Shown one piece after another: positions 1 to 64,000 of a stretch of 64,000 nt of DNA. The stretch is from Octopus bimaculoides. Its lineage: Eukaryota. Within the stretch, counting starts at the first letter, position 1, and each line of letters opens with the position of its first letter. The translations under genes were made by a program, and so were the position numbers. The notes under the pieces are model-generated. The model was not told where the DNA came from. It saw nothing but the letters and a program-made list of their open reading frames with translations, and ran no database searches. The stretch covers positions 89,716,714-89,780,713 of the forward strand of contig NC_068987.1 in assembly GCF_001194135.2 (NCBI RefSeq). The letters run 5' to 3'.

Positions 1-929
1 TTTTGTGTCGTTTTATCTGAGAAAGAGAAGAAAATATTGGCTTTGGTGGTGATGGTGGGAAAATTTCTTTCCCACAAACGGAGGGAGAATTCTAAAAGGT
101 CAGATTCCCCCCCCCCCCCAACATGTCAACTTAGATACACTCATCAACTTCATTGCAAATAACTAAATCTATTCAAGTCCCATGAATATCTTTCCAGGTC
201 AAAAAATGAAGTTTCATGCAAACATTCATTTCAATGACAATCAATCATATCTCACTTTAAACGACTGCTGTTCATGTCTAAAATTCCTTGTGAAACTTTC
301 GGAATGCCTCTTATTTTAAACCGAACCAATAAATTGTTTTTACAGAAGACAGCTTCTGTTAACGTTTACTTAACTACAAAGATTAAAAAAAAAATTTTAT
401 CTTTGAAGCGTTCATTAACAGCAATGCTATTTTTTTCTTTTTTAAAGTTTATTAGTCTCTTTTGCAGAACTGCTGTTACAGAGATGTAAACAAACCAATA
501 TTGGTTGTCAAGCCATGGGAAAAGAATGACAAACACACATTTATAATACAATGGGATTCCTCACAGTTTTTCTGTTTACTAGATTCACTTAGATTGGTTG
601 GCCCGTGGCTATAGTAAAAGACACTTTCCCAAGGTGATGTGCAATGGAACTGAACTCAAAACCACATGGTTGCAAAGCAAGTTTCTTAACCACACAGCCA
701 TGCTTGTTCTTATAGTATAATTACTTTAAGGCAGCAGATTAATGATTTAGAATAGTCTGAGTTCAAATCCCACTTGGGTTAGCTTCACCTTATCTCATTT
801 TGGGAAGATATTCAGTGTCTGTAGTAACCCCCAAAGAATAAGAGACCCTGCTGACATTATTATCAAAACCTTATATTGAAATTTTCAGTTTGTATTTTAT
901 GCATTTTTAAAAATAGAAATTTATTATTT

Positions 930-1508
930 TCTGGTATGGTCATGTGTTGCGTATGGATGAGGACAGCTGTGTGAAAATGTGTCACACCCTGGCAGCAGAG
1001 GTAACCTGTGGAAGAGGTAGACCCAGGAAGACCTGGGATGAGGTGGTGAAGCATAATCTTTGAACATTGGGCCTCACAGAAGCGATGACAAGTGATTGAG
1101 ACCTTTGAAGATATGCTGTGCTTGAGAAGACCCTGCGAGCCAAGTGAGACTATTGCCTAAGTCAGTGCAGCATAACTGGTCTATTTAAGGGTATCCTTCA
1201 ATCATTGGGCAATAAACTGTGCTTGCAAAGACCTGTTGAGTCAAGTGAAGTCTTTGTCGTGGCATGTAAAAATCACCATTTGCGCATGGTCAATGCAAGT
1301 GCTGCCTGACTGGCCCCATGCCGGTGGCACGTAAAAAAGCACTCACTACATTCTCAGAGTGGTTGGTATTAGGAAGGGCATCCAGCTGTAGAAACCTTGC
1401 CAGATCAGATTGGAGTCTGGTGCAGCCTCCTGGCTTGCCAGTCTTCAGTCAAACCGTCCAACCCATGACAGCATGGAAAGCAGACGTTAAACAATGATGA
1501 TGATGATG
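930..1508 (+). mobile_element. 5'-truncated RTE-type LINE (ORF2 C-terminus, 3' UTR, (GAT)n tail)
   Basis: Decayed GHVLRMDEDSCVK...GRGRPRKTWDEVVKH followed by the recurrent 3' UTR ending GACGTTAAACAATGATGATG. Confidence 0.75.
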
Positions 1509-1907
1509 AATGCACTTAACTATAACACCAGTGTACCACCGCACATCTAACTACATCTTGTGGTGCAGTATAGTGTAGTTGGGAACCAATGACCTGGAGA
1601 GATGGAAAGTGAAGTCAACCTTGTCTTTGAACACAGAATATAACGGTATAACTAGATAATAAATGATAATAATAAAAATACTAAACTTATTATATACAGT
1701 GCTTAGGGGCTCTACGATTCTTCAGCAAAAGTAGCCAAAAGCTCATGAACAGTACATAGAATAATGCACAGGAAATGAACTGTGAACGAGTCATTTAAAT
1801 GAAAAAAAAAGAAAGAAAATAGTGTATATAGCTGCAGAATATTTTGCCATTATTTTGATTTTTAACTTTTTACTGAATTTGATGAATTTCTTTTCTCTTT
1901 TTCCAAG

Positions 1908-2034
1908 GTTGTGATAGCGGATTTGGTTTTGCAATTGCTCAAAAATTGGATAGCATTGGTATGAAAGTCCTAGCTGGCTGTCTGGACCAGTGTGGTAAAG
2001 GAGCAACGAAATTAAAAAGTTCTTGTTCAGAAAG
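1908..2034 (+). CDS. SDR9C-type short-chain dehydrogenase (BDH1/retinol dehydrogenase-like), first exon in window; 5' exon upstream of window
   Basis: ttccaag|GT acceptor, AG|gtgaga donor. Encodes (G)CDSGFGFAIAQKLDSIGMKVLAGCLDQCGKGATKLKSSCSE, the Rossmann TGxxxGxG motif with the Gly codon split by the intron. Confidence 0.93.
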
Positions 2035-2153
2035 GTGAGATGGTACACATATTTTTAAAGTCAATACTTTAACCCTTCTGCAGAAGGTGAATGTTGTTGA
2101 TCCTTCAGCTGTGGGCCGAGACCATTTGTAATGTACCCAGAGTACAGTAATGT

Positions 2154-2539
2154 GGAGGCGCAATGGCCCAGTGGTTAGGGCAGCGGACTCGCGGTCGGAG
2201 GATCGCGGTTTCGATTCCCAGACCGGGTGTTGTGAGTGTTTATTGAGCGAAAACACCTTAATCTCCACAAGGCTCCAGCAGGGTATGGTGGCGAACCCTG
2301 CTGTACTCTTTCACCACAACTTTCTCTCACTCTTATTTCCTGTTTCTGTTGTGCCTGTAATTCAAAGGGTCAGCCTTGTCACACTGTGTCACACTGAATC
2401 TCCTTGAGAACTATGTTAAGGGTACATGTGTCTGTGGAGTGCTCAGCCACTTGCCCGTTAATTTCACGAGCAGGCTGTTCCGGTGATCGGATCAACTGGA
2501 ACCCTTGATGTCATAGGTGACGGAGTGCCAATAACAACA
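2154..2539 (+). mobile_element. Full-length tRNA-derived SINE (family C) with 10-bp TSD
   Basis: A-box TGGCCCAGTGG, B-box GGTTTCGATTCC, (AAC)n tail. ACAGTAATGT flanks it at 2144-2153 and 2540-2549. Confidence 0.9.
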
Positions 2540-3039
2540 ACAGTAATGTACTTGGATCTTCACTTACAAGGCATTGGTTGGCCTGTGGCTATAGTAAAAG
2601 ACACTTTCCCAAGGTGATGTGCAATGGGACTGAACTCAAACCCACATGGTTGCAAAACAAGCTTCTTAACCACACAGCCATGCTTGTTCTTATAATATAA
2701 TTACTTTAAGGCAGCAGATTAATGATTTAGAATAGTCTGTTGGTCATTGAGGCACCACTGAAGACATTGTCTTGTGAAGGTCTATCAAGGGCAAGTCAGG
2801 CTAACAGAACCCACTTGTTTACCAATTATAAATCTTATGATGTGGTCTTGAAATGCTGTATGTTTTCAAGTTTTTCTTTTTCAGACCATGTGACACAATT
2901 TAATCCAATACATGAGCAGAGGGATAATTTAAATGTTCGTTTTTAACTTGCATTCAGTTTGATTTCAAGAAGCTGTTCATGCCAGCAACCTTGTTATTGC
3001 TTAATCCATTAATGCTTATTTATTTACATTGTTTTGGAG

Positions 3040-3322
3040 CGTGGTTGTTGCCAGTGCCCCTGGACTGGCTATTGTGCGGGTGGCATGTAAATTACACCAT
3101 TTTGAGCGTGGCCGTTGCCAGTACCGCTGACTGGCCTTCGTGCCGGTGGCATGTAAAAGCACCGACTACACTCTCGGAGTGGTTGGTATTAGGAAGGACA
3201 TCCAGCTGTAGAAACTCTGCCAAATCAGATTGGAGCCTGGTGTAGCCACCTGGTTCGCCAGTCCTCAGTCAAATCGTCCAATCCATGCTAGCATGGAAAG
3301 CAGACGTTAAACGATGATGATG
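3040..3322 (+). mobile_element. RTE-type LINE 3' UTR fragment
   Basis: Same 3' UTR and GAT tail as 1260-1508; further copies at 10225-10493 and 16730-17047. Confidence 0.75.
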
Positions 3323-5279
3323 TGTTATCTGATGGCTTTGAGATTTTGACGATGTGATTGCTCATTTTTAGAATGACATTTCAGAGTATGTCTGAGAGGC
3401 CAGATCTGGCTAGTTTGCACATAGAACAAGTAGAATATTTTGGCCGGATGTGTCTTGTTTAAATGCTAAAGAGCTAAGCTGATAACATATGCTCTACATA
3501 CATTTATAAGTCTGCCATAGATTGTTATGTCTGGGTTTGGCTGAGTCTTATCTGTTGTAGTGATGCATTTGGTCTCATAAACATTAATTCGGAGACCCAT
3601 TTGTTTTGCATTTGCAGCTGAGTAATGAAACCTTGATGGTTAGCAATGTTATTGTTAATAGTTAGCAAGATCATCTGCATTAACATAGATTAGAGATTAT
3701 TTGACATGCAATAGAGAATCCAGTATCATTTATTTCTTTCATTTTTATGGTCACTGCAACAAAATGTTTCCTTGCTTGACCTCTTTCATTATGTCCATGA
3801 TCATACTTGTACCAACATTGATCTTGAGAATGTGAATTAACTTTCATATTTAAATATATGGAGGCCACTTTTGGGCCTGCTATATAACCCGTTTTAGTGG
3901 GGCAGCAAATGTGGTACATACTCCAGCTATGTCACTGGACCAAACAACAATAGACACCACTTTTTTCTCTTAAGTGTTGTGTTGTGTTGGTTTTCAACAG
4001 GTGAATCAATAGGTATCAGATAGTTGTTCTCATAAATTACGCAAACGTTATTCAGGTATGATTTATTATACTTTGTGGCAAAACACATTTATGTCAAAAT
4101 GTAACAAGCAATTTGTCTTATGAAACTTGATTGAGTATTAAGTTATCGGCATGTTTTGTCCTATTAAGTATTAGTTTCCAGTTAAGAATTGAAAAAGTTA
4201 TAGTTTGGTGTTATAATAATGTTAAAACTGGTAATTTCTCTCAGGCCAAGGAGTAAGTTTATACTTGACTTGTTAGAAATAACAGCCAAAAAAAGGAAGC
4301 TTCTATGCAGCCACTTGACCTGCTAAAACAGTAGCTAGTTTACCTCCTTACACACGACTGATTAACACACATTGAAGATGGGTAACCACCCAGAAACCCA
4401 GGTCTGTGTGTATTATGTAAGGCTAGAGATGGGATCGATGACTTCCCTTGCAAATACTAATTGGACACAGATTGTGTGTTGTTGGCCAGATGGAGGAGAT
4501 GTCTTCCTGGGGCTAAAAACAATAGTAACATCATCCTCTCTAGGACTGCCACATTTAGTTGGCAAATATATTTTATGAAACCCAGATTGTTGAAAATTGA
4601 CAAACTTCTTTTAAACTAGCAAGGGTAGGGATATAGTTACAGTATGTGCTGCCCTTATGTTTGACCCCCCCCCCTCACACACCAGCAGTATAGCCTCTAC
4701 AGGTTTATTTAGCAGAACTAAAGTGCCTCCCTAATAAAAGCCTTGCTTGGAGTGGACAGCTCCCCCTCCTCAGTTATTGAATGAGAAAGCTTTTATTTGG
4801 TCACTTGATCTGTTAGAAATAGTAGCCTGAGCAACAGAGGGAGCCTCTTCTAAATAGAGGTTCGACCTGTTTAAAATAGCAACCAAATTTCCTCTAATCA
4901 CATCCTTAAAATAAAGAACACACATTGGCGAATGTACTTATTGACATGCAAAATGGTGTGATGGCCATAACTGAAATGTCATTTTTTATCAGTTAATCTA
5001 CACGTAAATGACAACTGTTACCTTCTGTTTGACTTTGTGTATTGAGAAGTGTTAGGGGCCTCCCTCCTCTCATTGTCTTGTAGGTTTCAGTCATTGGGTT
5101 GCTGTTGTGCTGAGGCACAGCTTTGGAAGGTTTCAGCTGACCAGGTTGACCACAGTATTTATTTTTTTAAAATTTGGTATTTTTTCTATTGGTCTCTTTT
5201 GCCGAACCACTTCAATGCAGGGCCATAAACAAACCGACATCGATTGTCAAGAGCTGGTGAGGATACAAGTACTGCAATA

Positions 5280-5600
5280 CCACTGGATGGGTGATGTCAG
5301 TGTGCACACACAACAGAGCGTAAGTGATGATTCAAGAGGAAAACTGGGTATAACAGGCATTAGATGTTGTGTGCAAGAGAGAAGACTACACTGGCTTGGT
5401 CATGTGATGTGTGTGGATGAGGACAGCTGCATAAAGAAGAGCCAGTCTCTAATTGTAGAGGGAACCTGTGGAAAGGGTAGGCCCTGGAAGACATGGGAGT
5501 AAGTGGTGAGAAAGGATCTTCAGATACTGGGCCTCACTGAGGAGATGACAACGAACCAACACTTGTGGTGATTTGCTGAACTTGAGAAGATATGTCAAGT
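5280..5600 (+). mobile_element. RTE-type LINE ORF2 C-terminal remnant
   Basis: QERRLHWLGHVMCVDEDSCIKK...VEGTCGKGRPWKTWE*VVRKDL; homologous to 930-1150. Confidence 0.8.
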
Positions 5601-5759
5601 TGGATATATTGACAGGAGTTGGCAAGCTGGAGAGGTGCACCAGGCTTCAATTATCTTTTTTGGCATGGTTTTTGACAGCTGGATGCTTTTGCTAATGCCA
5701 ACCACTTTGCAGAGTGCACTGGGGGCTTTATACATGGTACTAGCTTGGTTGCTTTATGC

Positions 5760-6120
5760 TTTGCACCTGCAGAGGTGCCGTATACATGGAGATCCCCTTT
5801 CGGTCATGAATGACCATGGGATTGCACCTACAAAGTTACCCTCCCTGGCACAAGTCTGGGCAAGGTTGTTTGTGAAAGGCCAGCAGTCGCCCATGCATAC
5901 CAGCCTCCCCTCTGTATGCCAGTGATGTTATCCAAGGGAAAGGCAAAGGGGCCGATACAGCTTGTCACCTGTGACGTTGCAACTCATTTCTACAGCTGAG
6001 TGAACTGAAGCAACGTGAAATAAAGTGTCTTGCTCAAGAACACAAGATGCAACCCGGTCCGGGAATCAAACTCACAACCTCATGACTGTAAGCTTGACGC
6101 TCTAACCACTGAGCCATGCT
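5760..6120 (-). mobile_element. tRNA-derived SINE with CORE-like domain (family D)
   Basis: Reverse complement of the copy at 48295-48640; contains the TTGAGCAAGACACTTTATTTCACGTTGCT(C/T)CAGTTCACTCAGCTG block. Confidence 0.75.
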
Positions 6121-6330
6121 GTATACATAGCATAAATATTAATGGTGTGGTTGTATTTTCGTGGCAGGATCAGAAAATAAAAATATTTTTGTAATATTTT
6201 AATTAACAAGTCTTGTTTTCTGTTATCTACTGTGTTGTTTGGCTTTTCAAAGAAATGATAATTATATATTTATTTTAATTACAACTGGAGCAGCAATAAT
6301 CTAATTTATATATCTTATATTTCTGTATAG

Positions 6331-6416
6331 GTTAGTGGTATTAAAATTGGATGTTACGAACCATAGGGATATTGAAAATGCGAAAAGCTACGCACAAGAA
6401 TTACTTGGAGAAGATG
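6331..6416 (+). CDS. SDR gene, second exon in window
   Basis: ttctgtatag| acceptor, G|gtaagt donor. Encodes (R)LVVLKLDVTNHRDIENAKSYAQELLGED with the LDVT motif; phases 2 to 1 fit the neighbours. Confidence 0.93.
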
Positions 6417-6598
6417 GTAAGTGCACCTTAGGTTGGTGTATGTAATGTCTTTTGTAATGTTGTTGTTTAACTTATAATTCCCTGATTGAATAAATCTACG
6501 GGATAAGGCATTTTAATCTGACCATCCTATTATTTTTGCAAGCCTAGTGTTAGAAATAACTTCTTGTAACCGTTATATTTTTGCTTCCAATTCTTCAG

Positions 6599-6781
6599 GT
6601 CTGTGGGGTCTTGTCAACAATGCTGGGATTTCTTACTTTGCTGAGACTGAAATGACATCTGAAGAAATATTCCAGAAGACAATTAATGTTAATCTTTTTG
6701 GTACAATTCGATTGACAAAAGCATTCTTACCTTTCATTAGGAGAAGCAAAGGTAGAATAATCAACATGGCCAGTTTCGTTG
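6599..6781 (+). CDS. SDR gene, third exon in window
   Basis: ttcttcag| acceptor, G|gtaatt donor. Encodes [11 protein letters not shown]...[31 protein letters not shown] with the NNAG motif and catalytic Ser. Confidence 0.96.
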
Positions 6782-7699
6782 GTAATTTCCTTTTTTTCTT
6801 TGTTTCTTACTTTCTTGAATAGCTTTATTGGAAGACAGTTTGCCAATTTCATGTTAAAACATTCTATCAAAGAAAACCTTCTGCCGTTGGTTACTCGGGG
6901 ATGCCATCTGCATGTGAAACAGCAGTTGAGTTATTGTTAATATATTTAATTTAACGAGTATCAAAAATCGATTTTAGAAATAGCTGTATGATTCAGAAGT
7001 TTGCTTCCCAAGCACGTGGTTTCAAATTCCAGCTTCAATGTGCGTCACTTTGGTCAAGTCTCTTCTTCTGCAGTGTCTTGGCATCACATGGCAGTTGAAA
7101 ATCTGTGTCATTCAATTCCAATATTGTGTGAAAACATACAGAAATATTATTTTGCTTGGAAACAGGTGAGGGTTGGTGACAGGAAGGGCATCCAGCTGTA
7201 GAGCATCTGGCTCAATAAACTGTGTCTGAAGTGGACATTAAAGCTATGATGATAGTGATTACCTTTTGGAAATCTTTCTACACTTGTTTGAAAACTGAGT
7301 GTTTAAGTTCAAAAAGTTGGTTGTTTGATTATTTTTAGTCTTACCTGAAAGTCACCCGTTTCACTTCACTTCTTTCTCTCTCTCATCATCTTTGGTGAAG
7401 TCATTGGAACACATCTCTTGGCTCTTACATTCCTCCCAACTGGTGGAGTGATTGAACTGTCTATGCCAGTTTGTATCTCCATCTACCAATATTTCTGACC
7501 AAACACATTATTTCCTTATCTCCAAACCCAGCCATTACTCACTGGATCTTCTGATCAGGCTATCTTATATTTCCTTCCTCCACTACACACACCTTAAAGC
7601 CAGATAACCAATTTTATACCAACAGCAAAATATGGTTTAACCTTTTCCCCTTATGAGATAATTCATTACCATAACCTTTGGACATTCTTGTATCAAGTC

Positions 7700-7930
7700 T
7701 CAAGATCCAAAGGGTTGGTTGCCTGTTTTCCATGGTGTACACGTGACTGAGATGATAGCATTCCCCCTGGATGGGAAGTCAGTCCCTCACAGTCACTCAC
7801 TCATTGTAGCTGAGTGGACTGGAGCAATGTGAAATGAAGTGTTTAGCTCAAGAACGCACCACCTTGTCCAGGAATGGAAACCATGATGTTGTAATTGTGA
7901 ATGCAACTCTCTAACCACTAGGCTATGTGG
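7700..7930 (-). mobile_element. SINE with CORE-like plus Nin/Deu-like segment
   Basis: Same CORE-like block as family D joined to a GGACTGACTTCCCATCCAGGGGG segment. Related pieces at 18248-18345 (+), 42870-43060 (-) and 63030-63110 (-). Domain naming is from memory. Confidence 0.5.
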
Positions 7931-8507
7931 CTGAGAAAACTCAGCAGGTACTTAGAACTCTCCTTCTACATCTCTTACACAAACCTCATAAGACCAAAGC
8001 CCACAGCTTCCAACATTGAGTGCAACTCCACCAACAACAACGAGATGTTGTTTTTATCCACATTGCCTGCAACAGCAGACTTCAAAAAAAAGCAAGGCCT
8101 CACTCAACCTGCAAGCTCCCTTGCTTTCCAAAATGCAGCAGAACCTTCTGCTTTAACTTTTGCTGTTGTTTAGTCCAGATCACTCCTGACTGAGAAACAT
8201 GATGAAAGACATTCCATCTTTGACCATCCTATCTTTCCCAAAAGTACAGTGCAGTTGGGATTACAGAGCTGAATATCTTTCTTATTTCTAAATTGGTAAG
8301 ATGCAATATGAAGGAAATTTGGTTCCACTTTTAACTGACTGAGGGCCTTTAGCATAGAGAATCTGTAGTTGGTTTGGTTTTACTTTTGTAGATAACCTAA
8401 ATTAATTTAATTATCTGTATCTTAATACTTTTGATGGTGAACTCTAGTATTCTGTTAAATTCTCTTCTGCATAATTCTATTCTGATTTTCCCCAACTGTC
8501 TTTACAG

Positions 8508-8645
8508 CAAGAATTCCTATCAACGGGACAAGTGCTTATTCTGTTTCTAAAAGTGCCATTGTTGCCTTCTCAGATATTCTGCGTCTTGAAATGAAAAAAT
8601 GGGACGTTCATGTTTCCATCATTGAACCACTTGGATTTCAAACAA
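8508..8645 (+). CDS. SDR gene, fourth exon in window (catalytic YxxxK)
   Basis: tttacag| acceptor, A|gtaagt donor. Encodes (A)RIPINGTSAYSVSKSAIVAFSDILRLEMKKWDVHVSIIEPLGFQT. Confidence 0.96.
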
Positions 8646-10496
8646 GTAAGTTTTTCTTTGCTTTGTAGTTTTGGCAAATCTAACTCAGCATTTCATTGTT
8701 TGGGGTTTGTTGTTGTTGATGTTTAACCACAGGTCAATCCTGATCCAACAGACCTGTTCAAAGGCACTCCGCTTGTGACTGTGCCATGTTTTATGTTGCT
8801 GTGTAGACATCAGCTCATTGTTTGGTGTTTGGATGTAGATAAAATAAGTAACTGCCAACAACTGTATTTTGGAACACAACAAAAAGGAAACCCAGAAGAC
8901 ACTCAGACAAACCATGTGGTTTCAGGTTCAATCCCACTGGACTGACCAATGACCTGTGAGTGAATTTGATAGATGGAAACCATGTGGAAGCCTTTTGTGT
9001 GTGTGTGTGTGTGTCTGTTTGCCCCCCTCCCCATACCAGTGTTGGTTTCTTTCAGTCTCCTAACGTAGCAGTTCAGCAAGAGACTGATGGAATAAGTACC
9101 AGATTGAAAAGAAAAATAAGTTTAAGGGTTACTGTTTCTGAGTACAAAAATCTTCAAAGTTGTTCTCCACCATGGCCACAGTTCAATGGCTGAAACATGT
9201 AGAAATGTAGAAAAAATGCATTTGTAGTGATTAATAAAAGTTTTTGTATCTTCCATCTCTCTTTTACCACACACACGTACGTACGTATGTACGTATGTAC
9301 GTATGTATGTATGTATGTATGTATGTCGTAATGAGATGCCTGCTCCTCACCAATGTTGATGTGTTCAGCTGCCAGCTCTGGTTTTGCTGCTTGTCAAGCT
9401 GAGGAGGGCAAACCTGTCAAAGTAGCAGTTGCTCTCTGATAGGTTTGTGGTTGAACCTGTAGGGTGGAGAACTCTGGTATTCTTGGCCCCTGGACCACAT
9501 CCTGGCTCACCTCTTACAGGGCAGGGATGGCTATCTGCAAGTGTGAGCCCTGTGAATCAGAGTGTCTGTTCCAGTGCAAGCCTTTCGCCATCTCTTGGGG
9601 CAATGCCCTTTCCATTTTGTCCACTAGGGCCATGAGGCAGATTGACGAACCTCTTTTTTTAGGTAAACACTTAAATTCATGAACCAGTGTCTGTTCAGTA
9701 CCATATCCACTTCCATTTTGAACTAAAAAAATGATAATTGATAGATAGTGTTCGTTATTTTGTAAAAATAAAACAAAAAAAAAAAGTATAAGAAAGACAA
9801 AAATAAGCAAAACTATTCCTAAACATATGTGACAGAATTTGACTTCAACAATTTTCTTAACCATTTCAAAATAAATGTTTCCGATTCTTTTGAAATGTCT
9901 TAAAATAATTTTAGTCCATAAACTAATGCTGTTTTTCTCATATGCGAGCTTTATCTTTTTGATGTTCAGCAATAAATCCGTCAATATTTAATAAAATGAC
10001 ACTCCCCTCCCCCCCGCCATTTACTTGAAAAAGATATAAATGACATGCCTCTCATTGTTCTGCTATTTCATATCAACAGCAGTGACCACCTGTTGAATAT
10101 TTCTGACCACAAAAAGTTAAATAATAATTCCTTTGCATCAATGCAGGGAAGAACTATTAAATTTTTTTTATTTGTTTTCATGTAAAGTAAAACCTAGAAA
10201 AACATTCATATATAATGTGCATCCTAATTCCCTTGACTGGCCCCCGTGCCGGTGGTATGTAAAAAAACTCTATCTGAATGGGATCGATGCCAGGCCTGCC
10301 TGACTGGCTCCTGTGCCGGTGGCACATAAAAAGCACCCACTACACTCATGGAGTGGTTGGCGTTAGGAAGGGCATCCAGCTGTAGAGTCTCTGCCAGATC
10401 AAACTGGAACCTGGTGCTGCTGCTGCTGGTTCTCCAGACCTCAGTCAAACCGTCCAACCCATGTCAGCATCGAAAACGGACGTTAAACGATGAGCT

Positions 10497-10531
<35 letters not shown>

Positions 10532-10534
<3 letters not shown>

Positions 10535-10842
10535 ATCTAATAAAGGTCATGTAAGCCCTCAACAGAAAAAAAGGCTTTCCTCTCCGCATGGGACTCGCAC
10601 CCACATTCCTTTGTTAATGCGACTGTGTTATCTTTACACCAGCAAATTAGCTAATTCGCTGGTGTGAAGGTAACACACTTAGTCATGTTAACAAAGAGAT
10701 GTGGGTTTGAGTCCCACGTAGAGAGGAAAGCCTTCTTTTTTCTGTTGAGGGCTTATATGCCCCATTATTAGACTATTTTCCTTAGTCATTGCACGGTGAT
10801 CACTATAAGCTTTAAGCTTATATAAATACCATTATTATTATT
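10532..10842. repeat. Palindromic element of two back-to-back tRNA-like heads with an (ATT)n tail on the right
   Basis: Arms 10532-10650 and 10651-10775 are near-perfect inverted repeats around AATTAG|CTAATT. The right arm carries A-box TGGTGTGAAGG and B-box GGTTTGAGTCC. Confidence 0.85.
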
Positions 10843-10895
10843 CACAGGATTGTAAAACATGGTGCCATATAACAAAACCATTTGCACCGAAAGCA

Positions 10896-10951
<56 letters not shown>

Positions 10952-11249
10952 CAAAATAGCTAATTGTAAAATCTCAAAGAAATCAGAGTAGTAATTCTAA
11001 CAAGTCAATCACCATATCAAAGTGGCTGTTCCATGTTACTACTAGTTTAACCCCAGGCAGATCTTCTGCCAGCTGGTCATCAGTGCAATGCTGCACCCTG
11101 TGGTAGCAGGGGGAGCGAACCCCTACCATCCTCTAGCAGACCACAGGATTGTGAGACTGACTTGGTTTCGAGCTGGTTGGCTCATCCTCAGCCACGAGCA
11201 CCTAGTCAATTGTTAGTATAGTTACTAATCTGATGTTTTTAATATTTTC

Positions 11250-11339
11250 AGCCTGGTACTTATCCTATATATCTCTTTTGTCAGACTGCAAAGTTATAGG
11301 GATGTAAACACACTAACACCAACTGCTGTGTGATGGTGG

Positions 11340-11409
<70 letters not shown>

Positions 11410-11550
11410 ACGGGCTTCTTTCAGTTTCCATCTAACAAAGCCACTGACAAGGCTTTGGTCAGCCTGAGGCTATAGCCCAAGGTGCCACACAGTGGGTCTG
11501 AACCCAGAACCATGTGGTTGGGAAGCAAGCCTCTTACCACACAGTCACAC
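11250..11550 (-). mobile_element. tRNA-derived SINE with internal (CA/TG)n microsatellite (family B)
   Basis: Homologous to the + copy at 54655-54910. Other copies near 15393, 16563, 20300-20655, 22385, 26700, 35084, 36380, 40990 and 58025. Confidence 0.85.
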
Positions 11551-12123
11551 TTGCTTTTATATGAAATATTTGTTTAAATCGAAAGTTGGTTTGTTCTGTG
11601 ATTAAGAATTGATGGCAGAATCAGGATTTGCTTATTTACGTCCCTTCAGTTGATGGGTTTAAATCTCTCCTTAGGACTTTGTTTTTCATCCTTACAAAGT
11701 CAATAACATAAAATAAGAACTGGGTTTAATATAACCAAACTTACCCTTAAAGCTGTGTCCCAGCTCGGACACGATACTGTGACAGAAAACCGATCGACGG
11801 ATAAAAGATTATTTATCCTCTTAAGGATAATTTTTTTTTGTCTCATAACTTCAGGTATGAAGACTTTGATGTCAAATTCCATGTAATTCATGATACAATA
11901 GTAATTAAAAAAAATACCTAACTAGAACCATATTTATAGCATGGAAAAAGATTCTATGATTCTATTTTCACATTATTAGCCTCGAATTATGTGCGTCTGC
12001 TTACTGAGCAATTGAAAGAAATTACGTTTTAGAATTGGATATTAGAAAATATGTAATAAGGGAGATAACTTGTACTTATTGATCATTAGAAATATTTAGT
12101 TTTATTTCTTTTCTCTTTTGCAG

Positions 12124-12479
12124 ACAACTTCAATGAACAGGTTTTAGAAAGTCGACTCCAAGAAATTTGGGACTCTCTAGATGAAGAATGCCAGTTAGTT
12201 TATGGAAAACGATACCTTGAAGATCTTTACAAGTCATACAAAGAATTATTGCCTAAGATCCCTACAGACCTGTCTCCTGTAGTTCAAGCTGTTTCTGGTG
12301 CTCTTCTCTCAAAAAATCCACGCGAACGCTACCCTTGCAGCCAAGGAGCAGATATTCTTACAAGTATATACAGCATCCTACCCATCAGACTTGCTGACAA
12401 AATATCAAAATTAGTATCGGTGATTCCTAAAAACTCAAGACCAGTTGCATTGGAACCATCCTCTCATCTCGTACCCTAG
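12124..12479 (+). CDS. SDR gene, terminal exon
   Basis: ctcttttgcag| acceptor. Encodes (N)NFNEQVLESRLQEIWDSLDEECQLVYGKRY...ALLSKNPRERYPC...PSSHLVP*. The five exons total 890 nt and join in frame. Confidence 0.93.
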
Positions 12480-13792
12480 AGGAACTTATTTCTTGAAATG
12501 AGAAGGAAAACATTTCTTGTACTGTTGACTGTAACATTTGGCTGTGTCTGTCATGTGAGGAAAAATTTTGGCATTGGTTGACAATATCTTTTTATGTTCA
12601 CACGTGGCCAAATTCATTTTAAAAATTGCTAATGTGTGTTTGTGGTTAGTTTCTGAATTTGAAAGAGAATCCGCAATCGTTTCAGCTTTTTAATTATTGT
12701 ATCAAAGATCAAATTATAATGTGGCCAATTCGCTATTGATCATTTACCATTATTCATCATGGGACTGAATTTTTCTATATCAGCATTAGACAATATCTCT
12801 CATTGAATTAACTCTGCTGTGATATATATTTTAAGTCTTTATATCATATCTGTGAGTTTGTATTATTTTTCCTGCTCGTATGTATGCACACATATCTGAT
12901 TGTATGTATGTATGTATGCATGTATGTATATATGTATGTATGCATATCTGAGTGTATGTATCTATATGTGTATGTATGTATGTATGTGTTTGATAATCAT
13001 TGTGAGAATTGTCATATAACAAACAAATGTATCAGAGAAAACGTCTGAAACACGATAACATTGAAAATGTCATTAACTTTTAAAGACATGTTGATATGTC
13101 ACGACATAAAACAAAAAATTAATAAAACAATAGTAATATATTTTTAATAGCTTGACATTTTTTAATGTTACATTAATTATCCTTGCATCAATTGTCTCCA
13201 ACTTCCAAAGTATTAATTAAAGTTATGCTGTTTCCATATTCTACCTCTCACTTTCTTCTCTGGCTTTAAATGTGGAAGAGTAACTGAGCTATTATGGTTA
13301 TTATAATTATTATTATTAGTGCCAATAATGTTGTCGTTGTTGGACACACTTCTTATCAAATGAAGCAATATTCAGTGAGAGATTGTGTCTCCTATGCATT
13401 CCTGTCTCCATCCATCTTTCTCTCTCGTTCATCCCATGAAAACTGAACCCTGCTCTCCTTGCAAGTGATTCTCAAGATATGGAGGGGAAAAACATCCCGC
13501 ACAATCTATTTATTTTAATTTTTTAATCTTTTTCTTTAAACCAAATGAACAAATTTAATTACACTTACCCCTCCCCCCTTGCAAAAAAAAAATAAACAAT
13601 AGCAAAAAAACAAGTGATGTTCTAAACATCATTTGGTTAATGATCTAATTTATTTTATTTTTCTAATTGTAGCTATGTTTATTATTTACTCCCCCACCAC
13701 CAATTTCATAAGTATTGCTAATATTGTTTCAGTAAGTATTTAACCCAATTAATATTTGTTAATTATATTTTTCTCCATTTACTTTGATTTCT

Positions 13793-13798
13793 AATAAA
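13793..13798 (+). promoter_or_regulatory. Candidate polyadenylation signal of the SDR gene
   Basis: AATAAA followed by U/GU-rich sequence. Another AATAAA lies near 13121; AT-rich DNA makes chance hits likely. Confidence 0.3.
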
Positions 13799-14479
13799 AT
13801 AATAATTATAATATAAAATTCCATATCTTGTAATTACTAAATATTTTCTTGTATTTGCTGTTTTTGTTTCATATTTATAATTTCTTTTTTTTTTTTTTAC
13901 ATGAGATGTGTGTATGTGTGCATGTGTATCTGAGAATTGGGTGAAGAATTGTTAGGTGATCCTAACAATGGAAGAGGATGACTAAAGGAAAAGTTCGGAA
14001 AAGCCTGTTCTTAGGATCTTAAACTTTCATGAAGGAGGTTGGAGAGGACTACAGCAAGTGGTGAAATACTGAGGTGGAGATAACTTGTCTAACCTATGCC
14101 AGAATGGTAAAACAGACAAGAACGATTTCTAAATTGGATATTGTCATCTTTGTTGTTTTTACATCTACTTTTCCATGCTTTTGTGGGTCAAACAAGGATC
14201 TGTTGAGGTAGAGTTTCTATGGCCAGCTTCTCTTGGCATCAACCCATTCTTATTTCCAATAATCTCCCAGTCTATGAAACAACAAACAGCCTGAATATGT
14301 GGAGAGCTGGAAACCTGACAGTGTATGAGACCTTTGTTTACATGTCAAGAGATCCCCACATGTTTCTATAATGGGTTGCAAACCAATGACCCCATCTGAA
14401 AGCTAATGTTTACAAACCAGTGGAAATGAAGGAAATACAAAATCTCGCAAACGTTTACATACAGACACTTGAGAGATGT

Positions 14480-14960
14480 ACTATGGACATATTAGAACTA
14501 GATTCTCTTAAGTGCTTTGGTAGCTCACTAGTAGTACTAGGTAGCTTTTAGTATATAGATGTAATTAGCAAAGAAAGTGGTTTCTCTGAAAGCATGGTAG
14601 CCAGAGTAAGAACAGGTTGGAAAAAACTCAGGGAGCTACTACTGGTAACAAAAGTCTTTCCCCTCCTCTCACTCTTTAATTCTCCATCTCTTAGTACAAA
14701 GTCTTCTCCATCTCCATTGTAGTTCCACTCAATCAAAGATAATCTTAGTCTTGCAAGCTGCATGGCCACCTCACTAGTGCTGGTGCCACATAAAAAGCAC
14801 CCAGTACACTCTGTAAAGTAGTTGGTATCAGGAAGGACATCAAGTTGTGGAAATCATGTTAGAGCGAATATTGGAGCTTGATGCAGGAACTGGACCCATC
14901 AGATCCTGTCAAACTGTCTACCCAAAGCCAGCAATAAACATGGCTGTTAAATGATCATCA
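14480..14960 (+). mobile_element. RTE-type LINE remnant (post-RT region joined to 3' UTR)
   Basis: Decayed DVISKESGFSESMVARVRTGWKKLRELL followed by a degenerate copy of the RTE 3' UTR. Confidence 0.65.
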
Positions 14961-17900
14961 TGGGGTGTGTGTGTGTGTGTGTATAAAATATGGGAAGAGC
15001 TGTCATCAATAGTTTATGCTTTTGACCAGAAGTCCTCTTGACCAAAGCTGACCTGGGGCTGGACTACATTGCTATTCTCTATTGTATGATACACAAATAT
15101 AAAATATTTAAAAAAAATTTCTGTTAATAGACTCAAGTTTAAGATGTTGCTAATCCCTATGGGTGCAGTGGGATGGAGGCTAGGAAGGTTGACAGGATTG
15201 TGTTTATTTGTGTCACTTTATGATCCTGAAGTTCTGGTTTCAATCTCAGTGTGTGGTGTCATAAGCAAGGGTCCCATAGTTAAAATTGGGTAGATAGACT
15301 GTTTAAGCTCAATAGATGAAGTCAACTTGTAAGACTAAGGAACAAGTTTGTCACATTGAATCTACTTGGGATTATGTTAAGGCACACAAGAACATGGCTG
15401 TGTGCTTAAGAAGTTTGCCCCCAAACCATGTGGATTTGGGTTCAGTCACATCACGTGGCACCTTGGGCTAGTGTTTTCTTCTATAACCCCATGCTGATGA
15501 AAACCTTGTGAATGAATTTGGCAGATGAAAATTGAAAGAAGCTGGTGTGTGTGTGTGTGTGTGTGTGTGNNNNNNNNNNNNNNNNNNNNNNNNNNNNNNN
15601 NNNNNNNNNNNNNNNNNNNNNNNNNNNNNNNNNNNNNNNNNNNNNNNNNNNNNNNNNNNNNNNNNNNNNNNNNNNNNNNNNNNNNNNNNNNNNNNNNNNN
15701 NNNNNNNNNNNNNNNNNNNNNNNNNNNNNNNNNNNNNNNNNNNNNNNNNNNNNNNNNNNNNNNNNNNNNNNNNNNNNNNNNNNNNNNNNNNNNNNNNNNN
15801 NNNNNNNNNNNNNNNNNNNNNNNNNNNNNNNNNNNNNNNNNNNNNNNNNNNNNNNNNNNNNNNNNNNNNNNNNNNNNNNNNNNNNNNNNNNNNNNNNNNN
15901 NNNNNNNNNNNNNNNNNNNNNNNNNNNNNNNNNNNNNNNNNNNNNNNNNNNNNNNNNNNNNNNNNNNNNNNNNNNNNNNNNNNNNNNNNNNNNNNNNNNN
16001 NNNNNNNNNNNNNNNNNNNNNNNNNNNNNNNNNNNNNNNNNNNNNNNNNNNNNNNNNNNNNNNNNNNNGTGTGTGTGTGTGTGTGCGTGCGCGTGCGTGC
16101 GTGTGCGCGCGCGTCCTTGTCTTGACATCATGTGATGGTTGTAAATGAACATCACTGTCAAACAAGTGAGGTTGTTTGTATCCAGTATTCCATGAACGAC
16201 ATATCTGGACATGAGGAAATATTATCTTGCAGGGAAATGGTGTGGGTTGGTGACAGGAAGGGCATCCAGGCTGTAGAAAATCTGCCTCCATGAATCCTGT
16301 CTGACTCATGCCAACATGGATCTTAAATGGTGGTGGTGATGGTGGTAAGTGTTTGCTACATTAGAATACAATGAATGGTTATTGATTAGGTAGCTGCTAT
16401 AGCTTGTAGTTACAATGGTCAAATGCCAAGAACATGCCTTTGCTGAGACCAACACAAGATTGAATATTGGGGTAAAATGAGTTGAATGGTTGATTTGTCA
16501 CTTTATTGATTTAGGAATTCATGTTTCGTGCAACATTTGATTCTGTCCTTTGGTATCAATGCATGGCTGTGGGATCAAGAAGCTCATTTTGTAATCATGT
16601 GGTTTTAGGTTCAATCCCACTGTGTGGCACCTTGAGCTGGTGTCTTCTATGATAGCTTCATGTTGAACAGTGCCTTTTGAACATATTGGTAGACAGAAAC
16701 TGTGTGGAAGCCTGGTGTGTGTGTGGGGGGGCTCCTGTGCAGGTAGCACATAAAGAGCACCATTTGAGTATGGTCAATCAATGCCAGTGCAGTCTGACTG
16801 GCGCCCGTGCCAGTGGCATGTAAAAAGCACCATTCTGTCATGGTCAATGCCAGTGCCACCTGACTAGCCCCTGTGCTAGTGACACGTAAAAAGCACCAAT
16901 TGCACTCTTAGAGTGGTTGGTGTTAAGAAGGGCATCTAGCTGTAGAAACCTTGCTAGATCAGATTGGGGCCTGGTTTAACCCCCAGTCAAACTGCCCAAC
17001 CCATGCCAGCATGGAAAGTGAATGTTAAACGATGATGATGATGATGATATACATACGTGTGTGTGTGTGTTTGTCCCCCCCCCCAACCACTGCTTGGTTT
17101 GTCTTTGTCCCTGTAACTTAACAGTTCAACAAAGTAACAGTAAGTATCAAACTTAAAGATAAGTACCGTTCTTCAAGGTGGTGCCCCAGCATGGCCGTGG
17201 CCCAATGATTGAAACAAGTAATAGATATATGTATATATGTGTGGGTGTGTGAACGTATATAACTCCTTATGTCAAACAAGTAGGAAATTTGCCAGCATCG
17301 ACTCTGTTTTGGGGGAATCAATCTGGAAATGTTACCAATGGCCTGGGTTGTGATTCTGTGTCCTGTTCAGAAGGAGAAATATCTACATCCTGTTTACTCA
17401 CAACTCTATAATATTCTGCAGCTTATTTTATAAGCTGCCTCTTTAGTCCACAACATTTAATAAATCATCGTATATGATATGTTTCAGGTGATTCTGGTGA
17501 CCAAAGCTTATGTTGCTGTAATGGCCATGCTCCAATGAATAGCACAGATGCTTACAGAGAAGTGATTATCAATTCAATGGCTTTCAAGTGCAAAAAAAGA
17601 AGGCCCTAAAATAGCTTTTATCTGTTTAATAATATATATTTTTCTTGTTTTGTTTTTGTCTCGCGCACTCAAGGTCATTGATTGCTGCTGCTGCTGTTAG
17701 TGGTGTAGGAAGGAAGTGTTGTTGGTTTGCTTTCAATGTTTTATGTATTTTTATTTTTGTATATTTAGTTTTTGTTTCTTAATATTAGTTATTTTGTGTG
17801 GTAGAGACATCACGTTACTCCATTTAATATCATTTACTGTCCCTTTTGTTGAGTTCCCTCTATTATAAACGTTTGAATCCAGCTTCCAGTAGGAATTACG

Positions 17901-18500
17901 CTTATCATCACCTCATAACACATTGGCATATTCTACACATTCCTAGATGTCAAAATTTACCACCAAAGCAACATGACATTTCTCCCCCTCCCCTCTAATA
18001 CCCGTGGACTCCAATCCAATTTAGGACAGACACATTACCACTTATATCATGCAATTCTCCCACCCTATTCTCACTCAAACCTCTCACCTTTTATTGTCCA
18101 TCTCTGCTGTCCAGCTTACACCTCCATATTCAAACTCTGCTTTAAGAAGGTAGTATCTGTGCACGTGTGTAGACACCACTCTTTCTGTTGCTCACCTGTA
18201 AAAGGAGTAACCTCAAAGTCACCTGTATTCACTCACCTGTAAATGAGAAACCCTGTAATGGCCTAGCATCCCATTCAGGGGGAATGTTGTGATTTTGGTC
18301 ATTTAATACGCCATAGGAACTAGGTAACTGGCCCTATGACTCTAAAAACTTGAGGCAGTAATGTCCAGGGGCTTGAGGCTGATGATGTCACTCACCTCAC
18401 ACCTGGATAATCAGTAACAAAGACTTCAACTTAATTCAGCTGAAATTCTTCCTCCCATTTTTTCTAAATACATCACTGTCACCACATCTATTTGGTTACC

Positions 18501-18630
18501 CATCTACTTGCAGGCGGACACAGTCTTGATCATCTAGTTGTTGGTAGCGACAGCCTCGGTCATCTAGTTACTGGTAACGATGGCCTAGGTCATCTCGTTG
18601 CTGGTAGCGACAGCCTCGGTCATCTAGTTC
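18501..18630. repeat. 30-bp minisatellite, about 4.3 units
   Basis: The unit CATCTAGTTGCTGGTAGCGACAGCCTCGGT starts at 18501, 18531, 18561, 18591 and 18621. Confidence 0.9.
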
Positions 18631-19800
18631 CGATATTAATCTTGGGCATGTACTTACTAGTGCCAGGAATCTTGTCCGTCTGTTTGCTAGAGGCCTCAGC
18701 CACCTGGTAGCTAGCGACAGTCACTTGACAGTGGCTGTCATCTTGGTTGAGAATGAAAGTGAGACTATATTTTTAGAGATGAAAATCTGCACAGAGGGAA
18801 CTTGTTAGGGAAGGTATAAATCTCAAAGCCCTTTCTGACTTGAATGGCTTGTCAAGATGTATCTTTTTGTTTTTGGCAGAGAGCCAAGATCTCGCATGTG
18901 GGGCGCTGCAAACAGCTTAAGGGCCTTCTGTCCACAGACAAAAGGGAGACAATATAACTGCCTGTTGCCAGTATATAAACACAACAGAACATTAACAATA
19001 GAAGAATGTTGTCACAGAACTAGCAGCAGCAATAACAGCAAAAACTATCTAGAAAAATAATTTTTTGTGAATTTAAATTTAGCAAAAAGCGAAATGAAAC
19101 GAAACAAAAAAAAAAAAAAAAAAAAAANNNNNNNNNNNNNNNNNNNNNNNNNNNNNNNNNNNNNNNNNNNNNNNNNNNNNNNNNNNNNNNNNNNNNNNNN
19201 NNNNNNNNNNNNNNNNNNNNNNNNNNNNNNNNNNNNNNNNNNNNNNNNNNNNNNNNNNNNNNNNNNNNNNNNNNNNNNNNNNNNNNNNNNNNNNNNNNNN
19301 NNNNNNNNNNNNNNNNNNNNNNNNNNNNNNNNNNNNNNNNNNNNNNNNNNNNNNNNNNNNNNNNNNNNNNNNNNNNNNNNNNNNNNNNNNNNNNNNNNNN
19401 NNNNNNNNNNNNNNNNNNNNNNNNNNNNNNNNNNNNNNNNNNNNNNNNNNNNNNNNNNNNNNNNNNNNNNNNNNNNNNNNNNNNNNNNNNNNNNNNNNNN
19501 NNNNNNNNNNNNNNNNNNNNNNNNNNNNNNNNNNNNNNNNNNNNNNNNNNNNNNNNNNNNNNNNNNNNNNNNNNNNNNNNNNNNNNNNNNNNNNNNNNNN
19601 NNNNNNNNNNNNNNNNNNNNNNNNNNNNNNNNNNNNNNNNNNNNNNNNNNNNNNNNNNNNNNNNNNNNNNNNNNNNNNNNNNNNNNNNNNNNNNNNNNNN
19701 NNNNNNNNNNNNNNNNNNNNNNNNNNNNNNNNNNNNNNNNNNNNNNNNNNNNNNNNNNNNNNNNNNNNNNNNNNNNNNNNNNNNNNNNNNNNNNNNNNNN

Positions 19801-19838
<38 letters not shown>

Positions 19839-19933
19839 CATTTAGTGCTACTTTGGCGTGTTATCTACAATTTAAAGGGATATTACTTTGGGTTATTTTT
19901 TAGTTTACCTTTTAATTTTTAAAAACTCTTACG

Positions 19934-20145
19934 ATGTTGGCTAAAGATTTTTACAATATGATCAGCGACGAGACAAAGGCAGTTGCATTTTTACGAGGAA
20001 ATGGCCTTTTAGATGATGAAGAAAATGTTGCACCATGTCATCGTTGTGGTGGAAGAAATAACGGAAACTCGAAGAGAAGGGAAAAACAGTGAAATTTTGC
20101 CAACTTTACGTTGCAAAACTGGCAGCTGCCAAACTTGTGTAATCT
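19934..20145 (+). mobile_element. Frameshifted N-terminus of a Merlin/IS1595-like transposase
   Basis: MLAKDFYNMISDETKAVAFLRGNGLL...PCHRCG, then after a frameshift LRCKTGSCQT: a CxxC...CxxxxC zinc ribbon preceded by FL..GLL. Confidence 0.5.
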
Positions 20146-20578
20146 AGGCGCTTATTTTAATTATAATATTCTCTATTCTTGGTTTCTGACTATTATTTAC
20201 TAAGACATAAACGAAACATGGTTTTATTATTATTAAAATAGTAAGAATTTTGAAAAAAAAAATGCATTTACAATGCTAAGTATTTTTTTATTCTTTTATT
20301 TGTTTCCGTCATTTGACTGCGGCTATGCTGGAGCACCGCCTTTAGTCGAGCAAATCGACCCTAGGATTTATTCTTTGTAAGTCTAGTACTTATTGTATCG
20401 GTCTCTCTTGCCGAGCCGCTAAGTTACGNNNNNNNNNNATCGACCCTAGGATTTATTCTTTGTAAGTCTAGTACTTATTGTATCGGTCTCTCTTGCCGAG
20501 CCGCTAAGTTACGGGGATGTAAACACACCGGCATCGGTTGTCAAGCGATGTTGGGGGGACAAACACGCAAGCATATAC

Positions 20579-20630
<52 letters not shown>

Positions 20631-22616
20631 GTGTGTATACACGACGGGCTTCTTTCGTGGGTTTGCTTCAGTTATTATTCACGCAAACCAACAATATTCC
20701 GCACGTACACTACAACAATAATAATAAAGCCATCCACTTCGACAATGGCGACTCAGACGTTTGACGTATATTACCATTGGCCGGCTCAACTCTTAGCAAC
20801 TAGCACCTTGTGACTGTCCTTTTCCCCAAACTTCTTTGAGCCTAGGTTTAAATTTCTTGTCTTTAATCGACTGACTACATCCTAGAATATCCTGGTTCGC
20901 TGATGAAGTCATAAGACAGAAACATCAAGGGTTATCCTACGTACATACAGGAAAAATGAAAATATTATAAGTCACCCTATGTACGATGAATAGCGACAAT
21001 CATATTTATTCTTAATACGTTCTGGCACATTCGAACTGGAATATGCTAATCGCTGGTGTGTTTCGTCAGAGGAGAACAACATCTCTTTTACTGCAAATAA
21101 GTGTTCATAACACTCGATTCAGTAACACAAGGGACTCTGGGACAGCGGTTTTCTGATGTAGTTGTATTTCGCAAGCTAGAGGCATCCCTGGACAAATGAA
21201 CCTAACAAAAGGGCCGATTCTTTTGTTTATAACACCAGCGAACAAACTGCTTACTGAATCGTACTGATATCTGTCAACCGACAAATCGTCACGTGCACAG
21301 TGAACAGTAAGAACAGAGAAAATTTTGTAATGAAAAACAAACAAAAAATAATATTATCTCTCGTAAATTTATTAATGTCTGCATTAAATACGTTAACACT
21401 GACTTGACTGTTGCGTTTCATACTGATGTTAAACCTAAATTATTATTTATATTAGTTTTATGGCAGACAATGTGACAAAAGATTAAGTCAGTAGAAGCAA
21501 CAGGAATCTAAATAAAAGATACCATCTGACTTGTCTCTCAACGCTTCTGCAAAAAATCACCGTAGCATTAGTATCTGTTGAATGGGAGTTGTGTGTGTGT
21601 GTGTGCGTGTGGAGCTAGTTTTATACTATGATATATTCATTTATAAGAAAGTCACTTATTAATCAGATGGGAGTATGTACTGAAAGAAAGGAATTATTAA
21701 AGTCTACAATGACCAGAAAATTCTTAAAAATTCCAATTTTATATTTTTCACATTGTGGTTTATTATTTTATTATTGAAAGTTTCAACTACACGATTCAGC
21801 CAGAAAACTCTTTAAATCACTGTGAGATAGCGGTTTTTTAAAACGTTTTACCACGTTTCCTCTTTGTCCTTTGTCTTTCTCGCACAGTTTTACTGTTTCC
21901 TTGCAACAATATTTCTCTATCTTTGACTTGACAGTGGAGATGGTGCGAGTACATATGAGAATGTGTTGTCTAATCAATGTTAACACAGAGGTCTGTTACA
22001 TCTGGGACAGTAAGACCTGTAGGCTACACTTAGTCTTTCGGCCGATTGCTTATGTGACATAAATCTGCTTGATTAAGATCAACCTAGGCCTAAACAGCAA
22101 CAGAAGAATTCGAACTGTATACGATCCTACTCTTATCATCACTATTTAACATCCACTTTTCTATGCTTGCATGGGTCAGACGGAATTTTTTGAGACAGAT
22201 TTTCAATGGCTTGATGCCCCTTCTGTCGCTAACCCTCACCCATTTCCAAGTAAGGCTATATTTCCCCCATGGCCAAACTTGTTTTTCATGGAAGACTAGA
22301 AACTAACAACCTCTCATGTATGACGATGATACACACACACGCGCATACGCACACACATACACACACATACATACACACATATAGTATACACAATGTGCTT
22401 CTTTCAGTTTCCGTCTACCAGATCCACTGACAAGGCTTTGGTCGACCCAGGGCTATAGTTGAAGGCATTTACCCGAGATGCCACGCATTCGGATTGAACC
22501 TAAGACTACTTAGTTGGGAAGCAACTGCAATGCCTGGAATCTACATTTGTATTTAGTATCGAGAACGCTTTCTTGATGTAGTTTTTTTTTCTCAGCCATA
22601 TTGTCAAGAAAGAAGA

Positions 22617-22805
22617 TCAACTTACAGGAGAAATTTCTGGTTGGATGGAAATGTGTTGTATTCCTGCTTTCTTCATTAATTGTTTGATTTGATGAAAAGA
22701 GTTGAGGAAATGAGAAGACGTGACAACATAATGCAACGTGATAACAACTGTATTGTCTGTTAGCTGCCATAAATGAAGTTCATGGACATTGAGAACACCA
22801 GGAAC
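22617..22805 (-). CDS. SLC30-like transporter, exon 5 (cytoplasmic domain); ends at TGA 22617 or splices at 22626
   Basis: tttttcatctcag| acceptor. Encodes VPGVLNVHELHLWQLTDNTVVITLHY...AGIQHISIQPEISP(VS*), with the HELHxWQL and HxxIQPE motifs. Five exons total 1005 nt = 334 aa + stop. Confidence 0.92.
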   Translation of the reverse strand, partial: VPGVLNVHELHLWQLTDNTVVITLHYVVTSSHFLNSFHQIKQLMKKAGIQHISIQPEISPVS

Positions 22806-22914
22806 CTGAGATGAAAAAATACAATTAGCTTGATTAATAAAGCAAACGGTAGGATTACAGGAAGTTTGAATTAACTGTGTGCATTGTCTTTCCATTATAC
22901 TTTATAGCGAGCTG

Positions 22915-23144
22915 AGGCGGTGAGCTGGCAGAATTATTAGCACACTGGGCGAAATGCTTAGCGGTATTTCGCCCGTCGCTACGTTCTGAGTTCCAATTCT
23001 GCTGAGGTCGACTTTGCCTTTCATCCTTTCGGGGTCGATGGAATAAGTACCAGNNNNNNNNNNNNNNNNNNNNNNNNNNNNNNNNNNNNNNNNNNNNNNN
23101 NNNNNNNCCCAATTTCAGGCCTTGTGCCTTTAGTAGAAAGGATT
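22915..23144 (+). mobile_element. tRNA-derived SINE family A (AGGCGGCGAGCTGGCAGAA head; TTTCATCCTTTCGGGGTCGATAAA core)
   Basis: Most abundant repeat in the window. Other copies near 23325, 24725, 26115, 27820, 35311, 36670, 40590, 44291, 44975, 45215, 45488, 46440, 51820, 62100, 63110 and 63565. Confidence 0.9.
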
Positions 23145-25059
23145 ATACTTTATACCTAGTTAAGGAGGTTGATAAGATTCAAATATGCTTTCAATATTTG
23201 TTGAAAGGAATATCGTAGTTGATAGCATAAAAAATGAGCGGGCGTTTTAGACTCACCCTAATTTCATCAGCGCATATTCAGGAAAAAGTGGTTTTGATAC
23301 ATTAAAGCATGGGATATTTATGTTCTGAGTTCTGAGTTCAAATTCCGCCGAAGTCGATTTTGTATTTCATTCTTTCGGGGTCGATAAAATAAGAACCAAT
23401 TAAACACTGGAATGAATGTAATCGACTTGTCCTCTTCTCCCGAAATTGCTGGCCTTGTACCCACATTTGAAACCAATATTTACAGAAACTTTACTTATAG
23501 GACTCAGGGGGTTGGCTATTTTTGAAACTATTTTGTTAAAAACTGTGTCGTATATGCCATCAAATGCTATAGAATTATAGTGCTAATTATGCGCGTTAAT
23601 GTCTTTTACTGGCCGCATTCTTGCTGCTAATAAACCATTTTGATGGCCATTGGCTCAGATATGTTAACATTAACTCAATTTTTAGATAATTTTATATTCT
23701 TTACTTTTGTTTTGTGATTCTGATCACAGCGGGTGGAGTGTTGTTTGTCGTAAGATTGTGTCAGCTGAAGTGGTACAGTGGTGCAGTGAAGGCTGCAGTG
23801 GCGCCGTGTTGTATTGCTTGCAGCGATGTCGAATTAGTTGAAATATCATAGTGTTGGTTGTAGTGGCACAGATAGAGAAGGTAGGATAACAATGTCTGCA
23901 GTATGGTAACGGTGAGACTTTGGTTGGGAAGGAGTTTCTGCATCAGTGTAGCTGTGGTTGTTTGTGTAGTGGTGTGATGGGTAACGTGGCTGGTTGTGTG
24001 TTGGCTGTAGTGATGGTGTGTTAATGTTGGTTACTACAGAGTTGGTGTCTTTGGAGACCGGGTATAAACCATGGTATTAATGATTGTCATATCAGTTCCT
24101 CCTCCTCCTCCTCCTCCTCCTCCTCCTCCCCCTCAGCAGCATTTAACGACCGTTTTCCATGCTGGCAAGGGTTGGACGGTTTGACAAGCTGGTAAAGCCA
24201 GGAGCCGTATCAGGTTTTTCCACTGCCGCAGGGTTTTAGAAGCGAGAAGAACGAGGGGCAAAAAAGAGGAAATATGACAATTCACTGGATGCAACCACAA
24301 GAAACACCGGCCTTTCAAGATGTCAAGTTGTCCTCATGGAGGAGGCATGAGTAGATACTTGAGAGTGGACTCTGCAACAAGGACCCAAGTGTCCAGTGGT
24401 GATGATGGTGGGGAAGGATTAAACTGGGTATCTGACTGGAAATGGAAACGAGGCTAATTAGTCACTTCACAGGAACTTAACGTTTTACATCTCGCACCTG
24501 GGAGGTCGTCGTATTACTTTAAAAAAAGGGTTCTTATATCGAAGGAGAGGACTTGAATGGAGATAGGAAGAAAAATAAGTGAGGTGGAGGATATCATGCC
24601 TTACCAAGAGTATTATCAATGATCCAAAAGAATGATGTTTTTTTTAAAAAAAAACCTGTTAAACCCTGTAATATTGTTGTTGGGAATATTCTAAAATTGT
24701 TTCAAATTTTGACACAAATTCAGCAGTTTTGAAGAGAGGGGCCTCATCGATCGCCGTACTTGACTGGTACTTATCATTTTATCGACCCCGAAGGGATGAA
24801 AGGAAAAGTCAGATCGGGCGGCATTTGAACTCAGAACGCTAAAACGGACGAAATACCGCCAAGCATTTTGTACGGCATGCTAACGATTCTGCCAGCTCAT
24901 CACTTTGGAATGTTCTGATATCGAAACGTCATTAACTCTTGTTACTCTATAATTCATCTTAGTCGGATTATGTAATACATTTTATGACCAATTACATAAT
25001 CCATTAAAAAAAAATAATCATCATAACTAACGGTTATTATGAAATAGCTGTTGTCTTAC

Positions 25060-25142
25060 TATTTTCTTAATTTGTTCCATGAAGTCTTCAGCTCGAATAT
25101 CATTTGGAAGAGTTTGCAGCATGATGTGTGATGTTCTGTAAA
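25060..25142 (-). CDS. SLC30-like transporter, exon 4
   Basis: tcttttgcag| acceptor, ATA|GTAAGA donor. Encodes (L)YRTSHIMLQTLPNDIRAEDFMEQIKKI, matching the ZnT ILLQTVP motif. Confidence 0.9.
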
Positions 25143-27039
25143 CTGCAAAAGATCAAAGTATCAGAAAGTTAAGAGGTTTTAAAACAAAATGAAATTATGC
25201 AATCACGAAATACGATTCTCTGTGTTAAGAATAGTGAGTGTTACATTGAGACATAAGAGAAGTTATCAGGAGGAAGAGAGTGAACAAGAATCTGAAAAGC
25301 GATCAATGAGTGCCCACATACATCTTTGACAATAAATGAAGAAATCAGTGAATTGGGTTGATCAGTGGTGTCTCCTTCGCCATACAGACCGCGACTGACA
25401 CCTTCCAACTTCTAGCTGTTCGGTTCAACCATCCTAAATTTCTGTTAAGCATTATATATCTAACATGTTTATTATTTCATTTAATTCATTGCCACATCAT
25501 CACAAAACGTCGCTATTGAGGAAAGACTAACGGACTCGATAAGAATGCTATCAGCAATAATCTGGTATCCTATCCAGGAGAGGTGAATTATTTCTAACTC
25601 GCTTTGCGTCTGAGCTCCATAACCATGTAGCACATTTTATACGAGCCACTAAAATATCCTCTATGTAGCTGCTTGAAACAGCAGCCAGATTTCTCTCAAA
25701 TTACTCTCTATCGAATGAAGCAGTCCTACATAAAATAAAATATGTGATGGTCATGGATTTGATCGTGGATCCGTACGATTCAGAGCTGACTCGGGATAAA
25801 TAACACCGCTTTATGCACCCCGCTCTCTGGTTTGGAGATGTTTACATTAGTTTGGTATTATATGAAAGTAGGTCGTAGTTTGCTATAAAATGACCAGTTA
25901 GATAAACACCTGCACAAACAACTGCCTTTTCACACAAATACCTATTTTCAAATAAATATAATTTTTTCTCACATCTCGTGAAAGATTTTATTATTCGGAA
26001 GTCGTAGCTTTCAGGCAATCACTATTTTGTAGCGAGAACCTTACCGAGTTTCGAACCATAGCACTCGGGTTCCCCCGCTCAAGACCTTAGCCTACTATAT
26101 TCGTTTTAAATTTTTCCACAAGGCCAGTGATCTTGGAAGAAGGCGTAAGTCGGTTACATCGACCCCAGTGCTCAACTGGTATTTATTTTATCGACTCCAA
26201 CAGGATGAAAGGCAAAGTCGACCCCAAGACGGACGAAATGTCGCTAAGCTTTGTTCCCGGCGTGCTAACGATTCTAACGGCTCGCCACCTTAACCGTGAA
26301 TTGCGAATCCAGTTGTGAAAAACTAATTGTGTCGCCCCAAAAATTCATTAACTCCTACGCTAATATGGCTCCGCTAATCAGATCGGGGTATAACCAAGTA
26401 AGCGGAAATCTTTTCACCCAAATCGTCTGCTCGGACCTTCTAGAGAAACACCAATGGGTTATAAAAACTGGCGAGTTGAACTCCCAGACAGAGCCATTCA
26501 GAATTTCACGAGGAGTCTTATTGCTATGTTCTGTCTGATAGTCTTACCCTTTGGTACGTTTCTTCACAGAATTATATAACTCAATGATATATATGTTCTC
26601 ATTTTTTCTACTTGTTTTGCATTGAACCACTTAAAATGCGACTCGAAGCTATGTTAGTCAGCATATTGATAAAGTGTTCGAATCATTTCCGCTTAATTTG
26701 TTGTGGTAAGAAGCTTGCTTCTCAACTACATGGTTCTGGGTTCAGTTCCACTGCGTGGCTGACCAAAGCCTTGTCAGTGCACTGGCAGACAGAAACTGAA
26801 ACAAGCCAATCGTGTGTGTATATATTTGTTTGACTAAAACCTCTTCAAATCAGTGCCCCAGCATGGCCGCAGACTAATGACTGAAGCAAGTAAAAGATAA
26901 AAAGATTATAAAACTATTAATGAGGTTACTGCGAACGTAATATGCATCCTACCAAAATGTATTTCGTTAATAATTATTCACGCTAAGATTTTATATTGCG
27001 TACTGATAGCCCTGATATGACCAATTGAACATGAAAGTA

Positions 27040-27677
27040 CGAGGGCGAGTGAGAATGTAATACAATTTTATTTGTATTACTGGATCTTTTTTAAAACGGG
27101 GGCCACATTTTTCATTAACGAAACACTTTGAAACTTGGAACACTGGTAGAATGTGTCATATAAAACATCTTTTTCTCTTAGTCTTCTTAAAAAAAAAAAT
27201 CCCTAAGTTATTCCATGTTAAAGTTGTCGTATTTCTGTAATTTCAACCAATCACTGACGTCCATTCAGCCGATATACATTAAGTGCCGACTACATAAACA
27301 AACGATTTTGAAACAATTCTATCGGTGATAGGGTTAGGGTTAGGATTAGGGTTAGGGTTAGGGTAAAACAGCAAATTTAAAAAGAAAAAAGCAAAACGAA
27401 GCTATGGAAATTAAATACGCTTTACACCGCTTAATCAGCCAAAGGAGTAAATGTAAACAACTGAATACTTGTCAGTGATTGGTTGAAATTATCGAAATAA
27501 GACAATTTTTTACATGAAATAAATTCGAATACAAAAATATTTTTCTGTTCTATAACACAAAATAGATAAGTATACGAAGTTTGAAAGTCTTTCGGTACCA
27601 AAAACACTACGTAAAACATTAATGAAAAATGTGGCCCCCGTTTTAAAAAAGATCCGTATTACTTTCTGACTCATACT
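27040..27677. mobile_element. Minimal (~60 bp) mariner-derived palindromic element split by a MITE
   Basis: Removing the MITE leaves TA-CGAGGGCGAGTGAGAATGTAATACA...TGTATTACTTTCTGACTCATACT-TA, which resembles mariner-type inverted ends. Confidence 0.55.
27081..27656. mobile_element. MITE with perfect 37-bp TIRs, (G)TATTAC TSD and a (TTAGGG)n core
   Basis: TIR GGATCTTTTTTAAAACGGGGGCCACATTTTTCATTAA at 27082-27118, inverse at 27619-27655. TATTAC at 27075-27080 and 27657-27662. About 6 TTAGGG units at 27329-27363. Confidence 0.9.
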
Positions 27678-28428
27678 TAGGGAAATACCAGCACGAAAAC
27701 GAAACTTCGTCAAGTGGCTTCCTTTTATTACAAATTTCTTTTGCCCAGTTACGATAATTCGATTTTATCGGAAGAATGGTCACAGTAATAAAAAATACCA
27801 GCTGCATTTCGTTATGTCTTTTTGTATTCTGAGTTCACATCTCAGTATGATCAGCTTCGATATTCATCCTTTCGAAGTCGATAAAAAAAAAAGTACCAGT
27901 GAATTAACTGAATCACTACTAACCACTATACCAGGACCAGTAAATCTGATACTAGAGTAAATTATATGCTGTTACCCTTTACTCGGTGCCATATGTATGT
28001 GCTTATATTGTTCAGTAGCTATTTCAGACTTGATCCATCTCTCCCTTGTGCCTTTATTACGCGAAGAAAGAAAAGGGTATTTCAAACCAGACGATAGCAA
28101 CATAAAAGTGGAATATTCCATTTTGTGCTAAGTGTACATTGTTCTTTTTATTTAACCTCCCTGACGTCAATTACAAAGGTTCCTTTATACAGATATAGAT
28201 TTTAATCGTCGTAGATAATGTTCTAGTATCTGTTGCTGATGTTACTTTATAGCCGTGTCAGAGCTGTCGTCACCCTTATCGAATTTACAATGATATTGTA
28301 AACTGCTTCACTGAAATTCCTTTTTACAAACCTTTGCAATGCGTGGATACCACTGGTTACCTATCTTTGTTTCCTGTTCTGTAAATGGGAAGGGGAAATA
28401 GATCTCTTCCTAAGATATGACACAAGTC

Positions 28429-29401
28429 TGTAGTGAAATTACCTATCGCCATTAGATACAAAACTACTATCGCCATTACATACAAACTATCTTCTCATTT
28501 ATATATAAACAAGCGCGGGCGTAGTGGAAAACATTTTTCCCTGTCATCACGTGACTGATTATTATTTGAAGCGGCAACTGCTTAGTACCGTTCCCGCCAG
28601 AACGCAACCTGACCAATCACGACACCTAATAAGGTCACGTGATAGAGTATTTTACTGATACCTTTGGGAGCCTACTATCAACTATGAATAGACCAAATTA
28701 TACCCGGCAAATTCGTCTCGGTTCAGATCTCTTAGAGACCTGTTCCGTGTACCACACAGATCAGCAGCAGCAGTTCCAGCGACTACTTCAACAGCTTCGT
28801 CCAGCTACGACTACCACCGACGTCGCCATCAGCAACACGAGTCTACGACTACTAACCAGCATCATCGCCACCAGCATCGCCAACATAGTCAACACGACTT
28901 TAACTACGAACTACAAGATTCGCCACCGTTGATTTCTACGTACACCAACTAACCAAACTACCGCGGCACATCTCTCTCTCTTCGATNNNNNNNNNNCAAG
29001 AGTTCAGCCTGCGACGAACATCTGTATAACAAGAACCCGGCCCGGCATGGAAGCCACAACATCACAACTAGTGATCGCTCTGCCACACACGCCTCAACTT
29101 CTTTCATATACAGACTCTTCCTATTGTGTACTCTAAGAACTGGTATAAATGCTCACGTGTTACTGACTCTTTCTATCTGCTGTATATAACGCATACACAT
29201 ACATGTATCACTTACACACACTCTTTTCTTTATACGACGGCCTGTCTTTTATTAGGTTTTCATTATGTCGCATTCACACTCACACACAAACATACATTTT
29301 AATGTCACAATAAATATTCCTGTTATCCATCTCAATCGGTTGTCATCTATCGTCTTCATTACTGGTCATTTACGAAATCACTATGTTATCGTAGTATAAC
29401 A
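28429..29401 (+). mobile_element. Possible solo LTR
   Basis: Starts TGTAGTG, ends GTATAACA, has a late AATAAA and a CA-rich low-complexity interior. No matching TSD was found. Confidence 0.3.
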
Positions 29402-30283
29402 TATTTATATATCATCTTTGATATAATTTTTGTGTTCGACCGTGTGACGCGTTTAAATGAAAGGAGTCCTGTTTTTCCATTCGTCACCATTTCTCCTTTT
29501 TGGGTTCGCACGGTCGTTCTTACAAGTCTACTGCCGAGAAGTTTTTCACAAACAAGATAAATTGAATTTTGCAACTCAAGAAAAATTGAACTCAGCAACG
29601 GAAACTAACTTTTAAAAATTTGTTTTCCTGTGCCATTTATGGTGTTGTATCAGCAGAATAGATTAAACAGCGAACAAAATGTCTTGCATATTTACGTTCT
29701 GAGTTCAAATCCTGCCAGTTAATTTTACCCTTCATGTTTTCGATTCAAGGTTTAGCCAGTTTCTTGTGCCTAGTGCAACTTTAAGGTATGAATACACTGG
29801 TCAGTTACTCGTGGTGGGTAATGGGTTTAGAAATCCAGTGCTAATGTATGCATGTGGTTTGCTGTGAAATACTAGTGTACCTAGTGCATTGCTTTCCTCC
29901 TGGGGCCTATAATACTGTTAAGACGGCTCTGATTGTGACAAATGTTAGAAATCATGGTTTCCATATATCACTTAAGACCATGAATCTACATACGAACAGG
30001 GTCTCTCCAAGATGCAAACATGAGCAATTTATGAAGTTTTTATGAACGACAAACAGTTTGAGTGTAGCGTTCTTAACAACCTTAACTACGGAACACAATG
30101 GGAGATATTCTCCAAGTCTTAAACATAAAACAACGTTATGAAAATCTATAAATTTATGCATCAGAATAGAGTTGGGAAAATTTAAGATGCGTGGAATTTC
30201 TACGGGTTTTGCTAATATATTCTAACTAGAATATCATACTTTCTGATAAGTAATGGTAACAAAGCAGAAATCTCTTTACTTAC

Positions 30284-30481
30284 GTAATGGTAAATTGGTG
30301 ATAATGATCAAAGAAATAATACAGATTGTAATCAAAGGATCAGCGTAGTGGCACCAGTGACCTTCTCCGAAAATACTGAGAAGTCCGCTCAAGATTAGTC
30401 CAAGAGATGCTAAATTATTCCCGATCACGTGAACACAAAGCAGATATAAATCAACATGACCTTTTTTTGTTTGAACCTGGT
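30284..30481 (-). CDS. SLC30-like transporter, exon 3 (TM5-TM6)
   Basis: ttttgaattccag| acceptor, C|GTAAGT donor, phase 1 to 1. Encodes (Y)QVQTKKGHVDLYLLCVHVIGNNLASLGLILSGLL...WCHYADPLITICIISLIIITNLPL. Confidence 0.9.
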
Positions 30482-31703
30482 CTGGAATTCAAAAGAGAAA
30501 ACATAAGAGAGAAGAAACAAAACAAACTCAAAAAAAACAAAACAACAAGGAAATCAACCATCCGTCCATTTCCACTGCTCACTATTCCTGATATAACCAA
30601 CCGTCTTCTTCTTTACTCTGCCCTTAGGTCTCCTACTGGTTGGTTCGGCTTGAAGAATCTTTTTTGTGATCCTTTTCTGCGTGTTTTAATTACATGTCCA
30701 TTGTATCGGATCAGATGTTTATTGAACCCAATCCTCCAGTTCAGTCCTGATAGAACAGAACTACAATTAAACGCAATCAAGCCGTGACCACCCACTCGTT
30801 TTTCTAAACATAGTGTATCTTGATTTAATATGTCCTTCCCATTTAATGACGGTATGATTTGAAAACAGATTGGCTGCTATTACAAGCAGATCGAACGACA
30901 ACAAAGAGGCCCGGACGTTGGCTTGTCGTAGCTGTTTGTCTTAGTGGTTTGGTAACGAGGAACAATTATGACCATATCTTCGTTAGCCATCCGCGACTGA
31001 TTAGGGGTCGCTGGTTATGACCCCATCAACTCCCGCTGCACAAACACCAATAGTACATTGCACCTGTTTATGGCAACAAAACAACTCACCACTGACAAAA
31101 TACAAACCACCTACTAGGTCGTCAATAAGATCAATGATAATGTAGCGGTAATTCTAAACTGAACCGCAAGGTAGCCGGTCAAACACCATGATCAAACCAC
31201 AATAGTTTCACGTGATCGGTCTGTTAAGTAATCAGTCAGCTTCAAGCCATCGCATGATTCAATCCTATAGAATTTTCTTCTCGTGCCCTATAAAGATGTG
31301 TTTTTTGGCGATAATTGCAGAATGTTGAGGCAGTTGCACATTCTCATCGCCACCTCCACTCGTTTAAGACAGATGACAGGTAGCAGACAGGAATTGTGTC
31401 ACCACGAATATAGCGCAATTATTTTCCAGTTGTAAAGGGTCAACAACAAATTGCTATATCAGTAAGCTTATCGTAAACTCCAAATAATATGTCTCTCCCA
31501 GTATGTAATTGCTGTTGTTATTTGTAAAAGACCAACACAGTTAAAACTCTACGTGCAGTAGTGAAATCTGTTTATTGTTAGTGGGTGTTGTTCAGTTATT
31601 TCTTCACGCAGCCCAAGAAATACATTTTCATTCAGCAACCCGGTCAGTTATCATCTCAGACCAGCCGGCAACAACAAATCACACCGACACAACTCACGAC
31701 AAT

Positions 31704-31749
<46 letters not shown>

Positions 31750-31793
31750 GTATCTGTTCTTGTAGGATTAATGCATTGTTAACGTTTACTTAC

Positions 31794-32154
31794 ATGCGAT
31801 AAGTTTTTCTTCCGACAGCTTTACCGCTTGAGAATGTTTGCTAGTACAAGACAGACTGTTATAGCCACAATCCTTGTCATCTTCATAACATTTCAGTTTC
31901 TTGTTCTTTCGTCTCTGCCGGTTCAAAGCCACAGCAAGTATAATCAAACAAAGGAGGTTGACACTAAGTCCAACACAACCCATGATAACAATTATAGATG
32001 GTTGTTTCAGCTCCACTGTTGTGATTAGACGCTTCGCTGTGTGACTGATGATGGATATTGACAGAGCTAAAATGAACGTGGAATTAGCAAAGCCACCAAG
32101 AACGTAGCAACGTCCATAACCGTAGGTGTTTTTTTCCTTTCTATTTCGAGCTAT
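31794..32154 (-). CDS. SLC30-like transporter, exon 2 (TM3-TM4 and loop)
   Basis: ttttcatattcaatag| acceptor, T|GTAAGT donor. Encodes IARNRKEKNTYGYGRCYVLGGFANSTFILALSISII...QPSIIVIMGCVGLSVNLLCLIIL..., matching ZnT1 KNTFGWxRAEVxGA. Confidence 0.9.
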
Positions 32155-33459
32155 CTATTGAATATGAAAATACAAAAAAAGATATCAAGTTATAACATAT
32201 ACAGTATTTGGTGGCATATAAGACACTTTCCAAAAATATGTCTCAAACAATAAGTCGGTCTCCCTGGGTCCTGTATGTAAAGTTGGGTCTCCAATAAGCA
32301 TTAATGCACTTCACACTTTTTCCTGGACATGTGCTACTGGAATTGCAGTATGTCTAATATTCCTGTGTCTTTTAAGGCCATTACATACGGTACATTCCTT
32401 CACAATGTCTTTAACTCGATTTCTTCGACTTCAGAAATAAAGTGTCTTTTACTCATTAATTGAAGGTTTATAGGCTTGTGGACATTTTATTTTCTCATTT
32501 GAAGGACATTAGAAGCAAGGAGTTGAGATATATTAAAACCAAAAGAAAAAAATAAAAGTTTGTGTCGTAGGAAGTTTTCTTATATTGAGAGATAAAGTCC
32601 TTAGGTACAGCCAGTGGGACTATTTCGGTATTGGTTCAGTATTATACTCGAATATAAATTATCGACTGTCGACACGACACTCTTTACAAGAGAAATTATA
32701 TTAGTAATATTGAAATAATAGATAACTTAATTTGTACTAAATTTACTGTTTCATTCATATGAAGATATTCAGCAAGTAACCAGATTTCAAAATCAATTCT
32801 AAGAGCTATATTTTCCAATAAACTAATATAAGGTTGAGAGAAAGAAAGAGTTAACTAGCTTTGTTTGCATCGGAGAATGTCTTCTGCAATGTGCTGGCTG
32901 AGTAACGTCGTATGGAGAATTTATCTAGTCGAAGAGAAAGATAAATATCTGTTTTTCTGCAGGAATTAACAGAACAATAGCCCCAAAATCTTGTAGTAGA
33001 TTAGAAATCGAATCGCTGGATAGCTGTGCAGATACTACGGTAAAATCACTGTCGTTTCACGTGATCGGCGGATTAAGTGACCAATTGACGTCAAGCTATC
33101 ACGTGATTCGACTTTCTAGAACTTTCTAACGGGCTTATAAACGGGTGTATTTTTTGTGGCAACTCCAGAATGTTGAGACAGCCGCTTTAACGTCCCCATT
33201 CTGATTGTCTTTCACCATTAACATCAAATCCACAGGCGATACCACCACGACAAACTCTTAGCGACTGCCTTAGCAGTAAACTCAAATCCGGCCCTGGATT
33301 TCATCTGAGTTTACTGCTGAAGAGTTTCCTAGAAATTAAACTTCCAGTAGAAGGACAAAGGGGTCCCGACAATTGGATTACTCTTTACTCTGGTCCGTAA
33401 CCAGTTGGTAGGGGATTAAATTCAGGTATGTTAGCTAATGAATCACTTGTAAATTTTAC

Positions 33460-34160
33460 AGTGATACAACAAAGACTATGCTGATAGAGCTGGACACTCA
33501 GAGCTTAGCATTCGGTCTTAAAATGAACCGCATGGACTACAAAATATATGCCGTCGCCCCAGGCAAGCTGAACTTCGGCGTGTACAAGCTGACGGTATCG
33601 GAAATTTCCTTGTCTTTGTTACTCCCTCTTTGGCACTCCCTGGTACATGGCGCCCTGGCGGCTGCCCGAGTTGCCCGTGCTTGTACCTAGGGTATACTAT
33701 AAATATGCGCTGGAGATATGGATACTGAAATCTCAAAGAGAATAAGGGCGTGATGGAAAGCATTTAACTCAATAATGGATGAGCTCAGAACAACGCTTGA
33801 CAATGCCATACGTGTCAGGCTCTTCAACAGCACCGCCCTACCTGCGTTCTTATATGCAAATGAGATGTAGGCTGCTATGAAGAGGATAGAACATCGATTG
33901 GCTTCGAGGGAAAGGGCTATGGAAAGATCCATGCAAGGAATATCATTATAAGAGCATATTCAAAATGGAATAATTCGGGAAGGGGGTTGGGTGAACGATG
34001 TGATCGCAGAATACCGAAAGAACCAGTTCCGCTGGACCAGATATTTTGCAAGGTCCACAGACAACAGATGGACCCAAGAGACCGGAAAATGCCACATTGA
34101 AGGCCTCCATAACGATGGGAAAACGATTTAGTTAAGAAATTTGGGTCAAGATGGAAAGGA
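33460..34160 (+). mobile_element. RTE/BovB-type LINE ORF2 remnant interrupted by a GC-rich insert at ~33545-33682
   Basis: QSLAFGLKMNR, [insert], YLG...DTEISKRIRA*WKAF...RLFNSTALPAFLYANEM*...ERAMERSM...RWTRYFARSTDNRWT, with several in-frame stops. Confidence 0.8.
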
Positions 34161-35310
34161 ATGGCATTGGTTTGGAAGCGCATTGTGACATATGAATGTT
34201 CGATACTGTGACAACAACGGTTAGTTGTGTATACGTTCTAGCGTCTATTGACAGCCCAGACAGACAACTATACATCCTTGTTTGTCATGTAATATTGTGT
34301 CAGTTTTAAGGCGGCGAGCTGGCAGAAACGTTAGCACNNNNNNNNNNNNNNNNNNNNNNNNNNNNNNNNNNNNNNNNNNNNNNNNNNNNNNNNNNNNNNN
34401 NNNNNNNNNNNNNNNNNNNNNNNNNNNNNNNNNNNNNNNNNNNNNNNNNNNNNNNNNNNNNNNNNNNNNNNNNNNNNNNNNNNNNNNNNNNNNNNNNNNN
34501 NNNNNNNNNNNNNNNNNNNNNNNNNNNNNNNNNNNNNNNNNNNNNNNNNNNNNNNNNNNNNNNNNNNNNNNNNNNNNNNNNNNNNNNNNNNNNNNNNNNN
34601 NNNNNNNNNNNNNNNNNNNNNNNNNNNNNNNNNNNNNNNNNNNNNNNNNNNNNNNNNNNNNNNNNNNNNNNNNNNNNNNNNNNNNNNNNNNNNNNNNNNN
34701 NNNNNNNNNNNNNNNNNNNNNNNNNNNNNNNNNNNNNNNNNNNNNNNNNNNNNNNNNNNNNNNNNNNNNNNNNNNNNNNNNNNNNNNNNNNNNNNNNNNN
34801 NNNNNNNNNNNNNNNNNNNNNNNNNNNNNNNNNNNNNNNNNNNNNNNNNNNNNNNNNNNNNNNNNNNNNNNNNNNNNNNNNNNNNNNNNNNNNNNNNNNN
34901 NNNNNNNNNNNNNNNNNNNNNNNNNNNNNNNNNNNNNNNNNNNNNNNNNNNNNNNNNNNNNNNNNNNNNNNNNNNNNNNNNNNNNNNNNNNNNNNNNNNN
35001 NNNNNNNNNNNNNNNNNNNNNNNNNNNNNNNNNNNNNNNNNNNNNNNNNNNNNNNNNNNNNNNNNNNNNNNNNNNNNNNNNNNCACACACACACACACAA
35101 TGGGCTTCTTTCAGTTTCCATCTACCAAATCCACTCACAAGGATTTGGTCGGCCCGAGGCTATAGTTAGAAGACATTTGCCGAAGGTGACACGCTGTGGG
35201 ACTGAATCCGGAACCAAGTGGAACCACACACCCACACCTGTGCCTCAGATTTGTTTAGTTCTGTAAGTTATAACCTTGCAGGTAAATTTATTATTGATCC
35301 GTACATACAT

Positions 35311-35524
35311 TCTTTTCTACTCTAGGCACAAGGCTCGAAATTTTTGGGGAGGGGGCAGTCGATTAGATCGACCCCAGTACGCAACTGGTACTTAATTTAT
35401 CGACCCCGAATGGATGAAAGGCAAAGTCGACCTCGGTAGAATTTGAACTCAGAACGTAAAGACAGACGAAATACAGCCAAGCATTTCGCCCGGCGTGCCA
35501 ACGTTTCTGCCAGCTCGCCGCCTT
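35311..35524 (-). mobile_element. Full-length SINE family A copy just downstream of ZnT exon 1
   Basis: Reverse complement of the 44291-44506 copy. Confidence 0.9.
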
Positions 35525-35591
35525 GACCCGTACATATATTGAATAAATAATGGGGACGACAGCAGAATATGAAGAATGCCAAATTACTTAC

Positions 35592-35765
35592 TTTCATGAC
35601 AACGATGCTAACCAGCAACGAGGCTCCATCAGCAAGAACCCGGTAGGAATCGATTTCCAAAGCTAAAGAATTTGTCAAAACGCTGAAGTATTTCTCCACA
35701 ATAAAATAAATGAAATGAAGGATTGATATGAAAATAATCGAGTATTGGTCACGTTTAAATGACAT
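35592..35765 (-). CDS. CDF/SLC30 (ZnT1/ZnT10-like) transporter, exon 1 (TM1-TM2)
   Basis: ATG at 35765, AAA|GTAAGT donor. Encodes MSFKRDQYSIIFISILHFIYFIVEKYFSVLTNSLALEIDSYRVLADGASLLVSIVVMK, matching the ZnT1-type S-L-A-x-x-x-D-S-x-H-x-x-x-D pattern with H replaced by R. Confidence 0.88.
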
Positions 35766-37194
35766 TGCTGACCGTTCTGTGCAGGAAGTCTTTACAGATG
35801 GAATCTCAATCGATATAGCGATAATTCTATTCGTTCAGAGAAGAAGTAAATAAAGAATGGAGCACCATGGGTGCTATCTTGCTTCTTTACACATGGAGAA
35901 GTAATTCTGAAATAAATAAAATCAAATAATTATAAATACGATGAATCTTTAGGTGGCAAATATACTTCGATCATAAATATATTATAGAACAATAATTCAA
36001 ATATGAATTAGAAGCAGCGCTAGAGTTGCAAACATTATCGAACACACAAGCACAACGAATGTGATTAACTTACTCGCCGGTAGGTGGCGCTTTAGACAAG
36101 TGGGGATGACTCCCTCAAAGCACCTGTCTTACCTGTTTATGATTTTCAGGTGTTTTAACACCCGGCGCTATAACAGAGTCATCCACACCGCGCTAAATTG
36201 CAGCCTATTGGCGAACAAGCAAAACACATACATTAAATGTGTGTGTTTGATAATGTTTACAACAATAATTATATAAAATATGTAATAGAACAATAATTAT
36301 AGAAATATAGAAATAATTTGTTTCCTTTTTATTCAAGAATTTCGAAACTTCATTAAATTAAAAGATTATTTATTGGTGCAAGCCCTGGCTGTGTGGTTAA
36401 GATGCTCACCTTGCAACAATGTGGTTTTGAGTTCAATCCCACTGCACATCTTTGGCAAGTGTCTTACACTACAGCCCCGGACCGACCAATATCCTACGAG
36501 TGAATTTGGCTGACGGAAACTGTGTGGAAGCCCGTCATGTATATATATTATTTTGAAAAATTTAATGTGACTCCGGGGCCGGGAGTTTCGTGCATTGGGA
36601 CTTACCAAAACAAAACATTATCAATATCAATCAAGGCAAAGTTTCGACCCTTTATGGCAATCATATATTTGCATCCTGAGTTCAATTTCCACCGGGGTCA
36701 ACATTGCTTTTCATTCTTTCGGGGTCGACAAAATAAGTACCTGCTGAGCCCTGCGGTCGATCTAATCAACTTACTTCCTACCCCGAAATTGCTGGCCTTG
36801 TGCCAAAATTCGAAACCATTATTAGAAATCAAAGCATAATAATCTTTTTAAAAAGCAGAATCGGTAGAGCATCGGAGAAAATAGCTTGTAGTATTTGCTT
36901 GCGTCTCTTGACGTTCAAATTCCGCCTAGGTTGATAAAATAATTACAACTGAAGTGGTTACGGGTGGAGAGCGGTAGCGTAGCTAGGGATATGATCAACC
37001 CGGGTGACATTTTTATTGGGTGCTTTATCTCCTGTCTTTCTCATATTCATTTAATCCACTTGTACCTCGGTTTACGAACGCCTCTGGTGACGAATAAATC
37101 GTACTTTATATATATCTATGTCTATATATATTAGACAGAATGAGATAACAAATCCAAGGGTGTGAGGAGTTTTCAGGACATTTATAATGAAATA

Positions 37195-37242
37195 GTCTTA
37201 CAGCTGTTTCTGGTATATTATGGATATCCCTTCATCAGAGAC
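37195..37242 (-). ncRNA. Type I minimal hammerhead ribozyme motif (Penelope-like element end)
   Basis: Minus strand reads GTCT-CTGATGA-A-GGGATAT ccata ATATACC-A-GAAA-C agct G-TA^-AGAC. Stem I is 4 bp, stem II is 6 of 7 bp, stem III is palindromic. Confidence 0.6.
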
Positions 37243-39129
37243 GGTGTGAGAAAATATTTGAGTTCGAATTATTGTGGAAACGATTGAGAATATAGAGGGA
37301 AATAAGAGAATGAAAGTAGGAATTAGATGAATAAAGATATTGTAGATGCAGTTCCATTATTCGAGGAAAATGGTGTATAGAAGTGGTAAAAAAGATTCCT
37401 GTACATGGTGTGTAAGTTCCAATAGCAGATAAAGCACAATTTATTCGCGATGAGAGTCGTTCGAAAACCGAGGTACTACTGTATGTATGTATGTATGTAT
37501 GTATGTATGTATGTATGTATGTATGTATGTATGTATGTATATATATATATATATATATATANNNNNNNNNNNNNNNNNNNNNNNNNNNNNNNNNNNNNNN
37601 NNNNNNNNNNNNNNNNNNNNNNNNNNNNNNNNNNNNNNNNNNNNNNNNNNNNNNNNNNNNNNNNNNNNNNNNNNNNNNNNNATATATATAAAGCACGATT
37701 TGTTCGTGATCAGAGGCGTTCGTAAACCGAGGTTCTACTGTATTTGTAAGAAGAATTCGAAGAATGAGGAGGGAAAGTATAATGTTTTAAATGCTTGCTC
37801 TTCAGGAAGTACTGAACAAATTACAGCTCAGGACCTTATAATCTGCCGGGACTCCAAAACTTATTGGTTTCCCATTTAGCTATCACGGAGTTTTCAGAGT
37901 TAAAGAACGCTTTCGGCCACAAGTAGACAGCATAAGACTGGTGGAACTTGATTAGTTTAGCTTGCTTGAAGTAGTTGGATTCAGAAATTAGCGATAATTG
38001 TGCAGCAGGATTATGTAAAGTGGATAGAACTAATTAATCTGCAGAGGACGAAGAAAAAGAAGCTAGACAATATCTATGGTTATGTTGCTTTTTGTTCCAA
38101 CTGAGATCAGACAAGAGTGCAGATGGCCGAGTCAAGTTTTACTGTTCGTACCAAGGGTAATGAATCGTGTCGACATAGTTAATACTCAAATGATGAATGC
38201 ACTCCATCTAACTGTAAATAAGTGCTACATGGTATAGCTTGGCTTCCCCAAGTTAGACACAAAGTCGGAGTCTCTTGTGGTGCAACTTATTACCCTCTCC
38301 CCACCAGCACTCCAAATTATTATACTTGCAAAATAAGGGAACTGAAACAACTAATGGCAGCTGGTGGCGCCCAATTGGATTAAAATAAGATAAAAATCCC
38401 CACATGGTTGAGTAGGGAAGTTCTTAATCCCATAGGTGACATGTTGATAAAATGGATGAAGATCATGATCTGTATTTCAAAACATCACTCAGTCAAAGAT
38501 AATTTTTTTCGCTAGTAGAAGAGAACCCGGCATTGCAAACCGACAAAACACTCGTCAATTTTCCATTGCTACCGCTTCTTACACCAGTTGATTGTTCCTC
38601 CTAGTTTACATATGGTTCCTATCTACAGGAAAGTAAACTGGGTCTTTTAAGAATAAAGGTCTTGGCTGAAGATACAACGCAAAACCACTGCTTCGTTTTT
38701 CAGTGACACACCCACGCAGTCTTCTTTTCGCTTATAGAAAAAGACAATATGTTATAAGAATCAATTGTTATCTTTAATATAAAAAAAAAATTAATAGATC
38801 ATTTTAAATTTTAAAATGAATTTAGATTAACTAATTTAAAATCTCGTGTTATATCGTGCTGAAGAGTCTAGAAAAAGGACGAAATAATCCACGGCTACCA
38901 GAGATTTTAAGGACTTTAATCTCCCATTAAGTAGCACTTCTCAGTAATTCCACCACGTGTTTATAAAATAAATATAATTTTATCTAATAGGACAAGTGAA
39001 ATAGACGAATAGATTGAGTTTTAGACACCTCTGTGTTTAGGAGTTCACATGCACCCAGATATGTTTATAGGGAAATATAAATAATTCCAAAGAAGTAAGT
39101 TAAGACATTTTGCATGTTTCTGGTTTTAT

Positions 39130-39775
39130 AAGGTACATTCTATAAGTTTTCAGACTTTATTAGGAGAGACATTTATTAATTTCAAAGAAGTACAAAACTC
39201 TAGACTCCTTCAAAATAGAATCCTCTGACTTCACTCGTAGCACTTGCTGTAGCACTCCAGCCATTTTCTAAATGCCCTAAAGAAGTCCTCCAAAGTGATG
39301 GTTTCCAGGACCTTTGTTACAGTCTCACTCATCTTCAAAATGACTTCTACTGAGATTCTTGTTTGTTATTAGGATACTCATCGCTGAGCACCCTGCGAAC
39401 AAACTTTGCACAAGTTTTGCGCAGTTCTTCATGAGTGATTCTGACTAGAGTTTCCTCACCAACTCCAAACTGTCTGCTTATTCTCTTTACTGACACACGA
39501 CAGTCTTCATCCAGAAAATGGCGAATTTTCTCAATCAGCTCTGATTCTGACACTACCTCTCCCTCCTACAACTCTCATCATCTCTCATCTCTCTACTGTC
39601 CTTGAATTTCTTGTACCAACGAAGAGATTAATCCATAAGCAGTCTGGAGAATTTTACAAGTTTTTGCAGCGATTTTGTCCAGATTAAACTTTATTGCATA
39701 GCGAGATTCCGAACGTCCCGGCAGCCTTCTGCAAACTAGTCAGCTGTGACAAGTAACGTTTAGAAGGGTGTGCTC
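39130..39775 (-). mobile_element. Internally deleted mariner element
   Basis: EDCRVSVKRISRQFGVGEETLVRITHEELRKTCAKFVRRVLS joined to the C-terminus TITLEDFFRAFRKWLECYSKC...FYFEG. TIR-like end at 39130-39160. Confidence 0.75.
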
Positions 39776-42700
39776 AAACAGCTATCTCCTTCACTATGGA
39801 ATAAGAAAAGATAACAGGTCAACTTATTCGATGTATAATAATGATATACTAAAACTACAACAATCTAGGACAGTTATTAGTGCCTTTCATAAAAACAAAA
39901 AACCCAGAAAAATTCTGGAATGCAGCCTTGTATTTTACAAGTTGTCTATTATATTAATAACTGAGAACCAATTAAAATACCAGTCACTGTTACACTACGA
40001 ACTACGTGCAAAGTTCAGTGGTTAAAAGGAAACCCCAAATTTAATACATATACCAACCGTTGTGTTTAAAAGATGTTAATATATTCATGCGGTCATAAGG
40101 CGGCAAGCTGGCGGAATCGTTAACATACTAGACGAAATACTTAGCAACATTACGCTCGTCTTTTTGTTCTGAGTTTCAAATTCTTCTAGCGAATTACTGC
40201 TTGTTGATAGAACTGGTGATCTATTAATTCAATTTAGCTACTTGAAGACAGTATAGAGTTCTGAACTTCATAGTGTCACCAATTGAAGTTGGATGACTTC
40301 CCGTTGAAACCAAGATAAATTTTCTTTAACCTCTTTATACACGATTAACACAAGGCTATAACTATTTTTATTTTACTGGTGTTGTTGGTTCGTAGTCAAA
40401 TTTATGACAAAAGTTCTTTCCGAAATATTTGAGTAGAACTATTTCTGCTTTTGAGTAACTCCACTGGTTTCGAAATAAATTTATTTCCTGAAATTCTCTA
40501 TTCCGGTTTTCTCCCTAATGATATTCGTGTTGGATGTCTATGAATTTGTCTCTTTCCTCAAAACACATTGGTTATATTTATCTTTAATTAAAGCGGTGAG
40601 CTTGCAGGGTCGTTTGTGGGGTCAGGCAAAAATACCACCTCTTTAGCAGTGATTCTTCCAGGTTTATGTTCCGAGTTCAAATAATGCTGAGGTCAATTTT
40701 GCCTTTCATGCTTTCTGGATTGATAAAATAAGTATCAGTTAAGCACTGGGCTCTATCTAATCAACTTACCCTCTCACCTAAAATATAGCTGGCCTTGTGC
40801 AAAAATTAGAATTATTATTTATATCTTTGGAAGGTTAAGGAATCGACCGATATATATATATATATATATCGGTCTTCTTTTGACTCCAAGTGTGAACTAG
40901 TCATGAAGAAAACTCTGGGGTCACATGACTGAATTCTGATCTAAAGAAGGGATGAAGAATAACCTCCATGGGTTAATTTTTAAAAAAAAGCAGGCTTGAC
41001 TGTGTGGTAAGAAGTTTGCTTCCCAACTACATGGTTCTGAGTTCAGTCCCATTGCGTGGCACTTTTGGAAAGTAGCTTCCTCTATCACCTCGAGACAGCC
41101 AAACCGGCGTTTCGAAGAGCTGGGTAGGACGCATTGTTAAAACGGCTCTTCCCATGGACCGCAAATTAAATTTGTATACACAAATTAAACCTTGCCATGG
41201 AGGAATGTAGTGGCGGACAAAAATCAAGACAGGAAAATAAACAGAAAAGGCTATACGGCCGGACGGGAAAAATTATGTGTGTATGAACGTTGTGAGGCAC
41301 GAACTTAAAAGTGGAGACGAAGTAAGTTCGCGTGTTTGCTCGGCGATAGCCAAGGAAGAAAAGGATTATTGACCGGAAGCATGTGNNNNNNNNNNGTACG
41401 AGGGGGGGGGGAAGAAATACGTAGTAGTAACAGAGGAAGAACGAGAGGGGTAAAGAGAGATAAGTAGTAGTGAACAGAGGAAGAACGAGAGGGGGAAAAA
41501 TGATAGAGGAAGAGAAAGAGAAAGAGATAGAGTAGCGTCGGAAAATATAAAGTTGCGATAACTACTTACAAATTGGTGACGCTGCGTTCGGTCATGTAAA
41601 AACAAATAGTAAATGAGTATATGCATATATACGTACAGGTATGTGCATACCGACATCCACCTGTATGTATAGGTGCATATCTGGGTACAGGACATTGCAA
41701 ACAAAACGTAGACAAGAAAACACACAAGCCACATAGGACTTTTCTCAGTTTCCATATATAAATATCTTTGTGTGTTTTCTGTCTGTGTTTGTCCCACTTT
41801 ACCTCTTGACAAACGGTATTGCTGTGTTTACTTTCTTTGTAACCTAGCGGTTAAACAATTTAAATATTACTGCCTTCGGTTGCATAATGCGGTTAAATTA
41901 CGCTGAAATTCAATTATCAGTGTGGTTTGATAGCCGGATCTCAGTTAGAGTGCTTACAGCAGGTTCCACTCTGTAGCATTTGCCGATTATTTAACCAAAA
42001 ACTTATATACATCCATGCTTTAGTTTTATTTTTCTGGTTTCATCACCAAACCTATATACACATATGTATATAACACCCCCCCACACATTTGTATATATGT
42101 GATTAATACATATTTTTATCAGTCCTATCTCAGTCATTCGTAGGATTTGCATTGAGGGCTGTGCAGTAGCATAAATAAATAGAAGATATTTAACGGCTCT
42201 CTACAGATTCGGACACTCACAAATTTATTCTAATTTTGGTAACATTGCTTTCTGACATAGACACAAGTCAAAAATAAAAAAAAGTACACATCTTAGGAAT
42301 GCAGAAAATCGATTAAATCAACCTCATTACTCGATCGGTATTTAATTTATCGATCCGAAACAGAGAAAATTGAAAAGTATGAAATGGTTGAAAACAGGAT
42401 ATATACGGTTCCTTCCATCCCTTATAGAAATCACTGATAAACTTAAATATTTATAAACAATCTGTTTTGTTGTGCTGCATAGATTCAAGTGGAGGTAGCG
42501 ACAAAGTAACTCGCTTGAAAAGGATACCACTCTTGTGTCCATCGAACATATCTCAACAAAAAATAGATGGGCATCTGACCAGATTTCGGTAATCTATGGC
42601 AACAGACGCAGGTCAAACATATTTTTTTTAGTTTCCAAAGGATTTTCCCTTTCTAATCAGACCTCACCTATGTTTGATACGGGAAGGTTAAGAGGTCAGT

Positions 42701-42814
42701 TTACTCTCGTAAATTTCCAAATTCAAAAGGCGAGAACAATAGGAAGAGAAGTTATAGGATATTGCGGATTCGGTTTGGAATCCTAGCTCAGCCATCTGGA
42801 AGTTATTCGTTACA

Positions 42815-42867
<53 letters not shown>

Positions 42868-44290
42868 ACGGTCTCAGCTAGACTACCGGATGTTGTTATA
42901 CATCGTTGGTCATCGTTTTAGCTTTCGAATGGTGCAACTCCATTGGATAGGCGAGGAGGCCAACATCTCCCTAATCGGAAGGCTTGTCCATTTCATGGTT
43001 ACTCACTTACAACATAGTGGACTGGAGCAATGTGAAATGAAGTGTCTTGCTCAAGACCGCATCTAGTGATTAGGGGCTTCATGTACGATAAGAGAAGGGG
43101 AACAACCAAAAGCTGAAGTTTTAAAAAAGTGGTTCAAAAATGTTCTTTCTATTTGAACGCACTTCTTCCGGGTCGTAGTTTCCTCGCTAATTCAATGGAG
43201 AAGGGAACGGGCTGTTTCCGAACGATCGTTCATGATCTGATGTGAAATGCGTGGTGCATGTCGATAGCCGCCATGACGGGCGCTGATGCAGTCGACACAC
43301 GACCTGTTGTCTTAGTTATTGCCGTATCGAGGAAAAAGATTTCGATATAAATGAGTCTTTGTATACGTGTCCTACCCAACTCCTCCAAAATATCATACAA
43401 CACCATTTAAAACATTTTCCCGTAAAATACTGATATTTTACTCCTCAGTGACATGACACAAGCAACGAATTCTAGAGTTAGGCGTCCAGCATCCACCTGG
43501 TTCAGTCGGTTGTGTTTACTCAGCTGTTTATGATATATTTTTTTGTTTTGTTTCACAAGCTGTAATAAACAGTTCAAAAGTCACAAACTATAAACGGTAA
43601 CGAGTATTTTGTTAACGGGACAATCTTCTTCTGTGAACTTGCATCGGACACAAAGTCTTCCTAAGTTAATAATGCTTGAGATTGCTATTTTCTCAGTTTA
43701 CATCGTCACCCAAACTTTAAAATACAAACATCTCCAAAAAAGTTTCGTTTAGGAGTTTTAGCCAAAGTGTCTTGCTTGAAAAAGATTGAGAGACACAAAC
43801 AACAATAGATTAAATCTGTCCCTCTACATTATTGGATCTCGTCCCCACCACCATCACAACCACCGCGGCCGCCTCCACCGCCGCCGCCTCCACCGCCNNN
43901 NNNNNNNNNNNNNNNNNNNNNNNNNNNNNNNNNNNNNNNNNNNNNNNNNNNNNNNNNNNNNNNNNNNNNNNNNNNNNNNNNNNNNNNNNNNNNNNNNNNN
44001 NNNNNNNNNNNNNNNNNNNNNNNNNNNNNNNNNNNNNNNNNNNNNNNNNNNNNNNNNNNNNNNNNNNNNNNNNNNNNNNNNNNNNNNNNNNNNNNNNNNN
44101 NNNNNNNNNNNNNNNNNNNNNNNNNNNNNNNNNNNNNNNNNNNNNNNNNNNNNNNNNNTGTTGTGATCTCGATCACTTATATACACCATAAAAACCGGGT
44201 AACCGGCCTTAGGAGTCTCAAGGCTCAAGAAAAACAAAATGTTATGCAAGGGAGAGATTTATCTCTCAGCCAATATCTCGGAAGAAAATT

Positions 44291-44506
44291 AAGGCGGAGA
44301 GCTGGCAGAAACGTTAGCACGCCAGGCGAAATGCTTAGCGGTATTTCGTCTGCCGTTACGTTCTGACCTCAAATTCCGCCGAGGTCGACTTTGCCTTTCA
44401 TCTTTTCGGGGTCGATAAATTAAGTACCCGTTGCGCACTGGGATCGATCTAATCGATTAGCTCCTCCCCCAAAATTTCGGGCCTTGTGCCTTGAGTAGAA
44501 AAGAAT
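44291..44506 (+). mobile_element. Full-length SINE family A copy
   Basis: Runs from the AAGGCGGAGAGCTGGCAGAAACG head to the GTAGAAAAGAAT tail. Confidence 0.9.
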
Positions 44507-45669
44507 ATCCTGGAAGAAAATTGGAGGAGAACGCTATGTGCCGAGAAGGTATCAATCAATAGATTTAAACTTCACGAAACAGGATTTTCCATGTCGATCA
44601 TCTGGTTTTACAGAACGAGGTCCATCAACCTGCAAGAAATAGCAGCCGAATCTTTCTCAGATTTCATTTTATCGTCTTAAAAAAATGAGGGACGCATTTG
44701 ATAATTCTAGATATGCAAAGCCAAAGAGAAAGATAGGATTGGTATGGCTGGAACGCCTTGTTCATGATTGTGTCTCGTCCTTTTATCGACCTCCACAGAT
44801 TTCCACCAAAGTCTTTGTTGATTGCTCTGTTGATCTATCAACTCGGTCACATTCGGATCTGAAGACTTTGGTAAATCTGGATAAAAACAAGAAATGTGAT
44901 CGTGAAGAATCTTTTCTTTGACGTTTCCATCGAATAAAATTATCATTTAGAAGACATAATAATAATAGTTTCAAATTTTGGCCCAAGGCCAACAATTTTG
45001 AAGGGAGGGGCTTAGTCGATTACATCAATTCCAATGCTCTACTGGTATTTATTTTATCGATTTCGAAAGGACGAAAGGCAAAGTCAACTTCGGCAGTATT
45101 TGGATTCAGAACGTAAAAAGCCGGAAGAAATTCGTTTAGCATTTTGTTCGTCATGGTAACGAATCTGTCTCCTCGCCGCGTCCTATCTACTAAAGACCTG
45201 AAAAATAGATGGTGGGTAGAGGGGACTTAACCAATTACATCGATTCCAGTGATTGCTTAGTATTTATTTTCTTGACTCTGAAAGGATGAACGGTAAAGTC
45301 AATTTCGGCAGTATTTGAACACAGAATGTAAAAACGGACGAAATGTCGCTAAGCATTTTACCCTGCTAAGCTTTTACATAGTACATATATACATACATAA
45401 ATATATACACACAGACACAATATAATATAATATCTTAAAACATTTGTAAAATATGTCAGACATTGTATGTCTGAAGAACACAGAATTCTTTTCTACTTTT
45501 CTACTCTAGGCACAAGGCCCGAAATGTTTGGGGAGGGGAGCCAGTCGATTAGATCGATCCAGTACGCAACTGGTACTTAATTTATCGAATAAAAGGATGA
45601 AGGAAAAGTCGACCTCAGCGGAACTTGAACTAAGAACGTAAAGACAGGCGAAATATCGCTAATCGTTTC

Positions 45670-48188
45670 GACCGACGTGCTAACCCGTATGCCAGTCCGC
45701 CGCCTTAATAATATAATATCTTAAAACATCTGTAAAATATGCCAGATATTGTATGTCTGAAGAACACAGAATTGTATCATATGCGTAATTCATTTGGGTT
45801 AAGTCTACTAATCGGCTTTTGTTATCGTGACCGTCACTGGTTTCCTTAGATTTGAATGCTTCACTTTATCATTATCAGAAAGCTGCTTTATCTATATCTT
45901 GCATTAAAGCAAAGTACACCCATATGTTGTGAAGCCACTTTGTAGCACAATACGCCCTGTGTTTCACATTAAACTAAGTACATCGGAAAGAAAAGTAAGG
46001 AAGCGGTTGAAACGGAAGTAGGATTCTCTCTGAAGTTATGAGTTCGAATTCTATCAGTGTCGATATTTGCCTTTTATTAAAAAAGTCTATCTTACAAGTA
46101 GTTGATTGAATAGACTCTTGCCCAGGACTGGATATAAACCTTGTGGAACCTATGGCTCAATAGGTTTTGGTTCCAAAGATTTCGCGTCGGTAATTTTCAA
46201 CGGTTTTGTAAACGAGATTGTGCATTACAAAAACAAATATAACTTTGAAAATAATTTAAATACAAAAAAACATTTATAAAATATTTATAATTTCATATCA
46301 GTTTTGCATTTTCTAAATTTTTTATTTTTGCATATTCCATAATTTTAATGACTGCCATCGCTTTGCTAGTTTGTGACGATGTTGTCTTGTTTGGAAAATG
46401 TATTGCAGTTGGTTACCCTCTTATTATATCAGAAGAAAAAAGGCGGCGAGTTGGAAGAAACGTTAGCACGCCGGGCGAAATGCTTAGCAGTGTTTCCTAT
46501 TTCTTTATTGCCCCCAAGGGTCTAAACATAGAGGGGACAAACAAAGGGATTAAGTCGATTACATCAACCCCAGTGCGTAACTGGTACTTAATTTATCGAC
46601 CCCCAAAGGATGAAAGGCAAAGTCGACCTCGGCGGAATTTGAACTCAGAACGTAACGGCAGACGAAATACCGCTATGCATTTCGCCCGGTGTGCTAACGT
46701 TTCNNNNNNNNNNNNNNNNNNNNNNNNNNNNNNNNNNNNNNNNNNNNNNNNNNNNNNNNNNNNNNNNNNNNNNNNNNNNNNNNNNNNNNNNNNNNNNNNN
46801 NNNNNNNNNNNNNNNNNNNNNNNNNNNNNNNNNNNNNNNNNNNNNNNNNNNNNNNNNNNNNNNNNNNNNNNNNNNNNNNNNNNNNNNNNNNNNNNNNNNN
46901 NNNNNNNNNNNNNNNNNNNNNNNNNNNNNNNNNNNNNNNNNNNNNNNNNNNNNNNNNNNNNNNNNNNNNNNNNNNNNNNNNNNNNNNNNNNNNNNNNNNN
47001 NNNNNNNNNNNNNNNNNNNNNNNNNNNNNNNNNNNNNNNNNNNNNNNNNNNNNNNNNNNNNNNNNNNNNNNNNNNNNNNNNNNNNNNNNNNNNNNNNNNN
47101 NNNNNNNNNNNNNNNNNNNNNNNNNNNNNNNNNNNNNNNNNNNNNNNNNNNNNNNNNNNNNNNNNNNNNNNNNNNNNNNNNNNNNNNNNNNNNNNNNNNN
47201 NNNNNNNNNNNNNNNNNNNNNNNNNNNNNNNNNNNNNNNNNNNNNNNNNNNNNNNNNNNNNNNNNNNNNNNNNNNNNNNNNNNNNNNNNNNNNNNNNNNN
47301 NNNNNNNNNNNNNNNNNNNNNNNNNNNNNNNNNNNNNNNNNNNNNNNNNNNNNNNNNNNNNNNNNNNNNNNNNNNNNNNNNNNNNNNNNNNNNNNNNNNN
47401 NNNNNNNNNNNNNNNNNNNNNNNNNNNNNNNNNNNNNNNNNNNNNNNNNNNNNNNNNNNNNNNNNNNNNNNNNNNNNNNNNNNNNNNNNNNNNNNNNNNN
47501 NNNNNNNNNNNNNNNNNNNNNNNNNNNNNNNNNNNNNNNNNNNNNNNNNNNNNNNNNNNNNNNNNNNNNNNNNNNNNNNNNNNNNNNNNNNNNNNNNNNN
47601 NNNNNNNNNNNNNNNNNNNNNNNNNNNNNNNNNNNGACCGACGTGCTAACCCGTATGCCAGTCCGCCGCCTTAATAATATAATATCTTAAAACATCTGTA
47701 AAATATGCCAGATATTGTATGTCTGAAGAACACAGAATTGTATCATATGTGCTATTCATTTGGGTTAAGTCTACTAATCGGCTTTTGTTATCGTGACCGT
47801 CACTGGTTTCCTTAGATTTGAATGCTTCACTTTATCATTATCAGAAAGCTACTTTATCTATATCTTGCATTAAAGCAAAGTACACCCATATGTTGTGAAG
47901 CCACTTTGTAGCACAATACGCCCTGTGTTTCACATTAAACTAAGTACATCGGAAAGAAAAGTAAGGAAGCGGTTGAAACGGAAGTAGGATTTTCTTTGAA
48001 GTTATGAGTTCGAATTCTATCAGTGTCGATTTTTGCCTTTTATTAAAATAGTCTACCTTACAAGTAGTTGATTGAATAGACTCTTGCCCAGGACTGAATA
48101 TAAACCTTGTGGAACCCATGGCTCAATAGGTTTTGGCTCCAACGATTTTGCGTCGGTGATTTTCAACTGTTTTGTAAACAACGAGATT
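45670..48188 (+). repeat. ~550-bp direct duplication (45670-46219 and 47636-48188) across a 932-N gap
   Basis: The copies align base for base with scattered substitutions and diverge after AACGAGATT. Confidence 0.9.
46704..47635. other. Assembly gap (largest of many N runs)
   Basis: Other large gaps at 15570-16068, 19128-19800, 34338-35083, ~43898-44158, ~56515-57025 and 58159-58969. Confidence 0.99.
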
Positions 48189-48294
48189 TTTCTAATATTT
48201 TTTTCATCAAATATTTTCATCTTCAAAGATTTTAAAATCTCTTCATCATTAATTTCTCAGAAATCCTGAAAATGTCATACAATAAGCCATAGAC

Positions 48295-48640
48295 GTGAAT
48301 GCGCATGTCTCAGTGGTTAGAGCGTCGGGTTCACAATCATAAAGTAATGAGTTCGATTCCTGGACCGGGATGTGTGTTATGTTCTTGAGCAAGACAGTTT
48401 ATTGCACATTGCTCCAGTTCACTCAGCTGTAGAAATGAGTTGCAACGTCACTGGTGCCAAGCTGTATCGGTCCCTTTGCCTTTCCCTTGGATAACATCTG
48501 TGGGGAGGTTGGTATGCATGTGTGACTTCTGGTCTTCCATAAACAGCTTTGCCCGGACTTGTGCCTCGGAAGGGAACTTTCTAGGTGCAATCTCATGGTC
48601 ATTCATAACTGAAGGGTGTCTTTATCATTTTACCCTTTCT
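48295..48640 (+). mobile_element. tRNA-derived SINE family D (CORE-like)
   Basis: A-box TGTCTCAGTGG, B-box GTTCGATTCC, CORE-like block; homologous to 5760-6120. Confidence 0.8.
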
Positions 48641-49635
48641 AAGCCATAGACGCAAGACGTACACTATTTACTACAAACAGTAGATTGTATGCCACCTGGG
48701 AAGCTCTTCAGTTTACCATCCCCACCGTGCCCCTATAGAAGCTTGTACAGAAAACCCAGAAGCGCTGACACTATAAAAGAATCTCTCGGGGCAGGTCGCC
48801 CCCTCGTATCTAGCTATGCTGCTACAAACAAATACTCAGGAATATTTTCCTATGAAAAATATCAAGTGTAAATTTTATTACATTTTTGAAAAAATTGCTA
48901 TACACTTAAAAAGGTGGGGTCACGAAAGAAGGGACCAAGAGTTCGATGGTTCGTATCCCATCCTTGATGCTGCAGTGCAATCCTGGTTAAGAAACGTTGG
49001 CATCAGCGACAAGGTTTATAACGAGCTTTAATCAACTGGCTAACGGTTTAGAAAATAATTTCCCATTGTGAACAGTGGCAGCATTGTGAATTTAATGAAT
49101 GTTTTAAACCCCAACCCGGACTCTTCCTCTGCATATAAAGTTAGCTGCGATAGAGCAGCGTCCTACAGTCTAACTTGAAGATATATTATCAATCGGCCGC
49201 GGTATGTTACAGTACACTCGAGATAAGAAGAGAACAGCTTCACATTTATTGTGATAAGGGAGAAGAAGAGGTGGAGGTGGGGATCCAGTTGATACCAGTA
49301 GCGTAGCTGAGGGTGGGGACGAGGAGACTGTACATCCTTGGCAACGTTTGAATGAGGGTGGCATTTTTGAGTTTGCTGTATAAGCCTGTATAGGCATGGG
49401 GACCCATTGAGGGGGTAAATTCAAGGGTTTTCCCGAGCGACACACACTCTGTCTACACCATTTGCTAGTACACCGTCGAAGGTCAGGAAAGTCAGGGAAG
49501 GGACCGTGAATATTTGACAGGTCAACCCTTAAAAAAGAAAGAACAAAACTCACAATCACTCTTGACTTCTGGACCTGAAAACAGTCTCGTTCTGTTTAAC
49601 AAAATTACTTCCAGAAGCCCTACTTGAGATATATA

Positions 49636-50496
49636 CAGGCTGTGATGGGTAATTTTCTCGCATACGCATTGTTTGTTTTTGATTTTGTCGACTGTACAGT
49701 ATAGTTGGGTCAGTTCGGCACCGTCTGTGAGAAAAACAGTACCATGATGCGATTCACTCTACCAGAAATTTGGAAACAACATGCTGTACTGCTTGGCATT
49801 CGCGCTGGACAGTCCAATACAAACATTTCAGAGTGTTTGGGTGTCAATCTGAGGACAGTGCAATCAGAGGACATATACCGAGCGTGATAAAAATCAAACA
49901 TCCAGTCAACATCATGGTATTTGCAGTGATCACTAGCGATGGCGACGTTATGCCTCCATTCATCTTCCCACACAGCCTCAGACTCAACACGGAGGCCTAA
50001 ATTCTAGTGCCTGGAGGAGGTAGTGCTGCCCTGGGTCAAGAGGGTGACTGCTGAAAGACCCTATGTCTGGTAGCAGGACTCTGCACAATGCCACACAAGC
50101 AGGAGAACCCAATCATGGCAGTAGGACAATTTCTGCGACCACACCACTCCTAACATCTGGCCGTCTAATTCCATAGACAGCAGCCCCCTTTATTATGTGT
50201 GAGGCGCAGTTGAGTGAGACACCAACAGAACTCATTGTAACATCAAAGGTGAACTGAAGGCAAAGATTATGGCAGCGTTCACCAACTTAAGCAAGAAGAC
50301 TGTCCAAAAGAGTTGTAGGAGATTCCGAAGTCGTCTGGAGGCCGTGGTGGAAACCAATGGCGATTTTATTGAATAAATTTACTCTTCAGTATTTCAAGAT
50401 ATTTTGATGTAATTTTGGTGAATATATCTGTTAAAATGATATGTCAGTGTTATTTTCAATTTTGCGTAATCTAGACAATTTATTCACCGCAGCCTA
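49636..50496 (+). mobile_element. Internally deleted Tc1/mariner-superfamily element, DD37D (maT-like) spacing
   Basis: TA-flanked imperfect TIRs. Decayed transposase KHPVNIMVF...QDSAQCHTS...WPSNSIDSSPL-YYV*G...RLEAVVETNGDFIE*, with 37 residues between the second Asp and the expected third Asp. Confidence 0.8.
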
Positions 50497-51402
50497 TATA
50501 TAAAATATAAATACATTTTTAATAAAATGCCTTTATTTATTTCTATGTTTGTTTCATTAATGAACATTAATGAATAGTGAGTGGTTGAAACTGTGGAACA
50601 ATGGAAACTTTGTGTGCTTCGTTTCATCTCTCGGATCGATAAAATATAAGCAAAAGTGAAATCGCATTATGTTACTTCGTTCCATGCCAGAATTGATAAA
50701 TATACATTAAACCCTGCCTATGTTTATGCAGACCTGTGTGTCGACTTGTGACTCTGCATGTTAAAACGCAATTTAGTAATTCGATATACAGATATCCAAA
50801 GAGTAGGATCGCGAATACAAGCGGCCGAAAAGGGGGTACCTCCGAAGGATCTCTAGGGTAACGTTAATTGACAGGTTTCGTAATTCGGAGATTAAGGAGT
50901 CCCTCCAAGTGAAGACCCTATTTCTCCGCATTGAGAGACCCCAACTTCAGAAATATGTACATGTGGTTAGAATGCTGCAGGAAAGAATCACAAGACGGAT
51001 TTTTCAAGCTTAGTGAATCGGCAGAAGACCCAGGGGTGGAACAAGAACGAGATGTTTGGATGATATCCATAATTGCAGTCGGTCACGCTTTGGAGATCCG
51101 TCTGTCGGAGAGTTTAATGACAGTTGCTTCTGATAGGACTCTACGGAAGAGATGCCTGAGGACTCTAACGCCACGACCCTCCCATTAATAGTCGACGGGG
51201 AAAATCGATGGAGTGGATAGATAAAGTAGCTATTGATAATATATGCTACCAGATTGAATGAAATCAATATAATCGATTAAAACCGCTGGAAGCAGTAGTG
51301 ACTCCCGCCCAGTATGAATCTTAATTCGATGAATGGAATCAGTTGAAGAAATACAATTATCAAACTGAAATTAATGAGAAATTATTAAGTTAACAGATAA
51401 TT

Positions 51403-51810
51403 ATTTGTGACACTTCGTCGGTTACGACGACAAGGGTTCCAGTTGATTCGATTAACGGAATAGTGTGCTCATGAAATTAACGTGCACTCCACAGACATGT
51501 GTACCCATAACGTAGTTCTCGGGGAGATTCAGCATGAGACAGAGTGTGACAAGGCTGGCCCTTTGAAATACTGGTACAACAGAAACAGGAAGAGTAAGAG
51601 AAAGTTATGATGAAAGGGTTCGCCACCAACCCTTGCAGGAGCGACGTGGGGCTTTTTAGGTGTTTTCGCTCAATAAACACTCATAATGCCCGGTCTGAAA
51701 ATCAAAACCGCAATCCTACGACCGCGAGTCCGCTGCCCTAACCACTGGACNNNNNNNNNNNNNNNNNNNNNNNNNNNNNNNNNNNNNNNNNNGGACCATT
51801 GCGCCTCCAC
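51403..51810 (-). mobile_element. Full-length SINE family C copy with 11-bp TSD
   Basis: Reverse complement of 2154-2539. AACAGATAATT flanks it at 51392-51402 and 51811-51821. Confidence 0.9.
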
Positions 51811-53207
51811 AACAGATAATTTTTGGAGAGTGGGGTCAGTCGATTAGATCGATCCTAGTACGCAACTGGTTATCGACCCCGAAAGGATGAAAGGCAAAGT
51901 CGACCTCGGCGGAATTTGAACTCAGGACGTAAAGACAGACGAAATACCGCTAAGCATTTCGCCCGGCGTGCTAACGTTTCTTATTTCTTTATTGCCCACA
52001 GAGGGCAATAGAGGGGACAAACAAGGACAGATAAAGGGATTAAGTCGATTACATCGACCCCAGTGCGTAACTGGTGCTTAATTTATCGACCCTGAAAGGA
52101 TGAAAGCAGCTCGCTGCCTTCTCACAACAAATAATTAACAGCACCAATGTCGATTGTAAGTTTGCTGGTTTTGTCGTATTTTTCTTCTTGTCAATGAAAT
52201 GCGAAAGAGAAATGTGAAGTTGTGTCTTACCGTTTTGCCTTTCTCAGTGGTAACGATTCTCCTTTGTTTGTTGATGTTTGATTTGTTCGTTCTTTTAGAA
52301 AAAAAAATGTAAAACTGTATTTTTCAAAGATTACAAACTGAATTAGTTGATGGTCTGTTGTAAAGGCACGTATGCAATCGTTGGCGTACATAGACACATA
52401 TAACACTCACAATCTATTTCACACATACTCAAACATACCCACACAACCCACACACACTCACTCTCACAATCACAGGGACTATTTCACACACACACAAAGC
52501 ATTTTCACATAACTACGCAAACCCACACACACACTCCTCTCTCTCTCCCTCCCCCTTTCTCTCTTTCTGTCATATACTCTCTATTTTTAATCTTACTTCT
52601 CTCCTTCCTCTCACTGCCCCTACTTTATCCAATATCAGTCAGACTGATTAAAATGAAAAAAGAAAACAAAAAAAAAAATACAGAAAAGAAAAGAAAGAGA
52701 GAGTTAAATTTCAGTTGAATCTACTGAATAAAACTCACTACATTTACAGACAACAATTGTGATAACACAGAAGAGAATATTGTTTCGTTCACTCGTTTTA
52801 CTTATTTATTTCGTTTGTTTATTCATTTATATATTTAATATATTTATTTAATCTATTTATTTATTCACATGTCATTTATATATTTATTTACTTATCGAGG
52901 TTGTGTGTCCTTGTGGAAAAGTAAAATACTTAAAGCTACAATTTCTACTTTACGCTTTTATAATTTACATATATCTGCTATATATTTGTGAAAAGGGCAG
53001 ATGTTGTCTCAGAAGCAGTTGTACAGGTAAAAGTGTTAGGAAATGTGGTCAGATTGACCTGAAAATTTGCACACCTATGTTAAAAGTGCTGGGGAGTTTG
53101 CATGGCAAGTTTGAGTTTGCTCAGTTGAAAGGCGTGGCCTCTAGGGCAAAATTCCTCATCTTTAAAATGTGACCCGAGTAGACCCGAATGAAATCGAGTC
53201 CTAATAC

Positions 53208-53249
<42 letters not shown>

Positions 53250-53858
53250 TATGATATATTCTGTTAAGAACGTAGTAGAGTACAGTATAAAGCCTCATCC
53301 ACCTTCAGATTTCACCCTCTGCTCTCCAGTAGAAGTATTATACGTACTTTCAGTTTTGCATTAGGGCATCTGTCGTGTGTAAATGGTTAATTGAAAAAAA
53401 TTGGGGTCAACAAGAAGGGGTACGGTTGGATATTTATTTTACAATCACTCCTAGTGTGCAGGTACTTGATTATGCAACTGTTTCCCTGTACTATGAGATC
53501 TAGTTGTGTTTCTTCAAGCGATATGTAAATATTGTCTCCGTAAGTTTAAAATCATCGGCTTCAAGAACATCCTCTCTGTCTTGGCCTGAATTTAGTAGTA
53601 GTCACTGAACTTATCAGGGTTTGTTGTTACTGAAGGGCTGTTGGCAAACTGCTTTGAATGTGTAGATGTAGTGGGATGGAGAGTCTGGTACTGTGAAAGT
53701 GGTTGCAATTTTAAAGGGATAGGCATTTTATTTCTTTGTACTGGTGATTTGTTCTTCATGGCTGGTTACACATGTGATTTTCCTTAGCTAACCTTTACGA
53801 TTCAACGCTCGGACACATACACACATACACACATACACACGCACACACACACTCATGC

Positions 53859-53894
<36 letters not shown>

Positions 53895-54654
53895 NNNNNN
53901 NNNNNNNNNNNNNNNNNNNNNNNNNNNNNNNNNNNNNNNNNNNNNNNNNNNNNNNNNNNNNNNNNNNNNNNNNNNNNNNNNNNNTATATATATACACACA
54001 TCCACATCCACACACACACACACACACACATATAAATATACACCTACATCTACCTACGTATATACACAGACGCTCGCGTATACGGATATGTACGTGCACT
54101 CACATACATACACATATATAGACATACCTACACTCGCATGCATATAGACACACAGATACCCGTGTATACATGCACACACACGCACACACTCACACCCATA
54201 CATATAAATATATATGTATTCATACACATATACATATATATATTCATACACATATACAGATATACATATATATATATATCTGTCAGACGTAGACCATGAT
54301 GAATACCACAAGGTATGAAAATACGTATTCGCCTTTATATATTTAATTCTTTATATTGAACACTCAATATTTCATATATTCAATAAGACATATTCCATAT
54401 ATTCAATAAGACATTCAATACTTTATTTCATTGTACCATCCATTTTTATTTTATATTATATATTGTATATTATATTGTATATTCCATATTCTATATCCCA
54501 CATTGGTTTTGCAGGAATATCCCACATTGGTTTTGCAGGAATAAATAAAACATAAAAAACAGACAGTGTTGGAACTCTTTTAAACAAAATAATACATATA
54601 TATATATATACACGTATACATATAATATACACATGTATGCACGCATACATGGAT

Positions 54655-54910
54655 AGGAGTGGCTGTGTGGTAAGTAGCTTGCTTACCAACCACATGGTTC
54701 CGGGTTCAGTCCCACTGCGTGGCACTTTGGGCAAGTGTCTTCTACTATAGCCTCGGGCTGACCAAAGCCTTGTGAGTGGATTTGGTAGACGGAAACTGAA
54801 AGAAGCCCGTCGTATATATGTGCATGTATATATAGATGTGTGTGTTTGTGTGTCTGTGTTTGTCCCCCTAGCATTGCTTGACAACCGATGCTGGTGTGTT
54901 TATGTCCCCG
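54655..54910 (+). mobile_element. SINE family B copy
   Basis: GGAGTGGCTGTGTGGTAAGTAGCTTG head, B-box GGTTCAGTCCC, internal TA/TG microsatellite. Confidence 0.88.
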
Positions 54911-56302
54911 NNNNNNNNNNATATATATATATATATATATATACATAGATATATACTTACACATATAAACACGCGCACACAAATACAGATGTGTACACAC
55001 ACTCACATGCATACACATATATGAATATATGCACATCCATACACTCGCACGTTTATACATGCACATATACTCATGTGTGCATACACACACTTATACACAC
55101 ACACACACACATATATATATTTACTTATGTAGGTACATACATTCATGCATTGTAAACACATGGACAGGCACACATACGTATATGTAGAGAGAAATACAAC
55201 CAGACACACGCACACATGGGTAGAGGGGAAGAAGAGAGGGAGAGGGTTCACTGAATTATCATTATTTCACATTGCTGAATCTAGAAATTGCATATTTGGC
55301 GGGATGGGGACATCTCGGTATTTTCTCACCATGCTTGTTTACCAAGTTTTCATTACTTAACAGGATGCACAAGGCTTCCTCAAGGCATTGCTCACATACG
55401 CCGGATAGAGTATTATCTGAGTGTGCATTTTTTATTATTGACCAAGCGAAGAGAAATAACATTCATTTGAACATCATAGAGAAATACAGGTATATAAAAT
55501 ACCATACAACATAAATTCTTGGTTTATTAAAATTATCTCTACCTGTAGAGGATGTGTCGTAATTACCAAATAGCAATTAAATCTGTCTTCATTTGAGAGC
55601 GGAGATTATCTCAGAAATCAAGGATTCTCTACAATTGACATACCACCAAAGAAAAGGACAGTTTTATTGTCTGGAGATAAGAGGACAGTGGAGGACACGT
55701 GTTTGCGGCTCAGTAACCGTCATGAAGACGACATTTGTCCGACCTTATCTCCTGTAGCCAAGGGACTTAAACTGAAGTAAAGCAGAGTAGAGTACATTTA
55801 TGTCCTAGGTCTTAATTAAAATCTTGTTTACACCAAATTCCGCAACAATTCCCCGCTGATAGATCAAAAGATCATTTTCCTCGTGGGGTCTCCTTGGTAC
55901 AGTCAGACGCTTGTATTTCAAATGTGTCGAGCTTGTACAATAAAATTCTGAATATAGAATTGACTACAACAATGACTCAAAAATGCTTTTTGCGAAAAAT
56001 AAACATATTTATCACAATTTCTCGCAGAACCGACGGTCACATGTCACAGAAAGCTAACGTTTAAGAAACGTTGGTATAGAGTTTCCTTTGTTAGATCTCG
56101 AGGTTGTCTAGCTGGTACAAAAGTTCTTTATTTACAGTTATAAAACTGCAGTTGGCTCTCAAACTGAAAATCAGGGACATCGTCGCATTGTTGTGATGCA
56201 CATATTTATGTAAATTTTGAATAACAGGTTTCTCACGACGTCGCTTATGCAACAATATGATTTTTAAAAAATTCACCTAGATACAGCCTGAGAACTGCAT
56301 TT

Positions 56303-56436
56303 CCATACATACATACATACATACATACATACATACATACATACATACATACATACATACATACGTACGTACGTACGTACGTACGTACGTACGTACATAC
56401 ATACGTACGTACGTACATACATACATACATACATAC
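56303..56436. repeat. Compound (CATA)n/(CGTA)n microsatellite
   Basis: Direct reading. Similar tracts lie near 9277, 37481 and 59411; (TA)n tracts near 10497, 10896, 53201 and 59868; (CA)n tracts near 11344 and 42817. Confidence 0.95.
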
Positions 56437-57205
56437 AAGCAAAAGTACCCTATTGTTGATGTTGAAATTTCGCGCACACACACACACACATACACACACA
56501 CATACACACACACANNNNNNNNNNNNNNNNNNNNNNNNNNNNNNNNNNNNNNNNNNNNNNNNNNNNNNNNNNNNNNNNNNNNNNNNNNNNNNNNNNNNNN
56601 NNNNNNNNNNNNNNNNNNNNNNNNNNNNNNNNNNNNNNNNNNNNNNNNNNNNNNNNNNNNNNNNNNNNNNNNNNNNNNNNNNNNNNNNNNNNNNNNNNNN
56701 NNNNNNNNNNNNNNNNNNNNNNNNNNNNNNNNNNNNNNNNNNNNNNNNNNNNNNNNNNNNNNNNNNNNNNNNNNNNNNNNNNNNNNNNNNNNNNNNNNNN
56801 NNNNNNNNNNNNNNNNNNNNNNNNNNNNNNNNNNNNNNNNNNNNNNNNNNNNNNNNNNNNNNNNNNNNNNNNNNNNNNNNNNNNNNNNNNNNNNNNNNNN
56901 NNNNNNNNNNNNNNNNNNNNNNNNNNNNNNNNNNNNNNNNNNNNNNNNNNNNNNNNNNNNNNNNNNNNNNNNNNNNNNNNNNNNNNNNNNNNNNNNNNNN
57001 NNNNNNNNNNNNNNNNNNNNNNNNNTGTATACGTGTATGTGTGCGTGTGTATGTATGTACGTATGCATGTATGTATATATATATGCATGTATGTATATAT
57101 ATGCATGCATGCATGTATGTATGTGTGTATATATGCACGTATGCATGTATGTGTGTGTATGTATGTATGCATATATGCGCGTGTGTGTATGCATGTATTC
57201 ATGCA

Positions 57206-57540
57206 TCTATACAAGGAGCACTCCGTCGGTTACGACGATGTCGGTTCCAGCTGATACGGTCAACGGAACAGCCTGCTCGTGAAATTAACGTGCAAGTGGC
57301 TGAGCACTCCACAGACACGTGTACCCTTAACGTAGTTCTCAGGGAGATTCAGCGCGACACAGAGTGTGACAAGGCTGGCTCTTTTTAATACAAGTACTGC
57401 TCATTTTTGCCAGCTGAGTGAACTGGAGCAACGTGAAATAAAGTGTCTTGCTCAAGGACATAACGCGTCGCCGGGAATTGAACTCACGACCTTACGATCA
57501 TGAGCCGAATTCCCTAACCACTAAGCCACACGTCTTCACA
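57206..57540 (-). mobile_element. Chimeric SINE: family D head and CORE-like block plus family C tail
   Basis: 57384-57540 matches the family D head; 57206-57380 matches 2360-2530. Confidence 0.75.
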
Positions 57541-57589
57541 TGTACGTATGTATGTATGTATGCATGCATGCATGCATGCATGTATGTTG

Positions 57590-57790
57590 TTGAAGCTGTT
57601 TCACTGTGAAGGTATTTAAGTTGAGATGAACTTTGTCCCAGTATTGTTTTAACCGCTCATGTATCCGATTGAAGGATCATCTCGGGCTTTTTCATAGCAC
57701 CGAAGTAAATCTTGGTTTAGTTGTTGAGATCAAATAAAAATGAGAAGCGTGCTTACGTCTTCTTAAATAACTTACTGATGAAGCAGATCT
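57590..57790 (-). mobile_element. Possible N-terminal remnant of an R4/Dong-like LINE ORF
   Basis: Frameshifted KARDDPSIGYM / RLKQYWDKVHLNLNTFTVKQLQ resembles the GYxKRxxxxW N-terminal motif of these elements (from memory). Confidence 0.4.
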
Positions 57791-58969
57791 GTGTTCATTG
57801 GTGGTGACGTTGTTAGTTTCATCTGTGGTGGTGTTAGTTTCAGCCATAATCGTGTTAAAGAGATTCCACGTGGTGTAGATGTATATTTTAAAATCTGTTC
57901 AGGATAATGCCACGTTGGTGGGTAAAAGGTGCTTCTCTTGTTAATCATTGGAGAAGTAAACCAGTTACCAGTTTAGGCTGGAGAAGCCGGCATATTTGTA
58001 GAGGAAGGCGTTCACCAACCGATGTTGGTGTGTTTACGTCCCCGTAACATTAACGGTTCGGCAAAAAGCGCCCGATAGAATAAGTACTAGGTTTACAAAG
58101 AATAAGTCCTCGGGTTTTTCGTTTGACTAAAGGCGATGGTCTAGTATGGCCGCAGTCANNNNNNNNNNNNNNNNNNNNNNNNNNNNNNNNNNNNNNNNNN
58201 NNNNNNNNNNNNNNNNNNNNNNNNNNNNNNNNNNNNNNNNNNNNNNNNNNNNNNNNNNNNNNNNNNNNNNNNNNNNNNNNNNNNNNNNNNNNNNNNNNNN
58301 NNNNNNNNNNNNNNNNNNNNNNNNNNNNNNNNNNNNNNNNNNNNNNNNNNNNNNNNNNNNNNNNNNNNNNNNNNNNNNNNNNNNNNNNNNNNNNNNNNNN
58401 NNNNNNNNNNNNNNNNNNNNNNNNNNNNNNNNNNNNNNNNNNNNNNNNNNNNNNNNNNNNNNNNNNNNNNNNNNNNNNNNNNNNNNNNNNNNNNNNNNNN
58501 NNNNNNNNNNNNNNNNNNNNNNNNNNNNNNNNNNNNNNNNNNNNNNNNNNNNNNNNNNNNNNNNNNNNNNNNNNNNNNNNNNNNNNNNNNNNNNNNNNNN
58601 NNNNNNNNNNNNNNNNNNNNNNNNNNNNNNNNNNNNNNNNNNNNNNNNNNNNNNNNNNNNNNNNNNNNNNNNNNNNNNNNNNNNNNNNNNNNNNNNNNNN
58701 NNNNNNNNNNNNNNNNNNNNNNNNNNNNNNNNNNNNNNNNNNNNNNNNNNNNNNNNNNNNNNNNNNNNNNNNNNNNNNNNNNNNNNNNNNNNNNNNNNNN
58801 NNNNNNNNNNNNNNNNNNNNNNNNNNNNNNNNNNNNNNNNNNNNNNNNNNNNNNNNNNNNNNNNNNNNNNNNNNNNNNNNNNNNNNNNNNNNNNNNNNNN
58901 NNNNNNNNNNNNNNNNNNNNNNNNNNNNNNNNNNNNNNNNNNNNNNNNNNNNNNNNNNNNNNNNNNNNN

Positions 58970-59000
<31 letters not shown>

Positions 59001-59862
59001 TGCATACACTCACGTGCGGTGGGTTTCGAGGTTAAACTTCAAAATTGCCCGTCTTTCACAGTCTCACTAACGTGAACATTGACAAATTGTTGAAGCGATA
59101 ACAGCTGATCTGTGCGTGCACACTTGACAGACGAGAGCTCCTTATAGACACAGCTCAAAGTACACTTAGAACTGGTGGATGGTCATTAAGGCTTAGTAGA
59201 GTGGCAAGAAAGAATGGAGGAGAAGAATCTAGAGATATGTCTGACTGATGGACACAGACATTAGACACGCGTCAAGTGAGGAACGAAAAAGGCAGGAAGG
59301 GAAGGAGGGAAAAAGAAAAAGGGTGTGTGTGTGTGAGTGATAGAAATACTGAACTACTTTCTGATAACGATTCCTATCTCTTTGACTGATGTACATACAT
59401 ACACACAGCTATGTATGTATGTATGTATGTATGTATGTATGTATGTATGTATGTATGTATGTATGTATATAATTAAATTAATAATAATATACATATGTAT
59501 ATGATTATATGAAGAAGGGAGCAAGGGCGAAAACGACCTATCTTCAACATGCTACAAGTGCCGAGACCTTCAAAAGACTACCCCAAAAAATCCAGATAAA
59601 TAAACACATGGCTGAAAGCGGACGAGTGAAAGAATATTAAAAAGATCTCACGTTAATTGTGGATTGGTTCCAATTTCTGGATTAAAACCATAAACAGACT
59701 TACTTCTTTCGTTAACACAATACACGGGGTGACATAAATACAAATAATTGTACATACCGTACAAAGCAGGTTCACACGTCTACATACAAATATTTGCACG
59801 TACAGATCCAAAATTAGTGAATTTTAAATCTCCTCATGACAACCACGTGTATTCTTATAATA

Positions 59863-59930
<68 letters not shown>

Positions 59931-60139
59931 GCACTCACACACACACATATACATAACATATATTTGGTTTAAATGATACAAAAAACGACGACACCGGTGA
60001 GGGAACAAGAAACAAGATATGTTAGTTTGACGCTCAGGAAAAATAGAAGTCTCTGACGTTTCGAGCCGACGCTCTTCTACAAAAAGGAATGAGGAGAGAA
60101 AACAAATGGAGAGATGTACAAAACAGAAATCAGATCTGA

Positions 60140-60515
60140 GCTAGAAAGTTACACCTTTGTTATCGACTAACAAAAGAATAACTACTGAAAATCTGATCAA
60201 CAAGAGAGGTAAGAATGCTTCTAGATGTCAACTTTGTGATAAAAACTGTCGATTGTGCCATACCAGTATGGTGGCAAGTATCCTTCATATCAACAGGAGC
60301 TGTCTCAAAATGTCTGCAAGGCGCCATCTTCTCATGCAACATGACGTTGTTGCTAAAATGATCTACAATGCTATGCGCAAGAAGCATTAACTTGACAGTT
60401 AAACCGTTATTTCTAAACCAGAATGTATCTTGAACCTTAAAAATGAAGAAACATTTCAATAAATATAGCAATCAGCTGCAAATGCAATAGGCCAGGGCGT
60501 GTTGTATGAGACGGG
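60140..60515 (+). mobile_element. R4/Dong/NeSL-like (RLE) LINE remnant: CCHC knuckle and RHD region
   Basis: CRLCHTSMVASILHINRSCLKMSARRHLLMQHDVVAKMIYN, followed by CNRPGRVV (NRPD-like). Confidence 0.75.
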
Positions 60516-60924
60516 GAGTAAAAGTCGTGCACCGTTGTAGAGATCAGCTGGTGTAAATATTTCTTAAAAACTGGGAAAAGGAGAGCAGCTCTGAAGAGTT
60601 GATGAGAAACTTACAGATCAGATTTTCATTTGTACCTATTATCATAGGTCCAACGAGATACATAACAACTGCTTCGCCTAGAAACATAGATGCTGGGATT
60701 CTCCAAAGCAAGAACAAAGCAAATACAATTGATTAGAGGTGCAATGGAAATGGCAAAACATTCCAGGGGTTCTCCATTTAAGATTCCAGAGCTGATCATA
60801 AGCACACATTTACATACACACACACATACACGCATGCACAAACAGTAATGCAGTACAGATGCACTTGAGTACTGATATGCATACATACTACACGAGTGCA
60901 GATTTGTTCAGACATACACATATA

Positions 60925-61786
60925 CGTGGTCTGATCAATAAATATTCGGACTGTTACCATAGTAACGAAGCTAAAGCATGCACAAATTGACCTTGAACTC
61001 TGCTGTGCATGCGCACTAAGTTTTAATGTTCTAGCACACTTCCGCTGTTACAGCAGTGCTTGGAAGGAAGGTGTGTAGCTTGTGAACGTCACATTGACCA
61101 TGATAGAGAAAGTCGAGCAAAGAATCTGCATCAAGTATTGCTAAAAACTTGGTGCTACCTGCCCAGAGGCCTCCGCAAAGTTTTCAAAAAGTTTTCATCG
61201 TTCTCGATACAATCAACTGAAACCCGAATGTCTTTTTGGTCAGCTGAAAGCAGTTTTGGCACAAGCTTGGCGGACATGCAACTCATATCTAAATCCTCAG
61301 TGATAATGGACTGAACTGATCCGTAACTAATCTGCACATCCTCTGATAACTCACGGATAGTGATTCGACAATTTCCCCTCACAGCTGCATGCACATCTGC
61401 AATGGTTTTCTCAGTTCTGTTGGTTGCGGATCTCCCAGAACGTTCGTTAATATCGACATTTTTTCGGCCAACTTGGAAACGTCTGAACCGCTCATACACT
61501 TGTATGCCGCTCATACACTCCTCTCCGTACACTTTCTGCAACCTTGCGTAACCCTTTGAGCAAGTATCGCCATGACGACTTTCTCTGTCATGATCAATGC
61601 GGCGATCACACGCTATACACATTCCTTCCAAGGACTGTTGTAAACAGCAGAAGTGAGCTAGAACATTAAAACTTAGTGGGCATGCACAGCTGAGTTCAAG
61701 GTCAATCTTTGCCAAGCGGCTTTACTCTGTGTTTCTTTAGCTTTGTTACAAATGTAAGAGTCCGGATACTTATTGATCAGACCTCG
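60925..61786. mobile_element. Rearranged mariner made of two inward-facing 5' ends
   Basis: 28-bp TIRs with TA TSDs at 60923-60924 and 61787-61788. Transposase starts on + at 61100 (MIEKVEQRICIKYC*KLG) and on - at 61591 (HTH through ENFLKT). Confidence 0.88.
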
Positions 61787-63701
61787 TATGCAGACTCGCA
61801 CATATGCATACACATATATACACACGCCAACCGGTCTTCGAAATAACTTAGCACTTTCGAGATATTTCTCTTATTCAGAATATGCTTACTGGCCTTTTGT
61901 AACATTCATCTTTTTTCTGTGTACATTGAAACATGAGATTTACATCTTAAATGCTTAAAGACAGAGGAGTTTATTAGAAAAGATGTGGGATCTTTTTTAA
62001 ATTCATTCCAATCACCAGAATTTTCTCAAATTATTTAAACGTTTATAGGTTCGTATGATGATGACGGAAATCACATTCATTTTCTCTAGAAATAAGTAAC
62101 CCTTTCTATTATCGACGTAAGGCCTAAAGTCATGGGGGAGGGGTTTAGTCGATTATATCGACCCGAGTGCTTGACTTCTATTTCTTTAATCGACTCCGTG
62201 AGGATGAAAAGCAAAGTCGACCTCGGCGAAATTTGAACTCAGAGCGTAAAAACGGACGAAATGCCGCTAAGCATTTTCTTCGGGTGCTAACAGTTCTGCT
62301 AGCTCACTACCCTTTCTCTAGAAATTTATGAGGGAAAAGTTACAAGTCTATGAGATTATGTAATTTTAGCCAATCGAAACATCCGTTGTCAACATAGCGG
62401 AAGTCGCAACTGTTTGTTTCCATGGAAACATTCTTAAAGTTATGAGACTAAAAATTATATAACTTTAGAGGCTTGTAATTTTTTTATTATTAATTTCTAG
62501 AGAAAATGGATGTATTTTTCGTCATCAGCGTGCAAAACTACATCAGTGTTAAACATTTGAAAACTTCCGGTGACTGGAAAGAAATTTTTAAAAATCCGTG
62601 ATGAGATTGAACCTCAGGACAAATGATTGCATGGAAACTTCTCGGTTAGCTTTTGTGAGAAAAGTGTACATATTATGTGAAGATAATAATAACAGGCCAC
62701 GTGAAATAGTAAATCACTGACTTAACATATTTAGCCGTACTGTGTTATCACCTTATGGTGATAACATTAAATGTAAGCTGTTGGCGGCTATCTGAGATTG
62801 TTTCTACACAAAGATAAGATAATAACTGGATGCTAACAGACAAACCGATGATAAACTACAAATGGCAAATTAGTTAATGAGTCAACAAAAAGTACTAACA
62901 GCTAAATGACTAAATACAGTGTTTCGAGGGTCAAAATGTTTGAGTCTAAAACATTGAACCAGCTCATTACATTTTGTTTTACTTTTGTTTTTTATTTACA
63001 CTTTTTTTTCCGGGGGCTCTTAAGGTTGGTTACCCGGTTTTCATGGTGTATAAGTGACTAAGATTACATCATTCCTTCCCTGAATGGGACACTGGTCCAT
63101 TGCAGAGTTCAAGGCCAACAGTTTTTGAGGGGAAAGTGCAAGTCCACTACATCGACCCCAGTACTTGATTGATACCTTATTTTATCAGCCCCGAAGGAAT
63201 GAAAGGCAGAGTTGACCTCGGCGGGATTTGAACTTAGAACGTAAAGATTCGGAAGAAATCCGAGACTGAAAATTTCTTGATTGCAACACAGGATCAAAGC
63301 CTCCATGAGAAACCACTAAAAACATGCAATGAAATATAATAAATAAAACAACTTCAGAATATACGAAGGGACAAATAAGTCCTTAAGACCGATCCCACGT
63401 AAAACCATGAGATTTTTTCCGAAGTTACATTGTGTTATATACTGGATACAACTCTGAACCGTAGAGGGAAGCGACTAGACTGCTTATACAGAGCAGATAA
63501 CCCAGTTGCTATATATATACGACGGCAGTAGAGAAAATTTGAGAATTTATTCTAGAGATGCTAAACAGCATTTTGTCCGTCTTTACGTTCTGAGTTCAAA
63601 TTCCACCGAGGTTGACTTTGCCTTTCATCCTTTCGCACTGGGTCGATGAAATCGACTATCCCCTCCCACAGATTTCAGGCCTTGTGCCTATAGCAAAAAG
63701 G

Positions 63702-63704
<3 letters not shown>

Positions 63705-63732
<28 letters not shown>

Positions 63733-64000
63733 TTATTGTTCAGTAGTTTTATTTTTATAACGTGCTTTCACTTCACTACCGAGCGCAGCTTTGTGTGCCT
63801 TGGGTATGTGCTGTGGTTTGCTGTGATGCTCTTATGGTTACTGTATTGAAAGTGTTTTGTGTAGGATGTGTGCAGTGCCCAGTAGTGCAATTTTCTGTAT
63901 GTTATATATATTTGTAAGTCCTGGTGTTTTTGTTATGTATTTGTATGAATATTTTTTTATTATACCTAAGGCACCTACTATGATAGAAATTGTTTCTGTT
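63705..64000 (-). mobile_element. 3' end of an R4/Dong-like LINE with (TAA)n tail
   Basis: IIVGALGIIKKYSYKYITKTPGLTNIYNIQKIALLGTAHILHKTLSIQ*, then a 3' UTR and AAT repeats. Confidence 0.85.

What the first reader, a model, noticed from the sequence alone, without database searches (positions are those of the whole stretch)
30284..35765. ZnT1-like transporter with both halves of metal site A rewritten (R-D / H-N)
Seen: TM2 reads DSYRVLAD (Arg codon CGG at 35642-35640) and TM5 reads HVIGN (Asn codon AAT at 30419-30417), while the frame and all splice sites are intact. Known: SLC30 site A is H-x3-D on TM2 plus H-x3-D on TM5; ZnT10 (N-D/H-D) prefers Mn, and ZnT6 lacks the His pair and works as a non-transporting partner of ZnT5. 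Inference: this is a pseudo-transporter, regulatory subunit or metal sensor, or has another substrate. An Arg could occupy the pocket while the cytoplasmic HELHLWQL/HISIQPE metal motifs are kept.
Basis: partly seen in the sequence, partly recalled or inferred. Interest (0 to 1): 0.72.

Follow-up and report, generated by a model that had tools for sequence, protein, structure and literature searches.

The report
Octopus zinc-transporter paralogue with arginine in metal site
This octopus gene belongs to an old, selectively maintained mollusc offshoot of the ZnT1/ZnT10 metal-exporter family whose membrane metal site has changed from His-Asp/His-Asp to Arg-Asp/His-Asn, so it probably no longer moves zinc the usual way.

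Summary
On the minus strand, five GT-AG exons (35765-22626) encode a 334-aa SLC30/CDF protein identical to Octopus bimaculoides XP_014775396.1. Arg42 (CGG, 35642-35640) and Asn200 (AAT, 30419-30417) align to hZnT1 H43 and D255.

The flagged gap (34338-35083) is intronic and harmless. A sixth exon, encoding a Cys-rich tail, is hidden in another gap (19128-19800), so the annotated protein is truncated.

R-D/H-N is not an error. It recurs in O. sinensis, O. vulgaris and Argonauta, as R-D/H-S in Sepia esculenta mRNAs, and as R-D/H-N in the bivalve Solemya velum. These form a clade with 100% bootstrap support, separate from the canonical HD-HD ZnT1-like paralogue that octopods also carry. dN/dS is 0.17-0.24, and the Arg codon varies synonymously.

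The site's two formal negative charges are cancelled and the His-rich loop is gone. Other polar pathway residues and the cytoplasmic-domain and tail metal ligands are kept. Published D-to-N mutants of ZnT1 and ZnT10 do not transport.

The likeliest reading is a neofunctionalised, non-canonical protomer, either metal-sensing/auxiliary or with a changed ion; this is unproven. It is a new variant of a known kind.

The parts
35592..35765 (-). Exon 1: start ATG, TM1 and TM2 including D39-S-Y-R42-V-L-A-D46
   Evidence: donor GTAAGT
35640..35642 (-). Arg42 codon CGG, at the position of hZnT1 H43 / hZnT10 N43
   Evidence: Codon is CGA in O. sinensis, CGC in Argonauta and CGA in Sepia
34338..35083 (.). 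Assembly gap (746 N) inside intron 1. It is flanked by (TG)n on one side and, on the other, by sequence that looks by eye like the reverse complement of a SINE-like stretch at about 35520-35480. No exon is lost
31794..32154 (-). Exon 2: TM3, TM4 (N124) and a His-poor, basic/Cys-containing TM4-TM5 loop
30284..30481 (-). Exon 3: TM5 (H196-V-I-G-N200-N-L-A-S204), the clade-specific WCHYADP motif, and TM6
30417..30419 (-). Asn200 codon AAT, at the position of hZnT1 D255 / hZnT10 D248
   Evidence: AAT in all three octopods, AGC (Ser) in Sepia
25060..25142 (-). Exon 4: end of TM6 and start of the cytoplasmic domain (…LYRTSHIMLQTLPNDIRAEDFMEQIKKI)
22626..22805 (-). Exon 5: cytoplasmic alpha-beta-beta-alpha-beta domain with H280-E-L-H283, H297 and H323…E329. 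It ends at a GTAAGT donor; reading through gives the artefactual end PVS*
19128..19800 (.). Assembly gap (673 N) that should contain exon 6, the Cys-rich C-terminal tail (about 50 aa in O. sinensis)

Best explanation
Identity (shown). The gene is Octopus bimaculoides LOC106872797. It belongs to an ancient, fast-evolving but selectively maintained paralogue clade within the ZnT1/ZnT10 (SLC30A1/A10) branch of the cation diffusion facilitator family. The clade is known so far only from cephalopods and the protobranch bivalve Solemya.

What is kept and what has changed (shown). The protein keeps the six-helix membrane domain, the dimerising cytoplasmic domain and that domain's metal ligands. In orthologues it also keeps the Cys-Cys tail that completes a zinc site in human ZnT1. 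The intramembrane transport site A has changed from H-D/H-D to R-D/H-N (R-D/H-S in decapodiforms). The His-rich cytosolic loop is lost.

Mechanism (inferred). Arg42 lies one helical turn from both D39 and D46 on TM2. It places a fixed positive charge where His43 normally coordinates the metal. Loss of the TM5 Asp removes one of the two negative charges. The formal charge of the four side chains therefore goes from -2 to about 0, so the site can no longer hold Zn2+ or Mn2+ tetrahedrally. The Arg acts as a tethered cation that occupies or locks the site.

Likely role (inferred). The protein is then a non-canonical protomer. It would be a metal-binding, cytoplasmic-domain-driven regulatory or auxiliary subunit. 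It could work as a homodimer, or with the canonical HD-HD ZnT1-like paralogue that octopods also possess. It would not be a Zn2+/H+(Ca2+) exchanger.
For: Family and fold:
- Pfam Cation_efflux 3e-27 and ZT_dimer.
- Best PDB sequence hits are SLC30A10 and SLC30A1, with site-A residues aligned.
- The AF2 model of the 94%-identical O. sinensis orthologue has a CDF fold, and its top Foldseek hits are hZnT1 and SLC30A10.
- The 334-aa model is identical to XP_014775396.1.

The clade:
- R-D/H-N or R-D/H-S occurs in every clade member.
- NJ bootstrap support is 100% including Solemya. The clade is separate from the canonical ZnT1-like clade, which holds the O. vulgaris and Argonauta canonical paralogues.
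- Among the 150 best representatives out of 1.84e9 proteins, only this clade has Arg at the TM2 position; 142 are HD-HD and 11 are ND-HD.

Selection and expression:
- dN/dS is 0.17-0.24 overall, 0.18-0.29 for the membrane domain and 0.08-0.11 for the cytoplasmic domain.
- The Arg codon is CGG, CGA, CGC and CGA in four species.
- Sepia esculenta larval RNA-seq contigs carry the full ORF.

Loss of transport expected from published work:
- hZnT1 D47N/D255N is inactive (PMC11051671).
- SLC30A10 D248N abolishes Mn transport (PMC12480533).

Domain pattern:
- The cytoplasmic domain keeps more canonical-conserved columns (15 of 26) than the membrane domain (27 of 75).
- The hZnT1 SCD3 ligands E371, H373, C446 and C447 (PMC11549101) appear to correspond to invariant E281, H283 and the tail CC; this correspondence was read by eye from the alignments.
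Against: - The polar pathway residues E24, D39, D46, N124, H196, S204 and D226 are invariant across the clade. They include three of the four SLC30A10 Mn ligands. That conservation is more than a mere scaffold subunit would seem to need, and it fits a working ion site.
- ZnT6, the known auxiliary protomer, carries hydrophobic substitutions, not an Arg.
- No interaction, localisation or transport data exist.
- Direct expression evidence for the octopus gene itself was not obtained.
Confidence: 0.45

Rival explanations
1. It is still an active transporter, but with a changed ion or stoichiometry. With the site charge reduced from -2 to about 0 or -1, the Arg would serve as a built-in counter-charge. 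The retained E24/D39/N124/S204/D226 pathway could then carry a monovalent cation or proton. Alternatively it could bind a divalent metal at the upper, SLC30A10-like site with altered coupling.
For: - Cavity-lining polar residues are invariant over the cephalopod-bivalve divergence.
- Membrane-domain omega is 0.18-0.29.
- The SLC30A10 Mn site uses D40, N127, D248 and S252 rather than the HDHD quartet (PMC12480533). Three of those four are kept here.
- A CDF member has been reported as a Na+(Li+,K+)/H+ antiporter (MceT, PMC6440370 abstract).
- From general knowledge, not tested here: D-to-N changes plus Arg or Lys in cation sites change stoichiometry in CPA1 versus CPA2 antiporters, in the H,K-ATPase (K791) and in Na+-independent LeuT-fold carriers.
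Against: - SLC30A10 D248N alone abolishes transport.
- The His-rich loop that recruits metal is lost.
- Only 36% of canonical-conserved membrane-domain columns are retained.
- No precedent for Arg in a CDF A-site was found in a survey of 18 clades (PMC5703985).
Confidence: 0.35
2. It is a canonical or near-canonical metal transporter after all. Either the site tolerates R/N, or A-to-I mRNA editing in cephalopods recodes Asn200 (AAT) to Asp (GAT), conditionally restoring the TM5 aspartate.
For: - AAT to GAT (N to D) and AAT to AGT (N to S) are single A-to-G changes, and Sepia has Ser (AGC) there.
- Cephalopods recode extensively by A-to-I editing (general knowledge).
- hZnT1 H43D and H43N keep activity (PMC11549101).
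Against: - Arg (CGN) cannot be edited back to His.
- Solemya, a bivalve, has the same R and N.
- Eight Sepia mRNA contigs show no A/G variation at the key codons.
- hZnT1 H43A loses 70% of activity, and a fixed positive charge would be more disruptive.
Confidence: 0.08
3. It is an assembly artefact or a decaying pseudogene.
For: - The window has many gaps, three of them inside the gene's introns.
- The annotated protein is truncated.
- The paralogue evolves about 3.5 times faster than the canonical one: 65% versus 90% identity between Octopus and Argonauta.
Against: - The ORF is intact and splice sites are canonical.
- Three other species have a complete six-exon gene or a full-length mRNA.
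- Omega is about 0.2.
- 75 positions are invariant across the clade.
- The truncation is explained by exon 6 lying in a gap.
Confidence: 0.02

Closest known systems
Human ZnT1 (SLC30A1), proton/calcium-coupled zinc exporter (PDB 8XM6, 8XMA, 8XMF, 8ZSZ, 8J2G)
   Same: - Same fold: Foldseek E 4e-16, target-normalised TM-score 0.73-0.75.
- Sequence E 9e-32.
- Shared E25, D40, D47, N, H251, S and D317 equivalents, the HELH and IQPE motifs, and the Cys-rich C-terminal tail ending in CC.
   Different: - H43 becomes Arg and D255 becomes Asn or Ser.
- There is no His-rich TM4-TM5 loop and no long Cys-rich extracellular TM5-TM6 domain.
- E99 is lost in cephalopods.
- Only about 24-32% identity.
Human ZnT10 (SLC30A10), manganese exporter (PDB 9KVX-9KVZ)
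   Same: - Best PDB sequence hit, E 3.7e-33.
- Weakly sister to lamprey ZnT10 in the NJ tree, 46% bootstrap.
- It also lacks His at the first site-A position (Asn43).
- D40, N127, S252 and E25 equivalents are kept.
   Different: - ZnT10 keeps D248, which is essential since D248N is inactive. Here that position is Asn or Ser.
- Asn43 is neutral, whereas Arg42 is charged.
ZnT6 (SLC30A6), non-transporting partner of ZnT5
   Same: It is an SLC30 member with a disabled site A that is nevertheless conserved and functional as an auxiliary protomer (PMC7949119).
   Different: - ZnT6 lost two ligands to hydrophobic residues, and it belongs to a different SLC30 branch.
- Here the substitutions are charged or polar, and the remaining polar pathway is invariant.
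- Heterodimerisation is untested.
Canonical mollusc ZnT1-like proteins (e.g. O. sinensis XP_029638846.1, Argonauta GAB1599911.1)
   Same: - Found in the same genomes. In O. sinensis and O. vulgaris the canonical gene and the R-clade gene appear to lie on the same chromosome-scale record, judged from matching contig lengths.
- Same domain architecture.
   Different: - They have HD-HD, a His-rich loop and slow evolution: 90% versus 65% identity between Octopus and Argonauta.
- Only 32% identical to the R-clade paralogue.

Membership tests
Cation diffusion facilitator / SLC30 superfamily | Cation_efflux membrane domain (PF01545) plus ZT_dimer cytoplasmic domain (PF16916), both above the gathering score | tested here: met
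   96.1 bits (cut-off 26.6) and 30.4 bits (cut-off 26.7)
Cation diffusion facilitator / SLC30 superfamily | Six TM helices followed by an alpha-beta-beta-alpha-beta cytoplasmic domain | tested here: met
   AF2 model of orthologue P0001 (pLDDT 71): six helices, then H-E-E-H-E. Foldseek probability 1.00 to ZnT1, ZnT10, ZnT7, ZnT8 and YiiP
ZnT1/ZnT10 subfamily (SLC30A1/A10) | Closest relatives are SLC30A1/A10 rather than other SLC30 branches | tested here: met
   PDB ranking: A10 3.7e-33 and A1 8.8e-32, versus ZnT7 2e-18 and ZnT8 3e-16. The NJ tree places it beside the ZnT1-like and ZnT10 clades
ZnT1/ZnT10 subfamily (SLC30A1/A10) | Site A quartet H-D/H-D (ZnT1) or N-D/H-D (ZnT10) | tested here: not met
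   R-D/H-N here and R-D/H-S in decapodiforms
ZnT1/ZnT10 subfamily (SLC30A1/A10) | His-rich cytosolic loop between TM4 and TM5 (ZnT1) | tested here: not met
   The loop has 2 His and no HxH run, counted by eye from the sequence. The canonical octopus paralogue has GHTHSHGSSHG
ZnT1/ZnT10 subfamily (SLC30A1/A10) | Cys-rich C-terminal extension whose CC completes the cytoplasmic zinc site SCD3 with the E and H of HELH | tested here: inconclusive
   E281 and H283 are present in the window. The CC tail is present and invariant in orthologues. In the window, however, exon 6 lies in the gap 19128-19800
Zn2+/H+ or Zn2+/Ca2+ exchange activity | Measured metal transport | not testable with these tools
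   Only inference from published mutants
ZnT6-type auxiliary protomer | Loss of site-A ligands to hydrophobic residues | tested here: not met
   The substitutions are Arg and Asn/Ser
ZnT6-type auxiliary protomer | Obligate heterodimer with a canonical paralogue | not testable with these tools
   A canonical paralogue exists in octopods, but no interaction data exist
Pseudogene | Disrupted frame or neutral evolution (omega about 1) | tested here: not met
   Open frame and GT-AG introns. Omega 0.17-0.24

The most novel reading that the evidence does not exclude
This would be the first cation-diffusion-facilitator lineage with a built-in cationic side chain (an invariant Arg) in the intramembrane transport site. 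By analogy with the Lys/Arg 'tethered cations' of other transporter families, the Arg would have converted a divalent-metal/proton exchanger into a carrier with different charge stoichiometry or substrate, for example a monovalent cation or proton. Alternatively it would make a metal-gated device that senses metal through its retained cytoplasmic sites and through a clade-specific extracellular Cys-His-x-x-Asp motif (WCHYADP). The lineage has been kept for more than the cephalopod-bivalve divergence.
Probability: 0.3. Interest if true: 0.78.

Novelty: new variant of a known kind. Interest (0 to 1): 0.57.

Why it matters
Site A is the one feature thought to be functionally conserved across all CDF/ZnT transporters. 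Known natural variants swap His, Asp, Asn or Glu (PMC5703985).

A clade that keeps an Arg there under purifying selection, while preserving the rest of the polar pathway and the cytoplasmic metal sites, is a natural experiment. It bears on how charge at the site sets substrate and coupling, and on how transporters turn into sensors or auxiliary subunits.

The question is directly testable with back-mutation (R42H, N200D) and with the reciprocal changes in human ZnT1.

There is also a practical annotation point. The O. bimaculoides RefSeq protein is truncated because its last exon lies in an assembly gap.

Tried and rejected
- Looked for exon 6 in the window by sensitive tblastn with three orthologous tails. 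Nothing was found. Colinear blastn then placed it in the gap 19128-19800.
- Tried to hand my spliced protein to the representative search.
- Searched for further R-clade members with the profile in both protein collections. None was found beyond cephalopods and Solemya. The high-scoring P0022 is a tandem-fused canonical HD-HD protein from Intoshia, not a clade member.
- Ran tblastx of the Argonauta flanks against the window to find neighbouring genes. Only repeats matched.
- Searched the literature for an R-containing CDF site or for a mollusc ZnT study. Nothing relevant turned up.
- The species of transcript cluster P0004 (SRR27666085 and SRR27666071) could not be identified.
- Looked for A/G editing-like variation in eight Sepia mRNA contigs. 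There was none at the site codons.
- AF2 coordinates are not exposed, so the R42-D46/D39 distances could not be measured.
- The IF-versus-OF state of the model is not informative, since TM-scores to both states are similar.
- Considered a link to copper and haemocyanin, because cephalopods and protobranchs have haemocyanin. I rejected it as unsupported: by my recollection gastropods and chitons also have haemocyanin, and none appeared among the clade members found.

Full report
**1. Observation**

Reading 35900-30200 on the minus strand and assembling exons by homology and splice signals gives five GT-AG exons:
- exon 1: 35765-35592
- exon 2: 32154-31794
- exon 3: 30481-30284
- exon 4: 25142-25060
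- exon 5: 22805-22626

TM2 reads LEIDSYRVLAD, with CGG at 35642-35640. TM5 reads CVHVIGNNLAS, with AAT at 30419-30417. HELHLWQL and HISIQPE are present.

Pfam finds Cation_efflux (3e-27) and ZT_dimer (4e-07). HMMER alignments to PDB chains give these correspondences:
- R42 aligns to hZnT1 H43 and hZnT10 N43.
- D46 aligns to D47.
- H196 aligns to H251 and H244.
- N200 aligns to D255 and D248.

**2. Gaps**

The flagged gap (34338-35083) lies in intron 1. The exon 1/exon 2 junction is contiguous with the orthologous proteins. The O. sinensis and Argonauta loci have no exon in that intron. Two smaller gaps (28987-28996 and 23054-23107) are also intronic.

One gap does matter. Exon 5 ends at a strong GTAAGT donor, and reading through gives the artefactual end PVS*. 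All orthologues continue into a sixth exon that encodes a Cys-rich tail (VGEYDEN..ECLLNKVCDNQDCSTMVCC..).

That exon cannot be found in the window. Colinear blastn with the O. sinensis locus places it in the gap 19128-19800. The readable sequence stops in the same (TG)n microsatellite that lies about 40 bp upstream of exon 6 in O. sinensis.

My 334-aa model is identical to O. bimaculoides XP_014775396.1 (LOC106872797). The window is therefore O. bimaculoides, and the public protein is C-terminally truncated for this reason.

**3. Is R/N real and conserved?**

The same site recurs in other species:
- O. sinensis (94% identity), O. vulgaris and Argonauta hians (69%) have DSYRVL.D and HVIGN.
- Two transcript clusters at 44% identity have DSYRILTD and HVIGS.
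- The bivalve Solemya velum (34%) has DSYRVLTD and HVLGN.

One transcript cluster occurs as intronless 1.8-2.0 kb contigs in 84 SRA runs. Several of those run accessions belong to Sepia esculenta larval RNA-seq, PRJNA844162. This shows that the decapodiform orthologue is transcribed and spliced.

The Arg codon is CGG, CGA, CGC and CGA in four species. The TM5 codon is AAT, AAT, AAT and AGC.

Nei-Gojobori dN/dS values are:
- 0.24 for O. bimaculoides versus O. sinensis
- 0.17-0.18 versus Argonauta
- 0.18-0.29 for the membrane domain
- 0.08-0.11 for the cytoplasmic domain

Assembly error and neutral decay are excluded.

**4. What clade is it?**

A profile of the five orthologues was searched against 1.84e9 representatives and returned 13,750 homologues. 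Among the best 150, only this clade has Arg at the TM2 site; 142 are HD-HD and 11 are ND-HD.

A second profile search of the 5.8e9-cluster collection added no further members.

Octopods also carry a canonical ZnT1-like paralogue with HD-HD and a His-rich loop: O. sinensis XP_029638846.1, O. vulgaris CAI9725217.1 and Argonauta GAB1599911.1.

In an NJ tree (324 columns, 200 bootstraps) the R-clade including Solemya is monophyletic at 100%. It sits on a long branch outside the canonical ZnT1-like clade. It groups only weakly (46%) with lamprey ZnT10.

The paralogue evolves about 3.5 times faster than the canonical one: 65% versus 90% identity between Octopus and Argonauta.

It therefore predates the cephalopod-bivalve split. 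It has either been lost or not yet been sampled elsewhere.

**5. Anatomy relevant to mechanism**

75 positions are invariant within the clade. 45 of them match the canonical consensus. The shared ones include:
- pathway residues E24, D39, D46, N124, H196, S204 and D226
- cytoplasmic-domain residues H280, E281, H283, H297 and E329

Clade-specific fixed changes are Y41, R42, T230, M252 and H323, together with the extracellular WCHYADP motif.

The membrane domain keeps 27 of 75 canonical-conserved columns. The cytoplasmic domain keeps 15 of 26.

The His-rich loop is absent. Sepia and Solemya carry His-rich C-terminal tails.

The AF2 model of the O. sinensis orthologue is a standard CDF fold with pLDDT 71. 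Its best structural matches are hZnT1 and SLC30A10.

**6. What published work says about these positions**

- hZnT1 D47N/D255N and D47A/D255A are transport-dead (PMC11051671).
- hZnT1 H43A loses about 70% of activity, while H43D and H43N retain it. Release of Zn requires protonation of the two Asp (PMC11549101).
- In SLC30A10, Mn2+ is bound by D40, N127, D248 and S252, with support from E25 and M44. D248N abolishes transport (PMC12480533).
- Here the equivalents are D39, N124, N200 (Ser in decapodiforms), S204 and E24, so only the D248 equivalent is lost.
- hZnT1 SCD3 uses E371 and H373 plus the tail residues C446 and C447. These appear to correspond to E281, H283 and the invariant CC of exon 6; I read this correspondence by eye from the alignments.
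- ZnT6 is an auxiliary protomer with hydrophobic substitutions in the site (PMC7949119).
- A survey of A-site quartets in 18 CDF clades lists HD-HD, ND-DD, DD-DD, DD-HD, EN-HD and HH-DH. It never mentions arginine (PMC5703985).

**7. Mechanism (inference)**

R42 lies three and four residues from D39 and D46 on TM2, so it is on the same helix face. With the TM5 Asp gone, the formal charge of the four site-A side chains falls from -2 to about 0, and a guanidinium sits where the metal or proton would bind.

I consider canonical Zn2+ or Mn2+ exchange through site A unlikely (below about 10%). I favour a non-canonical protomer in which the Arg acts as a tethered cation. Function would reside in the retained dimeric, metal-binding cytoplasmic domain and tail, as a regulatory, sensing or auxiliary subunit, possibly working with the canonical paralogue (confidence 0.45).

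The main rival (0.35) is an active carrier with altered ion or stoichiometry. It is supported by the striking invariance of the remaining polar pathway.

Editing-based restoration of Asp (AAT to GAT) is possible in principle. It cannot remove the Arg, and it does not explain Solemya (0.08).

**8. Novelty**

The gene is already annotated under generic names: uncharacterized protein, zinc/cadmium resistance protein-like, and COT1-like. No paper that I could find describes the R-D/H-N(S) site or this clade.

It is a new variant of a known family, not a new kind of system. Interest is moderate to high, because the site is the family's defining functional element and the hypothesis is cleanly testable.

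Noticed in passing
window 19128-19800 (gap) and 22617-22626: The RefSeq protein for this gene (XP_014775396.1, 334 aa) ends in the read-through PVS*, because the last exon (Cys-rich tail, about 50 aa) lies in an assembly gap. The O. vulgaris model CAI9726333.1 (P0317) instead runs into a spurious DDRGCRYQQL tandem-repeat tail.
   Followed up: yes
window 35305-35524, 45497-45779, 51818-51977, 62141-62310, 46497-46703, 24746-24898: A SINE-like repeat of about 170-290 bp recurs many times in the window and in the O. sinensis locus. By eye, what look like inverted copies flank the intron-1 gap. Several gaps (at least four) begin in (TG)n/(CA)n microsatellites, which probably caused the assembly breaks.
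   Followed up: partly
window 61155-61715 (-): A 186-aa ORF has weak, sub-threshold Pfam hits to HTH_48 (Mos1 transposase HTH) and HTH_24. It is probably a degraded mariner-like transposase remnant.
   Followed up: partly
window 31706-31755 (minus strand, intron 2): An uninterrupted poly-T tract of about 50 bases sits shortly after the exon 2 donor.
   Followed up: no
O. sinensis CM016865.1; O. vulgaris 128.5-Mb chromosome: The canonical ZnT1-like paralogue and the R-clade paralogue appear to lie on the same chromosome-scale record in both species, judged from matching contig lengths; they are not adjacent, judging by accession numbering. The R-clade gene's downstream neighbour in Argonauta is a CPAP/CENPJ-like gene (Tcp10_C) on the opposite strand. 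No trace of it was found in the window.
   Followed up: partly
proteins P0003, P0004 (Sepia and another species) and P0005 (Solemya): The decapodiform and Solemya orthologues end in long His-rich tails (for example HHHIHHRYHHHHH) that octopod orthologues lack. This suggests lineage-specific extra metal binding at the C-terminus.
   Followed up: no
protein P0022 (Intoshia linei, 768 aa): An orthonectid protein consists of two complete canonical HD-HD ZnT1-like units fused in tandem. It is either a covalent 'dimer' or a gene-model fusion.
   Followed up: no
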